From positions 480,001 to 544,000 of the forward strand of contig JBCCHT010000002.1 in the NCBI GenBank assembly GCA_039028615.1: a stretch of DNA of 64,000 nt, written 5' to 3'. The notes below the pieces were generated by a model. That model made no database searches. It saw only the letters and a list, made by a program, of their open reading frames with translations, and was not told where the DNA came from. The position numbers and the translations under genes were made by a program. Source of the DNA: Myxococcota bacterium. Its GTDB lineage: Bacteria > Myxococcota_A > Polyangia > Nannocystales > Nannocystaceae. Positions 1-64,000 of the stretch are shown piece after piece; position 1 is the first letter of the stretch, and each line of letters starts with the position of its first letter.

Positions 1-4
1 ACAC

Positions 5-784
5 TCAATCTTCGGGCGCCGTGAAACCAGATGCACGCCCGGCGGCGAGGTCCGAAAGGTCCGCGTAGGGGGTCACACAAGGACGACCATCGGCATGGAA
101 GAACTCGATCCCATCGGGGTCGGGACACAGGCGCACGAGGGTGGAACAGCGGGTGCCGTAGCCGTGAGCGTCACTGTGCACGCACGGACCCTCGAAGGTG
201 GGCTCGGCGTGCTCGGACATGAGTGTGTGCCAGGTCGCGCGGTCGGGCTCGGGCCCATCGAGCCGCGGACCGAAACGCTCGACGAGACGACGCCGAATGA
301 GTCCATCTCGCTGGGTCGGCGCGGCACCTCGGCTGCGTTCGCTCAGCACGTGGATGCCCGGGTCGAGCCGTTCGTGATGATGGGTCGCGCCGTCGTTCCA
401 CACGAGCTGGACCTGCTGTCGATCGGCGATGAGCAGGTGGAACGGCGCGTGCTGGCTGGGGTCGAGGGCGGCGATGCGACGAGCGGCGGCGTCCACCGTG
501 CCCGCCGCGAGGGCATCGAGGACGAGCTCACCGCGGGACCGCGGCCCGGGCACGTTGCTGGCTCCGGTGAAGCGGTTGGTGATGCCCACGAACAAGTTCG
601 CCCCACGGACCCCGAGCCAGGTTCCTCCGGCTCGAAGATCACGCGGGGCGAAGATTTCGGGGTCGTCGCCCCGCGCCCATCGGTGGGGCGCGGCGGCGGG
701 ACGAGCGAGCTGCTCGTCACGGTTGGCGGCGACCACGAGGGGCGCCGAGTCCCACACGCGGGTGGCGACGACCAGCGTACACAT
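5..784 (-). CDS. NRDE family (TANGO2-like) protein
   Basis: Starts MCTLVVA...AANRDE, with DLRAGGTWLG, GITN, SRGELV and YGTRCST motifs of the NRDE family. Start set at ATG 784, 7 nt downstream of the upstream gene's stop. Confidence 0.9.
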   Translation of the reverse strand: MCTLVVATRVWDSAPLVVAANRDEQLARPAAAPHRWARGDDPEIFAPRDLRAGGTWLGVRGANLFVGITNRFTGASNVPGPRSRGELVLDALAAGTVDAAARRIAALDPSQHAPFHLLIADRQQVQLVWNDGATHHHERLDPGIHVLSERSRGAAPTQRDGLIRRRLVERFGPRLDGPEPDRATWHTLMSEHAEPTFEGPCVHSDAHGYGTRCSTLVRLCPDPDGIEFFHADGRPCVTPYADLSDLAAGRASGFTAPED

Positions 785-791
785 CGTGACG

Positions 792-2594
792 TCAGGTGCT
801 GGGCGGCGTGGTGCCTCCACCCGCGCTCGGGGGCTTGCCGAGCGAGGTCTTGGGCGCACCGAGGCCGGTGCCCGGGCCCTTGTTGCCACCACTGGCGGCG
901 GCCGACTTCTGGGCAGCCTCGTAGCGACGCTTGACGATGTCACCGGCGACCTCGCGCGAGCCGAGGCCGAAGGCCAGGGCCATGGCCAGGCACAGCGCAC
1001 CGAAGAGCAGGCCGAAGGTCATGAGCACGAAGTCCTCGGCCACACCGAGCTGGCTCACCGCCATGGTGAAGGCAAAGACCAGGACGACGTAGCGGGCGAA
1101 CTCGGCGATCCAGCGGCCGGTCTCCGTGTCTCCCTGGCGAGAGTGGATGAGGTCGCGGACGTAGCCACCGATGATGAAGCCGACGAGCACCACGGCCAGG
1201 GCCACGGCGACGTTGGTGAGGACGTAGGCCAGCAGGGTGTTGACGTAGACGGACCAGGTGTCGAGGGCCAGGTTGTCCAGCGCCTGCGCGATGGCCAGCA
1301 TGACGACGCCCACCTGGACGGCGAAGGCTACCATCTCGGAGAACTCGCCGAGGCGATCCTCGCGCTCGGAGACCTTGCCGAAGCCGAGACGCTCCATGAG
1401 GCGATCGAAGCCGAGGTTGCGTAGGGTGGTGCCCACCAGGCGGCGCAGCAGGCCACCCACGAAAACTCCGGCGAAGATGATGACGACGGAGACGGCGAGG
1501 ATGGGCAGCAAGTTCCAGAACTTGCCGACCATGTCGGTGAGGGGGCCGGCCAAGGTCGACAGGCCGAGCTCGTTGAGCGCGGCGATGGTGGCCTGCATGA
1601 TCACGAAGACCATGAGCGCCAGGCCGACGACGTCGCTGGGAGCGCTGTCACCGGTGAGCTTGGAGAGGCCGAAGCGCTCCATCAGGCTGTCGAAGCCGAG
1701 GCCCTGGAGGAGCTTGCGGACGACGACGCGGAGGATGCGGCCCGCGGCGTAGCCGACGAACATGATGATCGCGGCGACACCCAGCGAGGGCAGCAGGCCG
1801 ACGATGCGGTCGATGGCGTTGCGCAGCGGCGCGGCCAGGGGCTCGATGTCGAGGGCCTCGAGGGCACCCGCGAGACCGAAGACGATGAGCAACCAGAAGA
1901 TGAGGTTGCCAGCGACGGCCGAGAAGCGACGTGGGCTCTCCGGGTCGTCGTCCTCGGTGGTCTCGGTGAGCTGGGCGAAGCGGGAGTCCACGCCCAGGGT
2001 ATCGAGCGCACGCTCGACGATGATCTTGAGGATCCGACCGGCGACGTAGGCGACGGTGAGGATGAGGGCCGCCTTGGCCACGCGCGGGAACGCCTGGACC
2101 ACGGTGTCGAGCAGGCCCTGCAGCGGCGCGGCCATCTGCTCGAAGCCGGCGAAGCCGAGCACGCCGACGATCACCAGCAACATCAGCAGGATGTAGACGA
2201 CCTTGGCGACGAAGCGCTCGAGGGCTCCGCCCTCACCTTCGGCCCCGCCCTCGACGTCCTTGAGCAGCAGGTTGATGCCGAGGCGCTGCGCGAGCTTGTT
2301 GTCGAGGTCGGTCTTGGTCAGCAGCGTGTAGACGCCGTAGGACACCGACTTGGCGATGACCCAGCCGATGATGAACATCGCCAGGGCGCCGGCGATCTTC
2401 AGGACCGGTCCCGACATGTGCTCCTGCGCCCAGTTCAAGAAGCCGTTGCCTGAACCGGCCGTCTCGGCGACGGCGGGTGGAGCGGCAGCTGCGGGCGCGG
2501 CGAGAGCCGTGTCGGCAAATAGGGCCGCCAACACGAGCAGCGGAATTACGAGGGAAGACAGCGCCACCGGGCGGCGCAACAGAACCTTCATCAT
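792..2594 (-). CDS. Mechanosensitive channel-related membrane protein with repeated TM-helix units (CmpX-like)
   Basis: About five repeats of the pattern (L/F)P.(L/V)..A.....GY..G.(I/L)..(V/I)V..LL..LGFD.L. C-terminal LAMALAFGLGSREVA. GGAGG SD before ATG 2594. Confidence 0.8.
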   Translation of the reverse strand: MMKVLLRRPVALSSLVIPLLVLAALFADTALAAPAAAAPPAVAETAGSGNGFLNWAQEHMSGPVLKIAGALAMFIIGWVIAKSVSYGVYTLLTKTDLDNKLAQRLGINLLLKDVEGGAEGEGGALERFVAKVVYILLMLLVIVGVLGFAGFEQMAAPLQGLLDTVVQAFPRVAKAALILTVAYVAGRILKIIVERALDTLGVDSRFAQLTETTEDDDPESPRRFSAVAGNLIFWLLIVFGLAGALEALDIEPLAAPLRNAIDRIVGLLPSLGVAAIIMFVGYAAGRILRVVVRKLLQGLGFDSLMERFGLSKLTGDSAPSDVVGLALMVFVIMQATIAALNELGLSTLAGPLTDMVGKFWNLLPILAVSVVIIFAGVFVGGLLRRLVGTTLRNLGFDRLMERLGFGKVSEREDRLGEFSEMVAFAVQVGVVMLAIAQALDNLALDTWSVYVNTLLAYVLTNVAVALAVVLVGFIIGGYVRDLIHSRQGDTETGRWIAEFARYVVLVFAFTMAVSQLGVAEDFVLMTFGLLFGALCLAMALAFGLGSREVAGDIVKRRYEAAQKSAAASGGNKGPGTGLGAPKTSLGKPPSAGGGTTPPST

Positions 2595-3052
2595 GGTGGA
2601 ATGACCCTCCGAAGTTGGATCGGGCGAGGTGCGGTTGTGGGGGGAACGAAGCAAGAGGGAACGAGATGCGGCACCTCAAACACGAGGGCGACACATCATC
2701 GGGGCCGGCTTGTAGCACAGGATGCTCTTCGATAATCGCTGCCTTTTGCCCCAAAGCGGGCCCTTGGCGGCGACTTAGAGCCAAATCCACGGGTCGGGGC
2801 GAGTCGATGCGAGACCGACGGGCGGGCCGATTTGGGTCGGCGAGGGACCGCGACCCCAGTCGGTCGTCGGCGACGACACCCCGTCGTCCACGACCCGACC
2901 CCGGCCTCGGTCATCCACCGACGTCGTCGTCGCGAGCCCGGGCCGCCGAGAGATCGCAACGTCCACGAACGCCGTCCTCGCACCGTCCACGCCCAGTGGA
3001 GACCGCCCCACGCGCGATTCGACGCGGGCCTGCGCTCGCGTTGACCGCGGAT

Positions 3053-3081
3053 TTGACGGTCCCGTAACCGATCCCTATGTT
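3053..3081 (+). promoter_or_regulatory. sigma70-type promoter for tRNA/zinc-ribbon unit
   Basis: TTGACG-17 nt-TATGTT ending 21 nt before the tRNA 5' end. Confidence 0.7.
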
Positions 3082-3099
3082 CGCCAGCACCGAACTTTC

Positions 3100-3176
<77 letters not shown>

Positions 3177-3201
3177 CCGTTTCGACTCGAGCAAGCTTTC
3201 T

Positions 3202-4002
3202 ATGAACCCGCAGATCACTGCGCTCCATCAGCTCCAAAAGCAGGACCGTCAACTCGGCCGGCTCGAGCGAAAACTCGAGCTCATCCCGCGCCGAATCAAG
3301 GAGTTGGACGAGGACCTCGACAAACTCCGCTTCATGCTCGATGCCGAGCTGGAAAAATGTGAGCAGACGCGCAATTTCCAGCGTTCGCAGGAGCAGCAGC
3401 TCAGCGAAGAAGAAGAGCTCATCCGCCAGAGCAAGGCCCGTCTCAACCAGGTCAAGACCGCGCGCGAACTCAGCGCGACCCAGCGCGAGATCGACACGAC
3501 TCGCCGCCTGGCCACCTCCCGCGCGGAGGAGATCGAAAAGCTCAAGGCCGGCGTGGAAGAGGCGGAAAAGCGCGTGTCCGCGATGAGCGACAGCCTCAAC
3601 GCGCTGCAGAGCCAGGCCGACGAGGAAAAGAACCGCCTCGGCGCCACCGAGCGCAAGATCGACACCAAGCTCGCCAAGCTCCGAAGCAAGCGCACCGGGC
3701 TGACCTCGCAGATCGAGGCCGGCACGCTGGCCACCTACGAGCGCATCCGCCGTAAGGGCGGCGGCCTGGCCTTCGTGGCCGTCCGCGAGCGCCGTTGCTC
3801 GGCCTGCAAGATGGTCGTGCCGCACCAGATCTACGTGCACCTGCGCAAGGGCGACGACATCCAGGCCTGCGAGTCCTGTGGTCGCCTGCTCTACTGGGGC
3901 GCCCACTTCCCCGAGGACGAGGAGACCGGCGTCAAAAAGAAGAAGGGCGAGGTCGCCCCCAAGGCCGCCCCGCCGCAGGTCCGCGGCGTGAAGAAGGTCT
4001 AG
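3202..4002 (+). CDS. C4-type zinc ribbon domain protein (DUF164; CT398/HP0958-like coiled coil)
   Basis: Long coiled coil followed by CSAC-x21-CESCGRLLY. Confidence 0.9.
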   Translation: MNPQITALHQLQKQDRQLGRLERKLELIPRRIKELDEDLDKLRFMLDAELEKCEQTRNFQRSQEQQLSEEEELIRQSKARLNQVKTARELSATQREIDTTRRLATSRAEEIEKLKAGVEEAEKRVSAMSDSLNALQSQADEEKNRLGATERKIDTKLAKLRSKRTGLTSQIEAGTLATYERIRRKGGGLAFVAVRERRCSACKMVVPHQIYVHLRKGDDIQACESCGRLLYWGAHFPEDEETGVKKKKGEVAPKAAPPQVRGVKKV

Positions 4003-4025
4003 ACCGCCCTCCCCTCGCGGCTTCG

Positions 4026-4057
4026 AAAAAACGACGCCCCGCACTGCTGCGGGGCGT
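4026..4057 (-). terminator. Intrinsic terminator after argH (possibly bidirectional)
   Basis: Stem ACGCCCCGCA/TGCGGGGCGT with an A6 tract on the + strand (U-tract on -), between convergent genes. Confidence 0.7.
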
Positions 4058-4077
4058 TCGTCGTTGGAGACGCACCC

Positions 4078-5391
4078 TCAGGCGAAGCGAGCCGCGCGGC
4101 GACGAGCGCTCTCGCGGAGGTTGAGCTTCACCAGCACGTCCTTGCCCAGACCCAGCTCGGCGAGATCCTCGGCGGTCAGGTCGACCAGGCGCTTGCCGTC
4201 GGCCCGCTGCTGCACGACCAGCCGCCCGACGACGCCGTAGGCCTCGCGGAAGGCCATGCCGCCCACGACCAGGGCCTCGCATAGGTCGGTGGCGATCGCG
4301 TCGCCCTTGGCCAGCGCGGCCAGGCAGGGCTCCTCGAGGGGCTCGAACTCCCGCAGCGCCAGCGCGGTCATGCGCAGCACGTCGAGCGTGCCGTCCACGG
4401 CGCGGAAGATGATCTCTTTGTCTTGCTGAAGGTCGCGGTGATAGCCGCTGCCCAGGCCGTGGAAGGTGCCCATCAGCGCGACCAGTTCGCCGCGCCGCAT
4501 CGCCGCCTGGCCACGAAGCAGCTCGAACAGGTCGGGGTTGCGCTTGTGCGGCATCATCGAGGACCCGCCCGCGATCGCCCCGCCGAGCCGGATGAGCCCG
4601 TCGGAGGAGAGCTCGATGACGTCGGTGGAGAGCCGGGCCACGTGCAGCCCGAGCCGCGCGCACACGAACAGCAAGGTCAGCGCGTGGTCGCGCTCGCCCA
4701 CCGCATCGATGGGGTTGCGCGGGCCACCGCCGAAGCCGAGCGCGTCGGCGGTCACCGAGGTGTCGATGGGCAGCGTGGTGCCGCCGATGGCCCCCGCGCC
4801 GAGCGGGGACGCGGCCAGCTCGTCGCGCACGGCCGACAAAAGCGCTCGGTCGCGCTCGAGACCTTCGATGAGCGCGCCCTGCATCCACACGCGTCCCATG
4901 ACCGGGATCGCCACCTGGCGATGCGTGTAGCTGGGCATGGGCACCTCGCCGAAGCGCTCGCCCCAGGCCCGGGCGGCGTCGAGCACCGTGCCGATCGCGG
5001 CGTCGATCTGCGCCACCGCGTCGCGGCACCACAGCTTGAGATCGGTCGCGACCTGGTCGTTGCGGCTGCGTCCGGTGTGCAGCTTGCCCGCCACCTCGCC
5101 GACAGCGTCGTTGAGCCAGGCCTCGATGGCCATGTGGACGTCTTCTTCGTCCTCGCGGAGCGTCACTTCTCCGCTGGCGACCTTGCCCGGCAGCGACTCC
5201 AGGGCCTCGGTCAGGGTCTTGGCCTCGTCGGCGGTGAGCAGGCCGGCCGCCAACAGGCCGCGCACATGGGCCACGCTCCCTCGGCAGTCGACCTCGAGCA
5301 GTCGACAGTCGACGGGCAGCGAGGTGGACCAGCGCAGGAAATCGGGATCGAGATCACCACCGGTCGCGGCGGTACGGGCGATGGACGACAT
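4078..5391 (-). CDS. argH: Argininosuccinate lyase
   Basis: EDVHMAIE, KLHTGRSRNDQVATD, MPSYTH, GSSMMPHKRNPD and YHRDLQQDK motifs. Confidence 0.95.
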   Translation of the reverse strand: MSSIARTAATGGDLDPDFLRWSTSLPVDCRLLEVDCRGSVAHVRGLLAAGLLTADEAKTLTEALESLPGKVASGEVTLREDEEDVHMAIEAWLNDAVGEVAGKLHTGRSRNDQVATDLKLWCRDAVAQIDAAIGTVLDAARAWGERFGEVPMPSYTHRQVAIPVMGRVWMQGALIEGLERDRALLSAVRDELAASPLGAGAIGGTTLPIDTSVTADALGFGGGPRNPIDAVGERDHALTLLFVCARLGLHVARLSTDVIELSSDGLIRLGGAIAGGSSMMPHKRNPDLFELLRGQAAMRRGELVALMGTFHGLGSGYHRDLQQDKEIIFRAVDGTLDVLRMTALALREFEPLEEPCLAALAKGDAIATDLCEALVVGGMAFREAYGVVGRLVVQQRADGKRLVDLTAEDLAELGLGKDVLVKLNLRESARRRAARFA

Positions 5392-5399
5392 GACCGACC

Positions 5400-5714
5400 C
5401 TATACGCCCGTGAAGTCGAAGTAGTCACGCAGGTTCTTGAGCGCGGCCGGGTCGTTGGTCTTGACCTTGCCCCGCGCGATGTCGATGGGCCCGGGCAGCT
5501 TGCCCTTGATCACCATCTTCTCGAACAGCGCGGCGGTCGTCTTGAGGACGACGTCGGCGTTGTCGACCTTGCGGTTGGGCTCGACTTTGACTTCTTCGGG
5601 GCTGATCGTGACCGTGTAGCGGAGCTTGTCGATCGAGAAGTAGAAGACGGTCGTCTTGGATGCTTTGCCCTTGATGTAGCGCTTGGGCATTTCCTCGAAG
5701 ATTTGGGCGATCAT
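5400..5714 (-). CDS. SCP2 sterol/lipid-binding domain protein
   Basis: 104 aa with an ADVVLKTT...FEKMVIKG...IARGKVKT.D SCP2-like pattern. Ends 8 nt upstream of argH. Confidence 0.7.
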   Translation of the reverse strand: MIAQIFEEMPKRYIKGKASKTTVFYFSIDKLRYTVTISPEEVKVEPNRKVDNADVVLKTTAALFEKMVIKGKLPGPIDIARGKVKTNDPAALKNLRDYFDFTGV

Positions 5715-5907
5715 GCGGCCGGGACGCTAGCAGGAACGCCGCCGCGCCTGCCGCGCGATGCTCGCTCCTTTGTGTAGGTCTCTGTAAGTGTGTCGAAAAC
5801 CGCAGCGAATTGCATGGAGCTGGCGGTACCCTCGTCCAAGGCCTCGACCCTCCCCGGCCCGCTCCACCGCCAGGACCCTTTTCTTCGATCGTTTTCAGGT
5901 AATCGGC

Positions 5908-6747
5908 ATGCGCACGTCTCTCAAGTTCTTGCTCCCCTCCCTCGCCTTCATGGCGCCCCTGGCCTACGCGGGCTCGGCCCAGGCCGATCTCGGTGCCTGC
6001 GGCAACATCCACGTCGAGGCCAGCGCCGAGTGCGAAGTCCTCGTGGGCGCCGAATGCGAGGTCGCCTGTGAGCCGGTCGCATTCGAGGCCCAGTGTGCCG
6101 CCGACCTTTACGTGGGCTGCGAGGGACAGTGCAACGCCGAGATCAACGCGGGCTGCTCCGGCACCTGCGAGGCCGACTGCAACGTCGAGTGCGAGGTCGA
6201 CCCGGGCCGCTTCGACTGCCGCGCCAACTGCTTCGCCGACGGACGGGCGGACTGCCAGGCCCGCTGTGCCGACAGCGAGTGCCACGCGTCGTGCGAGGCC
6301 ACCCTCGAGGCCCAGTGCTCGGCCTCCTGCAACATCGAGCTCCCCGAGGCCGACTGCTCCGGTCGCTGCGAGGCCAGCTGCGAGGGCTACTGCCAGGCCG
6401 AGGCCAACATCGACTGCCAGGTCGAGTGCCAGGCCGGCGGCTACATCGACTGCCAGTCGCGACTGAGCGGCGGGTGCGTGGCCGAGTGTGATGTCGACGG
6501 GGCCCTGTTCTGCGACCAGCAGTACATCGACCACGGCGGCAACCTGCAGGAGTGCATCGACTCCCTGCGAGCGCTGCTCGACATCGAGGTCACCGGTGAG
6601 GCCAGCGGCAGCTGCAGCGGCAACACCTGCGAGGGCTCGGCCAGCGGCTCCATCTCCTGCAACATCGGCGAGGGCTCGACCGTGCCGCTGGGCGGGATGA
6701 TCCTGCTGATGCTCGGCATCGGCGGCGCCATGCGACGCCGCTTCTAG
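5908..6747 (+). CDS. Secreted cysteine-rich protein with MYXO-CTERM-like anchor
   Basis: Signal peptide (AQA-D), 33 Cys, C-terminal SC-linker-hydrophobic helix-RRRF. Confidence 0.85.
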   Translation: MRTSLKFLLPSLAFMAPLAYAGSAQADLGACGNIHVEASAECEVLVGAECEVACEPVAFEAQCAADLYVGCEGQCNAEINAGCSGTCEADCNVECEVDPGRFDCRANCFADGRADCQARCADSECHASCEATLEAQCSASCNIELPEADCSGRCEASCEGYCQAEANIDCQVECQAGGYIDCQSRLSGGCVAECDVDGALFCDQQYIDHGGNLQECIDSLRALLDIEVTGEASGSCSGNTCEGSASGSISCNIGEGSTVPLGGMILLMLGIGGAMRRRF

Positions 6748-6768
6748 CCCCCCTCCGCCCGGAGGAAC

Positions 6769-6810
6769 AAAAAGACGCCACCCGCGATCACTCGGGGTGG
6801 CGTCTTTTTT
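6769..6810. terminator. Bidirectional intrinsic terminator
   Basis: AAAAAGACGCCACCC...GGGTGGCGTCTTTTTT between convergent genes. Confidence 0.9.
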
Positions 6811-6827
6811 CGTGCCTGGCGTTGCCG

Positions 6828-8180
6828 TTAGTCGAGCGGCTTGGCCATGGTGACGAGTTCTTCGGCCGAGGTGGGGTGGATGCCGACCGTCGCGTCGAAC
6901 TGGGCCTTGGTCGCGCCGCAGCGCAGCGCCACGGCAAAGCCCTGGATGATCTCGCCCGCATCGGGGCCGACCATGTGCACACCGAGCACCTTGTCGGTGT
7001 CGCGATCGACCAGCAGCTTCATCATCGTGCGATCCTGACGACCGGGCAGCACGTTCTTCATCGGTCGGAAGTTCGTGCGGTACACGTCCACGTGCGGGTA
7101 GCGAGTGCGGGCCTCTTTTTCGGTCATGCCCACCGTGCCCACCTGGGGCTGCGAGAACACGGCCGTGGGCACGACCTGGTGGTCGATCTTGGTGGGGTTG
7201 TCGTTGAACAGGGTCTCGGCGAGGGCGCGGCCGTCGGCGATGGCCACGGGCGTCAGGTTGAGCCGGGTCGTGGCATCACCCACCGCGTAGACGCTGGGCA
7301 CGTTGGTCCGCGACCACTCGTCGACCTCGATGGCACCGTGCTCGTCGGTCTTGATGCCCAGGTCCTCGAGGCCCAGGTTGCGGGTGTTGGGCCAGCGCCC
7401 GGTCGCCCACATGAACACGTCCGCCTCGTGCTCGGTGCCTCCGCGACAGACGGCGACGACCTTGTCGCCGCGCTTTTCGAGCCACTCGAGGTCGGTGTGG
7501 GTCTTGATCTCGATCCCCCGACGCTGCAGTTCCTCGGCCAGGGCGTTGTGCACGTCGTCATCGAAGCCCCGCAGCACGCCGTAGCCCCGCACCAGCAAGG
7601 TGACCTTGGACCCCGCCCCCGCGAAGATGCCCGCGAACTCCACCGCGATATAGCCTCCGCCCACGATCACCAGGTGCTCGGGGATGGTGGTCAGATCGAG
7701 CGCCTCGTTGGAGGTGATGCCCAGCTCCGCCCCGGGGATCTTGGGCACGTGCGGCCAGCCCCCAGTGGCGATCAGGATGTTCTCGGCGGTGTAGCGCTTG
7801 CCCTCGACCTCGACGGTGTGCGGGTCGACCAGGGTGCCGCGGCCGTTGATGATCTCGACCCCCGACTGACCCAACATGCGCAAGTAGATGCCGTTGAGTC
7901 GATCGAGCTCGGCGTCCTTGGCCGCGACCAGGCGCGCCCAGTCGAGGGTGCTCTCGCCGATCGACCACCCGTAGCCGCTCGCGTCTTCGAGGTCGTCACG
8001 GAAGTGCGAGGCGTAGACGAGCAACTTCTTGGGCACGCAGCCGCGCAGCACACAGGTGCCGCCGACGCGACTGGACTCGCAAATCGCCACCCTGGCGCCG
8101 TAGCTCCCGGCACGGCGACTGCTCGCCACGCCCCCGGACCCCGCACCGATGGTGAACAAATCGTAGTCGTACTTGGACAT
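6828..8180 (-). CDS. gor: Glutathione-disulfide reductase
   Basis: GAGSGG, GGTCVLRGCVPKK, GGGYIAVEFA and TVGIHPTSAEE motifs. Confidence 0.95.
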   Translation of the reverse strand: MSKYDYDLFTIGAGSGGVASSRRAGSYGARVAICESSRVGGTCVLRGCVPKKLLVYASHFRDDLEDASGYGWSIGESTLDWARLVAAKDAELDRLNGIYLRMLGQSGVEIINGRGTLVDPHTVEVEGKRYTAENILIATGGWPHVPKIPGAELGITSNEALDLTTIPEHLVIVGGGYIAVEFAGIFAGAGSKVTLLVRGYGVLRGFDDDVHNALAEELQRRGIEIKTHTDLEWLEKRGDKVVAVCRGGTEHEADVFMWATGRWPNTRNLGLEDLGIKTDEHGAIEVDEWSRTNVPSVYAVGDATTRLNLTPVAIADGRALAETLFNDNPTKIDHQVVPTAVFSQPQVGTVGMTEKEARTRYPHVDVYRTNFRPMKNVLPGRQDRTMMKLLVDRDTDKVLGVHMVGPDAGEIIQGFAVALRCGATKAQFDATVGIHPTSAEELVTMAKPLD

Positions 8181-8249
8181 GCGTTCCCCGACGCTACGCA
8201 GGGGGACGCCCTGGTTGCAAGCCGCCCCCGGCGAAGCGGGCGCCGAGGC

Positions 8250-8996
8250 TCAGTGACCCAAGCCGAGGCCCTGGGCGGCCTCGCGTCGCAGGGAGGCGAA
8301 GGGGCGATTCCAACGCGGTACGGCGTCGACGCGCCAGGCCTCGAGCGGGAGCAGGCCCTCCACCGCCAGGTGCTCGTGCAGCGTGATCTCGGCCGCGGGC
8401 TCGCGGGAAAACCCAAAGGGGTTGCGAGGGCGACCGTCGGGCAGCGGCGGGTACTTCTGGTCTCGCCCCTCCGCGATCAGCACCAGCAGCTCCTGGCCGC
8501 GATGGAGCATGAAGGCGAGGAACTCGGGATCGAAGGGTCCGATGTCGACGCGCGAAGCCGGCTCGCGGGCGACCCACTTGGCCCAGTCGAAGCCGTAGAC
8601 GAAGTCGTGCACGTAGCGGAAGCGGATCACGGTGCCGCCCCCGAACAGGCGCTGGAGTTCGACGATGCGCTGGCCCTGTCGACCGATGAAGGCCACGGGA
8701 TCGTCCACCGTTCGCGCGCCCGCCCAGATCGACGCCGCGAGGCTCTCGAGATCCCCGAAGAGGTTCTCGGGGAAGGACTCCTGCATCGACACCGCGACCG
8801 CGGCCAGGGTGTCGGCGAAGGCCACCGCGACCGCATCGTCTCGCCCGCCGAGCACGAGCCGGCTGGTCTCGGTCAGCGAGCGCGCCCGAGAGCGACCCGG
8901 GGCCAGGCTGCGCCAAGGGGTCCGCGCCAGTCGAGCATCGGCGGCGGCGAGGCGCTGGCTGACGGCGGCGGCGGCCGTGGACGTCGAGGTCATCAT
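8250..8996 (-). CDS. Hypothetical protein (FRYVHDFVYGFDWAKW motif)
   Basis: ATGA overlap with the prenyltransferase stop. Protein-like composition with motifs FPENLFGD and RNPFGFSREP. The upstream part of the 521-aa ORF is shadow. Confidence 0.75.
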   Translation of the reverse strand: MMTSTSTAAAAVSQRLAAADARLARTPWRSLAPGRSRARSLTETSRLVLGGRDDAVAVAFADTLAAVAVSMQESFPENLFGDLESLAASIWAGARTVDDPVAFIGRQGQRIVELQRLFGGGTVIRFRYVHDFVYGFDWAKWVAREPASRVDIGPFDPEFLAFMLHRGQELLVLIAEGRDQKYPPLPDGRPRNPFGFSREPAAEITLHEHLAVEGLLPLEAWRVDAVPRWNRPFASLRREAAQGLGLGH

Positions 8997-9943
8997 CGGG
9001 CGCCGATCCCCCCGCCCAGCAGGCCGGCCAAGGCGAGCATGGCCGTCATCATGAGCCCGCCCCGCCAGATGCACTGGTGCAGGACGAACTTGTAGCGGCG
9101 ATGCATCGCGTCGCCGAAGTCGCGGGCCTCGATGAGCAGGTCGCGATAGTCGGCGACCATCACCACGATGACCGGCAAGACCATCCACAGCTGAGCGTAG
9201 CTCGGGGCGAGCCAGGGCAAGGCCGCCCACACGAGCATGGCCCCCACCACGAGCCCTTCCGCGGCCTGTCGCACCGCGACCGCGCCGAACATGGTGGTGA
9301 AGGTTCGCTTGCCGCCGAGGCGGTCGCTCTCCTCGTCGGCGAGGCCGCTGGCGAGCGCACTGGACAGGCACAGCAAGGCGAAGGCGGGCAGGACCACGAC
9401 CCCGGCCGGCGTCGGGTTGCCGCTCTGCACGAACGCGTTCCACCAGGGCAAGAAGAAGCCCACGCCGAGCATCTCGAGCACCTCGCCCCCGCCCCGGTAG
9501 TTCAGGCGAATGGGCGGCAGCGTGTAGAGCACGAGCAACAGCAAGCAGCCCGCCGCCGCACCGAGCAAGCCGGGCCGGCCGAGCATGTGCTCTCCGAGAC
9601 CGGCCAACGCCAACGCCAAGACGCCCGCCCCCGTGCCGCCCAGGAGCACCGAGCTCGACTCGAGCACGTCGTCGGGGATGGTCTTGGGCGAGCACCCGTC
9701 GGGATAGAGTCGGCGCTTGATGACGTCGACCTCTTGGTCGCCCCAGTCGTTGATCAGCACGACGAACGCGAGGAACACCACCGTGAACGCCACGCCGAGG
9801 ACGAGGCCGAGCCAATCGACGTAGCCGCCCGCCGCGATTCCGATGCCCTGGCCGAGCCCCGCAGCCACGAGCAGCTTGGGCCAGCTCGCCGGCTTGAGCG
9901 CGTAGAGCCAGCGCCGATGCGAGGGGAGCTCGGCGGGGTGCAC
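8993..9943 (-). CDS. UbiA-family prenyltransferase (MenA-like)
   Basis: ALKPASW, NDWGDQEVD, YTLPPIRLNYRGGGE and ADEESDRLGGKRT motifs, multiple TM helices. GTG start estimated. Confidence 0.85.
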   Translation of the reverse strand: MHPAELPSHRRWLYALKPASWPKLLVAAGLGQGIGIAAGGYVDWLGLVLGVAFTVVFLAFVVLINDWGDQEVDVIKRRLYPDGCSPKTIPDDVLESSSVLLGGTGAGVLALALAGLGEHMLGRPGLLGAAAGCLLLLVLYTLPPIRLNYRGGGEVLEMLGVGFFLPWWNAFVQSGNPTPAGVVVLPAFALLCLSSALASGLADEESDRLGGKRTFTTMFGAVAVRQAAEGLVVGAMLVWAALPWLAPSYAQLWMVLPVIVVMVADYRDLLIEARDFGDAMHRRYKFVLHQCIWRGGLMMTAMLALAGLLGGGIGAR

Positions 9944-10167
9944 GCGGGGAAGTCTAGCAGCGCTGCCGCAACCGGCATGGCGAGGCGCAGCCACGCTTCA
10001 CTCACGGGTTTTGGAATCATTCGACAATTCGCCCCCGCGCAGGGGTCCCCGGACGTGGCGGCAAACCGCACGGTGGCGCCCCAGCCGGGCCCGCGAGGAT
10101 CGGCGCTCGGTCCGAGGGCCGCGTGGCGATCTCTTCCGCCCCGGCGACGAACCTTCGGTGCTGCCGA

Positions 10168-10602
10168 TCAGCCCTCGTCGTCGAGCGAGTACAGGCGCTG
10201 CTCGAGGGTCTCCTTGGCGTCCGAAAGCTCCGTGTCGAGCTCGAAGAACACCCGGTCGGTTCGATCGTCGCCTTGGTCCAGACCGCCGACGACCCACGAG
10301 AAGCTCCCTCGCAGCTGATGACGCGACCCGGAGCCGTCGTCGACCTCCAGCTCGAACGCCACCGCCACCGCGCTACGCGTGACGATGACCTTGCCTTCAT
10401 CGTCGGGACTCCGCCGGCCGCCGGTCAAGAAGTGTGGGTCGGGACCGAAGCGAAGCCAGACGAGCTTCGCGTCGGCGACCTGCTGCTGGAGCCCGCGCTC
10501 GATCGCATCGCGGATGGCTCGCCCCGGATCGTCACCGAGCCATCCCATCCAGTGATCGGCGTCGTTGATCGCGGTCAGGTCGTCCTGCACGTCGTTGACC
10601 AT
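10168..10602 (-). CDS. Hypothetical protein
   Basis: 144-aa ORF with normal globular composition. No family recognised. Confidence 0.7.
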   Translation of the reverse strand: MVNDVQDDLTAINDADHWMGWLGDDPGRAIRDAIERGLQQQVADAKLVWLRFGPDPHFLTGGRRSPDDEGKVIVTRSAVAVAFELEVDDGSGSRHQLRGSFSWVVGGLDQGDDRTDRVFFELDTELSDAKETLEQRLYSLDDEG

Positions 10603-10671
10603 AGCAGCGTTCGTTCGATTGCTCGGCCAGCGGCCGCATCGCTACTGTGAACGACGGACAGGCACCGACCC

Positions 10672-10968
10672 ATGGCCGACTCGAACGATCTGGATCGGCT
10701 GCAAGCACGCATCCGAGCCCACCCCGCCAACCACCGGATCCTCGAGTGGATGCGACTGGACCCCGCCGAGCCGATCCGGCACTTCGGGACCTGGGCGCAA
10801 CGCGGCCACGGGCTCGACCCTTCGGGCCGTCACCTGTGCAGCGACGTCGCGGAGTCACTGCCCGAGTACGAGAAGTTCGTGATCGGGATGCACACCGGGT
10901 GCGTGCACCCGGCCGCCGGTCGGCTACACCCGGCCGCCGGTCGGCTGCACGCGGCCGCCAACGAGTAG
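10672..10968 (+). pseudogene. Short, probably truncated hypothetical gene with internal tandem duplication
   Basis: Plausible N-terminus, then HPAAGRL repeated and an early TAG. A possible continuation lies in another frame. Confidence 0.45.
10906..10959 (+). repeat. 21-bp tandem repeat (about 2.6 copies)
   Basis: CACCCGGCCGCCGGTCGGCTA / CACCCGGCCGCCGGTCGGCTG / CACGCGGCCGCC. Confidence 0.9.
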
Positions 10969-11682
10969 CAAGGCGGCTCTGCTCGTTCCGAAACGGCACC
11001 AAGACGTCCGCACCGAGGGCTACGGGAGCCACGGTGGAGAAGATCTCCTCTCGCCTCGTACCCGGGCTCGATCATTCCGATTGCGACGCGCGCCGCCTTC
11101 GGTGTCTCGATGGCAGCTGTCATAACCGACGACATAGCCGACACTGCCACCGCGATCGATGGTCATCGAATGCACCACCGAAACGGCACGGGTCGTTCAT
11201 CGACCACTGTCTCGATGAACCCGGCGGCACGCATTGCGACCACGCTCGGCGGTGTTCGTTCCGCGAGTGAAGCATGGCCATGATGCCCACTTCCGAAGCG
11301 ACCGCATGTCCCATATTCATCGAAGGCATATACAGATGTGAACGCGTCGCACCGCACGACGCCGCCGACGCCATAACTGCCCGCTTTGACACGAATGACG
11401 GCAGCTAGAGCCGAATCCGTGGATTCTGTGAAACTTGTAAAAGAGCCTCGAACGCGGCAACGGATCGACCGGATCGGATCGTGACGTCGTCGCTACGCAA
11501 ACCTCCTGCATATCGTCGCTGAGGGCCCGACCGGCTACGAAAAATACACAGATCCGCAGGGGGAAAACATTTCGCCCCGAATCGAGATTCAAAATGTCCT
11601 TCCCCCTCCGCTCGATTCCATTAGCCTACTAGTGTCGCTGTACATTGATCGATGACGGCAGACCATCCGAAGCGCGATAGCC

Positions 11683-16251
<4,569 letters not shown>

Positions 16252-16253
16252 TC

Positions 16254-17723
16254 ATGGGTAAAGTCGACGGTTTCTTGCAGTGGAATCGGCAAATGCCGAA
16301 GCGCCGCCCCGCCCGGCTGCGCGTGCTCGACTACAAAGAGGTCTACCTCGAGCGTAGCGCCGAGCAGTCCAAGCAACAGGGCGGTCGCTGCATGGACTGC
16401 GGCATTCCCTTTTGTCAGCAGGGCTGCCCGCTAGGCAACCAGATCCCCGACTGGAACGACCTGGTGTTCCGGGGCCGCTGGAAGGAAGCCTGGCACGCGC
16501 TCGAGTCGACCAACGACTTCCCCGAGTTCACCGGGCGCCTGTGCCCCGCCCCCTGCGAGGGCGCGTGCGTGCTGTCGATCAACGAAGACCCGGTGACCAT
16601 CGAGCAGATCGAAAAAGAGATCGTCGAGCGGGCGTTCGCCGAGGGCTGGGTCCTGCCCCAGGTACCCGCCCGCGCCACGGGCAAGCGGGTGGCCGTGGTC
16701 GGCTCGGGACCCGCGGGATTGGCCGCGGCCCGACAGCTGCGACGGGTAGGCCACGAGGTCCGCGTCTTCGAACGCGACGAGCGAATCGGCGGCCTGCTCC
16801 GCTACGGCATCCCCGACTTCAAGCTCGAGAAATGGGTCATCGACCGCCGCATCGCGGTCTTGGAGGCCGAGGGAATCCAGTTCGAGACCGGGGTCGAGGT
16901 CGGCACCGATCCCACGTGGTCCACCTTGCGCGACGAGTTCGACGCGGTGGTGATCGCCACCGGGGCCATGGCCGCGCGCGACCTCGACGTGCCCGGCCGC
17001 GGGCTCCAGGGCGTGCACCTGGCGATGACCTACCTCGCCCGCCAAAACCGGGTGCTCACCGCCGACACTCCGCTCGATCCCCAGCTCAACGCCAGCGGCA
17101 AGCGAGTGGTGATCCTCGGCGGCGGCGATACGGGCTCCGACTGCCTGGGCACCGCGCTGCGCCAAGGCGCCGCCCAGGTCACGCAGATCGAGCTGATGCC
17201 GAGCCCGCCCGACCAGCGGGGCCCCCAAAACCCCTGGCCGCAGTGGCCGTTCATCATGCGGACCTCCTCGAGCCAAGAAGAAGGCGGCGCGCGACAGTTC
17301 GCGATGATGACCACCTCGCTGTCCGGGACCGACGGGAAGCTCGAGAAGCTGCACGGGGTGAAGGTCGAGATGCATCGCGAGGGCAGCTCGACCCGCCTGC
17401 GCCAGCTCGAAGGCACCGAGTTCTCCATCGAGCTCGACATGCTGATCCTGGCGCTGGGCTTCGTGGGTCCGGTCACCGAAGGCCTGGTCGATCAGCTCGG
17501 CATCGAGCTCGATGCCCGCGGCAACGTGGCCTCCCCCGCCGATGGATTTCGGACCTCGGTCCCCGGCGTTTATGTCGCGGGCGATTCGAAGCGCGGGGCC
17601 AGCCTCATCGTGTGGGCCATCAGCGACGGACGCGAGGCGGCCCGGGCCGTCGACGCCGATCTATCCGGGCTCGCGCCCCGGCTGCCGACTCGCGGCATCC
17701 ATCAGCCCTTTGGCGGGCGCTAG
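16254..17723 (+). CDS. gltD: Glutamate synthase small subunit
   Basis: RCMDCGIPFCQQGCP, GRLCPAPCE, GSGPAG and GGGDTGSDC motifs. Starts 2 nt after gltB. Confidence 0.97.
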   Translation: MGKVDGFLQWNRQMPKRRPARLRVLDYKEVYLERSAEQSKQQGGRCMDCGIPFCQQGCPLGNQIPDWNDLVFRGRWKEAWHALESTNDFPEFTGRLCPAPCEGACVLSINEDPVTIEQIEKEIVERAFAEGWVLPQVPARATGKRVAVVGSGPAGLAAARQLRRVGHEVRVFERDERIGGLLRYGIPDFKLEKWVIDRRIAVLEAEGIQFETGVEVGTDPTWSTLRDEFDAVVIATGAMAARDLDVPGRGLQGVHLAMTYLARQNRVLTADTPLDPQLNASGKRVVILGGGDTGSDCLGTALRQGAAQVTQIELMPSPPDQRGPQNPWPQWPFIMRTSSSQEEGGARQFAMMTTSLSGTDGKLEKLHGVKVEMHREGSSTRLRQLEGTEFSIELDMLILALGFVGPVTEGLVDQLGIELDARGNVASPADGFRTSVPGVYVAGDSKRGASLIVWAISDGREAARAVDADLSGLAPRLPTRGIHQPFGGR

Positions 17724-17806
17724 ACCCCGTTCTCGCCGCGCAACTCACGCCCGCCGAGGATGCACCCGCATTCTCGGCGCGCGCATTTCGGGTTAGCGTC
17801 CCGGCC

Positions 17807-19407
<1,601 letters not shown>

Positions 19408-19411
<4 letters not shown>

Positions 19412-20778
19412 CCTCCGCCAAGATTTCTCGCCGACGCGCGCTCACGGGCCTCGCCGCCGCCGCGGCCGTGCCCACGCTCGGACTCGGGTCGGCCCACGCT
19501 GCGCCCGCGGCCCGCCGAGCGCGTCGGGGTCGTGCGCCAGCCGAGCCCGCCACCCTGCCCTTCGATGACCCCGAGGCCGGACACCTGATCTTCGTCGGCG
19601 GCCGCGTCGAGGTGGGCGACGGCACCGTGCACGAGCGCGGCGTGGTCGAGGTCCGTGGCACCCGTATCGTCTCGGTGCGCGCTGGAGATGCGGGCAACGT
19701 CGCGGGCGCCACCGTCATCGACCTGCAGGGCAAGCGCATCACGCCGGGCTTCATCGCCGCCGCGACGCCGCTGGGCCTCGTCGAGATCGACATGGAGGGC
19801 TCCACCGTCGACGCCGAGCGCCATGGCGACCCGATCCGCTCCGGCTACGACGCGTCGGAGGCGGTGCACGCCGACAGCAGCCTGATCCAGGTCAGCGCCA
19901 TCGAGGGCATCACCTCCGCCGCCGTGACCCCGCGGGGCGGGCTGCTGTCCGGGCAGGTCGCGTGGATCGATCTGGTCGCGGGAGACCACGCAGGCATCGT
20001 GGCCAAGTCCAAGATCGCGGCCGCCGGTCAGCTGGGGCGCACCGTCTCCGGCTCGCGTGCCGCCACCCTCACCCGCCTGCGCGAGGTCCTCGACGACGCC
20101 GCCGTCTATCGAGACAAGCGCGGCGCCTTTGACAAGCGGCAGACCCGGGACCTGTCCGCCCATCGCCTCGACCTCGAGGCGCTCGGCCCCGTGCTCGATG
20201 GCGAGGTCCCGCTGGTCGTGCGAGCCCATCGAGCCAGCGACCTGCTGGCGCTGGTGCGGCTGGCCAAGGAGTCGAGCCTCCGGCTGGCGATCATCGGTGC
20301 CGCTCAGGGCTGGAAGGTCGCGTCGGCCCTGGCCGAGGCCCAGATCCCGGTCATCGTCCAGCCCAGCAGCAACCTGCCCCAAAGCCTCGACCAGCTCGGC
20401 GCGCGCATGGACAACGCGGCGCGACTGCACAAAGCCGGCGTGCCCGTGGGCATCGCGGTGCTCGGCGAGGCCCACAACATCCGCAACGTGACCCAAGAAG
20501 CCGGGCTCGCGGTCTCCTACGGGCTGCCCCACGAGGTCGCGATCCGAGCCATCAGCCTCCAGCTGGCGCAGATCTACGGCATGGACGCTCACTACGGCAG
20601 CGTGGCCGCGGGCAAGGTCGCCAACCTGGCCGTCTGGGAGGGCGACCCCCTCGAGCTGTCGCAGATGCCTCAGCAGGTGTACGTGCGCGGCCGGGCCATT
20701 CCCATGCGCTCGCGACAGACCTTGCTCCGCGATCGCTACCGCGACCTGCGGCCCTTCGCCCGTGAGGACGATGGCTGA
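19408..20778 (+). CDS. Amidohydrolase-fold protein, metal ligands degenerate; Tat signal
   Basis: SRRRALTGL twin-arginine signal. TPGFIAAATPLG lacks HxH. GSVAAGKVANLAVWEGDPLE. ATGA overlap with the previous gene. Confidence 0.85.
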
Positions 20779-22249
20779 GCATCCCCTCGAGCCCTCGTCC
20801 GCGCAGCTCACCGAGTGGATCGAGGAGTTTTCTCGGTTCGCGGTCGATCATGTGCAGCGCTTGCCCCAAATGCATGCGCGAGGGCTCGAGCCCGGGCCCG
20901 CTCGCGAGCGCGCGCGCCAGACCCGGGTAGAGATCGGTGAGCAGCCCTTCGAGGGCGGCGTGCCCGGCCTCATCGACCGACTCGAGCGCGCAGCCGAGGC
21001 GGGCCTGCTCGCGCCCGGGCCGGGCTACCTCGCTTACGTGCCGGGCGGTGGCCTGCCCACCGCGGCCATCGCCGACCTCGTCGCCAACCTCCTCAATCGC
21101 TACACCGGGCTGACCGCCGCCGCGCCCGCGCTGTGTCGCTTCGAGGCCGACGTCATCGAGTGGCTGGCCCGTGCCTTCGGCTATGGCCCCGGTGCACGCG
21201 GCATCCTGTGCTCGGGGGGCTCGCTGGCCAACCTCTCCGCCGTCGTCACCGCCCGCATCGATCGCCTCGGCGAGCAGGCCGATCTGCGCAAGGCCGTGGT
21301 CTACACCTCGGCCCAGGCTCACCACAGTGTGAGCAAGGCCATCCGTCTCACCGGGCTACCCGGAAGCAGCGTGCGCACCGTGTCCGTCGATGCACGCCTG
21401 CGGCTTCAGCCCGAAGCGCTCGCGGCCCAGGTCGTCCGCGATCGTGAGGCGGGCTTGCTGCCCTTCCTGCTCGTATCCGCGGCGGGCACCACCAACACCG
21501 GGGCCATCGACCCCTTGCCTGCGCTCGCCGACCTCTGTGAAGAGCACGGCCTGTGGCACCACGTCGACGGAGCCTACGGCGGGGCCTTCGTGCTGTGCGA
21601 GGAGGGACGCCAGCGCCTGGCGGGCATCGAGCGTGCAGACTCGATCACCTTCGACCCTCACAAAGGCATGTTCCTGCCCTACGGAACCGGCTGCCTGCTG
21701 GTGAAGGACGGCGCCGCGCTCAAGCGTGCCCACGCGGGTGAGGCGGCCTATCTGCAAGACTTCGAAGAGGGCCCCGATCTGGCCCCCAGCCCCACCGAAC
21801 ACGGTCCCGAGCTGTCCCGTCCGTTCCGAGGGTTGCGACTGTGGCTGCCGCTCATGCTCCACGGCGCCGCCCCGTTTCGCCACGCATTGGCCGAGAAACT
21901 GGCCCTGGCGGACCGTTTTCACCGAGGCCTGCTGGCGCTGGCGGACGACGGCGCCCCGATCGAAGTCGTCGATCCACCGCAGCTGTCGACCGTCCCTTTT
22001 CGGTTACGACGACAGCCCGACGAGACGCTCGAGGCCTGGAACGCTCGCAATGCACGGTGGATGCAGGCCGCCAACGAGCGCGGTCACGTGTACATGTCGA
22101 GCACTGCGCTGCCGGTTGCCGATGGGGCCGCCTTCACGCTGCGCGCCTGTGTCTTGAGCTTTCGCACCCACGCCGAGCACATCGACCACGCCCTCGAAGA
22201 CTTGGCGCAGACGCTGCCGGGTGTAAGCTGCCGCGCGACTTCGAAATGA
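20771..22249 (+). CDS. Group II PLP-dependent (aromatic) amino acid decarboxylase
   Basis: GGSLAN, AHHSV.KA, GTTNTGAIDPL, HVDGAYGG, FDPHK (PLP lysine) and ELSRPFRGLRLW. Confidence 0.92.
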   Translation: MAEHPLEPSSAQLTEWIEEFSRFAVDHVQRLPQMHARGLEPGPARERARQTRVEIGEQPFEGGVPGLIDRLERAAEAGLLAPGPGYLAYVPGGGLPTAAIADLVANLLNRYTGLTAAAPALCRFEADVIEWLARAFGYGPGARGILCSGGSLANLSAVVTARIDRLGEQADLRKAVVYTSAQAHHSVSKAIRLTGLPGSSVRTVSVDARLRLQPEALAAQVVRDREAGLLPFLLVSAAGTTNTGAIDPLPALADLCEEHGLWHHVDGAYGGAFVLCEEGRQRLAGIERADSITFDPHKGMFLPYGTGCLLVKDGAALKRAHAGEAAYLQDFEEGPDLAPSPTEHGPELSRPFRGLRLWLPLMLHGAAPFRHALAEKLALADRFHRGLLALADDGAPIEVVDPPQLSTVPFRLRRQPDETLEAWNARNARWMQAANERGHVYMSSTALPVADGAAFTLRACVLSFRTHAEHIDHALEDLAQTLPGVSCRATSK

Positions 22250-22620
22250 ACCAACCCACTTCGAACGCCCTCGAGCACGCCCCCGTCTTCAGCTGGCACA
22301 AGAGCCACGACGGGCTCATCTACACGTCGGGCCATGCCGCTGTGGACATGGACGACTTCAAGCTCATGCGAGTCGACTTCGCCGAGGAAGTTCGCCTCGC
22401 GCTCGACAACTTGCGACGCACCCTGGAGCGCGCCGGCTCGGGCATGGACAAGGTCCTCAAGGTCACCATCTACCTCGCCGACCTGCGCCGCTACCCCGAC
22501 CTCAACCGGATCTACGCGAACTTCTTTCCCGGGGCGAACCCTCCCGCTCGCACCTGCGTCGAGGTGCAGCGCCTGCCCTACGATTTCCAGGTGGAGATCG
22601 AGGCCGTCGCCCACACCTGA
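22246..22620 (+). CDS. RidA/YjgF family protein
   Basis: VLKVTIYLADL, PPARTCVEV..LP and VEIEAVA. ATGA overlap. Confidence 0.9.
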   Translation: MNQPTSNALEHAPVFSWHKSHDGLIYTSGHAAVDMDDFKLMRVDFAEEVRLALDNLRRTLERAGSGMDKVLKVTIYLADLRRYPDLNRIYANFFPGANPPARTCVEVQRLPYDFQVEIEAVAHT

Positions 22621-22623
22621 GCC

Positions 22624-23553
22624 GTGGTCCGGCGCATCGTTCTTTCACTGTGCGCCATCGCGGCGGCGTGTCGTCCCGCGCCGAGCCCCGAGTCCAGCTC
22701 GGCCTCGGCGAGCGCGGACGCCTACGTTCCCTACCTCGAGCGCAAGTCGGGGCACGAGACCCAGCTTCGGATCGACGGTCCTTCCCGCGGTCGCTACGAG
22801 CCGGGCTTCGTCCCCGAAGGCGCGCAGTCGGTGCAGTACCCGTCGGGCGAGCACGAGCTGCTGGCCTGGTACGCTGCGCCCCCGGATGCCTCGGGCCCCC
22901 GCCCCGCGCTGATCTACTTTCACGGCGACTTCTCGCTCGCCGCCCACGACTTCGAGGCGGTCCGGCCCTTCCTCGATGCCGGCCTGGTCGTGATGACCCC
23001 GGCGCTGCGAGGGGAGAACGGCAACCCCGGTCGGCTCGAGCTGCTCTACGGCGAGATCGACGACGCGGCCGCGGCCGCGGACTGGCTCGCGGCCCAGCCG
23101 GAGGTCGACCCCGAGCACATCTACGCCGTGGGCCACAGCATCGGCGGTGCGGTCTCGGCCATGCTCGCGCTGTACCCCGAGGCGCCCCTGCGCTTCACCG
23201 CCAGCGTGGGCGGCATCTATGTACCCGAGACCTTCCAACGCTGGAGCAGCTCCAAGAGCAATGCGGCCCTGGTGCGCTTCGACGCGTTCGATCCGATGGA
23301 AGGCAACCTGCGCACGCTGGGCCCCAACGTCCGCGACCTGGTGCACTCGCACCACGCGTACATCGGCGAGGGTGACTCCTGGTTCCACCCCAACGCCGAG
23401 TCGGTGCAGGCCGAAGCCGACCGCTGGGGTCGGCCCTTCACCATGGAGTACGTGGCCGGCGATCACATGAGCTCGCTGCAGCCCGCGCTCGAGCGCTTCC
23501 TGGGGCGAGTGCAGGCCGACCTCGACAGCGCCCCCAAAGCCGCTCAACCTTGA
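22624..23553 (+). CDS. Alpha/beta hydrolase lipoprotein (S9-like)
   Basis: Lipobox IAAAC, YFHG, RGENGNPG, GHSIGG nucleophile and GDH. Confidence 0.85.
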   Translation: MVRRIVLSLCAIAAACRPAPSPESSSASASADAYVPYLERKSGHETQLRIDGPSRGRYEPGFVPEGAQSVQYPSGEHELLAWYAAPPDASGPRPALIYFHGDFSLAAHDFEAVRPFLDAGLVVMTPALRGENGNPGRLELLYGEIDDAAAAADWLAAQPEVDPEHIYAVGHSIGGAVSAMLALYPEAPLRFTASVGGIYVPETFQRWSSSKSNAALVRFDAFDPMEGNLRTLGPNVRDLVHSHHAYIGEGDSWFHPNAESVQAEADRWGRPFTMEYVAGDHMSSLQPALERFLGRVQADLDSAPKAAQP

Positions 23554-23557
23554 TGGC

Positions 23558-24634
23558 GTGAGCACCACGCGACGCGGACCGGGACTCGCCCTCGTCGGGC
23601 TCGCCCTGCTCTTCGCCGCGGCGTGCCGACCTCCCGCGCCCGCTCCTCCCGAGGAGCCTCCGGTCGCCACCACCGTCGACGCATTCGCCGACCTCCCCTA
23701 CGCCAGCGCTCCGCTGCCCGCGACCACCAAGGTCCTGCTGGTGGCCGGGGGAGACGACGTCGCGAACTTTGCCGCCGACGTGCTCGAGCAGCGCGCCCTG
23801 TGGATCGAGGCTGGGCTGCGCGACGACGAAATCGCCTGCTATTACGCCAAGCCCACGCTCGAGGCCCAACGCGAGGACCACGAACAATACGAACAGCTCC
23901 GGGCCGCGCTCGCGCCGTGCTACTCCGCCGACCCGGCCACCCTCCACGAGCACCTGCGCCAGGTCGCGCGCCAGGCCCCGCCCTTCCTCTATCTGTTCAT
24001 CAGCAGCCACGGCCTGCCGCCCTTGCTGCGGTGGAAGGCCGGAGTCGACGACGCCAACCGGCTGCCCGCGCGGCTCGACCTGCAGCCGGGAGAAATTGGT
24101 CGCTTCGATCACCACGCCATTGGGCTCGAGGGGGGCTCGGGCCCCGGCCTCGGTCAGGTCACCCCGATGCTCGAGGCTCATCGCAGCGGCACGCCGACGG
24201 AGCAGCTCGTGCTCACCCCCAGCACCCTGGCCGACGCGCTGACCGAGCTGCCCGAGTCGAGCGACGCCATCATCGTGCTGCAGGCGTGCTTCAGCGGCGG
24301 CTTCATCGGTCGCCCCGACGACGGGCCCTCGCCCCTGACCGAGCGCCCCCGCACCACCATTCTCACCGCCAGCTCGCCGCTGAGGCCGAGCTTCGGCTGC
24401 GGCTCCGGCTCGGCCCGCACCTACTACGGCGGCGCCTTCAATCGCGTCCTGGCCCAGGTCCTCGAGCACAACCCCACGCCACGCCCGCTCACGCCCGCCG
24501 CCATGCCGTGGGCATCGATCTACGAGCAGGTCCGCTTCGTCGTCGAAACGATGGAGCGCATCGACGGCGAGACGCCCTCCCAGCCCGCGCTGTTCAGCAA
24601 CGTGCCCGGCTCCGAGACCCAAGCCCCGCAGTGA
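23558..24634 (+). CDS. C13 family (legumain-like, clan CD) peptidase lipoprotein
   Basis: Lipobox FAAAC, LFISSHG and QACFSGGF His/Cys dyad, TAS...RPSFGC. Confidence 0.8.
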   Translation: MSTTRRGPGLALVGLALLFAAACRPPAPAPPEEPPVATTVDAFADLPYASAPLPATTKVLLVAGGDDVANFAADVLEQRALWIEAGLRDDEIACYYAKPTLEAQREDHEQYEQLRAALAPCYSADPATLHEHLRQVARQAPPFLYLFISSHGLPPLLRWKAGVDDANRLPARLDLQPGEIGRFDHHAIGLEGGSGPGLGQVTPMLEAHRSGTPTEQLVLTPSTLADALTELPESSDAIIVLQACFSGGFIGRPDDGPSPLTERPRTTILTASSPLRPSFGCGSGSARTYYGGAFNRVLAQVLEHNPTPRPLTPAAMPWASIYEQVRFVVETMERIDGETPSQPALFSNVPGSETQAPQ

Positions 24635-24847
24635 AGCCGCCGCCTCGTCGAGGCCGTACAGGCGTCGAAGACGCGCTCCCGGCGAGGCCGGGCCCTTCGC
24701 CACGGCCGCCGAGCACGACCCACAAAAGGGGCGGCCGCCGTCGCGTCGGCGACCCCTTCAGGCCTTCAAATGGCCGTCACGGGCCCCAACGGCCGTCCCA
24801 GGCCCCCCTGGCCCCGCGCGCGGCCATGGGCTAGCTTCTGCCCTCCG

Positions 24848-25879
24848 ATGCTCGAGGCGCTCATCCCGTACATCGTGGCCCCCGAAAAGACGCTGGTCCA
24901 AGACCTGCCGTTGATCGGTGAGCTCAAGCTCCAGCTCTTCGGGCCGCTGGTCGCCACTGGCGTCATCGTTGGCTGGTACCGCGGCCTGGCCTACGCGAAG
25001 AAGAAGGACATCGATGAGTTCCTGTTCCGGGACTACATGTTCTGGATGCTCGTCTCGGCCTTCGTGATCTCTCACTGGGTCTCGGTCATCTTCTACTTCC
25101 CGGAGCGCGTGCAGGAAAACCCGTGGATCCTGCTGCAGATCTGGAACGGCCTTTCGAGCGTCGGTGGGTTCTTCGGCGCCACGGTGGGCGCGTTCCTGTA
25201 CTTGCGCTGGTACTGCGGCAAGCAACCCATGGGCAAGCAGCCGATCATCGTGTTCGGCGACGCCACGCTGTTCGGGCTGCTCGGCGGCTGGTGCTTCGGT
25301 CGCGCCGGCTGCTCCCTGGTACACGACCACCCCGGTCGCGTCGTCCCCGAGGGCACCTTCCTCGCGGTGGGCCCCTGGCCCGACGGCAGCTGGCGCTACG
25401 ACCTCGGTCTCGTCGAGTTCATGTTCGTCGTGACCCTGATGTCCGTCGTCTACTTCATCGTGAAGTGGGACAAGTGGCGACAAGGTCGGATGGTCGGGCT
25501 GGTCGCCTTCACGTACGCCCCGTTCCGCTTCTACCTCGACTCCCTGCGCGCCGATGAGCCCGCCACCCGCGTCATCCAAGACCCGGATCTGCGCTACGCC
25601 GGCCTCACCACCGCCCAGTGGTTCACCATCGCGTTCTTCATCGTCGGGGCCTACCTGCTGTTCTTCCGCAAGCCGAAGGAGGGCGACTTCGACTACGCCA
25701 AGGACAGCGAACGCCGTGAGCGCGAGGCCGCGGAGGCCGAGGGCGGAGACGGCGACGACAAGTCCGACCCGGACGACGATCACGACTCCGAGGAGCGTGA
25801 CGACGATTCCGAAGACGGAGAGTACGAGGACGACGACGACGGCGACGAGGAAGAGGAGCCCGAGAAAAAGGCCACCTAG
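24848..25879 (+). CDS. lgt: Prolipoprotein diacylglyceryl transferase family protein (divergent) with acidic tail
   Basis: IWNGLSSVGGF, FGRAGC..HDHPG, FRFYLDSLR and GLTTAQW. Multi-TM. Confidence 0.85.
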   Translation: MLEALIPYIVAPEKTLVQDLPLIGELKLQLFGPLVATGVIVGWYRGLAYAKKKDIDEFLFRDYMFWMLVSAFVISHWVSVIFYFPERVQENPWILLQIWNGLSSVGGFFGATVGAFLYLRWYCGKQPMGKQPIIVFGDATLFGLLGGWCFGRAGCSLVHDHPGRVVPEGTFLAVGPWPDGSWRYDLGLVEFMFVVTLMSVVYFIVKWDKWRQGRMVGLVAFTYAPFRFYLDSLRADEPATRVIQDPDLRYAGLTTAQWFTIAFFIVGAYLLFFRKPKEGDFDYAKDSERREREAAEAEGGDGDDKSDPDDDHDSEERDDDSEDGEYEDDDDGDEEEEPEKKAT

Positions 25880-25918
25880 CGTCGCCAGCGTCCCGAGCGG
25901 CTGATGGGCCGCTCCCCG

Positions 25919-25953
25919 AAAGAGACCCCGTGCATGGTGCCGGGGTCTTTTTT
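25919..25953 (+). terminator. Intrinsic terminator
   Basis: AGACCCCG...CGGGGTCT followed by a T-tract. Confidence 0.85.
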
Positions 25954-26062
25954 CGTGCCGGGGCTGCAACCGGTCGGCGGACGCGTCGTCATGTGGGGCG
26001 AGCATGCGCCGACTGTGGCGCTTTGCCCCGTCACCCCAAACCGCCCCCGAGAGATCCCCACC

Positions 26063-26767
26063 ATGCCCCGCATCTCCCTTTTGGTGTTCCTGTCCGCCGC
26101 CCTCGCCCTGCCCATGGCCACGGGCTGTGCCAACAAGGACAAAGGTACCGAGAACCCCGAGGCCTCCGATTCCGACGCCGATCCCCTGGTCGAGCTTCAG
26201 AGCATCCCCGACCAGATCCAGGCCGAGGTCGACATGGTCCTGCAGCCGATCAACGACGTGGACGTCGTCATCGACCAGGTCACCAGCATGCCCCAGACCC
26301 TGGGCGTCGACGCCGGTAGCCTCAAGGCCATGGCCGCGGCCAGCCTCTCGGCCAAGGCCGAGGACGGCGAGCTGTCGCTGACCGCCGACCTCGACATCGC
26401 CGCCGACGCCAAGGCCGAGGTCGACGAGGTCCTGCTCAAGGTCCAAGGCATCGCCACCGGCCTGCGCGAGACCCCCGAGCGAGCCAAGACCGCCACCACC
26501 AACATCGTCGCCCTGGGCGCCAACGCGACCGCGCTGGTCGGCAAGCTCACCGCCAAGTACCAAGCCAAGCTGAGCAACCCGATGCTCAAGGCCGAGAAGA
26601 AGGCCGAGATCCAGGCCGAGCTCGACATCGTGATCAAGCTCGACGCCGACATCAAGGCCGTGGTCAACGACGCCAAGACCACCGTCACCGAGCTGCCCTC
26701 CAAGGGCAAGGAAGCCCTGGTCAAGCTGACCGCGGCCTTCGCCGGCGACGCTTCGGCCAGCACCTGA
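26063..26767 (+). CDS. Hypothetical alpha-helical lipoprotein
   Basis: Lipobox MATGC, Ala/Lys/Asp-rich heptad-like body, strong GC3 codon bias. Confidence 0.85.
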   Translation: MPRISLLVFLSAALALPMATGCANKDKGTENPEASDSDADPLVELQSIPDQIQAEVDMVLQPINDVDVVIDQVTSMPQTLGVDAGSLKAMAAASLSAKAEDGELSLTADLDIAADAKAEVDEVLLKVQGIATGLRETPERAKTATTNIVALGANATALVGKLTAKYQAKLSNPMLKAEKKAEIQAELDIVIKLDADIKAVVNDAKTTVTELPSKGKEALVKLTAAFAGDASAST

Positions 26768-26813
26768 GTTTCTTTCTTCTCCTCAACGGTTGTACGTCCA
26801 TCTGAGTACGTCG

Positions 26814-26856
26814 ATGGGAGTCCGAGGTCCCGGTGGGCCTCGGGCTCCCATTTTTT
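26814..26856 (+). terminator. Strong intrinsic terminator
   Basis: ATGGGAGTCCGAGGTCC-CGGT-GGGCCTCGGGCTCCCAT plus T-tract. Confidence 0.9.
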
Positions 26857-27047
26857 GTGTGCCTAGCCGGGTGCCCCCGGCCGCGTAACTGCCGCCCCCT
26901 GCTCGGATCGCCACGCTCGGGCGACGCCGACGCAATCGAGGTCGCACCGCAGGCACATGCAGCCCTCGCATAACCGGGGTGGTCGCACATTCGACCCCGC
27001 GACAATGGCCCCCGACCGGCCAATGACCCTGCTACCTTGTGTTGGAC

Positions 27048-28220
27048 ATGGTGACGCAGACGGGACGGGCAGTTGCGAGCCTCGTGGGGGCGGGCCTTTT
27101 GTTGGCCGCGCCAGCAGCCAGCGCCAGTAATGGCACCAAGCCGCGAATCCCGGTCGATTGGTCCGGCGGCGCGTGTATGACCATCGTCGACCGGTCCGCC
27201 GCGACCACGACCCACTTCGACTACACCATCTCCCAAGAAGACACCGAGCTCACCCCCGACGAGGTCGAGGACAGCCGCACTCATCAGTTCTTCGGGTTCT
27301 GCCGCGCCCACGATCCCCAGACCTTCCTGCCGCGCTGGATCACGCAAGACGACATCGATCGCGCGGTCCAGGTCAAAGCTGCGCCCGACGAGGTCGAGGC
27401 CGAGGACATCCTCGACACCTCCACCGAGTGGGGCGATTGCAGCGTCCGCATCACCGCCGACGACGACCGCCGCCCCATCACCTTCGAGGCGGCCGATGCC
27501 GGCGTCGACTGGGACACCACCGACGTGCCCGCCGGGACCTACACCGTCGAGGCCTATACCTGGGAGCCGCCGCTCAACATCTGGAGCCTGCACCCCGGGG
27601 TCGTCAAGGTCGTCGACTCCTCGGACGTCGCCGCCAGCGGGCCCGCCCACGCGATCACCAACACCGAAGAGGTCATCAACCGCAACGAGACGGTGACCCT
27701 CGAGGGCTGCGTGAGCGCCATGGAGGGCTCGACCCTCACCGCCTACTACGCGCTCGCCCTCCCCGAGGTGGACTGGCAGGTCTTCATCGAGGACGACCCG
27801 ATCTCCGGTGACAGCTACGCCGTCGAGTTCGACCCCCCCGAGGAGGTCGCGGGCGAGTCGCTCATCATGCGCATCGACGTCACCGACCCCATGGGTCGGA
27901 CCTACACCAACTACATGCGCGAGCTGGTGATCATCCTGGGGACCGACGGGCCCGGCGAGTGCGATGGCATGGGCTTCATCGGCGGAGCCGGCTGCGAGGG
28001 CGACTCCGGGGGCACCGAGACCGACGGCGACGCGGCCACCAGTGCCGTGGGTGACGAGACGGCCGGCGACGGCACGAGCGCGAGTACTACGCCCGGGCAA
28101 GACGGCGGTGACGGGGTCGATCCCGGCGGCTGCGGCTGCCAGTCGGACTCCACCCCCACGCCCTGGGCACTCGGGCTACTCGGCGTCGTGCTGTGGGGTC
28201 GACGCCGCCGCAACCGCTGA
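27048..28220 (+). CDS. Secreted protein with MYXO-CTERM sorting tag
   Basis: Signal peptide (ASA-S), acidic beta-rich body, Gly/Thr linker, GGCGC...WALGLLGVVLWGRRRR. Confidence 0.88.
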   Translation: MVTQTGRAVASLVGAGLLLAAPAASASNGTKPRIPVDWSGGACMTIVDRSAATTTHFDYTISQEDTELTPDEVEDSRTHQFFGFCRAHDPQTFLPRWITQDDIDRAVQVKAAPDEVEAEDILDTSTEWGDCSVRITADDDRRPITFEAADAGVDWDTTDVPAGTYTVEAYTWEPPLNIWSLHPGVVKVVDSSDVAASGPAHAITNTEEVINRNETVTLEGCVSAMEGSTLTAYYALALPEVDWQVFIEDDPISGDSYAVEFDPPEEVAGESLIMRIDVTDPMGRTYTNYMRELVIILGTDGPGECDGMGFIGGAGCEGDSGGTETDGDAATSAVGDETAGDGTSASTTPGQDGGDGVDPGGCGCQSDSTPTPWALGLLGVVLWGRRRRNR

Positions 28221-28224
28221 GCGC

Positions 28225-29127
28225 TCAGCCCTTCGCGGGCCACAGCCACGCCGCACCACGGACGCCACTCGAGTCGCCATGGGCGGCGCGGACGAGTCGG
28301 GTATCGACGCGATCGGAGAACACCCACTGGCCCCAGCGCTCGGGCACCGCCGAGTAGAGCCACTCGATATTGGACACGCCGCCGCCCATCACGATGACGT
28401 CGGGATCCACCACGTTGATGATCGAGGCCAGGCCCCGCGCCATGCGATCGGCGTAGCGCTCCAGGGTGGCCTGCGCCGCGGCGTCTCCCGACTCGGCCGC
28501 GCGGGCAATGGCCGCGGCCGGCTGCGCCTGGTGGCCGTGGGCGACGTGGTCACGCTCGAGCCCGGGCCCGCTGAGGAAGGTCTCGATGCACCCGTGCAGA
28601 CCGCAGTAGCAGGCGGGCCCGGGGCGCTCGTCGTCGCGGGGCCAGGGCAGCGGGTTGTGCCCCCACTCGCCTCCGATCGCGTTGCGCCCGGCCAGCGGCC
28701 GCCCGTGGATCACCAAGCCGCCGCCCGTGCCCGTGCCCACGATCACCCCGAACACCACGTCGGCTCCGGCGGCGGCGCCATCGGCCGCCTCGGACAGCGC
28801 GAAGCAGTTGGCGTCGTTCTCCAGTCGAATCTCTCGCTGCAGCGCCTGCCCCAGGTCCTCGCGCAGCGGCTGACCGATGAGGCACGTGGTGTTGGAATTC
28901 TTGATCCGGCCCGTCGCGGCCGAGACCGCGCCCGGAGTGCCGATCCCGACCGTGGCCTGCGCCCCCAGCTGTGCCTCGGCGTCCCGCACCATCGTCGTCA
29001 GCGTGCGCACGATCGACCCGTAGTCCTCGCGGGGCGTGGGCTGCCGACTCCGCAGCGTGATGGTCCCGGCCTCGTCCAGCGCGACGATCTCGATCTTGGT
29101 CCCACCCAGGTCGATGCCGATTCGCAT
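28225..29127 (-). CDS. ROK family sugar kinase (fructokinase, Mak-like)
   Basis: GIDLGGTKIE, ENDANCFALSEA, GTGTGGG, GEWGH and CYCG..GCIE. Confidence 0.93.
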   Translation of the reverse strand: MRIGIDLGGTKIEIVALDEAGTITLRSRQPTPREDYGSIVRTLTTMVRDAEAQLGAQATVGIGTPGAVSAATGRIKNSNTTCLIGQPLREDLGQALQREIRLENDANCFALSEAADGAAAGADVVFGVIVGTGTGGGLVIHGRPLAGRNAIGGEWGHNPLPWPRDDERPGPACYCGLHGCIETFLSGPGLERDHVAHGHQAQPAAAIARAAESGDAAAQATLERYADRMARGLASIINVVDPDVIVMGGGVSNIEWLYSAVPERWGQWVFSDRVDTRLVRAAHGDSSGVRGAAWLWPAKG

Positions 29128-29216
29128 GCCTCACCGTGACGCGCCGAGGGCTCCGAGGTCAACGCGCGGACCCGGCTTGATTCCCGGCCCCGCCCTCGCC
29201 GAGGATGAGGCCGCCC

Positions 29217-29963
29217 ATGCTCGTGCGTCTGTGCTCCTCGTGCTGCTGCCTGTCGCTGTTGCTCGCCTGCGGGGGCTCGCCCGCCTCGGGTGATGCCAAA
29301 GCGAAGCCCGACCAAGAGCCCGCCCCCGCGACGAAGGCTCCGGCCGAAGATCCGACCGAGCCTGCCCCCGCCGCGAAGACTGCTCGGACCTGGAGCTTCG
29401 ACGACGCGAAGGCCGGCCCGATCCCCGCCGGTTTTCGGGTGACGGAGACGGGAAGCTCGGGCACGCCCGCGACCTGGGCCACGGTGGCCGACCCCACCGC
29501 TCCCACCGCTCCCAACGCGTTCGGCATCACCGAGACAAAGAACCCGAAGGCGACCTACAACCTCGCGCTGGCCGAAGGCACCGAGTACGGCGACGTCGAC
29601 ATCTCCGTGATGGTGAAGGCCGGCACGGGCGAGCTCGACCAGGGCGGCGGGCCCATCTGGCGGGTCATCGACGAGGACAACTACTACATCGCGCGCTGGA
29701 ACCCGCTGGAGAAGAACGCCCGGTTCTATATCGTGCAGAGCGGCTCGCGAAGCGCCCTGGGCAAGGTCGAGCTCGACCTCGACCCCGCCGCCTGGCACTC
29801 GCTGCGGGTGGTGAGCGAGGGCGCGGTCATGCAGCTGTTCATCGACGACGAGCCCGTGTTGCGGGTCGAGGACGACACCCACAAAAAGCCGGGGCAGGTC
29901 GGCCTGTGGACCAAGGCCGACGCTGCCACGTGGTTCGACGACCTGTCGGTCACCACCCCGTAG
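29217..29963 (+). CDS. Lipoprotein with concanavalin-like (DUF1080/GH16-like) domain
   Basis: Lipobox LLLAC, Pro/Ala linker, DQGGGPIWR..DEDNYY, WHSLRV and GQVGLWTKADAATWFDDL. Confidence 0.75.
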   Translation: MLVRLCSSCCCLSLLLACGGSPASGDAKAKPDQEPAPATKAPAEDPTEPAPAAKTARTWSFDDAKAGPIPAGFRVTETGSSGTPATWATVADPTAPTAPNAFGITETKNPKATYNLALAEGTEYGDVDISVMVKAGTGELDQGGGPIWRVIDEDNYYIARWNPLEKNARFYIVQSGSRSALGKVELDLDPAAWHSLRVVSEGAVMQLFIDDEPVLRVEDDTHKKPGQVGLWTKADAATWFDDLSVTTP

Positions 29964-29972
29964 GGGCCGCGC

Positions 29973-31241
29973 TCAGCAGTCCTTGGGCGAGACCCACATG
30001 CACACGTCGTCCCACTCGGCGCGGCACTCCATGCCGAGCGGACACTCTTGGCCCCCGCTGCAATCGAGGGAGCAGCGGTTGTTCTCCCCCGTGGCCCCGT
30101 CGAGGATGCACGTGGCCGGGGCCGTCCCAGTGGGGGGCGTGGGGCAATCGGCGTCTTCGAGGCAGTGCTCGATGCAGAAGCAGCCCGAGATGCACTCCGC
30201 CCCGTTGCCGAAGCCGAAGTTCCCGCGGTCGCAGAAGTTCTCGTTCTCGAGCGAGCACCACGGGTAAGTGTCGTCGACGCCGTCGGGCGGGCAAGCGCCC
30301 GGCGTGTTGCAGGGGTGGAACTCGGGCAGCGCACAGATGCCGATATGCTCCTGGCCGGGCTCGGCCACGCCCGGGTTGAGGAACGGAATGCACTCGTGCT
30401 CCGCCTCCGGGCACGTGGCGGTCGGATCGTTCAGGTCGCAGAACTCGATGCAACAGCCCCCGGAATCGCAGCCCGGTCCGTACATCTCGCCGGCCATGCA
30501 CATCGAGCCCTCGACGCATTCGAAGCCCATGCAGGGGTCGCCCGGCATCGCGGTGCCCGGCTCCGGGCCTTCACACGTGAAGCCGGCGTCGTCCCACGAC
30601 TGGTTGAACACGCAGCTCCCAAAGCCCTCGGGACACTCGGGCTCCAGAGGATCGCAGTTGGGCATGCACCACGAGACCGAGCAGGTGGCACAGGTTCGGC
30701 ACTGCTGCCCCTCGCCGCACTCGTAGTCCGAGTCGCAGATCTCGACGCAGACCGGAGAGTCGGCCAAGAGACTCGAGCAGAACGCTCCATCGCCGCAATC
30801 GTCCGTGCACGACCCGGGGTCACGCGTGCACTCGCCATAGAGCGCGACCGGATCGTCGGTCACCGCAGCGCAGACATAGGACTGGGCCTCGAGCTTCAGC
30901 GACCCCTCGTCGGGGGTCCACGGGACGCACTTGAAGCCGTCGGGGCAGTCCTGCTCCGCGACGTCGCACTGGCTCTCGCCCTCGAGGGGTGGGCACTCGA
31001 AGGACGGGGGCTCTCCGGTCGACTCACCCGTGGACTCCGTGTCGGCGACGGTCGTGCCCGAGGTCGACGAGCCCACGACCACCGACGTCGCTCCTTCGGT
31101 CGAGTCTCCAGTGACGCCGCCCGAGTCGGGCTCCGTGGGTGTACCGGTCGTCGACGAGCCTCCAACCTGGTCGGTGGGGTCCTCGGTCGTCGGGCAGCCT
31201 AAGAGGAGCGAAGCGGGTAGAATAACTTTCAAAAACCGCAT
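29973..31241 (-). CDS. Cysteine-rich lipoprotein
   Basis: Lipobox LLLGC, S/T/G linker, CDVAEQDCPDGFKC and many Cys modules. Alternative start at 31247. Confidence 0.85.
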   Translation of the reverse strand: MRFLKVILPASLLLGCPTTEDPTDQVGGSSTTGTPTEPDSGGVTGDSTEGATSVVVGSSTSGTTVADTESTGESTGEPPSFECPPLEGESQCDVAEQDCPDGFKCVPWTPDEGSLKLEAQSYVCAAVTDDPVALYGECTRDPGSCTDDCGDGAFCSSLLADSPVCVEICDSDYECGEGQQCRTCATCSVSWCMPNCDPLEPECPEGFGSCVFNQSWDDAGFTCEGPEPGTAMPGDPCMGFECVEGSMCMAGEMYGPGCDSGGCCIEFCDLNDPTATCPEAEHECIPFLNPGVAEPGQEHIGICALPEFHPCNTPGACPPDGVDDTYPWCSLENENFCDRGNFGFGNGAECISGCFCIEHCLEDADCPTPPTGTAPATCILDGATGENNRCSLDCSGGQECPLGMECRAEWDDVCMWVSPKDC

Positions 31242-31251
31242 AGCCATGAGC

Positions 31252-31266
31252 AATAATAGTATTATT
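31252..31266. promoter_or_regulatory. AT-rich 7-1-7 palindrome, candidate repressor operator
   Basis: AATAATA-G-TATTATT in a high-GC genome, between divergent genes. Confidence 0.55.
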
Positions 31267-31357
31267 CCGATGATTTGAAGAGCGATCCGAGGACAAACCC
31301 CGACAAACCATCGGGCCATCGGGCCGGTTTTCACTCCCCATACCCCTTGGCTTCCTC

Positions 31358-31939
31358 ATGATTCGAGCTGCCCCATCTTCTTTGTTCTTCGCGTTGGCGT
31401 TCGCCGTGGCCTGCAACCCGAGCGAGGCCTCCGACGACGCGAACCCGAGCGACGGCTCGAGCCGCGGCGACGCGGCCAGCACCTCGACGTCCTCCGTCAC
31501 GCCCGGTTCATCCGGAAGCTCGAGTGCCGCCGGGGACTCGACGAGCGCGGTCACGAGCACCACCTCGGGGACGACGGCGTCCGAGGACGGCACCACCCGC
31601 GGCACTCAGTTCGCATGCGGTGACGAGCTGTTCTGCGAGCTCGGTGAGCACTGCGTCCTGCCCTGCTGTGGTGGCGCACCACCCAGCTGCGACCCGATAC
31701 CCAAGGACGGAGAGTGCCCGCCCGGCACCCCCGAGTTCGGCAAGTGCTGCGACTTCATGGGCATTCCCGATTGCGACGAGGCCGACTGGTGCCAGCTCCC
31801 GCCGTGCGAACCCGCCCCGCCGCGCTGTGTGACCGCGGAAGATCTGATGTGCGATCAGTCGGGGAGCTGCAAGGTCCTCGGCGACGACTTCTGCATCGGC
31901 CCCGTGGAGAACAACATCATCACGTGCCAGTGCGCATGA
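31358..31939 (+). CDS. Small cysteine-rich lipoprotein
   Basis: Lipobox AVAC, Ser/Thr linker, Cys-dense C-terminal half. Confidence 0.8.
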   Translation: MIRAAPSSLFFALAFAVACNPSEASDDANPSDGSSRGDAASTSTSSVTPGSSGSSSAAGDSTSAVTSTTSGTTASEDGTTRGTQFACGDELFCELGEHCVLPCCGGAPPSCDPIPKDGECPPGTPEFGKCCDFMGIPDCDEADWCQLPPCEPAPPRCVTAEDLMCDQSGSCKVLGDDFCIGPVENNIITCQCA

Positions 31940-31947
31940 GCGGCGGC

Positions 31948-33276
31948 TCAGCGCCGCACCGGTAGCCGGACCCGAGCTTCGCACCCCTGCTCCGGCTCGC
32001 GATTGCACAGCTCGATGGTCCCGCCGTGCGACTCGACGATCTGCCGCGACAGCGCCAGCCCGATCCCGCTGCCGCCGGGCTTGGTCGAGAAGAAGGGCAC
32101 GAACAAATTGGAAGGGTTGGCCAGCCCGGGACCGTCGTCGATGACCCGCAGCAAGACCTGCTGCCCTTCGATGCCCCAGGTCACCGTCACCTGCTCGGCC
32201 CCCGTCTCCGTCACCGCATCCACGCCATTGCGTACCAAGTTGATGAGCAGCTGCTCGAGCTGATCGGGATCCGCATCGAGCACGACCTCGGGCCCCGGCT
32301 CCACCTGGACCTCGAGTCGGTCGTCGAGCGCGGTGATTCGCCGGACCAAGGCCTCCAGCTCGACTTCGCTACGCTGGGGCTCGGGCAGCCGCGCGAGCTT
32401 GGCGTAGGCCCCCATGAACCGGGCGAGGGACAGCGAGCGACTCTCGATGAGCTCGAGGCCGTCCCGCAGGTCCTGCTCCCACCCTTGCGGCCGGTTCTCG
32501 GCCTCGGCGTAGCGACCCAGCGTGGCCGAGACGCTGGCGATGGGGGTGAGCGAGTTGTTGATCTCGTGCCCGATGACCCGCACCAGCCGGCGCCACGCGT
32601 TGAGTTCCTCTTGCCGCAGAGCCCGGCTGAGGTCGGCGAGCATCAGCAAGGTGTGCGGGCGACCGCCCTGGCGGAAGCTGCTACGCCGAATCTCGCCGCG
32701 GCCGTTGCCCCCGGCGAACGCCATCTCCACGATGCGCGGGGCGGGGCCTTCGAGCAGCTCGCGGAGCCCCAGCGCGTCGGCATCCGCCCCCTCCAGGCGC
32801 TCGCGTGGCGTCCCGAGCAGGCGCTCGCCCGCGCGATTGACCAGCCGGAGCCGCGCCTGATCGTCGAACGCGAACACGGCGACCGCGATCTCGGACATCA
32901 CCGTGCGCAGCAGGTCGGTGGCCTCGAGCGCGCCCAGCCGCTGCTCTCGCAGGGTGTCGGCCAGCGCATTGGTCTCCAGCATCACCATGCCCAGCGGATC
33001 GTCGCGACGGGCCTGAGACGAGCGCATGGAGTAGTCGCCGCCCCGCAAAGCCCCGAGCAGATTCGACAGGGTCTGGAGCGGGCGCACCACGGTGCGGTGG
33101 ATCTGCACGATGCTCACCGCCCAGGCCAACAACGCCACGCCCCACAGCACCGCCGACCACGTCCCCGAGCTCGGCATGCTCGTGCTCGCCAGCAGGCCGA
33201 CGCCCACCAGCGGCACGCCGCCGAGCACGGCCAGCAACACGATCCTCGGCCCGTGGCGCGAGGGCATGGAGATCAC
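31948..33276 (-). CDS. Sensor histidine kinase (2 TM, HAMP, PAS-like)
   Basis: GHEINNSLTPI H-box, NLVRNG, DDGPG and PFFSTKPGGSGIGL. GTGA overlap with the regulator. Confidence 0.93.
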   Translation of the reverse strand: MISMPSRHGPRIVLLAVLGGVPLVGVGLLASTSMPSSGTWSAVLWGVALLAWAVSIVQIHRTVVRPLQTLSNLLGALRGGDYSMRSSQARRDDPLGMVMLETNALADTLREQRLGALEATDLLRTVMSEIAVAVFAFDDQARLRLVNRAGERLLGTPRERLEGADADALGLRELLEGPAPRIVEMAFAGGNGRGEIRRSSFRQGGRPHTLLMLADLSRALRQEELNAWRRLVRVIGHEINNSLTPIASVSATLGRYAEAENRPQGWEQDLRDGLELIESRSLSLARFMGAYAKLARLPEPQRSEVELEALVRRITALDDRLEVQVEPGPEVVLDADPDQLEQLLINLVRNGVDAVTETGAEQVTVTWGIEGQQVLLRVIDDGPGLANPSNLFVPFFSTKPGGSGIGLALSRQIVESHGGTIELCNREPEQGCEARVRLPVRR

Positions 33277-34649
33277 GACGACAGCCCGTGCCGTTGCAGT
33301 CGACGGTAGAGCGCCGAGCGGCTCAGGCCCAGGTCGGTCGCCGCCGCGCTCACGTTGCCCTGGTGCCGCGCGAGGGCCCGACGGATCAGGAAGACCTCGG
33401 CTTCGTCCAGCGTCATCCGCTCCAAGGGAGGCGCGACGGCGTCGGGGGCCGCGGCCATGCGCAGGGCCAGATCTTCGGGCTCGATGTTCGGCCCCTCCGC
33501 GAGCAGTACCGCCCGCTCGATGGCGTGCTCGAGCTCGCGAACGTTCCCCGGCCAGTCGTGCTCGCGCAGCGCCGCCTCGGCCCCTGAGGACAACCCCTCG
33601 AGCTTCTTGCGATAGCGGCCCGTGAAGCGACGCAGGAAGGTGCCGGCCAGGGCCACGATGTCCTCACCCCGCTCGCGCAGCGGTGGGACCACGATCTCCA
33701 CCGTGTTGAGCCGATACAGCAGGTCCTGCCGGAATCGACCCTCGCGGACCTCTTCGGCGAGGTCGGCGTTGGTCGCCGCGATGACCCGCACGTCGACCCG
33801 CCGTACCCGCGACGAACCCAGAGCGTGGAACTCCCCGGTCTGGAGCACGCGCAGCAGCTTGGTCTGCTGGCTCATCGGCATGTTGGCGATCTCGTCGAGA
33901 AACAGGGTCCCGCCGTCGGCCAGCTCGAAGCAGCCGGTCCGCGCCTGCTTGGCGTCGGTGAACGCCCCGCGCACGTGACCGAACAGCTCGCTCTCCAGCA
34001 GGCCATCGGCCAGGCCTCCCGCATTGATCGTCACCAACGGCCGCTGTGCTCGTTGAGAGGCTTGGTGCACCAGCTCGGCCACGATCTCCTTGCCCGAGCC
34101 GGGCTCCCCGGTGATGAGCAAGCTGGCATCGGAGGGCCCTACCCGCTCGACGACGCGCAGCACGGGCTCCATCGCGCGCGAGTGCATGACCAGCTCGGCC
34201 CCGTCCCGACCACGCAGTCGTCGTCCCAGATCCTCGAGCCTCGCGCTGCGTCGCAGGGCTCGACCGAGCTCCACCTGCGTGCGCAGCACGGCGAGCAGCC
34301 GGTCGTTCTTCCACGGCTTCTCGACGTAGTCGCGGGCGCCGGCCCGCACGGCCGCGACCGCCCCCTCCACGCTGCCCCACGCGGTCATCACCACCACGGG
34401 CAGGCCCGGTTCGCTGCGACGCAGCTGCGCCAACAAGTCGAGACCTTCCGCCCCCGAGGTCGTGTCGCGGGAGTAGTTGAGATCGACGAGCGCGACGTCG
34501 AAGTCCCCGGCCGACGCCGCAGCCAGAGCCGCCGCGGGCGAGCCCACCTCCTCGAGCTCGTAGCCCTCCGAACGCAGCAGCAGGCGCAGCGCGGTGAGCA
34601 CGTCCCGCTGGTCGTCGGCGACCAGCACCCGAGGTGGCGGCGAGGACAC
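33273..34649 (-). CDS. Sigma54-dependent response regulator (NtrC family)
   Basis: REC domain (VADD, VDLN, EKP), GEPGSGKE, ESELFGHVRGAFTDA, LFLDEI, WPGNVRELEH and Fis-type HTH. Confidence 0.95.
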   Translation of the reverse strand: MSSPPPRVLVADDQRDVLTALRLLLRSEGYELEEVGSPAAALAAASAGDFDVALVDLNYSRDTTSGAEGLDLLAQLRRSEPGLPVVVMTAWGSVEGAVAAVRAGARDYVEKPWKNDRLLAVLRTQVELGRALRRSARLEDLGRRLRGRDGAELVMHSRAMEPVLRVVERVGPSDASLLITGEPGSGKEIVAELVHQASQRAQRPLVTINAGGLADGLLESELFGHVRGAFTDAKQARTGCFELADGGTLFLDEIANMPMSQQTKLLRVLQTGEFHALGSSRVRRVDVRVIAATNADLAEEVREGRFRQDLLYRLNTVEIVVPPLRERGEDIVALAGTFLRRFTGRYRKKLEGLSSGAEAALREHDWPGNVRELEHAIERAVLLAEGPNIEPEDLALRMAAAPDAVAPPLERMTLDEAEVFLIRRALARHQGNVSAAATDLGLSRSALYRRLQRHGLSS

Positions 34650-34713
34650 GGTAGGGCAAGGATAGGCCACCAAACGCCGCTCTGGAGGGATCTGAGGGGT
34701 GTGTTCGAAGGGT

Positions 34714-34748
34714 GTTCGGATCTGGGATCGGCCGTCCCAGGACCGAAC
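34714..34748. promoter_or_regulatory. Candidate enhancer (UAS) for the adjacent EBP
   Basis: Inverted repeat GTTCGGATCTGGGA-7-TCCCAGGACCGAAC (12/14 match), about 100 nt upstream of the predicted sigma54 start site. Confidence 0.55.
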
Positions 34749-34801
34749 GATGAGCGAGCGGCGGCGTCCTCGAAACCCCCGCCGTCACGCGCCCGCCGGG
34801 T

Positions 34802-34817
34802 GGGCACGCTTCTTGCG
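34802..34817 (+). promoter_or_regulatory. sigma54 -24/-12 promoter
   Basis: GGGCACGCTTCTTGCG matches GGCAC-N5-TTGC (GG-N10-GC) directly before the exporter operon. Confidence 0.8.
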
Positions 34818-34829
34818 AATACCCTCGGC

Positions 34830-36074
34830 GTGGACGTCCCCCGCCCTCGCCGCCGCCGGATCCCGAGCGCCCTTTGGCTCGTCGGGCTGGTGCTCGGCGC
34901 CCTGAGTCTGGCCGCGTTCGGCCTCGAGCACGACGGCGCGACCACGGTGCAGGTCCCCGCCCGAGCGGTGCGCATCGCCGAGGTCGAACGCGGTGACTTG
35001 GTGCGGAGCGTCGGGGGTCGCGGGGCGCTGGTGCCCCTTCGGGTTCGGTGGCTCACCGCCAACACGGCGGCTCGCGTGGAGCGGCTCGGCGTCGAGCCGG
35101 GGGCGCAGGTGCAGGCGGACACGGTGATCTTGGAGCTGACCAACGCGGACATGGAGCTGGCCGCCCTGCAGGCGCGCAGCGAGCTGGCCGCGGCCCGGGC
35201 CGACCTCGCCAACCTCGAAGCTTCGCTGGAGACCGACCGCCTCGGACAAAAAGCCACCGTGGCCAGCGTGCGCGCCGACCAGCGCGAGGCCGAGCGCCGC
35301 GCCGAAGCCAACGATGCGCTCGCCGAGTCTTCCGCGGTGAGCCGCGACGAGGTCCTACGCGCCCGCGACCGCGCGGAGGAGCTGTCCTCCCGGCTCGGCC
35401 TCGAGCAGAAGCGACTCGGGGTGCTGTCCAAGGCGCGCTCGGCCCAGGTCACCGCTCAGCGAGCGCGCGTCGAGCAGCTCGCCGCCGTGGTGCAGTTCCG
35501 CGATCGGCAGCTGGACGAGCTCCACATCAAGGCCGGGGAAGCCGGGGTGATCGGCGAGATTCCGGTCGAGGTGGGGCAGTGGGTCAACCCGGGTACCGTG
35601 CTCGGCCGCGTGGTGCAGCCCGATCGCCTCAAGGCCGAGCTGCGCATCCCCGAGGTGCGGGCCCAAGACCTGCGCGTGGGCCAGGGCGCAGTGGTCGACA
35701 CGCACGTGGGCACCGTGAAGGGCCATGTGGCTCGCATCGACGCGGCGGTCACGGGGGGCATGGTGGTGGTCGACGTGCACTTCGACGAGGCTCCCCCGGC
35801 CGGCGTGCGCCCCGATCAGAGCGTGGACGGCGAGATCGAGCTCGAGCACCTGCGGGATGTGCTGTGGGTCCGCCGCCCCGCCCACGCCCAACCCCAGGAG
35901 CTGATGGGGCTGTTCGTCGTGGCCGACGACGGCGACGCCCGGCGGGTCTCGGTGAGCCTGGGACGCGCCTCGACGGATGCGATCGAAGTACTCGAAGGAC
36001 TCAGCGTAGGAGACCGCGTGATCGTCTCCGACACCAACGCGTGGAACGCCCACGACAGGATATCGGTGCAATGA
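34830..36074 (+). CDS. Efflux periplasmic adaptor (HlyD/MacA family)
   Basis: N-terminal TM, biotinyl-like halves, coiled coil and EVLEGLSVGDRVIVS. GTG start estimated. Confidence 0.9.
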   Translation: MDVPRPRRRRIPSALWLVGLVLGALSLAAFGLEHDGATTVQVPARAVRIAEVERGDLVRSVGGRGALVPLRVRWLTANTAARVERLGVEPGAQVQADTVILELTNADMELAALQARSELAAARADLANLEASLETDRLGQKATVASVRADQREAERRAEANDALAESSAVSRDEVLRARDRAEELSSRLGLEQKRLGVLSKARSAQVTAQRARVEQLAAVVQFRDRQLDELHIKAGEAGVIGEIPVEVGQWVNPGTVLGRVVQPDRLKAELRIPEVRAQDLRVGQGAVVDTHVGTVKGHVARIDAAVTGGMVVVDVHFDEAPPAGVRPDQSVDGEIELEHLRDVLWVRRPAHAQPQELMGLFVVADDGDARRVSVSLGRASTDAIEVLEGLSVGDRVIVSDTNAWNAHDRISVQ

Positions 36075-36793
36075 AGCAAGCCACCCCCGAATCCGGCGAC
36101 GAGCCGCTGCTGCTGCTGAAGGACATCGGCAAGGTCCACGTGACCGAGGAGATCGAGACCCACGCCCTGTCCGACGTGCACCTCGAGATTGCCCGCGGGG
36201 AGTTCGTGTCGATCTCCGGGCCCTCGGGCTCGGGCAAGTCCACGCTGCTGTCGATCGTGGGCCTGCTCGACGCCCCCACCCGCGGCGTCTATCGCCTGGA
36301 CGGCCAGCCCGTGCACGAGCTGTCCGCCAACCGCCGCGCCCAGCTCCGCAACGAACGCATCGGCTTCATCTTCCAGAGCTTCAACCTCATCGCCGATCTC
36401 ACCGTGTACGAGAACGTGGAGCTGCCCCTGGTGTATCGCGGGGTGCCGGCCGCGGAGCGTCGCCGTCGAGTCGACGAGGTCCTGGCCCGCGTCGACATGA
36501 GCCATCGCTTCAAGCACATGCCCGGGCAGCTGTCGGGCGGACAGCAGCAGCGCGTGGCCGTGGCCCGGGCGGTCGCGGGCAAGCCCCTGGTGCTGCTCGC
36601 CGACGAGCCCACGGGCAACCTCGACTCGGCCAACTCCGAAGCGGTGATGGACCTTCTACGCGAGCTTCATCGCGAGGGCTCGACGATCTGCATGGTCACC
36701 CACGACCCCCGATGCACCCGCTATGCCGAGCGCACCATTCGACTCTTCGACGGACGCATCGTCAGTGAAGACGACGCGATCGTGGCGGCCTGA
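36071..36793 (+). CDS. ABC transporter ATP-binding protein (LolD/MacB-type)
   Basis: [33 protein letters not shown] and VTHD. ATGA overlap. Confidence 0.95.
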
Positions 36794-36796
36794 CCC

Positions 36797-39238
36797 ATGG
36801 ATACGCTCCGCAAAGACCTCCGCTTCGCCCTGCGCTTCTTCTTGCGCCGCCCCGGATTTTCGGCCGTGGTCGTACTGTCGCTTGCCCTCGCGATTGGTGC
36901 GAACACGGCCATTTTTTCCATCGTGAACACGATCGCGCTGGGGGACGTCGACGTCCCTCGGTCGGATCGTGTCGTCGCCCTGTACACCCTCGACGAGAAG
37001 AACCCGGGGCACCTGCCGACCTCGGACCTCAACATTCTCGACATCGAGGAGGCCATCGCCGACCTCGCCGACCTGACCTTTTACACCTTCTACCAAGGTG
37101 AGCTCCGTGACGATGCGGGTACCCGCGCCGTCACGGGGCTGGTGGTCAGCGGCGATTACTTCTCGGTGCTACAGGTCGACGCCTCCCTCGGCCGGGTCTT
37201 CGACCACGAAGACACCGCCCTGGGAGCCCACCCCGAGGTCGTGATCAGCCACGCCCTGTGGCAGGAGCGCTTCGGCGGGGACGAGTCGGTCATCGGTCGC
37301 CGCATCAACCTCGGTCCGCAGCCCGTCACCGTGATCGGCGTGGTTCCCGAGGGCTTCGGCGGCACCACGCTGGCGAAGATCGACCTGTTCGTCCCCTACT
37401 CCGCCCATCGCGAGCTGCTGCCGCAGGCCGGGTTCTTCGACCAGCGGCGCTTCCTCGCCTTCTTCCCGCTGGCCCGCATGCACGATGGCGTCGACGTGGC
37501 GCAGCTCGATGCCGAGCTGGCCCGGGTCTCCGCCCACCTCGCCTCGACCTACGCCGTGGAGAATAGTCACCGGTACTTCGCCAGCGTGCCGCTGTCGCAC
37601 GCGCTGGTGGGGCCCGATCAACGCGCCGCGATCATCACGATGTCGGCGGTGATGATGACCGTCATCGGCTTCGTGCTGCTCATCGCCTGCGCCAACGCGG
37701 CCAACCTCATGCTGGCTCGGGCCGCGAGCCGACGCTCGGAGATTGCCGTGCGCCGGGTCCTGGGCGCCACCGCGGGCCGGATCGTCCGGCAGATGCTCAC
37801 CGAGAGCCTCATGCTCGCCTCGGTGGCCGCCGCCCTGGGCCTGCTGCTCACCAGCCCCATGCGGGACTTCGTGTGGAGCCTTCGTCCCCCCGGAGGCCTC
37901 GCCGCGACGCAGACCCCCACCATCGACGGCACGGTGCTGCTGTATCTCATCGGCATCACCGTCACCACCGGTCTGCTCTTCGGGCTGGCCCCGGCCTTGC
38001 GTGCGGCCGGAGTCGACCTGATGACGCCCCTCAAAGAGGAGACCACGTCGCTCGCCCCCACCAGTCGCCGGCCGAGCTTGCGCTCGGCGCTGGTGGTCCT
38101 CCAGGTCGCGCTATCGACCATCGCGCTGGTGGGGGCGGGGCTGTTCGCCCACAGCATGCTCAACGCCCGCAGCGTGGACCTCGGCTTCGAGTCGGAGAAC
38201 CTGGTGATCGCGGACATCGACTTGCGCAATGTGGTGGGAGACGACGCCGCGGTCGCCGCTCGCCAGCAAGAGCTGCTCGGGGCCGTCGACGCCCTCCCCG
38301 AGGTCCACCACGCCGCCATGGCCTCGCGCCCGCCGCTGGCCATGGGCGGCCTGCAGATGACCATCACCGTCGACGACCGCGACGACACCGACGCGGAAGA
38401 CGGGGTGCTGTTCAACGCCGTGTTCACCTCGCCGGGCTTGTTCGAGGCCCTCGATCAGCCCCTGCTCGAGGGACGTGACTTCGACGCCCGAGACGGCACC
38501 GAGAAGCCGGAGGTGGTCATCGTCAACGAGACCTTCACTCAGCGCTATTGGCCCGAGGGTGGCGCGCTGGGCAAGACCATCACCATGACCTTCAGCGACG
38601 TGTCGATGGAGATCGTGGGCATCGTGGCCGACGCCAAGGTCTTCGGACCCACCGAGGACCCGGTCGCGGTGGTCTGGCTGCCGCAGTCGGCCATGCCCCA
38701 GCGTCGTCACACCATCATCGCGCGCGTGCACGAGCCGGCCTCGGCCATGCCCGCGGTGGAGGCGGTGGTCGCCGAGCTCGGCGAGGACATCTCCATCTCC
38801 AACGTGCGTCCGGTGGCCAACCAGGTCGAAGCCGCCCTGTTCGCGCCCCGCACCGCCGCCGTGCTGCTCGGCACCTTCGGCCTGCTCGCGCTGGGCCTGG
38901 CCGCGATCGGCATCTACGGGGTCATGACCTACACGGTGCGGCAGCGAACCCGCGAGATCGGCATCCGCATGGCCCTGGGCGCCCGCCCCCGTGACGTCCG
39001 ACGCTTCGTGCTGTTCCAGGCGATGGGCCTGGTCGTGGCGGGCATCGGGCTGGGCATCGCGGGTGGTCTGCTGCTGCAGGACACCCTGGGCGAACTGCTC
39101 TTCCAGGTCGGACCCGCCGATCCTCTCGCCTTCGGCGGAGCCACGGCGGCCATGGGCCTGCTGTCACTGGTGGCGGGCTGGCTCCCCGCTCGCCATGCCA
39201 CTCGAATCGAGCCCACGGCGGCGATGCGCGATGCGTAG
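36797..39238 (+). CDS. ABC permease, duplicated MacB/FtsX type (ADOP family)
   Basis: DLRFALR, VLLIACANAANLMLARA, RQMLTES, RTREIGIRMALGA and WLPARHA. Confidence 0.93.
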   Translation: MDTLRKDLRFALRFFLRRPGFSAVVVLSLALAIGANTAIFSIVNTIALGDVDVPRSDRVVALYTLDEKNPGHLPTSDLNILDIEEAIADLADLTFYTFYQGELRDDAGTRAVTGLVVSGDYFSVLQVDASLGRVFDHEDTALGAHPEVVISHALWQERFGGDESVIGRRINLGPQPVTVIGVVPEGFGGTTLAKIDLFVPYSAHRELLPQAGFFDQRRFLAFFPLARMHDGVDVAQLDAELARVSAHLASTYAVENSHRYFASVPLSHALVGPDQRAAIITMSAVMMTVIGFVLLIACANAANLMLARAASRRSEIAVRRVLGATAGRIVRQMLTESLMLASVAAALGLLLTSPMRDFVWSLRPPGGLAATQTPTIDGTVLLYLIGITVTTGLLFGLAPALRAAGVDLMTPLKEETTSLAPTSRRPSLRSALVVLQVALSTIALVGAGLFAHSMLNARSVDLGFESENLVIADIDLRNVVGDDAAVAARQQELLGAVDALPEVHHAAMASRPPLAMGGLQMTITVDDRDDTDAEDGVLFNAVFTSPGLFEALDQPLLEGRDFDARDGTEKPEVVIVNETFTQRYWPEGGALGKTITMTFSDVSMEIVGIVADAKVFGPTEDPVAVVWLPQSAMPQRRHTIIARVHEPASAMPAVEAVVAELGEDISISNVRPVANQVEAALFAPRTAAVLLGTFGLLALGLAAIGIYGVMTYTVRQRTREIGIRMALGARPRDVRRFVLFQAMGLVVAGIGLGIAGGLLLQDTLGELLFQVGPADPLAFGGATAAMGLLSLVAGWLPARHATRIEPTAAMRDA

Positions 39239-39404
39239 ACGTTCGGCCTGGACCTGGTGGGCAGTACTCGCCGCCGGCACGGGCGGCGGGCTGGCCCTGC
39301 TGAGCACGGTCGCGTGCGACCCGGTCACGATGAGCCGGGGCGACGCGAGCGGCCTGCTCAGCGGCGCCCTGCTCACGCTGGTGGTCTTGCTGATCACCGA
39401 CTGA
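39231..39404 (+). CDS. Small 57-aa membrane protein
   Basis: ATG overlaps the permease end. Basic N-terminus and two hydrophobic segments. Confidence 0.5.
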   Translation: MRRRSAWTWWAVLAAGTGGGLALLSTVACDPVTMSRGDASGLLSGALLTLVVLLITD

Positions 39405-39446
39405 CGAGCGCACCACCTGGGGTCCGCTCGTCGGTCGGGACTCGGA

Positions 39447-40418
39447 CTAGTCGCGCTTGGCGTAGCCTTCGAAGCGGTTGGCGCGGACCGAGGTCTCCAC
39501 CCAACGCACGGTGCCGGTCGTCGAGCGCATGGCCAGGGTCTGCAGGTGCAGCTGGTCGCCGACCCGACGCACGCCCTTGAGCAGCGGGCCCGAGGTCACC
39601 CCCGTCGCCACGAAGATGACCTCGCCGCGCACGAGGTCGTCGAGCTCGAGGTACTGCTCGGGGTTGCTCATGCCCATCTTGATGGCGCGCTCGCGCTCGC
39701 CATCGTTGCGGAAGTTGAGCTTGCCCTTGAAGCAACCGCCCAGGCAGTGGAGCGCCGCCGCAGCCAGCACGCCCTCGGGCGCGCCGCCCGTGCCCATGAC
39801 CATGTCGATGCCGCTGTCGGGCATGCAGGCCGCCACCGCGGGGGCCACGTCGCCATCGGAGATCAGGAAGACCCGAGCCCCGACCGTCCGCAGCTCCTCG
39901 ACCATCGGCTTGTGACGATCCCGCTCGAGCACCACCACGGTGATGCCGCTGGGGTCGCGCCCCTTGGCCTCGGCCAGCGCCTTGACGTTCTCGGTCGGGC
40001 TCTTCTTGAGCGAGACCACGCCGTGCCCCTCGGGACCGGTGGCGATCTTGTCCATGTAGGTGTCGGGCGCGTTGAGCAGGTTGCCCCGGGCCGCGACCGC
40101 GAGCACGGCCAGCGCGCCCGGTCGCCCCTCGGCGCACAGGTTCGTGCCCTCGAGCGGATCGACGGCAATGTCGACCTCGGGCAGATCCTCGTTGCCCGGA
40201 CCGACCTGCTCACCGATGTAGAGCATGGGAGCCTCGTCGCGCTCGCCCTCGCCGATCACCACGGTGCCGCGGATGGGCACGCGATCGAAGGCCTCTCGCA
40301 TGGCACCCACCGCCCGCGCATCGGCCTTGTCCTTCTCGCCGTGGCCCACCAAGTGCGAGCAGGCGATCGCCGCCGACTCGGTCACCCGCACGAATTCCAG
40401 CACCAATCGTCGATCCAT
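39447..40418 (-). CDS. glpX: Fructose-1,6-bisphosphatase class II
   Basis: GEGERDEAPMLYIGE, AVDPLEGT, APDTYMDK, DGDV and ATGVT. Confidence 0.96.
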   Translation of the reverse strand: MDRRLVLEFVRVTESAAIACSHLVGHGEKDKADARAVGAMREAFDRVPIRGTVVIGEGERDEAPMLYIGEQVGPGNEDLPEVDIAVDPLEGTNLCAEGRPGALAVLAVAARGNLLNAPDTYMDKIATGPEGHGVVSLKKSPTENVKALAEAKGRDPSGITVVVLERDRHKPMVEELRTVGARVFLISDGDVAPAVAACMPDSGIDMVMGTGGAPEGVLAAAALHCLGGCFKGKLNFRNDGERERAIKMGMSNPEQYLELDDLVRGEVIFVATGVTSGPLLKGVRRVGDQLHLQTLAMRSTTGTVRWVETSVRANRFEGYAKRD

Positions 40419-40615
40419 CATGTCTCGTTGCCTCGGTTCGCCTGCCCGAAATTGGGGCCGTCCGTATACCGCGGATCCGGGGCCACGACGCCGAGCAAGC
40501 GCACATCGCAGCCTGCGGGCCACGCCCGCCTCGCTCACTCCCGAGCGCCGCCATCCGGCTAAACATCATTGAACGCGCCCGCCACGGTGGTCGGGACTAC
40601 GTTTACCCAGCGGAC

Positions 40616-41101
40616 TCACGCGGGTGGGCGCTCACGCACGGCGGCGAGGCGCTCGTACATGACCACGGGCAGCCGCTCGGGGCGTCCCGTATCTCGGCGC
40701 ACGCAGCAGTGTCGGGTCTCCGCCCGCAGAAGCTCGACGGGCTCGCTCAGCCCTTCGCGATCGCCCGCCTCCACCATCACCCGGTACTGGAAGTGGACGC
40801 GCACCCGCGTCACCAGCGACAGCGTCGCGTACACGCTGATCAGGTCGTCGTAGAGCCCGGGCGCGGCAAAGCGGACGCCGATCTCGACCAGCGGCAGCGC
40901 CAGCCCCTCGTCTTCCATCACCGTGTAGGGCAGGCCCGCCTCGCGGATGAGCTCGACGCGGGACAGCTCGAGATACCGAAAGTAGGACGCGTGATAGACG
41001 ATGCCCATCTTGTCGGTGTCGGCGTACAGGATCCGCGCCTGCGCCACCCGACGCAGGGTGTCGACGTCGATCTCCGGGGTGAATGCACCAGGGGCAGTCA
41101 C
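40616..41101 (-). CDS. Acyl-CoA thioesterase (YbgC/FadM family)
   Basis: YADTDKMGIVYHASYFRYLELSR hotdog motif. Confidence 0.92.
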   Translation of the reverse strand: MTAPGAFTPEIDVDTLRRVAQARILYADTDKMGIVYHASYFRYLELSRVELIREAGLPYTVMEDEGLALPLVEIGVRFAAPGLYDDLISVYATLSLVTRVRVHFQYRVMVEAGDREGLSEPVELLRAETRHCCVRRDTGRPERLPVVMYERLAAVRERPPA

Positions 41102-41105
41102 GGCG

Positions 41106-42416
41106 TCAGTCCAGCGGATCCGGCGGCAGAATGCGGAGCCGGTGAGCGGGGGCGAGCGCGTCTTCGAAACGATCGAGCGCGGCGATGGCCGCCTGGAGCT
41201 TCGCCTCCTCGACCAGCTCGGTCAGGATGACCATGTCCACCACCTCGCTGTCACCGGGGGCCTCCTGGTTCATCCGCGAGATGCTGACGCCGTGCTCACC
41301 CAGGCAGCTGGCCACCCGCCCCAGCACGCCGGGGATGTTGGGCACGTGCACGCACAGGTAGTTCTCGGAGCGCTCGTCGTCGAGAGACATGGGCGTGCCC
41401 TCTTCGATCCGCGAGAAGGCCTGGGGCGGCGGACGACCTTCGGCGAACGACTGCAGCCCGCGACCGACCTCGATGATGTCGGAGACCACCGCGGTGCCCG
41501 TGGGCATCATCCCTGCGCCGCGGCCGTAGTACATGCTCCGCCCCAGCGCGCGTGACTCGACGAGCACCGCGTTGTACGAGCCGGCCACGTCGGCGAGCAG
41601 GCTGCCGCGGGGCACCATGCACGGGTACACGGCGAGCATCAGGCCCTGGTCGTCCGAGCGAGCCACTGCGATGCTCTTGATCACGTAGCCGAGTTCCTCG
41701 GCCATCTGGTGTTCGAAGGGGCGGATGCGGGTGATGCCCTCGGTGGGGATCGCCATGGGGTCGACCCGAATGCCGAAGCTGACCAGCGCCAGCAGGGCGA
41801 GCTTCTGGGCGGCGTCGATGCCCCCCACGTCGAAGGTCGGATCCGCCTCGGCGTAGCCGGCTGCTTGCGCGGCGGCCAGGGCATCGTCGTAGCTCGACCC
41901 CTCGCGGGCCATCGCATCGAGGATGTAGTTGGAGGTGCCGTTGACGATCCCGGACAGCCCCTGGATCTCGTCGCTGGCCAGGCCCTCTCGCAAGCTCCGC
42001 AGGATGGGCACGCCGCCGGCCACCGAAGCCTCGAAGAACACCGATACGCCGCAGCGGGCGGCCTCGTCGAAGATCTCGCGACCGTGGGTCCCCAGCAGGG
42101 CCTTGTTGGCGGTCACCACGTGCTTGCCCCGACGGATCGCGTCGAGCACGTGACTACGGGCGGGCTCGATGCCACCGATGAGCTCCACCACCACGCGTAC
42201 GTCGGGATCCGCCAGCACTTCGTTGGCGTCGGTGGTCAGCAGATGCTCGGGCACGTCCACGTCTCGCGCCCGCTTGAGGTCGCGGACCAAGACGCGTCGC
42301 ACCTGCACCGTTGCGCCCAGACGCCGTTCAATGCTCTCGCGGTTCTCGTCGAGGATCCGAACGACGCCCCCACCGACGTTGCCAGCGCCCAGCAGACCAA
42401 TCGCGATCGACTTCAT
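41106..42416 (-). CDS. hom: Homoserine dehydrogenase with ACT domain
   Basis: GAGNVGGG, VVTANK, FEASVAGGVP, NGTSNYIL, GYAEADP and C-terminal ACT domain. Confidence 0.96.
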   Translation of the reverse strand: MKSIAIGLLGAGNVGGGVVRILDENRESIERRLGATVQVRRVLVRDLKRARDVDVPEHLLTTDANEVLADPDVRVVVELIGGIEPARSHVLDAIRRGKHVVTANKALLGTHGREIFDEAARCGVSVFFEASVAGGVPILRSLREGLASDEIQGLSGIVNGTSNYILDAMAREGSSYDDALAAAQAAGYAEADPTFDVGGIDAAQKLALLALVSFGIRVDPMAIPTEGITRIRPFEHQMAEELGYVIKSIAVARSDDQGLMLAVYPCMVPRGSLLADVAGSYNAVLVESRALGRSMYYGRGAGMMPTGTAVVSDIIEVGRGLQSFAEGRPPPQAFSRIEEGTPMSLDDERSENYLCVHVPNIPGVLGRVASCLGEHGVSISRMNQEAPGDSEVVDMVILTELVEEAKLQAAIAALDRFEDALAPAHRLRILPPDPLD

Positions 42417-42698
42417 CGAGCAGCGAACCTAGCGAGCGAGCGCCGCCGGGGCGAGGGGCCGCGACCCGGTCTGCCCAAAGGGTTGAAATCGTGGCGCTAT
42501 GCTGCACGCGTATCCACCCGCGGCGCGTGATCGAGGCGGCAGCGTCCGACGTCGTTCCTACTGTCGTTCACCCGACAATCCACCGAGACACCTGGGCGGC
42601 CGAATACGATCCGTCTGGGCGAAGCAGGCCCGAGCATGGGCGAGGGCGACGGACGGATGTCCGATGGCCCCACGCACCCGAGCGCTGAGCGAGCGCCG

Positions 42699-43262
42699 TC
42701 AGTCCTCGTCGCGCGTGGAGACCACCACCGCCGTGCCCGAGAGGCGGTCGTAGATGGTCTGGCGCTGGAACCTGGCGCCGAGCCCCAGCAAGTAGAGCGC
42801 GACGAGGCTCCACACCAACGCCAGCCCCATCATCGAGGCCATCGGTATCTCCGTGACCCGCAGCGGAAAGCCGGGGATGTGGAGCATGGCGGTGTGGGCG
42901 AGCTGCCACGGCATGAACTTGAGCGCCGAGCGCAACACGGCGCGACCGAGCGGCGGAGGTGTCCCTTCCGCCGTCGTCACCTCGAGCCCCGCCTTGCGTT
43001 TGCCCCACGTCGCTCCGGTACGGGACTCGAACACGCCGAAGTACGCGATGACCGGAGCCACCAGCACCACGAACGCCATGAGGTCCACGCGCCACGGGCT
43101 CGACAACAGCTCCGTCCACTCGTCGCCCAGCGGGCCCATCGTCAGCCAAGCCCCCAGCGACGCCAAGGTCGTCAGGAACGCCGCAATCGCGAGGTAGTCA
43201 TAGGCAAAAGCCTTGATCCGGCTCCATGCGGGCGCGACCACGAGCGGCGTCGGTTCGGACAC
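42699..43262 (-). CDS. RDD family membrane protein
   Basis: RIKAFAYDY, GATWGKRKAGLEV and QTIYDRLSGT. Confidence 0.88.
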   Translation of the reverse strand: MSEPTPLVVAPAWSRIKAFAYDYLAIAAFLTTLASLGAWLTMGPLGDEWTELLSSPWRVDLMAFVVLVAPVIAYFGVFESRTGATWGKRKAGLEVTTAEGTPPPLGRAVLRSALKFMPWQLAHTAMLHIPGFPLRVTEIPMASMMGLALVWSLVALYLLGLGARFQRQTIYDRLSGTAVVVSTRDED

Positions 43263-43354
43263 GCGCCCACGCTACACCGAAGCGAACGCGGCGCGCACCC
43301 GGACCCTCCGAGGACTCGCCGCATTTGTGGCCAAGCGTCCCGTACACTGGCTGC

Positions 43355-44197
43355 ATGCCTCGGATGCTCGCGCTGGCCCTCGCCTTCGTTTGCCTCGGCT
43401 GCGGGGACGACTCCGCCGCCACCGCGAGCTCGACCTCGACCACGGGCGGCTCCGAGTCCACGGGGGTCGGCTCGACGGACGTGCTCGATCCCGAAGCCGA
43501 CACGACGGCGACGACCGACGGCACCGATCCCGAGGGAGGCGAGTGCGACCCCTTCGCCCAAGATTGTCCCGAGGGCTTCACCTGTCGCCCGCGCCCTCCG
43601 ACCCCGGCCGGCGACGATGCGTTTTGTCAGGCACTCCCCGCCGACCCGATCGAGGCCGGAGAGTCCTGCCCCTGGGCACCCATGGACGGCCAGGAAGATC
43701 AGTGCGGGCTCGGCCTCGTGTGCGTGCCCGTCGACGAGGACAACCAGCTCGGCATCTGCCTGGAAGCCTGCGGTGGCACGGCCGATGCCCCCGAGTGCCC
43801 CGAAGACACGGTGTGCCTGCTCGGCGTGGCCAGCTACACCATCTGCGCCCCGACCTGTCACCCGATCGACACGCTGTGCATGGACGGCTGGTCCTGCCAA
43901 GCGCCGCCCGACACCATCGGCAACGCGTACGACCTGTACTGCGGCAGCAACCGACCCGACGCGGGTGGGGCCGGCTCGTCGTGCATGGGGCCCCCCGAGT
44001 GCGTCGCCCAGACGATGTGCATCCAGGCCTCCGCCGTGCCCGGCTGTACCACCGAACGCTGCTGCTCGGAGTGGTGTGACCTCGAAGACACCGAGTTCGA
44101 GTGCACCTTCGCCGCCGAGGGCCAGTCGTGCATCGCGTGGGCCGACGACCCTCCCCCGGGCTTCGAGAACCTGGGGATCTGTGCCGTGCCCGGCTGA
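43355..44197 (+). CDS. Cysteine-rich lipoprotein (paralogue of 29973-31241)
   Basis: Lipobox CLGC, S/T linker, CDPFAQDCPEG...CCSEWCDL...LGICAVP. Confidence 0.85.
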   Translation: MPRMLALALAFVCLGCGDDSAATASSTSTTGGSESTGVGSTDVLDPEADTTATTDGTDPEGGECDPFAQDCPEGFTCRPRPPTPAGDDAFCQALPADPIEAGESCPWAPMDGQEDQCGLGLVCVPVDEDNQLGICLEACGGTADAPECPEDTVCLLGVASYTICAPTCHPIDTLCMDGWSCQAPPDTIGNAYDLYCGSNRPDAGGAGSSCMGPPECVAQTMCIQASAVPGCTTERCCSEWCDLEDTEFECTFAAEGQSCIAWADDPPPGFENLGICAVPG

Positions 44198-44218
44198 CCA
44201 CGGTATGCTGGCCGCCTC

Positions 44219-44725
44219 ATGGGCAAAGTCGCCAAGGGTATCGGGATCACCGTCGCCGTAATCTTCATGCTGCTGTCGGCCATCGTGTGCGCGATCGCGG
44301 TGGACGTGTGGGACGCCGACGACGAGGTCGCCGAGGCCATGGTCGAGACCACGTGGTTCACCGAGCAGAGCTACGAGCCGATGATCGCGTGGTCGCACAA
44401 CCCCACCGCCGCGCCGCCGCCCGCCAATGCGGTCCAGGACCTCGCCGACCACGCCGATGCGCTGTCCAAATCGATCGAGCTCATCGGCACCACCATGGCG
44501 GCCCAGCTCGACGACGACACCGAGGCCAAGGCCAAGGAGGCGCTGGCGTCCATCCTCATCGCCCAGGAAATGACCGCCCTGCGGGTCAAACAATTCGATG
44601 AGGAGTTCCTCGCGGGCCGCCACGCCGACCTGAAGACGGAAGATCTGGCCACCTTCAAGGCGTGGGCGATGGGCGTGGACGAGATCATCGGCGGGGCCCG
44701 CAAGAAGATCGACGAACGCAGGTAG
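44219..44725 (+). CDS. Hypothetical membrane-anchored protein
   Basis: N-terminal TM helix, acidic helical body, GC3 bias. Confidence 0.75.
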   Translation: MGKVAKGIGITVAVIFMLLSAIVCAIAVDVWDADDEVAEAMVETTWFTEQSYEPMIAWSHNPTAAPPPANAVQDLADHADALSKSIELIGTTMAAQLDDDTEAKAKEALASILIAQEMTALRVKQFDEEFLAGRHADLKTEDLATFKAWAMGVDEIIGGARKKIDERR

Positions 44726-44750
44726 ACCGCGGCATGCCAGACTGGGGCCG

Positions 44751-46502
44751 ATGCCGTCTGCCCTGAAGCTCGCCCCCGCTGCCGTCGACGTCGAAACCCG
44801 CGGCGACGACCTCGTGCTGCGCTCGCCGCATGTGCCGGGGCCGGCCCCGCGAGCGCTGGGCGTGCTGCTCGAAGGCTGGGCGCAGCGGGACCCCACCCGC
44901 ATCTTCATGGCGCAGCGCGAGGGCGCAGGATGGCGAACGCTCGACTACGGCACCGCATGGTCCAACGTACGACGCATCGGCAGCGCGCTGCTGCAGCGAG
45001 GGGCCGGGCCCACGCGTCCCCTCGCCCTGCTGTCGGACAACTCCATCGCCCACGCACAGCTTCAGCTCGGGGCGATGCACGTCGGCGTCCCGGTGGCTCC
45101 CGTCTCGCCCGCCTACTCGTTGATGTCGAGCACGCTCGGCCGCTTGAAGGTCGTGCTCGACACCCTGCGGCCCGCGCTGGTGTTCGCCGAAGACCCCGAG
45201 CGCTACGCCGCCGCCCTGGCCACCGTGCCCGCTCCCGGCCAGGTGCTCGCTCCCCTGCCGCAGCTGCTCGAGACCGAGCCCAGCGACGCCATGGAGCAGG
45301 CATGGGCCGCGGTGGGGCCCGACACGGTGGCGAAGATCCTGTTCACCTCCGGCTCGACCGGCACCCCCAAGGGCGTGGTCAATACGCAGCGCATGCTGTG
45401 CACCAACCAGGAGGCCATCGCCACGCTGTGGCCCTTCATCGAGAGCACTCCGCCCATCACCGTGGACTGGCTGCCCTGGAGTCACACCTTCGGCGGCAAC
45501 CACAACCTGAACATGGTGCTGCGCAACGGCGGGACCCTGTACATCGACGGAGGTCGCCCCGCGCCCGGTCTCATCGAACACACCGCCGAGAACCTGCGCC
45601 TGGTCTCCCCCACCGTCTACTTCAACGTGCCGCGAGGTTACGACCTGCTGGCGACCCAGATGGAGCGGGACGAAGCCCTGCGCCGCAGCATGTTCGCGCG
45701 TCTCGACCTGCTCTTTTACGCCGCGGCGGCCCTGCCCCCCGCCACCCGCAAGCGTCTCGAGGCTCTCGCCGCGGCCGAGCAACGCGAGGTGTTCTTCGCG
45801 TCGGCCTGGGGCTCGACCGAGACCGCGCCCTTGGCCACGAGCGCGTACTTTCCCACCACCACGCCCGCGGTGATCGGGCTGCCTGCGCCAGGCGTGGAGA
45901 TCAAGCTGGCCGCGACCGAGGGCCGCCACGAGCTGCGCGTGCGGGGCCCCAACCTCACCCCGGGCACCTGGACGCCGGGCGGGCAGCTCGTGCCCGCGGC
46001 GGTCGACGACGAGGGTTTCTTGCACACGGGCGACGCGGGGCGCCTCGCCGACCCCGACGATCCCACCCAGGGGCTCGCGTTCGAGGGCCGGCTGGGCGAG
46101 AACTTCAAGCTCAGCACGGGGACGTGGGTGTTGGTGGGCACGCTCCGCGTCGCGCTCGTCGATGCCTGTGCCCCCCACGTGCAGGATGCCGTGATCGCCG
46201 GGCACGATCGCGACCAGCTGTGTGCCCTGCTCTTCGTCGCGGACCCGGGTGACGAGAACGCTCGAGCCGAGCAACGAGCCACCATCCGCGACGCACTGCA
46301 GCGCTTCAACGCAGCGTCTCCGGCCTCGAGCACCACCATCGCGCGGGTCAGCCTCCAGTTCACGCCGCCCTCGCTCGACGCGGGCGAGACGACCGACAAG
46401 GGCTACATCAACCAGCGTCGCGTGCTCGAGAACCGAGCCGACACCGTCGGTTCGCTCTATCGCGAGCCCTACGGCCCCGACGTCGTGGTCGTGGCGGAGT
46501 GA
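44751..46502 (+). CDS. fcs: Feruloyl-CoA synthase-like AMP-binding enzyme
   Basis: [49 protein letters not shown] and TDKGYINQR. Confidence 0.85.
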
Positions 46503-46725
46503 ATCACTCGCGCTCGGGTCCACGGGCACCGGAAGTCACCGTTCCGGCGAGGCCTGCTCCGAGCACTCACGCCGGCGCCTGGCCACGGGGAGGTGTCACA
46601 AAGTGGTCGAATCCATGGCGCATATGGACTCGGCTCCCGGTCGTCGGCCACTTTGGTGCGGGTAACGACGCTCGAAACTGAGCCGAATGTCTCCTGCCGC
46701 GTTCGCGAGCGCCGTACACTGCTCG

Positions 46726-48396
46726 ATGATGCATGGTGGGAAGTGGGCGCTCGCGACGGCGATGGTCGCGACGATGGCCGGAGGCTGCAAAAAGGACGTC
46801 GGCGGGTTCGATCCCGGGGCCGAGGGCGGCGAGGGAGGCAGCGAGTCGGGCACCGACTCCGCGCCGGGCGGAGGGGGAGAGCTCGCGTGCGACCAGGGCT
46901 CGCCCGGGCCGCGAATGCTCCGCTTGCTGACCCGACGCGAATACGCGGCCACCGTGGCCGACCTGCTGGGGGTCGAGCCCCCGCCCACCGATCTCATCCC
47001 CATCGAGTCGACCATTGCGCACTACGACAACGATGCATCCGCCGTCGTGACCGCCCGCCATGTCGACGCGTACATGGAAATCGCGGCCGACGTGGCCGAA
47101 CAGGCGGTCGAGCAGGCGGGGCCGATGCTGGTGGGGTGCATGCCCGCCGACCCCGAGTGCCCGCGGCTGTTCATCGAAGAGCTGGGCGCCCGAGCGATGC
47201 GACGCCCCATGGCGGGTGACGAGGTCGACCTCTACCTCGAGCTATTCGACCCGGCCGCGACCGACGGAGACTTCTACGAGGGCGTTCGCCTCGTCATCCG
47301 CGGCTTGTTGATGTCCCCGCAGTTTCTGTATCGCTCGGAGCTGGGCGAGCCGACGGGCGCCGATGGCCAGTACCGGCTGACCCCGTACGAAGTGGCCTCC
47401 GCGCTGTCCTACGGCCTTTGGGGCACCATGCCCGATCCCGAGCTGCTGGACGCCGCTGCCTCGGGCGAGCTCGACGACCCGGACGGCATCGAGCTCCAGG
47501 CCCGACGCTTGCTCGATCACCCCCGCGGGCGCACCCAGACCGGCGAGTTCTTCATTCAGTGGCTGGGCACCGCCCCGCTGCTCCACGCGAACAAAGACGC
47601 CGAGATCTATCCCGACTTCAGCTCCGAGATCCGCGAGGCGATGGCCGCCGAACAACAGGCCTTCGTCGAGCACGTGATCTACGACGGCGACGCGACGATC
47701 GAGGAGTTGCTGCGGGCCGACTACGTGTTCGTCGACGACGCGCTCGCCGGGTTCTACGGGCTGCCCGCCCCCGGCTCGAGCACGCCGGTCTCGGTGCCGG
47801 CCGGGCCCGAGCGAGGCGGCCTGCTCACCCTCGGCAGCGTGCTGGCCAGCCATGCCCACCCCAACGAGTCGTCGCCCGTCCGACGGGGCCTATTCGTCCG
47901 CGAGCGGTTGTTGTGCCAGATACCGCCGCCTCCGCCTCCCGACGTGAACACGGTGCCGCCGGAGCTCGACCCCACCGCCACCACCCGCGAGCGCTTCGGG
48001 CAGCACTCCGTCGACCCCGCGTGCAGCGGCTGCCATCGCCTCATCGACCCGCTCGGCTTCGGCTTCGAGTCCTACGACGGGGTGGGTGCGTTCCGCAGCA
48101 CGGAGAACGATCTCCCCATCGACGCCTCCGGGGAGATCGTGGAGATCGAACAGGGCGCCGCCCCCATCCCCTTCGACGGCCTGGAAGAGCTGGCCACGCA
48201 GCTGTCGCAGTCCCCCGTGACCTCGGCCTGCATCGTCGAGAACTACGTGCACTTCACCGCGGGCCGCCCCGTTACCGAACAGGACGAGTGCACCATCGAG
48301 ACCCTCTCCGACCAGCTCGCCGAAAACGGCGGCGACCTCCACGAAATGTTCATCGATCGCGTCCGCCTCGACGCCTTCGTCATCCGCACGGAGTAG
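46726..48396 (+). CDS. DUF1592 (PSD1-5/PSCyt3) domain lipoprotein with CxxCH
   Basis: Lipobox AGGC, RLLTRREY, LMSPQFLYR, LSYGLW...PD, RGGLL, SPVRRG, TTRERF, CSGCH and DPLGFGFE.YDGVG. Confidence 0.9.
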   Translation: MMHGGKWALATAMVATMAGGCKKDVGGFDPGAEGGEGGSESGTDSAPGGGGELACDQGSPGPRMLRLLTRREYAATVADLLGVEPPPTDLIPIESTIAHYDNDASAVVTARHVDAYMEIAADVAEQAVEQAGPMLVGCMPADPECPRLFIEELGARAMRRPMAGDEVDLYLELFDPAATDGDFYEGVRLVIRGLLMSPQFLYRSELGEPTGADGQYRLTPYEVASALSYGLWGTMPDPELLDAAASGELDDPDGIELQARRLLDHPRGRTQTGEFFIQWLGTAPLLHANKDAEIYPDFSSEIREAMAAEQQAFVEHVIYDGDATIEELLRADYVFVDDALAGFYGLPAPGSSTPVSVPAGPERGGLLTLGSVLASHAHPNESSPVRRGLFVRERLLCQIPPPPPPDVNTVPPELDPTATTRERFGQHSVDPACSGCHRLIDPLGFGFESYDGVGAFRSTENDLPIDASGEIVEIEQGAAPIPFDGLEELATQLSQSPVTSACIVENYVHFTAGRPVTEQDECTIETLSDQLAENGGDLHEMFIDRVRLDAFVIRTE

Positions 48397-48399
48397 ACC

Positions 48400-49716
48400 A
48401 TGTTGATCAAGACACGACGCTCCTTCATACGAATGCTCGGCGCGGCCGGGGTCGCCTCCCCGCTCGCCCTCACCCTGGGGCGCAACGCGGTCGCGGCCCC
48501 CGGCGACGTCAAGGTGATGTTCGTCTTCATCCCCGATGGCGTCATCGAGCAGCTGTGGCACCCCATCGGCGGCGAGACGGGGTTCACGCTGCCGGCCATG
48601 AGCGCCCCGCTCACCCCCGTCATCGACGATCTAGTGTTCGTCCGGGGGCTCACCATGTACGCGGGCGCGCCGACCCACGAGGGCGGCACGGCCAAGGTGC
48701 TCACGGGCGACGGCGACGTGTCGTTGGACATCTTCCTCGGCGAGCAGCTCGGCGGCGGCACGGCCCACAAGTCTGTGCAGCTCGGGGTCGCCACCGCATT
48801 CCAGAATGGCTCGGGCAGCGTCTCGTATATCGGACCGGGGCAGATGCTCATGCCCGACGACAACCCGCTCAGCGCGTTCGAGCGGATCTTCGGCGATCTA
48901 CAAGAGCCCGAGGTTCCCGACCCCGGACCCGACTGGGCGCAGGTTCGGTCGTCGCGCGTCATCCAGCGCTCCATCGACGACCTCAACCGACTGCGCTCGA
49001 CCCTGGGCGGCACCGAGCGCGACAAGCTCGATGTCCACCTCGACGCGCTCCAAGAAGTCGAAGGCCAGATCAACGGCGACTTCGCCAACTCGTGCGACTC
49101 GGTGGTCTGGAACACCGAGGGCTTCACCGTCGACGAGATGGACTTCTACCCGAAGACCTGGGAGCGCGAGGAGCACTACGCCCTGGTGGGCAAGCTGCAG
49201 ATGGACCTGGCCGTGCTCGCGCTGTCGTGCGGGCTGACCAACGTCGCCTCGCTGATGTGGTCCCATGCGGTCAGCCCCACCGTCGTGCCGGGGCTCGGCA
49301 CCGTCACTCCCGCCCACCAGTCGTCGCACTACGGCAACGACACCAACAGCTCGCTGGCGCAGGCCTTCATCGCGTACCGGCACTTCTACTGCGAGCAGAT
49401 CATCTACCTGCTCCAGCAGATGGCCGCGATGCCGAGCGGCAACGGCTCGCTGCTCGACGACACCGTCGTGTTCTTCTGCACCGACATCCACGACGGCAAC
49501 CTCCACAACCACTCCGACATGCCCTTCATGCTCGCGGGTCGAGCGGGCGGGCAGCTGGTCACCGGGCGCTCGCTCGACTACCGGGAGAGCAACGGCGGCG
49601 AGGACGAGCCCCACACGAAGCTGCTGGTCTCCATCGCCAACATGGCCGGGGTGGACATCGACCAGTTCGGCTACACCGGGCATGGCACGGGCGGACTGCC
49701 CGGCCTGCTCGGGTGA
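48400..49716 (+). CDS. DUF1552 (HXXSHH) family protein, Tat-like signal
   Basis: TRRSFIRMLG, DDNPLSAFERIF, KLDVHLDAL, HQSSHY, SLLDDT and H...DMPF.LAG. Starts 3 nt after the DUF1592 gene. Confidence 0.9.
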   Translation: MLIKTRRSFIRMLGAAGVASPLALTLGRNAVAAPGDVKVMFVFIPDGVIEQLWHPIGGETGFTLPAMSAPLTPVIDDLVFVRGLTMYAGAPTHEGGTAKVLTGDGDVSLDIFLGEQLGGGTAHKSVQLGVATAFQNGSGSVSYIGPGQMLMPDDNPLSAFERIFGDLQEPEVPDPGPDWAQVRSSRVIQRSIDDLNRLRSTLGGTERDKLDVHLDALQEVEGQINGDFANSCDSVVWNTEGFTVDEMDFYPKTWEREEHYALVGKLQMDLAVLALSCGLTNVASLMWSHAVSPTVVPGLGTVTPAHQSSHYGNDTNSSLAQAFIAYRHFYCEQIIYLLQQMAAMPSGNGSLLDDTVVFFCTDIHDGNLHNHSDMPFMLAGRAGGQLVTGRSLDYRESNGGEDEPHTKLLVSIANMAGVDIDQFGYTGHGTGGLPGLLG

Positions 49717-49720
49717 CGGC

Positions 49721-50497
49721 TCAGCCGGCCACGAGCTCTTCGGCGCTGCGCGGTAGCACTCGCGCGCCGCTGCCCTCGAGCACCAACACCCCGGTGACCT
49801 TGTCGATGGGGGTGCCGACGGCTGGTGCCTCGCCGCCCTCGACGAAGGCCGACAGATCGACGACCAGCCCGGGCGCCACCGAGAAGCGGGCTCGCCCGAT
49901 GTCGTCTTCGATGACGCGCATGGGCTCGCCATCGAGCTCGGCGAACACCACGACCATGTCGGCCAGGCTCTCGCGCCGCTCGCCCTCGGGAAGCAGCTCA
50001 CGGGCATCGACGGTGATGGGCTCCGGCACCGCCCGCACGCCACCCGCTCGCGCCGCGGCCTCGCGCAGGTAGTAGCCGTCATCGTCGCGCGCCACATAGC
50101 CCACGACCTCGGGCAGCTCGCCCATCTGAATCACGGCCCTGGACACCAGGTCGAGGCGCAGGCCCGCGTAGCTCGACTGCCCCGGATCACGCACGAACTG
50201 GGCCGGACGCGCCCCCCAGTCCATGGCCGGGCTGGTGACGATGATGCCGCGCAACGAGACGAAGCTGCCCTCGTCCCAGGACCCACGCTTGATATCGGAG
50301 ACGAAGGCGGCGAGCGGCATGTCGTCGTCCATGCCGAAGTTGGTGTCCTCGGCCCCACCCGAGCCGGGGCCGAAATCGTCGCCCGCCGAGGTGGTGGTTC
50401 TGCTGCCCTCGTCGTCCGCCGCGGGGGCCGTGCAGGCCACGCTGCCGGCCATGACGAGAGCGGGAACCAGGGCCCACGAGCGGCGTCGCGCAGTCAT
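49721..50497 (-). CDS. Hypothetical lipoprotein (possible tandem OB folds)
   Basis: Lipobox SVAC. VSLRGIIVT, VTGVL and VLPRS patterns resemble extracellular OB domains. Confidence 0.65.
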   Translation of the reverse strand: MTARRRSWALVPALVMAGSVACTAPAADDEGSRTTTSAGDDFGPGSGGAEDTNFGMDDDMPLAAFVSDIKRGSWDEGSFVSLRGIIVTSPAMDWGARPAQFVRDPGQSSYAGLRLDLVSRAVIQMGELPEVVGYVARDDDGYYLREAAARAGGVRAVPEPITVDARELLPEGERRESLADMVVVFAELDGEPMRVIEDDIGRARFSVAPGLVVDLSAFVEGGEAPAVGTPIDKVTGVLVLEGSGARVLPRSAEELVAG

Positions 50498-50637
50498 CGA
50501 AAAACGACGATAGCACTGGCCTTCGGGGATGCCCGTACCGACGCCGACAAAACGCTGATCGTTTCCTTCCGTCGCCCGAACCGTGCGGTCGCGACCGCGC
50601 GCGAGGCCGCCGATTGCTGGAGAGAAGCCTTGAATAA

Positions 50638-52016
<1,379 letters not shown>

Positions 52017-52017
<1 letters not shown>

Positions 52018-53441
52018 TGCGGACCCTTCGCGAGTCCTCGCGCTTCGCTTCGGCGAGCCGTTGGATCGCGATGGTATTGGGCCTGGCCGTGGCCGGGCCC
52101 GCGTCGGCGGGGCTGTACGAGCCGCCCGCCGAACCGGAGCCGGCCTCGCCGACCGAGGCCGGCACCGAGACCGAGGACGCGACCCCGCCGAGCCCGTCGG
52201 CGCCGACCGAACGCACCGAGGCCGACGTCGAGGGGCCGACGCTCATCGACGGCGTCTTGCCCAGCGGTCTGCGGGTCATCCTCGCGCAGGACACCACGCT
52301 ACCCGTGGCGTCCGTGGTGCTGGCGATCGAGACGGGCACCGAAGACGACCCCAGCAGCCAGCCCGGGCTGGTGCACGCGCTCGCCTATCACCTGCTGCAG
52401 GGCAACCGAGAGATGCCCCCGGGGGGTGCCACCGCGTTGGTGCACGACCGCGGCGGCATCGCGTCGCTCGCCATTGGCCCCGCCCAGGTCCGATACGAGA
52501 GCCTGGTGCCCCTGTCGGCGCTGTCCGACGTGCTGTGGGCCGAGTCCCAGCGACTGCGGGCGCCCACGGTGAGCGCCGAGCTGTGGTCGAGCACCCTGCG
52601 ATGGGCTCGCCGCGACAAGTCCCGCGCCTGGCGAATTCCTCGGGCCGCCATGGCCGTGGCCCACGGAGTGCCGGGCCTGGACCACGACGGCCGCAAGGGC
52701 TCGACCCCGCTGGCCCAGATGGTGCCCCGCGCCATCGGCCAGGCGCTCGCCGACCGATTCCGCTACGAGCTCGCGACCCTGGTCGTCGTCTCCCCTCACC
52801 CGCCGCAGCAGCTGCGCGAGACCATCGAGGAGCTGTTCGCCGACCTGCCGCCGCAGCCCCGTCGGCTTCGCAATCGCAGCCCCAAGCAGCGCGTGGGCAC
52901 CGTGCCGCAGGCCGTGCCCATCGCGGGCGAGAAGGGGCAGCGCTTCGTGTGGCCGGTCGAGCCCGACCCCGCCCACCTCGGTGAGGCCACCGTGTGGTGC
53001 AAGGCGATCAACCGGCAGCGACGGGACAAACAAGAGCCCGCCCGCGCGCGGCTGCGGTGCCACCTCGACGTCGATCCTCGGCGGGCCACGCTGATCTTGC
53101 TGGCGACCGGGGTCGAGGATCCGACCGAGCTGGTCCGCACCCGCCTCGCCCGGCTCGGCAGCGGAGAAGAGACGCGCTTGCTCGAGCGCCAGCGCCAAGT
53201 GGTGCTGCGCGACTGGACGCTCTCGCTACGAACCCCGCTACCCTTGGCGCGACGCCTGGCCAACTCGGCCCCGCGCCCGGACACCGAGCCCGGCTGGACC
53301 GAGCGCCCTGTCGACTGGCTGACCGGCGTCGCCAGCCTCGACCAGCGATGGACGCGGAGCCAGACCTTCGGTCCCCACCTCCAGCTCGGGGCCGCGATCT
53401 TCCTCGTGCCGCCCGAGTCCAACGAGGAGCCCACGCCATGA
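52017..53441 (+). CDS. M16 peptidase-like secreted protein, zinc motif degenerate
   Basis: Signal peptide and LPSGLRVIL...G...D....PGLVHALAYHL (canonical HxxEH altered). TGATG overlap with eno. Confidence 0.75.
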
Positions 53442-54883
53442 GCGCGCGATCTCGCTTCGGTCGAGCCGCGCTCGCACTCGCGGTGGTCGCGGGGCTCGGG
53501 GCGTGCAAACGATCCAAGGCGCCGCTGGTCGAAGAGGTCTGGGACGAGGCCCCCGCCAGCGGCCAGGCCGAAGCCCTGGGGAGCCTCGCGCCGCCGTGGA
53601 GCGCCCCCACCCGCGCCGTGCTCGACAGCGGGCTCATCACGTTTTGGCTGCACGAGCCCGACGCCCCCGCCACGCACCTGCGGGTGCTGCTGCCCGTCGG
53701 CGATCGACCCGAGCTGCAGTCCGCCGCGGTCGTGGCCGTGCTCGAGACTCACCTGCAGCAGAGCCTCGCCACGCGGGCGCGCAGCCAGGGCATCTCGGTC
53801 GAGACTCGCTCCGCCCCCGACCGCATCGAGATCGTGCTGCACTCGGCCACCGCCGATACTTCACGCGCCCTCTCGACGCTGGGGCGAGTGCTGGCCGCCC
53901 GCTCTCCCAGCTCGGGTCTGGAGACCGCGCGAGCCGAAGTCGCCGGGCGGCTCGAGGGCGAGCCCACGGCCGACGAGCGAGCCACCGCCGCGCTGGCGGC
54001 CACGTTGTTGGGTCGTCGTAGCTCGGCCCAGCAAGCGACCGCCAAGGCGGTGACCGAGCTGTCTCGCGACGCGCTGCTCGAGGGCTGGGAGCAGCTGGTC
54101 GACCCCCGCCGCGCCGTGCTCGTGGTGCACTCGGGGCACGAGGCCAGCCTCTATCGCGCGGCGCTCCGCAAGCTCGCCGACGGCTGGCGCGGCCGCGGCC
54201 GTCGCCCCGTGCTCGACTCCGCCATCGCCCGGCTCCGCACCGCCTCCGAGCCCTCCTCGGCCCCGGGCCGCCTGCTCGCCGAGCCGGCCACGCCCATGCA
54301 CATCGTGCCCGGCCCCGAGGGCAGCCCGGTGGTCATGATCGGTCGCGTCGTGCCCACGCGCAGCGCCGCCGACCGCAGCCTGGCCCGGCTCGCCCAGCGA
54401 GTGCTGCAAGAAGAACTCGACGCCCGCCTGGTGATCCGCGGCGACCATGGGCTGTTCATGCTGCGCGTGCCGCTGTCGGGTCGCGAGCCCGAGCAGACGG
54501 TCACCGAAGCCATCGATGCCCTGACCTCGCTCGCCACCACGCGTCAGCCCCAGCAGCGCCTGTTTCAGGCGGCGCAGCTGTGGCTGGGCGCCCGCATGGT
54601 CCAGGCCAGCCTCGACGGCGAAGACTGGACGGCCTCGTGGAGCGACGCGATCGATCTCGCCGAAGACGACGATGCCATCGTAGGCGCGCTGGCGCGCGAC
54701 GCGAGGTCGATGCTCGAGCCCGACCCGGAGGCCCTGCAGCAGTGGCTCCGCCAGTGGCTCGATCCCCGCAGCAGCGAGCCCGGTTGGCGCTGGCTGGTCG
54801 CGGGCGCCTCCGATCGGCAGACCCGTCGCCTCGCGCGTATCACCCCGCTCGCGGGGGCCGACGGCGAGAGCCTCGCGCCCTGA
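53438..54883 (+). CDS. M16-like second subunit lipoprotein (non-catalytic)
   Basis: Lipobox LGAC, P....LDSGL and PRRAVLVVHS. ATGA overlap. Confidence 0.6.
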   Translation: MSARSRFGRAALALAVVAGLGACKRSKAPLVEEVWDEAPASGQAEALGSLAPPWSAPTRAVLDSGLITFWLHEPDAPATHLRVLLPVGDRPELQSAAVVAVLETHLQQSLATRARSQGISVETRSAPDRIEIVLHSATADTSRALSTLGRVLAARSPSSGLETARAEVAGRLEGEPTADERATAALAATLLGRRSSAQQATAKAVTELSRDALLEGWEQLVDPRRAVLVVHSGHEASLYRAALRKLADGWRGRGRRPVLDSAIARLRTASEPSSAPGRLLAEPATPMHIVPGPEGSPVVMIGRVVPTRSAADRSLARLAQRVLQEELDARLVIRGDHGLFMLRVPLSGREPEQTVTEAIDALTSLATTRQPQQRLFQAAQLWLGARMVQASLDGEDWTASWSDAIDLAEDDDAIVGALARDARSMLEPDPEALQQWLRQWLDPRSSEPGWRWLVAGASDRQTRRLARITPLAGADGESLAP

Positions 54884-54944
54884 CTTGGGCCGCCTGTCCG
54901 GGTGGGTTCACAGCCGCTGGGGCTCGGTGATAAACCGGGCCCGC

Positions 54945-55763
54945 ATGTCTCGCTCAGCCTGGTTGTTCACCCTGACGTCCGTCCTCGCCCTCGGCGTGGC
55001 TGCACCGGGCTGCATCGGCAAGCGTCGGCCGCAAGGACGAACGGCCAAGAAAGAGCAACCGTCGCTCGAGCCCGCCAAGCTCGCCCGGCTCATCCAGCCC
55101 CAAGACGTCGACGGCTCCTTCGACGCCTCCATCGAGGGCGACCGCCAGCTCGCCACCTACGACGAACAGGACCCGCAAAAGGGCGCCGCCCTGCCCCTGG
55201 TCACCATCGTCGAGTACAGCGACTTTCAGTGCCCGTACTGCTCGCGGCTGGCCGCCACCATGGACGAGGTCGTCGACGGGTATCCGCAGGACGTGAAGCT
55301 GGTCTTCAAGCAGTTCCCGCTGCCCATGCATGCCCAGGCCGAGCCCGCCGCGCGGGCGTCCCTCGCCGCGCAGGCCCAGGGCAAGTTCTGGCCGATGCAC
55401 GACCTGCTCTTCGCCAACCCCAAGGCGATGTCCGACCGCCAGCTCGAGGACTACGCCCGCCAGATCGGCCTGGACGTCGACCAGTGGAAGACGGACTTCG
55501 CCAACGAGGAGACGGCCAAGCACGTCGAGGCCGAGAAGGTCCAGGGCACCCCGCTGGGCGTGCGCGGTACCCCGAGCTTCTTCATCAACGGCAAGTTCTA
55601 CAGCGGGGCCATGGGCGCCCCTCAGTTGCGCAGCATGATCGACGGCGAGATCCTGGCCGCCAAGGCCCTGCTCAAGGCGGGGGCCAAGCGCGAGGAACTG
55701 TACGCTCGCTTCCTGCACCCCGCCGCAGCCAAGGCCGCGGGTGCTCCCGCCGCGGGCGAGTAG
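54945..55763 (+). CDS. DsbA-family thioredoxin-fold lipoprotein
   Basis: VEYSDFQCPYC, FPLPMH, QGKFWPMHD and GVRGTPSFFING. Lipobox APGC. Confidence 0.92.
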   Translation: MSRSAWLFTLTSVLALGVAAPGCIGKRRPQGRTAKKEQPSLEPAKLARLIQPQDVDGSFDASIEGDRQLATYDEQDPQKGAALPLVTIVEYSDFQCPYCSRLAATMDEVVDGYPQDVKLVFKQFPLPMHAQAEPAARASLAAQAQGKFWPMHDLLFANPKAMSDRQLEDYARQIGLDVDQWKTDFANEETAKHVEAEKVQGTPLGVRGTPSFFINGKFYSGAMGAPQLRSMIDGEILAAKALLKAGAKREELYARFLHPAAAKAAGAPAAGE

Positions 55764-55778
55764 CCGCGACGCCTCGGC

Positions 55779-56612
55779 TCACTCCCCGTTGAGCGCCTCG
55801 CAGGCGTCGACGTAGCTCGGCGCCGCCGCGGGGCAGAGCGCACCAGGGCCGAGCGCCATGCAAAAGCCTCGCTGGTCGGCGACGCTCAGCGTGCGCACGC
55901 AATCGAGGAACGCGGGGTCGGCATTGTCTCCGTTCGCGTGCTGCAGACAGACGATGCCGTTGGGGTCTTGGTGGGTCAGGTGGTTCGCTGGAGACCACGA
56001 CGTCAGCGCTTCGACATCGTGCCCGGTCACCGGGCGAAACAGCCCCGTGTCGGGATCGAGCACACAGTCGCGCGGATCGAGTTCCCGGGTCTGACAACAC
56101 TGCCGCGCCGGACCGCACACCGTCTCCACGGACGCGGCGTCCCAGGTGGGGTTGCAGGGAGTGGGGCAATCGAGCGCTTCGGCTTCCTGCAGCCCGGGGC
56201 CGACGATGTCCGTCACCCGAATGCACTGCCCGCTCGTGCTCAGGTCGTTGTTGGCCCCGGAAAAGTACGGGAGCTGGCCATCGGCCAGGGCCAGGGACGC
56301 GTAGTCGGGCAGCCCACCGTTGGCCGCCGCGGGGTCGTCGGAACAGCAGCGATAGCCGTTGATGCCGGAATCTCGCCGCGGGTTGCATCCCTCGGCCGAG
56401 AACCCCAGAGCGTTGAGCGGGGCGCCTCCGATGAGTTCGGCGTCCCCGAATCCGCAGGCCTCGGCGGGCTCGCCCGTGGAATCGGCACTGGTCTCGCTCG
56501 AGGGGTCGGCACTCGCTCCGTCGCCGGATCCACCTCCGTCTCCGTCCGTGGGGGACCGGGGCCCACACCCGAGCAAGAGCACGCAGAACAGCGACGGCCA
56601 ACGCAGGTGCAT
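55779..56612 (-). CDS. Cysteine-rich lipoprotein
   Basis: Lipobox LLGC, linker, CCSDDP, CPTPCNPTW, CCQT and DQRGFC. Confidence 0.8.
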   Translation of the reverse strand: MHLRWPSLFCVLLLGCGPRSPTDGDGGGSGDGASADPSSETSADSTGEPAEACGFGDAELIGGAPLNALGFSAEGCNPRRDSGINGYRCCSDDPAAANGGLPDYASLALADGQLPYFSGANNDLSTSGQCIRVTDIVGPGLQEAEALDCPTPCNPTWDAASVETVCGPARQCCQTRELDPRDCVLDPDTGLFRPVTGHDVEALTSWSPANHLTHQDPNGIVCLQHANGDNADPAFLDCVRTLSVADQRGFCMALGPGALCPAAAPSYVDACEALNGE

Positions 56613-56690
56613 ACCCCATGGTCCCATCGAGTCGCGGGATACGTCCACGCCGTTCGGGTCTCGAAGACTCCCTCGCGGGCGGCCCGGCGG

Positions 56691-57755
56691 CTACTTTAGG
56701 TCCGTCGAGCGCCAGCCCACCGCCCGCACGGCCCGACTCGAAACCAAGCGCTCGGCGTGGCCTTCGACCAGATCGATGAGCTCGATGCCCTCGCGAGTCG
56801 CAGCGACCATGGTCCACGCATCGGCCGATACGCTGCCATCGTAGTGAATCGTCGACAGCGCGCTGACCTGCGCCAGCTGGTGGCCATCGATGGCGATGCC
56901 GAACCAGTCGGCGGGCAACAGGTGCACGCCATGCCCCTGCACTCGCGGCGGCATGGCGAGTGCATCGATGGTCGTCGCCGAGCGCATGAGGTCGGGGTCT
57001 TCGAGCACGGACACGAACACCCCGCGCCCATCGGGCGAGAACACGGGCAAGCCGAGGTCGTAGACGTCGTCACCATCCACCAGCACACGTAGCGGCGTCC
57101 CGTCGGCGGTGCCCAGGACCACGTCGCGGCTCCATGTCTCCGGATCGATGGCGACCCAGGCCACGTGCACGCCATCGGGAGAGACGGCCGGTTCGGTCGC
57201 CCAGGGAATCTCCACCTCGACTTCGCCCGACGCCCGATTCACCCGCCGCACCGAGGAGGGAGGCTCGTCGCCCTCCTCCGCCACCACGGAGGCGTCTTGC
57301 GCCGCATACCAGACCGACTCGCCGTCGGCGGACCACACGGGACAAAGCGCCCAGATCCCTGCTTCGTCCTCCCCCAGCACATGACGTGGGCCCTGCTCCT
57401 CGAGCTCGACCAACACGCTGCGATCGAAGCCGGCCTCGCCCCCCTGGGCCGGCTCGGTGTAGGCGAGCAGGATCTGCCCCGACTGCGGATGCACGGCCAA
57501 GTCGTAGGCAAACGCACCGCTGGGCAGAGTGAAGAGCGTCTCCACCTCGCCCGCCCCTGGCCGCATCGCCGCCACCCGAAAGTTGGGCGGCCCCCCCTGC
57601 TCGATGAACACCACCTCGGCTGCAAGCTCGAGCGCAGCACCGGAGCCCGACTCCGACTCGAACGTGTCTTCCCCCGAGGACCCACTCGAGTCCCCTCGAC
57701 ATGCCGCGAGCATCAGCGCCCCGACCAGGGCGCTCCATGTCCACCGTGGAGTCAT
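56691..57755 (-). CDS. TolB-like beta-propeller lipoprotein
   Basis: Lipobox LAAC and PD40-like repeats PVWSADG, PAVSPDG, PVFSPDG. Confidence 0.8.
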   Translation of the reverse strand: MTPRWTWSALVGALMLAACRGDSSGSSGEDTFESESGSGAALELAAEVVFIEQGGPPNFRVAAMRPGAGEVETLFTLPSGAFAYDLAVHPQSGQILLAYTEPAQGGEAGFDRSVLVELEEQGPRHVLGEDEAGIWALCPVWSADGESVWYAAQDASVVAEEGDEPPSSVRRVNRASGEVEVEIPWATEPAVSPDGVHVAWVAIDPETWSRDVVLGTADGTPLRVLVDGDDVYDLGLPVFSPDGRGVFVSVLEDPDLMRSATTIDALAMPPRVQGHGVHLLPADWFGIAIDGHQLAQVSALSTIHYDGSVSADAWTMVAATREGIELIDLVEGHAERLVSSRAVRAVGWRSTDLK

Positions 57756-57765
57756 CGAAAAACGC

Positions 57766-58617
57766 CTAGCCTCCCGGCGGTGGACCAGGCGGCATCCCCG
57801 AGTCTTCGACTTCGCCGTGGTAGCAGGTGATGCTGTAGGGCGACATCTCGGTGAGGTGATAGTGGTAGATGCCGTCGGGGCACTCGGGCGTCGCCCCTTC
57901 GTGGCCGCTGCACTCGTCGAGGTCGGCGGGCGGCTCCCCGTCCGCGCCGAAGGGGCCGTACACGGGAAAACCGTCGAGCAGCGCCCCGATGATCACCGAG
58001 TGCTCCCCCGGCGTGTCGACGACATCGGTAATGCAGTAGGGCACGCCGTGATAGTGGTACGTGCCGCCGTCGGGCAACGGATGACCATTGCACGGGTCGA
58101 TGAAGGGCACCCCACCCACATCGAAGTTGTTGTCGAGCGCGACCGAGGTCCCGTCCCCCTCGTAGGGGTTGAAGTACACGCCGCCGCTGATCGCCATGCC
58201 GATGGCACCCAGGCCGGTCTCGGTGACCGTATCCGAGTACACGGGGATCGCGGGGATGGTGATCGACTGGGACGAAGCGTCGACCCCGATCGTCGACCCG
58301 TCCATCAGGGCGTAGGCCTCGAGCACGTCGTGCTCGGGCAGGCCATCGGACTCGAGGACGATGCTCTCCCCGTCCATGGTGACGCTCATGTCGTCGGCCC
58401 ACATCGCCCCGAGAATCGCCTCGGCAATGGCATCGTGGCCCGCCGAGGCGGCTGAGTCCTCGGCCCCCGACTCTCCGTCCGCCGTCGGGTTGCTCCCCGT
58501 GTCTTGCTCGGCACCGGACTCGCCGTCGGCGTCCGCACCGGGTTCGTCAGGGTCGGAACACGCGGACGCCAGGAACCCAATGACGACGAACGAGAGCAGC
58601 CAAGGGCGGGTTTGCAT
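57766..58617 (-). CDS. YHYH domain lipoprotein
   Basis: Lipobox ASAC, IG.AISGG..FNP, D.CNGH, YHYH, IG..LDGFPVYGP, LDECSGH and YHYH. Confidence 0.9.
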   Translation of the reverse strand: MQTRPWLLSFVVIGFLASACSDPDEPGADADGESGAEQDTGSNPTADGESGAEDSAASAGHDAIAEAILGAMWADDMSVTMDGESIVLESDGLPEHDVLEAYALMDGSTIGVDASSQSITIPAIPVYSDTVTETGLGAIGMAISGGVYFNPYEGDGTSVALDNNFDVGGVPFIDPCNGHPLPDGGTYHYHGVPYCITDVVDTPGEHSVIIGALLDGFPVYGPFGADGEPPADLDECSGHEGATPECPDGIYHYHLTEMSPYSITCYHGEVEDSGMPPGPPPGG

Positions 58618-58811
58618 GTCGGCCTACGGTGCAAGAGCCAGGCACTGCAGTCGCCGCATCAATTTCAAACAGTTGCCGCCAGATTCAGGCCACGGCTGCG
58701 AATCTCGCAGGCACGTTTCCTTCATCCGTCGGCAACTCTCGCAGTCATGACGGTGGGTCCGAGGCCCCGAGTAAGGGCGTCCCGAGGCCTCGGACCTACC
58801 AGGACCTTCAT

Positions 58812-59387
58812 CTACTCGGCGGGCGCGTCCTCGTCGTCGTGCACGCTCACCTCGACCTCGCGGCGACCATCGGGGTGGTCGGTGATCTCCACGTCGATCT
58901 CTCCGGTCACGCCCTTCGCTCGCAGGTCGTCGATGATCTGCGCGCGGAGCTGTTCGGGATCCTCGGGCTCGCCTTCGGCTGGCATGGGCGTCGCCTCGAC
59001 ATCGAGGGGCGAGACGATCACGGCGTCGGCGGTGAGCCACGGGAACTCGTCCTCGAGCTCGGCCGCGAACTCGTCGTCGGTCGGCATGTCTTGTCCCCAC
59101 AGCTCGACCACGACCTCGGCCGGTCCGCCGTCCTCACCCTTTTTCACCTCGGCCCGGGCACTGCCCACGTCAGCCTGCGACTCGATGTGCTGCAGCAAGG
59201 CGTGAATCTGCTCCATCTCGGCGTGCTCGGCCGGGATGGTCAGCTCGAGGCGGCGCCCCTCGGGGGCTGCTTCACCGTCCCGCATCTCCGTGGGAGACGA
59301 GGTGTCCTCGGCATGCGTGGCGCAAGCGGTGGGGACGAGCAGCAGCGGAATCGCGGCGAGACACAGGAGGCAACGGCGTGGGCTCAT
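58812..59387 (-). CDS. Hypothetical acidic lipoprotein
   Basis: Signal MSPRRCLL...PTAC and acidic body. Confidence 0.7.
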   Translation of the reverse strand: MSPRRCLLCLAAIPLLLVPTACATHAEDTSSPTEMRDGEAAPEGRRLELTIPAEHAEMEQIHALLQHIESQADVGSARAEVKKGEDGGPAEVVVELWGQDMPTDDEFAAELEDEFPWLTADAVIVSPLDVEATPMPAEGEPEDPEQLRAQIIDDLRAKGVTGEIDVEITDHPDGRREVEVSVHDDEDAPAE

Positions 59388-59614
59388 GATGCTGCTCCCT
59401 ACGAGGCCCCTCCATTTTGGTGACGCGTTCGCGACGGGAAAATCGACGGAGTCGCGCGAACACCGGGACTGCTCGCCCTCGGTCCAATGGGGCAACCCGG
59501 GAGGTCACGACGAAATGGACCGCGAATCCGCTGCGGGAAAACTGTCCGAACCCAACCTCGGTTTCCCCCGATTGGGCAATGATTCTCGCCCATTGACTTC
59601 TATTGACCTGAAGG

Positions 59615-59628
59615 TTGATCCAGATCAC
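59615..59628 (+). promoter_or_regulatory. FNR/CRP-family binding site
   Basis: TTGAT-CCAG-ATCAC (9/10 to TTGAT-N4-ATCAA), centred about 42 nt before ATG 59664. Confidence 0.6.
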
Positions 59629-59663
59629 AGTTGCGCAAATTTTCGCGGATCTAAGCTTCGCGA

Positions 59664-60524
59664 ATGCACCAACGGCTTGCAACTTCGCTTTTCCTAGGGC
59701 TGTGCGCCGCCGCCCTCGGCACCACCGGGTGTGGGGACGACTCGACGGGCGACACCGGCAACGCCGGCTCGACGAGCGAGGCGACGACGACCGACAACGC
59801 CACCACCGAGGTGGCCACCACCGAGGTGGGCGGCACCACCGACAGCACCCCGGCCGACGGCACCACGACCGACGCCGAGGACGAGACCGGCGACGAGTCC
59901 AGCGGCGGCTCGAAGGGCGGATGCCAGGTCTGGGCGATTTCCTACACCCTCGACGGCAGCGAGTTCGAGATCAGCGGGACTCCGGCCGGCGGCGCGGGTG
60001 ACCAGGTCAACACCGTCCAGGAGCCCTACGACGACCCCTCCAACATCGGCCCCGGCTCCGTGACCGTGCACTTCGAGGACGTGGACGGAGCCCCCGGCGG
60101 CCTGGCCACCCTCAACGCGTACGACATGAGCCTGCAGTTCGTGGTCGACTCCGTCGGCGTGACGGTGACCACCGACATCACCACCTCGGCCGGACCGCAG
60201 GAGTGCGGCGTCACGGCCGGGCTGGTCAACGGCACCTCCGTCGCTTGGGCTCCGCCCCAGATCGTGGGCCTCGAGACCGAGGGCAATATCGTCTGCGACG
60301 GCATGCTCTGCGGCATCGCCATGTTCGAGGACGGCGTGCCCGTCGACCAGAGCGGGACCTCCGACCAGACCATCAACAGCTTCGAGTTCACCGAGGACTT
60401 CAGCGGCTTCACGATGGAAGAGGTCGTCGTGCAGATGGACACCAACGCCACGAACTCGTGGATGTACACGGGCACCGAGACCAGCCGCGAGCTCGTCGAC
60501 GCGCCCGACTGCGAGTGCCAGTAA
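59664..60524 (+). CDS. Hypothetical lipoprotein (Thr-rich linker, beta-rich domain)
   Basis: Lipobox TTGC-GDD, long T/D/E linker, strong GC3 bias. Confidence 0.85.
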   Translation: MHQRLATSLFLGLCAAALGTTGCGDDSTGDTGNAGSTSEATTTDNATTEVATTEVGGTTDSTPADGTTTDAEDETGDESSGGSKGGCQVWAISYTLDGSEFEISGTPAGGAGDQVNTVQEPYDDPSNIGPGSVTVHFEDVDGAPGGLATLNAYDMSLQFVVDSVGVTVTTDITTSAGPQECGVTAGLVNGTSVAWAPPQIVGLETEGNIVCDGMLCGIAMFEDGVPVDQSGTSDQTINSFEFTEDFSGFTMEEVVVQMDTNATNSWMYTGTETSRELVDAPDCECQ

Positions 60525-60603
60525 CCGCCATCACCTTCGGGTGACGCGGCAGGGCCAGGTGGCGTGCATGCGCTCCCTGGCCCTGTTCATTGGTTCGAGC
60601 CCC

Positions 60604-61815
60604 TCAGTACTCGACCAGCAGCCCCGCGGGCGGCTGGGCCACGCCGCGGTCCGTCTCCGGGTCGATCCAGTCGCTCAGCTCGTCGGCCAGCCCGATCAGC
60701 AGCTGAGTGCCGAGCCGCGGCCGTCGCTTGCACAACGAGCGGAAGACCTCCGTCTCGAGCACGATGACCTGGGTATCGACCTCGGCGGTGAGCGTGGCCG
60801 GGCAGTGCCGCGAGGCGACCAGGGTGGTGGCCCCGATGCCGCTGCCGCGCTCGAGGTGGGCGAAGTGTCCGCTGGGCAGCTCCCAGCGCAAGCGACCGTC
60901 GAGCACCACGTGCAGCGCTCCGTTGCTGTGACCGTGCTCGATGAGCACCTCGCCCGCCGCGTGCTGCCGGACCGTCATGTCGTCTGCCACGCGGGCCAGG
61001 TCGGCCAGCGACAGCGCAGCGAAGATCGGCACCTTGCACAGCGCCTCCACCACCGGGCGGCTGAGCCCCTCGCCGCCGCCCCCGTGGCGCCAGGCCACCG
61101 CGGTGATGTTGTCGCGCGAGCCGGCCTCCTTGGCGCGCTCGACCAGGCCCCGCAGGGCGGGCTCGAGATCGTGGGAGCCTTCGAGCACGTCGACCACGTG
61201 CTCGGGCGGATCGAGAGCCGGGTTGAGCCCATCGGAGCACAGCAGCAGCAGGTCGCCGGGGTGCACCTCGAGCAGCAGCGTCTCGACCATCACCGAGGCC
61301 TGCGACCCGACGTTGCGCGTCAGCACCCGCGAGTGAGGGTGCCCGGGCACCGTCTCGCGAGCGATCGCCCCCCCCCGATACAGCTCGGCGGCCAGGGTGT
61401 GATCGGTGCTGATCTGCTCGAGCACGCCGTCGCGCAGCAGGAAGAGCCGGCTGTCGCCCACGTGCCCCATGATGGCCTTTTCGCCCTCGACCAGCACCGC
61501 GGTGAGCGTGGTGCTCATGCCCGCCAGCGCCCGCTTCTCGGTGGCCTCGCGATGCACGGTGGCGCACGCGGACTCCATCGCGCGCTGCATCACCACCCAG
61601 GCCGGATCGCGAGACTCGGGGTCGCCCCGCCACGCCGCGATGGCATCGCGCAGCACCTGCACCGCCATGGCCGAGGCCACGTCCCCCGCCTGCCGTCCGC
61701 CCACGCCATCGGCGACGACGTACAGACCCAGGGCGTCGTCGGCGAAGCAAGAATCCTGGTTGTCCTCGCGGAGCCCCACATCGGAGACCGCGGCGCTGAT
61801 TGAAGTGGTGCTCAT
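60604..61815 (-). CDS. PP2C Ser/Thr phosphatase with C-terminal cNMP-binding-like domain
   Basis: DVG.REDNQD, VADGVGG, GHVGDSR, LCSDGL and RDNIT, then IFAALS...GEVLIE.G..L.VVLDG. Confidence 0.92.
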   Translation of the reverse strand: MSTTSISAAVSDVGLREDNQDSCFADDALGLYVVADGVGGRQAGDVASAMAVQVLRDAIAAWRGDPESRDPAWVVMQRAMESACATVHREATEKRALAGMSTTLTAVLVEGEKAIMGHVGDSRLFLLRDGVLEQISTDHTLAAELYRGGAIARETVPGHPHSRVLTRNVGSQASVMVETLLLEVHPGDLLLLCSDGLNPALDPPEHVVDVLEGSHDLEPALRGLVERAKEAGSRDNITAVAWRHGGGGEGLSRPVVEALCKVPIFAALSLADLARVADDMTVRQHAAGEVLIEHGHSNGALHVVLDGRLRWELPSGHFAHLERGSGIGATTLVASRHCPATLTAEVDTQVIVLETEVFRSLCKRRPRLGTQLLIGLADELSDWIDPETDRGVAQPPAGLLVEY

Positions 61816-61862
61816 GGTGGCCTCGACTGGAGACCGTTTCTAACACGCTACCCCGCCGCCGT

Positions 61863-63311
61863 TCACAGGGGGATGTACAGCAGCTGTAGACCATCGACGA
61901 GCGCGGGGCTGTTGCAGCTGAACTGGAGCCCCTCGGTGGAGTCGAGCTGTATGCCCGCGCTCGCCTCGGCCCCGGCATTGGCGCTGTTGATGCCGTTTTG
62001 CGTGTCTACGTAGCAGACGTCGATCCTGCCCGTGAGCTCGTGGAGCACGACCTGAAAGCGCATGAGGTCGACCGCGTCCCCCCCGAAGTTGGCCGTGTCC
62101 CACTGCACCACGAAGCGCTGGTCCCCGGGAACGCCGAGCATCTGGTGGTAGACCTCGCCCGCTCCCACCGCGGGGTTGAGATCGTCCCAGAACACGTACA
62201 GCACGTTGCTCGCGGGCTCCGTGCTCGTGGGCAGGCAGGTGTTGCCGAAGCCCAAGTACGAGTCGTCGCCCCACCGCAGCGTGCCGTTGGACTGAATGTT
62301 CACCGTCGCGTGGTCGACTCCGTAGAGCGGGAAATCGAAGCCCATGGGGACCTCGACGTTGCTGTCGTCGCTCAACCCCGTGGCCGTGCCCGTAAAGCTG
62401 ATGTCGTCGCACGTGGGGAAGGCGGGGGCCAGCGAGTAGCCGCTGTAGCCCGAGTCGCTGCCGAAGGGCGTCGCCGGAATGTCGCAGCTGGCCAGGTCGA
62501 GCTGGCAGCCGCCCGTGCAGCCCAAGCTCCCGCCCGTCAGACCGAGCGTCCCGCAGCTCGCCCCGCCGAGCTCGGTGCCATCGCAGCTCTCGGTCCCGTC
62601 GATGATGCCGTTGCCGCACAGACCACACGCGCTCGGGTCCACCGCGGAACAGTCGGGCGTGCACTGCAGGACCCCGCTGTCGAAGCCACGCGCGAGGCAG
62701 GTCTGGCCGCGAACATCGGCCCCATCGCAGACTTCGCCGCCGTCCGCCACGAGGTTGCCGCAGCTCCCACAGCCGCTGGTATCGAGCGCGTTGCAGGTGA
62801 GCACGCAGGCGAGCTCGCCGCTGTCGAAGCCTTCGCTCTGGCACGAGGCCCCGCCGAAGTCGTCGGCGTCACACAGCTCGGGACCTTCCTGCACGCCGTC
62901 TCCGCAGGTGGGCGGCAGGATGCAGCCGGTCAGGTCGTAGCCCGAGCAATCGTCCAGGCACGCCAGCGCTCCGCCCTCGAGCCCCTGATCGGTGCAGTCT
63001 TGCCCGACCAGGTCGGCGCCATCGCAGACCTCGCCCGCCTCGGCGACGCCGTCGCCACAGACGATCGGCGAGCCCGAGGAGGAGCTGGAATCGACCGCGG
63101 CCGTCGTCTCCGCCGCCGTGGTCCCGGGCTCGCCCGAGCTGTCGAGCGCCGCCGTGGTGTCGGATTCGGACGGACCCGCGGACCCGCCCGTGCCCGTCGT
63201 ATCCGCGCTCGTCGTCGATGCGCTCGGCTCCGGCGTCGCGGCGACGTCGTCGCTGGGGCATCCCATGGACAACGCGCTCGAGGCCGCGAGAGAGTAGAGG
63301 TCGATTCGCAC
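61863..63311 (-). CDS. Lipoprotein with four CGxG cysteine repeats and a C-terminal NIDO-like domain
   Basis: Lipobox SMGC, four repeats CG(D/N)x...E.CD..D..G..C...G..GG.L.C...C...D.S.C, then GFDFPLYG...NG.L...WDDL...FVVQW...FQVVL. GTG start estimated. Confidence 0.8.
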   Translation of the reverse strand: MRIDLYSLAASSALSMGCPSDDVAATPEPSASTTSADTTGTGGSAGPSESDTTAALDSSGEPGTTAAETTAAVDSSSSSGSPIVCGDGVAEAGEVCDGADLVGQDCTDQGLEGGALACLDDCSGYDLTGCILPPTCGDGVQEGPELCDADDFGGASCQSEGFDSGELACVLTCNALDTSGCGSCGNLVADGGEVCDGADVRGQTCLARGFDSGVLQCTPDCSAVDPSACGLCGNGIIDGTESCDGTELGGASCGTLGLTGGSLGCTGGCQLDLASCDIPATPFGSDSGYSGYSLAPAFPTCDDISFTGTATGLSDDSNVEVPMGFDFPLYGVDHATVNIQSNGTLRWGDDSYLGFGNTCLPTSTEPASNVLYVFWDDLNPAVGAGEVYHQMLGVPGDQRFVVQWDTANFGGDAVDLMRFQVVLHELTGRIDVCYVDTQNGINSANAGAEASAGIQLDSTEGLQFSCNSPALVDGLQLLYIPL

Positions 63312-63398
63312 CGCGGATCCAATGTACGCGGATGCGCTCGTGGAAGCCACGCGTAGATCGAGCACCGCCGACACCATTGCGCTGGTACACTCGTCGAC

Positions 63399-64000
63399 AT
63401 GGGTACGAAAAGGAGTCGGCGAATCGCGGTGCTGCTCCTTTCGCTCGCGGCATGTGGCGATGATCTGCCGAGCCAAGGAGGCTCTGCGTCCAGCGACACG
63501 GGCACGGCCGACACGGGCCTTCCCGAGGCCGGCACCACCGTGGCGACGCCCGACGACGACGACACGACCGGCGCGGGCACGACCAGCGAACCGGGCGATA
63601 CGGGCTCCGAATCGGGCGATACGGGGCCATTGCCGCCCCCGGAGCTCAACCCGGAGATCATGCTCACCCGCATGTCGAGCTGGCCCGGCGGGGGACTCGA
63701 GCTGACCGTCGCAGTCGAAGACGAGCAGGGCTTCCCCATCACCGCAGACCTCGGGGACGACCTCGAGCTCCGCTGGCTGGATACCCAACGAAGCGTGCCC
63801 ATCGCGACCCACGCGGCCGCCCCCGATGCGTCCTCGGGCCACTTGCTGGTCATGGTCACCCCGGGGGACACCGCCCTCGAGCACACCCACGTGCTGGCCG
63901 TCGTGTCCGAGTTGATCGAGCGCAGGCCGGCCGGAGAACGCATCGCGCTGTACCGCTGGGGCGACGAGGTCGAGCAGCTGGTCGACTTCACCCACGATCG
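63399..64000 (+). CDS. Lipoprotein, partial (runs off window; not in ORF track)
   Basis: MGTKRSRRIAVLLLSLAACGDD..., T/G/D linker, then LTVAVEDEQG.PI...ERIALYRW...LVDFT reminiscent of a vWA-associated region. No stop before the window end. Confidence 0.75.
   Translation, partial: MGTKRSRRIAVLLLSLAACGDDLPSQGGSASSDTGTADTGLPEAGTTVATPDDDDTTGAGTTSEPGDTGSESGDTGPLPPPELNPEIMLTRMSSWPGGGLELTVAVEDEQGFPITADLGDDLELRWLDTQRSVPIATHAAAPDASSGHLLVMVTPGDTALEHTHVLAVVSELIERRPAGERIALYRWGDEVEQLVDFTHD

Follow-up and report, generated by a model that had tools for sequence, protein, structure and literature searches.

The window, a 64 000-nucleotide stretch of myxobacterial DNA, encodes a 279-aa protein with 33 cysteines (P0001; 5908–6747, + strand). 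With a probability of about 0.6, we read this protein as an exported, lipid-anchored and mostly β-stranded hairpin held by approximately 15 nested disulfides, likely serving as a stiff acidic stalk or part of a coat and several times the length of the small ladder peptides of animals and plants. The architecture is real, conserved and apparently undescribed, and combines known principles, namely a cystine-ladder hairpin and a MYXO-CTERM anchor. P0001 had no match in Pfam or NCBIfam (E≤1), a sequence-profile search of the PDB returned nothing under E 0.018, and no description of the family was found in open-licence literature (PMC, bioRxiv), including the accessible portions of PMC13001179 and PMC11561630, though supplementary tables of MYXO-CTERM proteins may list members. 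This accords with the first-pass annotation of the sequence, which recognised no characterised family of this kind.

Cysteine mirror, sorting signals and gene layout

The gaps between successive cysteines from C2 to C29 are symmetric around C15-x4-C16 (C15 at nt 6265; C16 at nt 6280–6282), with 12 of 13 mirrored gaps matching, whereas the best other centre reaches 6. Shuffling the 27 gaps gave 12 matches in 6 of 200 000 trials, and a Markov null retaining the 3/7 alternation gave at least 12 in 279 of 200 000. The first-pass annotation had reported the 33 cysteines and this palindrome with one 8-versus-7 mismatch, and its gap list and positions were reproduced exactly. Thirty cysteines sit in a single mirror core, in which the gaps at the base, C1–C2 and C29–C30 (10 vs 13), do not mirror each other. 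All features of the protein lie on the + strand. A predicted Sec signal peptide (residues 1–26; 5908–5985) is followed by the N-terminal half of the base, from C1 to C2 (5998–6033), in which C1 is predicted to pair with C30. The N arm of the ladder (C2–C15, residues 42–120; 6031–6267) has odd-spaced kinks at P56 and P99-G100 and modelled strands at 51–64 and 76–88. It is joined by a 4-residue tip loop (6268–6279) to the C arm (C16–C29, residues 125–202; 6280–6513), beyond which lies the C-terminal half of the base (6514–6579), comprising C30 and a helix predicted by the structure models at 213–224. A second, short mirror hairpin (I226–S250; 6583–6657) carries C31-x4-C32 at its turn, shows the same residue alternation as the ladder (period-2 small residues across 121 cores) with modelled strands at 233–237 and 240–244, and leads to the anchor cysteine. 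The protein ends in a MYXO-CTERM-type sorting signal (6658–6744) made up of C33 (C251), a hydrophobic helix (modelled at 262–276) and an Arg-rich end, RRRF.

The export signal was judged on pattern, from a basic start, a hydrophobic core and an A-x-A end; in 117 of 121 proteins an A-x-A occurs no more than 14 aa ahead of C1. The MYXO-CTERM profile TIGR03901 did not match P0001 alone, and matched 58 of the 121 aligned members at E≤0.01, exceeding its cut-off in four of the eight tested. Of 263 proteins, 257 have at least three Arg or Lys residues among their final 14 aa. The genome contains one protein over the cut-off for the myxosortase core (127 vs 100 bits; NF040914, the accession given in the accessible part of bioRxiv 10.1101/2023.06.07.544157), and none of 14 control genomes had one. 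Together with the Arg-rich tails, these matches uphold the assignment of C33 as the MYXO-CTERM cysteine in the first-pass annotation, and sequence signals of this kind make it very probable that P0001 is anchored on the cell surface. The predicted 225-aa ectodomain (residues 27–251) is strongly acidic, with 43 Asp/Glu against 7 Lys/Arg.

P0001 is flanked by a divergent gene (5400–5714, −) and a convergent gene (6828–8180, −), and its layout is therefore monocistronic. The convergent gene encodes a glutathione-reductase-like pyridine nucleotide-disulfide oxidoreductase. A likely bidirectional intrinsic terminator at approximately 6769–6810, common to P0001 and the convergent gene, comprises A5, a stem-loop and T6; the enclosing stretch folds at −40.9 kcal/mol (z −4.1; 0 of 200 shuffles), although a consensus terminator scan found none, this hairpin included. 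Gene directions and folding statistics thus bear out an earlier description of a monocistronic gene with a strong terminator. The divergent gene encodes 104 aa with no Pfam match, which we take to resemble an SCP2 sterol-carrier domain; it is syntenic with P0001 in 19 of 80 loci, and an argininosuccinate lyase gene comes next beyond it. Elsewhere in the window, a tRNA gene with a CAT anticodon (3103–3178, +; called tRNA-Met by ARAGORN) is directly followed by a gene for a CT398-like zinc-ribbon coiled-coil protein (3202–4002). In one clade of orthologues a DsbA-like gene lies downstream on the opposite strand (L005, L006, L007, L009, L013–L016, L018, L081, L116, L121, L123 and L134), and it is absent beside P0001 in this window. 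No conserved partner gene was seen among 80 loci, the recurring neighbours reflecting clade synteny, and no catalytic motif was seen in the family.

Paired change of the two arms in homologues

A word-based search returned 294 homologues at E≤1e-3, orthologues in near kin being 65–76% identical to P0001. The best 120 of the 294 homologues were taken up for comparison, and profile tests used 121 aligned members. Confirmed stretches numbered 244 from genomes and 344 from metagenomes, of which 80 each were kept for study, and the named carriers among them belong to Nannocystaceae, Polyangiaceae, Kofleriaceae, Sandaracinaceae and Labilithrix. Across the phylum, 45 of 301 surveyed genomes matched, and the 18 with full-length matches all belong to the class of the window. 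HMMER searching of 1.84 billion representatives gave 755 matches at E≤1e-3; mirror tests on distant relatives used the full-length proteins among the best 150 of these, fragments being dropped.

Spacing has diversified considerably, with 60 patterns in 263 distinct cores, and it has done so largely in mirrored pairs. The cysteine number is even in 233 of the 263, and the two arms carry equal numbers in 260 of 263 close cores once a single adjacent extra cysteine, present in 29, is dropped. At the tip rungs 112/133, 116/129 and 120/125, both cysteines were present or both absent in all 194 anchored cores, that is, those with a standard stem, the 69 with other spacings being left out. Regular-expression counts of tip-cysteine loss (68 vs 65, 22 vs 21) may contain false pattern matches, and the anchored table is preferred. 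Lost tip rungs gave way to G/L, A/F, A/A and similar pairs, and these three rungs changed 5, 2 and 1 times per side on the tree; an independent-pair sign test on supported branches had too few pairs for significance in this family. Length changes mapped to the tree were likewise mirrored (an extra 3-rung twice, an extra 7-rung once, 7 to 3 on both arms three times, 7 to 9 on both arms once). C31 and C32 were lost jointly in 5 of 263 cores (four changes on the tree), and C1 and C30 were absent together in eight distant relatives (P0294, P0295, P0305, P0311, P0328, P0336, P0347 and P0369). A significant mirror was kept in 109 of 128 distant representatives (84 of 132 before extra cysteines were collapsed), and many of the 19 failures arose through one-sided cysteine loss. 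One-sided changes also occur closer to P0001: three of the 263 close cores have lost a cysteine on one side, 13 cores have a gap lengthened from 3 to 5 in the N arm alone, 28 have one lengthened from 3 to 4, and bulges of one or two residues are often confined to one arm. An additional cysteine without a partner appears repeatedly, in 27 cases at position 157 and in two within the tip, with 11 changes on the tree; it hints at contact between chains.

The arms are not equally constrained. In the stem, mean entropy is 1.47 bits for the C arm vs 2.01 for the N arm, and the C arm contains the near-invariant G160, Q171 and Q175 as well as N167 at 88%. The central loop is of even length in 250 of 260 cores (4, 6, 8, 10, 12 or 16 residues). 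Its length varies and its sequence is of low complexity, features that speak against a conserved binding tip. The ladder-plus-base module appears mobile: P0242 carries two ladders in tandem, and the module follows a ZU5-like domain (E 1.2e-5, below cut-off) in P0306 and an unknown domain in P0361, both of these being lipoprotein-like proteins lacking the sorting tail. A word search for longer fused forms found none among 2750 candidates, which is weak evidence; the tandem and the two fused forms came from HMMER.

Covariation between non-cysteine residues was scored over 381 antiparallel and parallel registers using the 194 cores (Neff 138), relatedness being handled by 80% weighting and APC only. 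The best registers were sums 245, 243, 244 and 246, scoring 9.8, 9.0, 6.1 and 5.0; the next scored 3.0 (sd 1.43), and 245 is the exact cysteine mirror. Top couplings at the mirror were 59–186, 52–192, 106–139, 114–131, 61–184 and 69–176, with 77–166 and 60–183 two residues inside it, and the middle positions of CxxxC covary across the arms in the tip (106–139, 110–135 and 114–131). Right-handed twisted hairpins make a diagonal contact at positions 2 and 9 according to the accessible text of PMC9268152, from which we infer a lateral-pair sum of 13, and the −2 register (sum 243) fits this diagonal contact. Among the 381, no register of the kind expected if the ribbon doubled back at its kinks scored above 3.0, and side-chain volumes were not anticorrelated overall across the mirror (mean r 0.008, 18 pairs). 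Since homologues keep the mirror as spacing changes and non-cysteine covariation peaks at it, nested pairing is well supported, and nested antiparallel disulfides between the two arms are very likely on this comparative evidence. The connectivity first proposed from the spacing of a single protein (C15–C16, C14–C17 and so on to C2–C29, with C1–C30 at the base and a small C31–C32 loop) therefore gains support at each level, from paired changes and covariation, from joint absence of C1 and C30, and from joint loss of C31 and C32. The test then suggested, that indels in one arm should be matched in the other, came out in its favour, rungs being lost, gained and shifted in pairs, with the one-sided exceptions given above.

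Strands, helices and alternative readings

The stem is likely β-stranded, judging by residue patterning and structure models. The middle residue of CxxxC is Gly or Ala in 85% of cases and its neighbours are polar, and even positions of Cx7C are small or hydrophobic, a period-2 alternation. The hydrophobic moment peaks at 180° in all four segments of stem and tip, with or without cysteines (2.0–2.3 at 180° vs 0.1–0.4 at 100° with them; 1.4–2.1 vs 0.3–0.85 without). An AlphaFold model of P0001 (121 sequences; mean pLDDT 58.5, pTM 0.29) has a β stem in mirror register (pLDDT 35–65) and a helical tip (104–119 and 123–141; pLDDT about 90). A model of a Nannocystis member (135 sequences; mean pLDDT 45.7, pTM 0.25) has three strand pairs at the mirror sum, shorter tip helices (pLDDT about 50–64) and a strand that runs into the proximal tip. 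The first-pass annotation had fitted the 3/7 spacing to one helix face along the whole rod, a proposal that the period-2 residues, the 180° moment and the β stems of both models do not support. In the structure prediction it recommended, strands pair at the mirror sum in both low-confidence models, and within the ladder helix was placed at the tip. Foldseek gave no match to the P0001 model at E≤1e-3, and VIA gave a best Z of 2.7 for the Nannocystis model; both are low-confidence models, so fold novelty is not implied. The top Foldseek rows were long β-hairpin pore stems (lysenin, E 0.32, TM 0.11), which were not taken as homology.

At the tip the case for strands is evenly balanced, and only the distal part may be helical, as modelled. 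An unlikely alternative is a nested ladder whose β-ribbon stem carries an α-hairpinin-like helical tip (C12–C19) as an exposed binding end. The confident tip helices of the P0001 model, its Ala-rich tip with a single Gly, the fit of the α-hairpinin motif CX3C-X4–20-CX3C (as given in the accessible text of PMC11591084) and VIA matches of the modelled tip to luffin P1 (2l37; Z 5.4, rmsd 2.3, 43 aligned), VBP-8 (6o3q; Z 5.2, rmsd 2.8, 47 aligned) and nigellin (2nb2; Z 5.0, rmsd 1.4, 38 aligned) all favour it. However, Z scores of 5–5.4 fall in the range of common helical pairs, the tip CxxxC middle positions, which would face outward on a helix, are Gly or Ala in >90% and covary across the arms, loop lengths are almost always even, and a strand enters the proximal tip in the second model. 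Two long antiparallel helices stapled along their full length, the fold originally envisaged, would place cysteines at i, i+4 and i+8 through gaps of 3 and 7 and would suit the modelled tip, but runs of up to six cysteines at period 4 would drift round a helix. The 180° moment also far exceeds that at 100°, changes of +2 residues (3 to 5, 7 to 9) are tolerated, Gly occupies the middle of CxxxC in 91% of cases in a related lipoprotein family and both modelled stems are β, leaving this fold very improbable.

Metal binding or local sequential disulfides, as in metallothioneins, or a radical-SAM-modified CxxxC peptide precursor, can hardly be credited either. The protein is acidic and Cys-rich, and PF27846 (tSAM_targ_Cxxx_rpt) is precomputed on many homologues, yet local bonds or clusters would predict neither paired loss of residues distant in sequence nor covariation at the mirror register. 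TIGR04114 matched 1 of 121 members at E≤0.01 (19.6 bits vs a cut-off of 20) and not P0001, the genome (96.7% complete) has no TIGR04115 maturase over cut-off (best 81 vs 350 bits), no radical SAM protein occurred among the recurring neighbour clusters scanned, and export and sorting signals are present; the precursor reading was accordingly rejected, and the PF27846/TIGR04114 label on homologues seems to reflect composition. A recognition or adhesion receptor, in TraA-like kin or substrate recognition, with the conserved C-arm surface and base binding a partner, is improbable. Most MYXO-CTERM proteins, a group that includes TraA, are predicted to be adhesins or hydrolases (accessible part of PMC11980579, from which the MYXO-CTERM definition is taken), the C arm is the more conserved, and the module also occurs in tandem and behind other domains. 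Set against this are the lack of a conserved partner gene among 80 loci, the variable, low-complexity tip and the 65–76% identity of near-kin orthologues. We favour a structural role, as stalk or coat, over that of a receptor because the family showed neither a catalytic motif nor a conserved partner gene or tip, and we put a structural stalk, rather than a receptor or enzyme, at even odds.

For the preferred β-stranded ladder, P0001 would be exported via Sec and folded oxidatively, its bonds presumably formed by Dsb/VKOR-type enzymes. By analogy to TraA, C251 would be lipidated, the tail cleaved by myxosortase and the protein displayed on the surface. Cys, Ala, Gly, Val and Ile would line one face of the ribbon and acidic or polar residues the other, and the small-residue face could be buried by coiling or by packing two or three copies into a narrow barrel; the stalk probably self-associates. 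Fully extended, the arms would span approximately 26 nm (78 residues × 3.3 Å), or less if kinked at conserved Pro/Gly hinges.

Other ladders in the genome and comparison with known systems

The source genome (G000) encodes a paralogue (contig C13:38224–39168, +; L195:4225–5166) with a 15-rung core, an extra cysteine at the 157-equivalent position, no C31–C32 hairpin, an acidic linker and a MYXO-CTERM-like tail. It also encodes four lipoprotein-like proteins of 440–470 aa (L191–L194; contigs C9:97904–99325, −; C65:34451–35779, −; C19:199231–200634, +; C45:64660–65988, −), each with a different cysteine mirror series inserted between Cys-poor flanks. In three of them every gap is mirrored (15, 12 and 11 gaps), and the fourth contains one mismatch. 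The tail of the C65 type is long, alternates small residues with Val and resembles a β strand. For one lipoprotein ladder 1305 homologues were scored, and of the best 120, 87 are exact mirrors and 113 have at most one mismatch; the 91% Gly noted above belongs to this family. Its best non-cysteine register lies four off the cysteine mirror (84 of 120 sequences, Neff about 45), with a complementary Ala/Gly pair (AG 39, GA 32, GG 13, AA 0; median p 0.03), and may represent an inter-chain contact or shifted pairing. Directly downstream of ladder lipoprotein genes, including the gene whose homologues were scored, we identified a VKOR-thioredoxin/DsbA fusion with a CxxC motif (L191:2816–3901, −; L110:2259–3197, +; L103:2848–3399, +), at 3 of 16 loci with a ladder lipoprotein, most of which have only 1.5 kb of flank; this fusion is a candidate dedicated oxidase for these proteins. 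The genome additionally has DsbA-like matches on more than 10 contigs, five of them in tandem at contig C31:103009–106700, and two other very Cys-rich, secreted-looking proteins (contigs C45:43431–43994, +, and C2:144944–145717, +) with tandem, unmirrored repeats (30 Cys in 187 aa and 40 in 257 aa).

More tentatively, and with the balance somewhat against it, myxobacteria of the class of the window may carry an undescribed envelope superfamily of giant disulfide-zipped β-ribbons, in MYXO-CTERM and lipoprotein forms with six in this genome. Through the Cys/Ala/Gly face such ribbons would assemble with one another into needles or fibres, narrow β-barrels of several chains reaching tens of nm in length. 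They would lengthen in evolution by gaining a rung on each arm simultaneously, and some loci would provide a VKOR-DsbA oxidase dedicated to them. A ladder of 13–17 rungs whose connectivity is readable from sequence and which evolves by paired arm changes would be a new bacterial surface-protein architecture and a demanding substrate for oxidative folding in the periplasm. It would also suggest that 'radical-SAM target' and 'keratin-associated' labels on ladder proteins are wrong, and offers a possible length-tunable rigid scaffold. The ladder reading is directly testable because cultured strains (Nannocystis, Paraliomyxa, Polyangium) carry the family.

Among known systems, P0001 resembles MYXO-CTERM proteins (TIGR03901; TraA, processed by myxosortase MrtX/MrtC) in its signal peptide, invariant cysteine, hydrophobic helix, Arg-rich end and genomic myxosortase, and differs from the others in an ectodomain that is predicted to be a single nested mirror ladder and matches no Pfam or NCBIfam family. 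With β-hairpin disulfide-ladder peptides, among which tachyplesin and arenicin-3 are counted, it would share nested cross-strand disulfides in an antiparallel hairpin. In the accessible part of that literature, hepcidin has four nested bonds and θ-defensin a cystine ladder, while the available text of PMC7761999 gives capitellacin an NMR β-hairpin with laddered C5–C18 and C9–C14 disulfides, whose 3,4,3 cysteine spacing equals that of the P0001 tip. Such peptides, as characterised in the portion of PMC4410394 at hand, are cationic, animal in origin and up to about 25 aa, with one to four bonds. The P0001 type, with no sequence homology to them shown, is approximately 160 aa with 13–17 rungs, strongly acidic, bacterial and predicted to be membrane-anchored; the length and charge of its ectodomain do not fit a short cationic antimicrobial peptide. 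Targets of TIGR04114/PF27846 resemble it in that short CxxxCxxxC runs score weakly; unlike them, P0001 has no maturase over cut-off in its genome, bears export and sorting signals, and shows a mirror instead of a plain repeat. Plant α-hairpinins (luffin P1, vicilin-buried peptides, nigellin-1.1), short peptides with 4–6 Cys and a CX3C...CX3C motif in the accessible text of PMC11591084, share that motif and a weak structural match to the modelled tip, whereas in P0001 the motif lies within a 30-Cys ladder with period-2 patterning.
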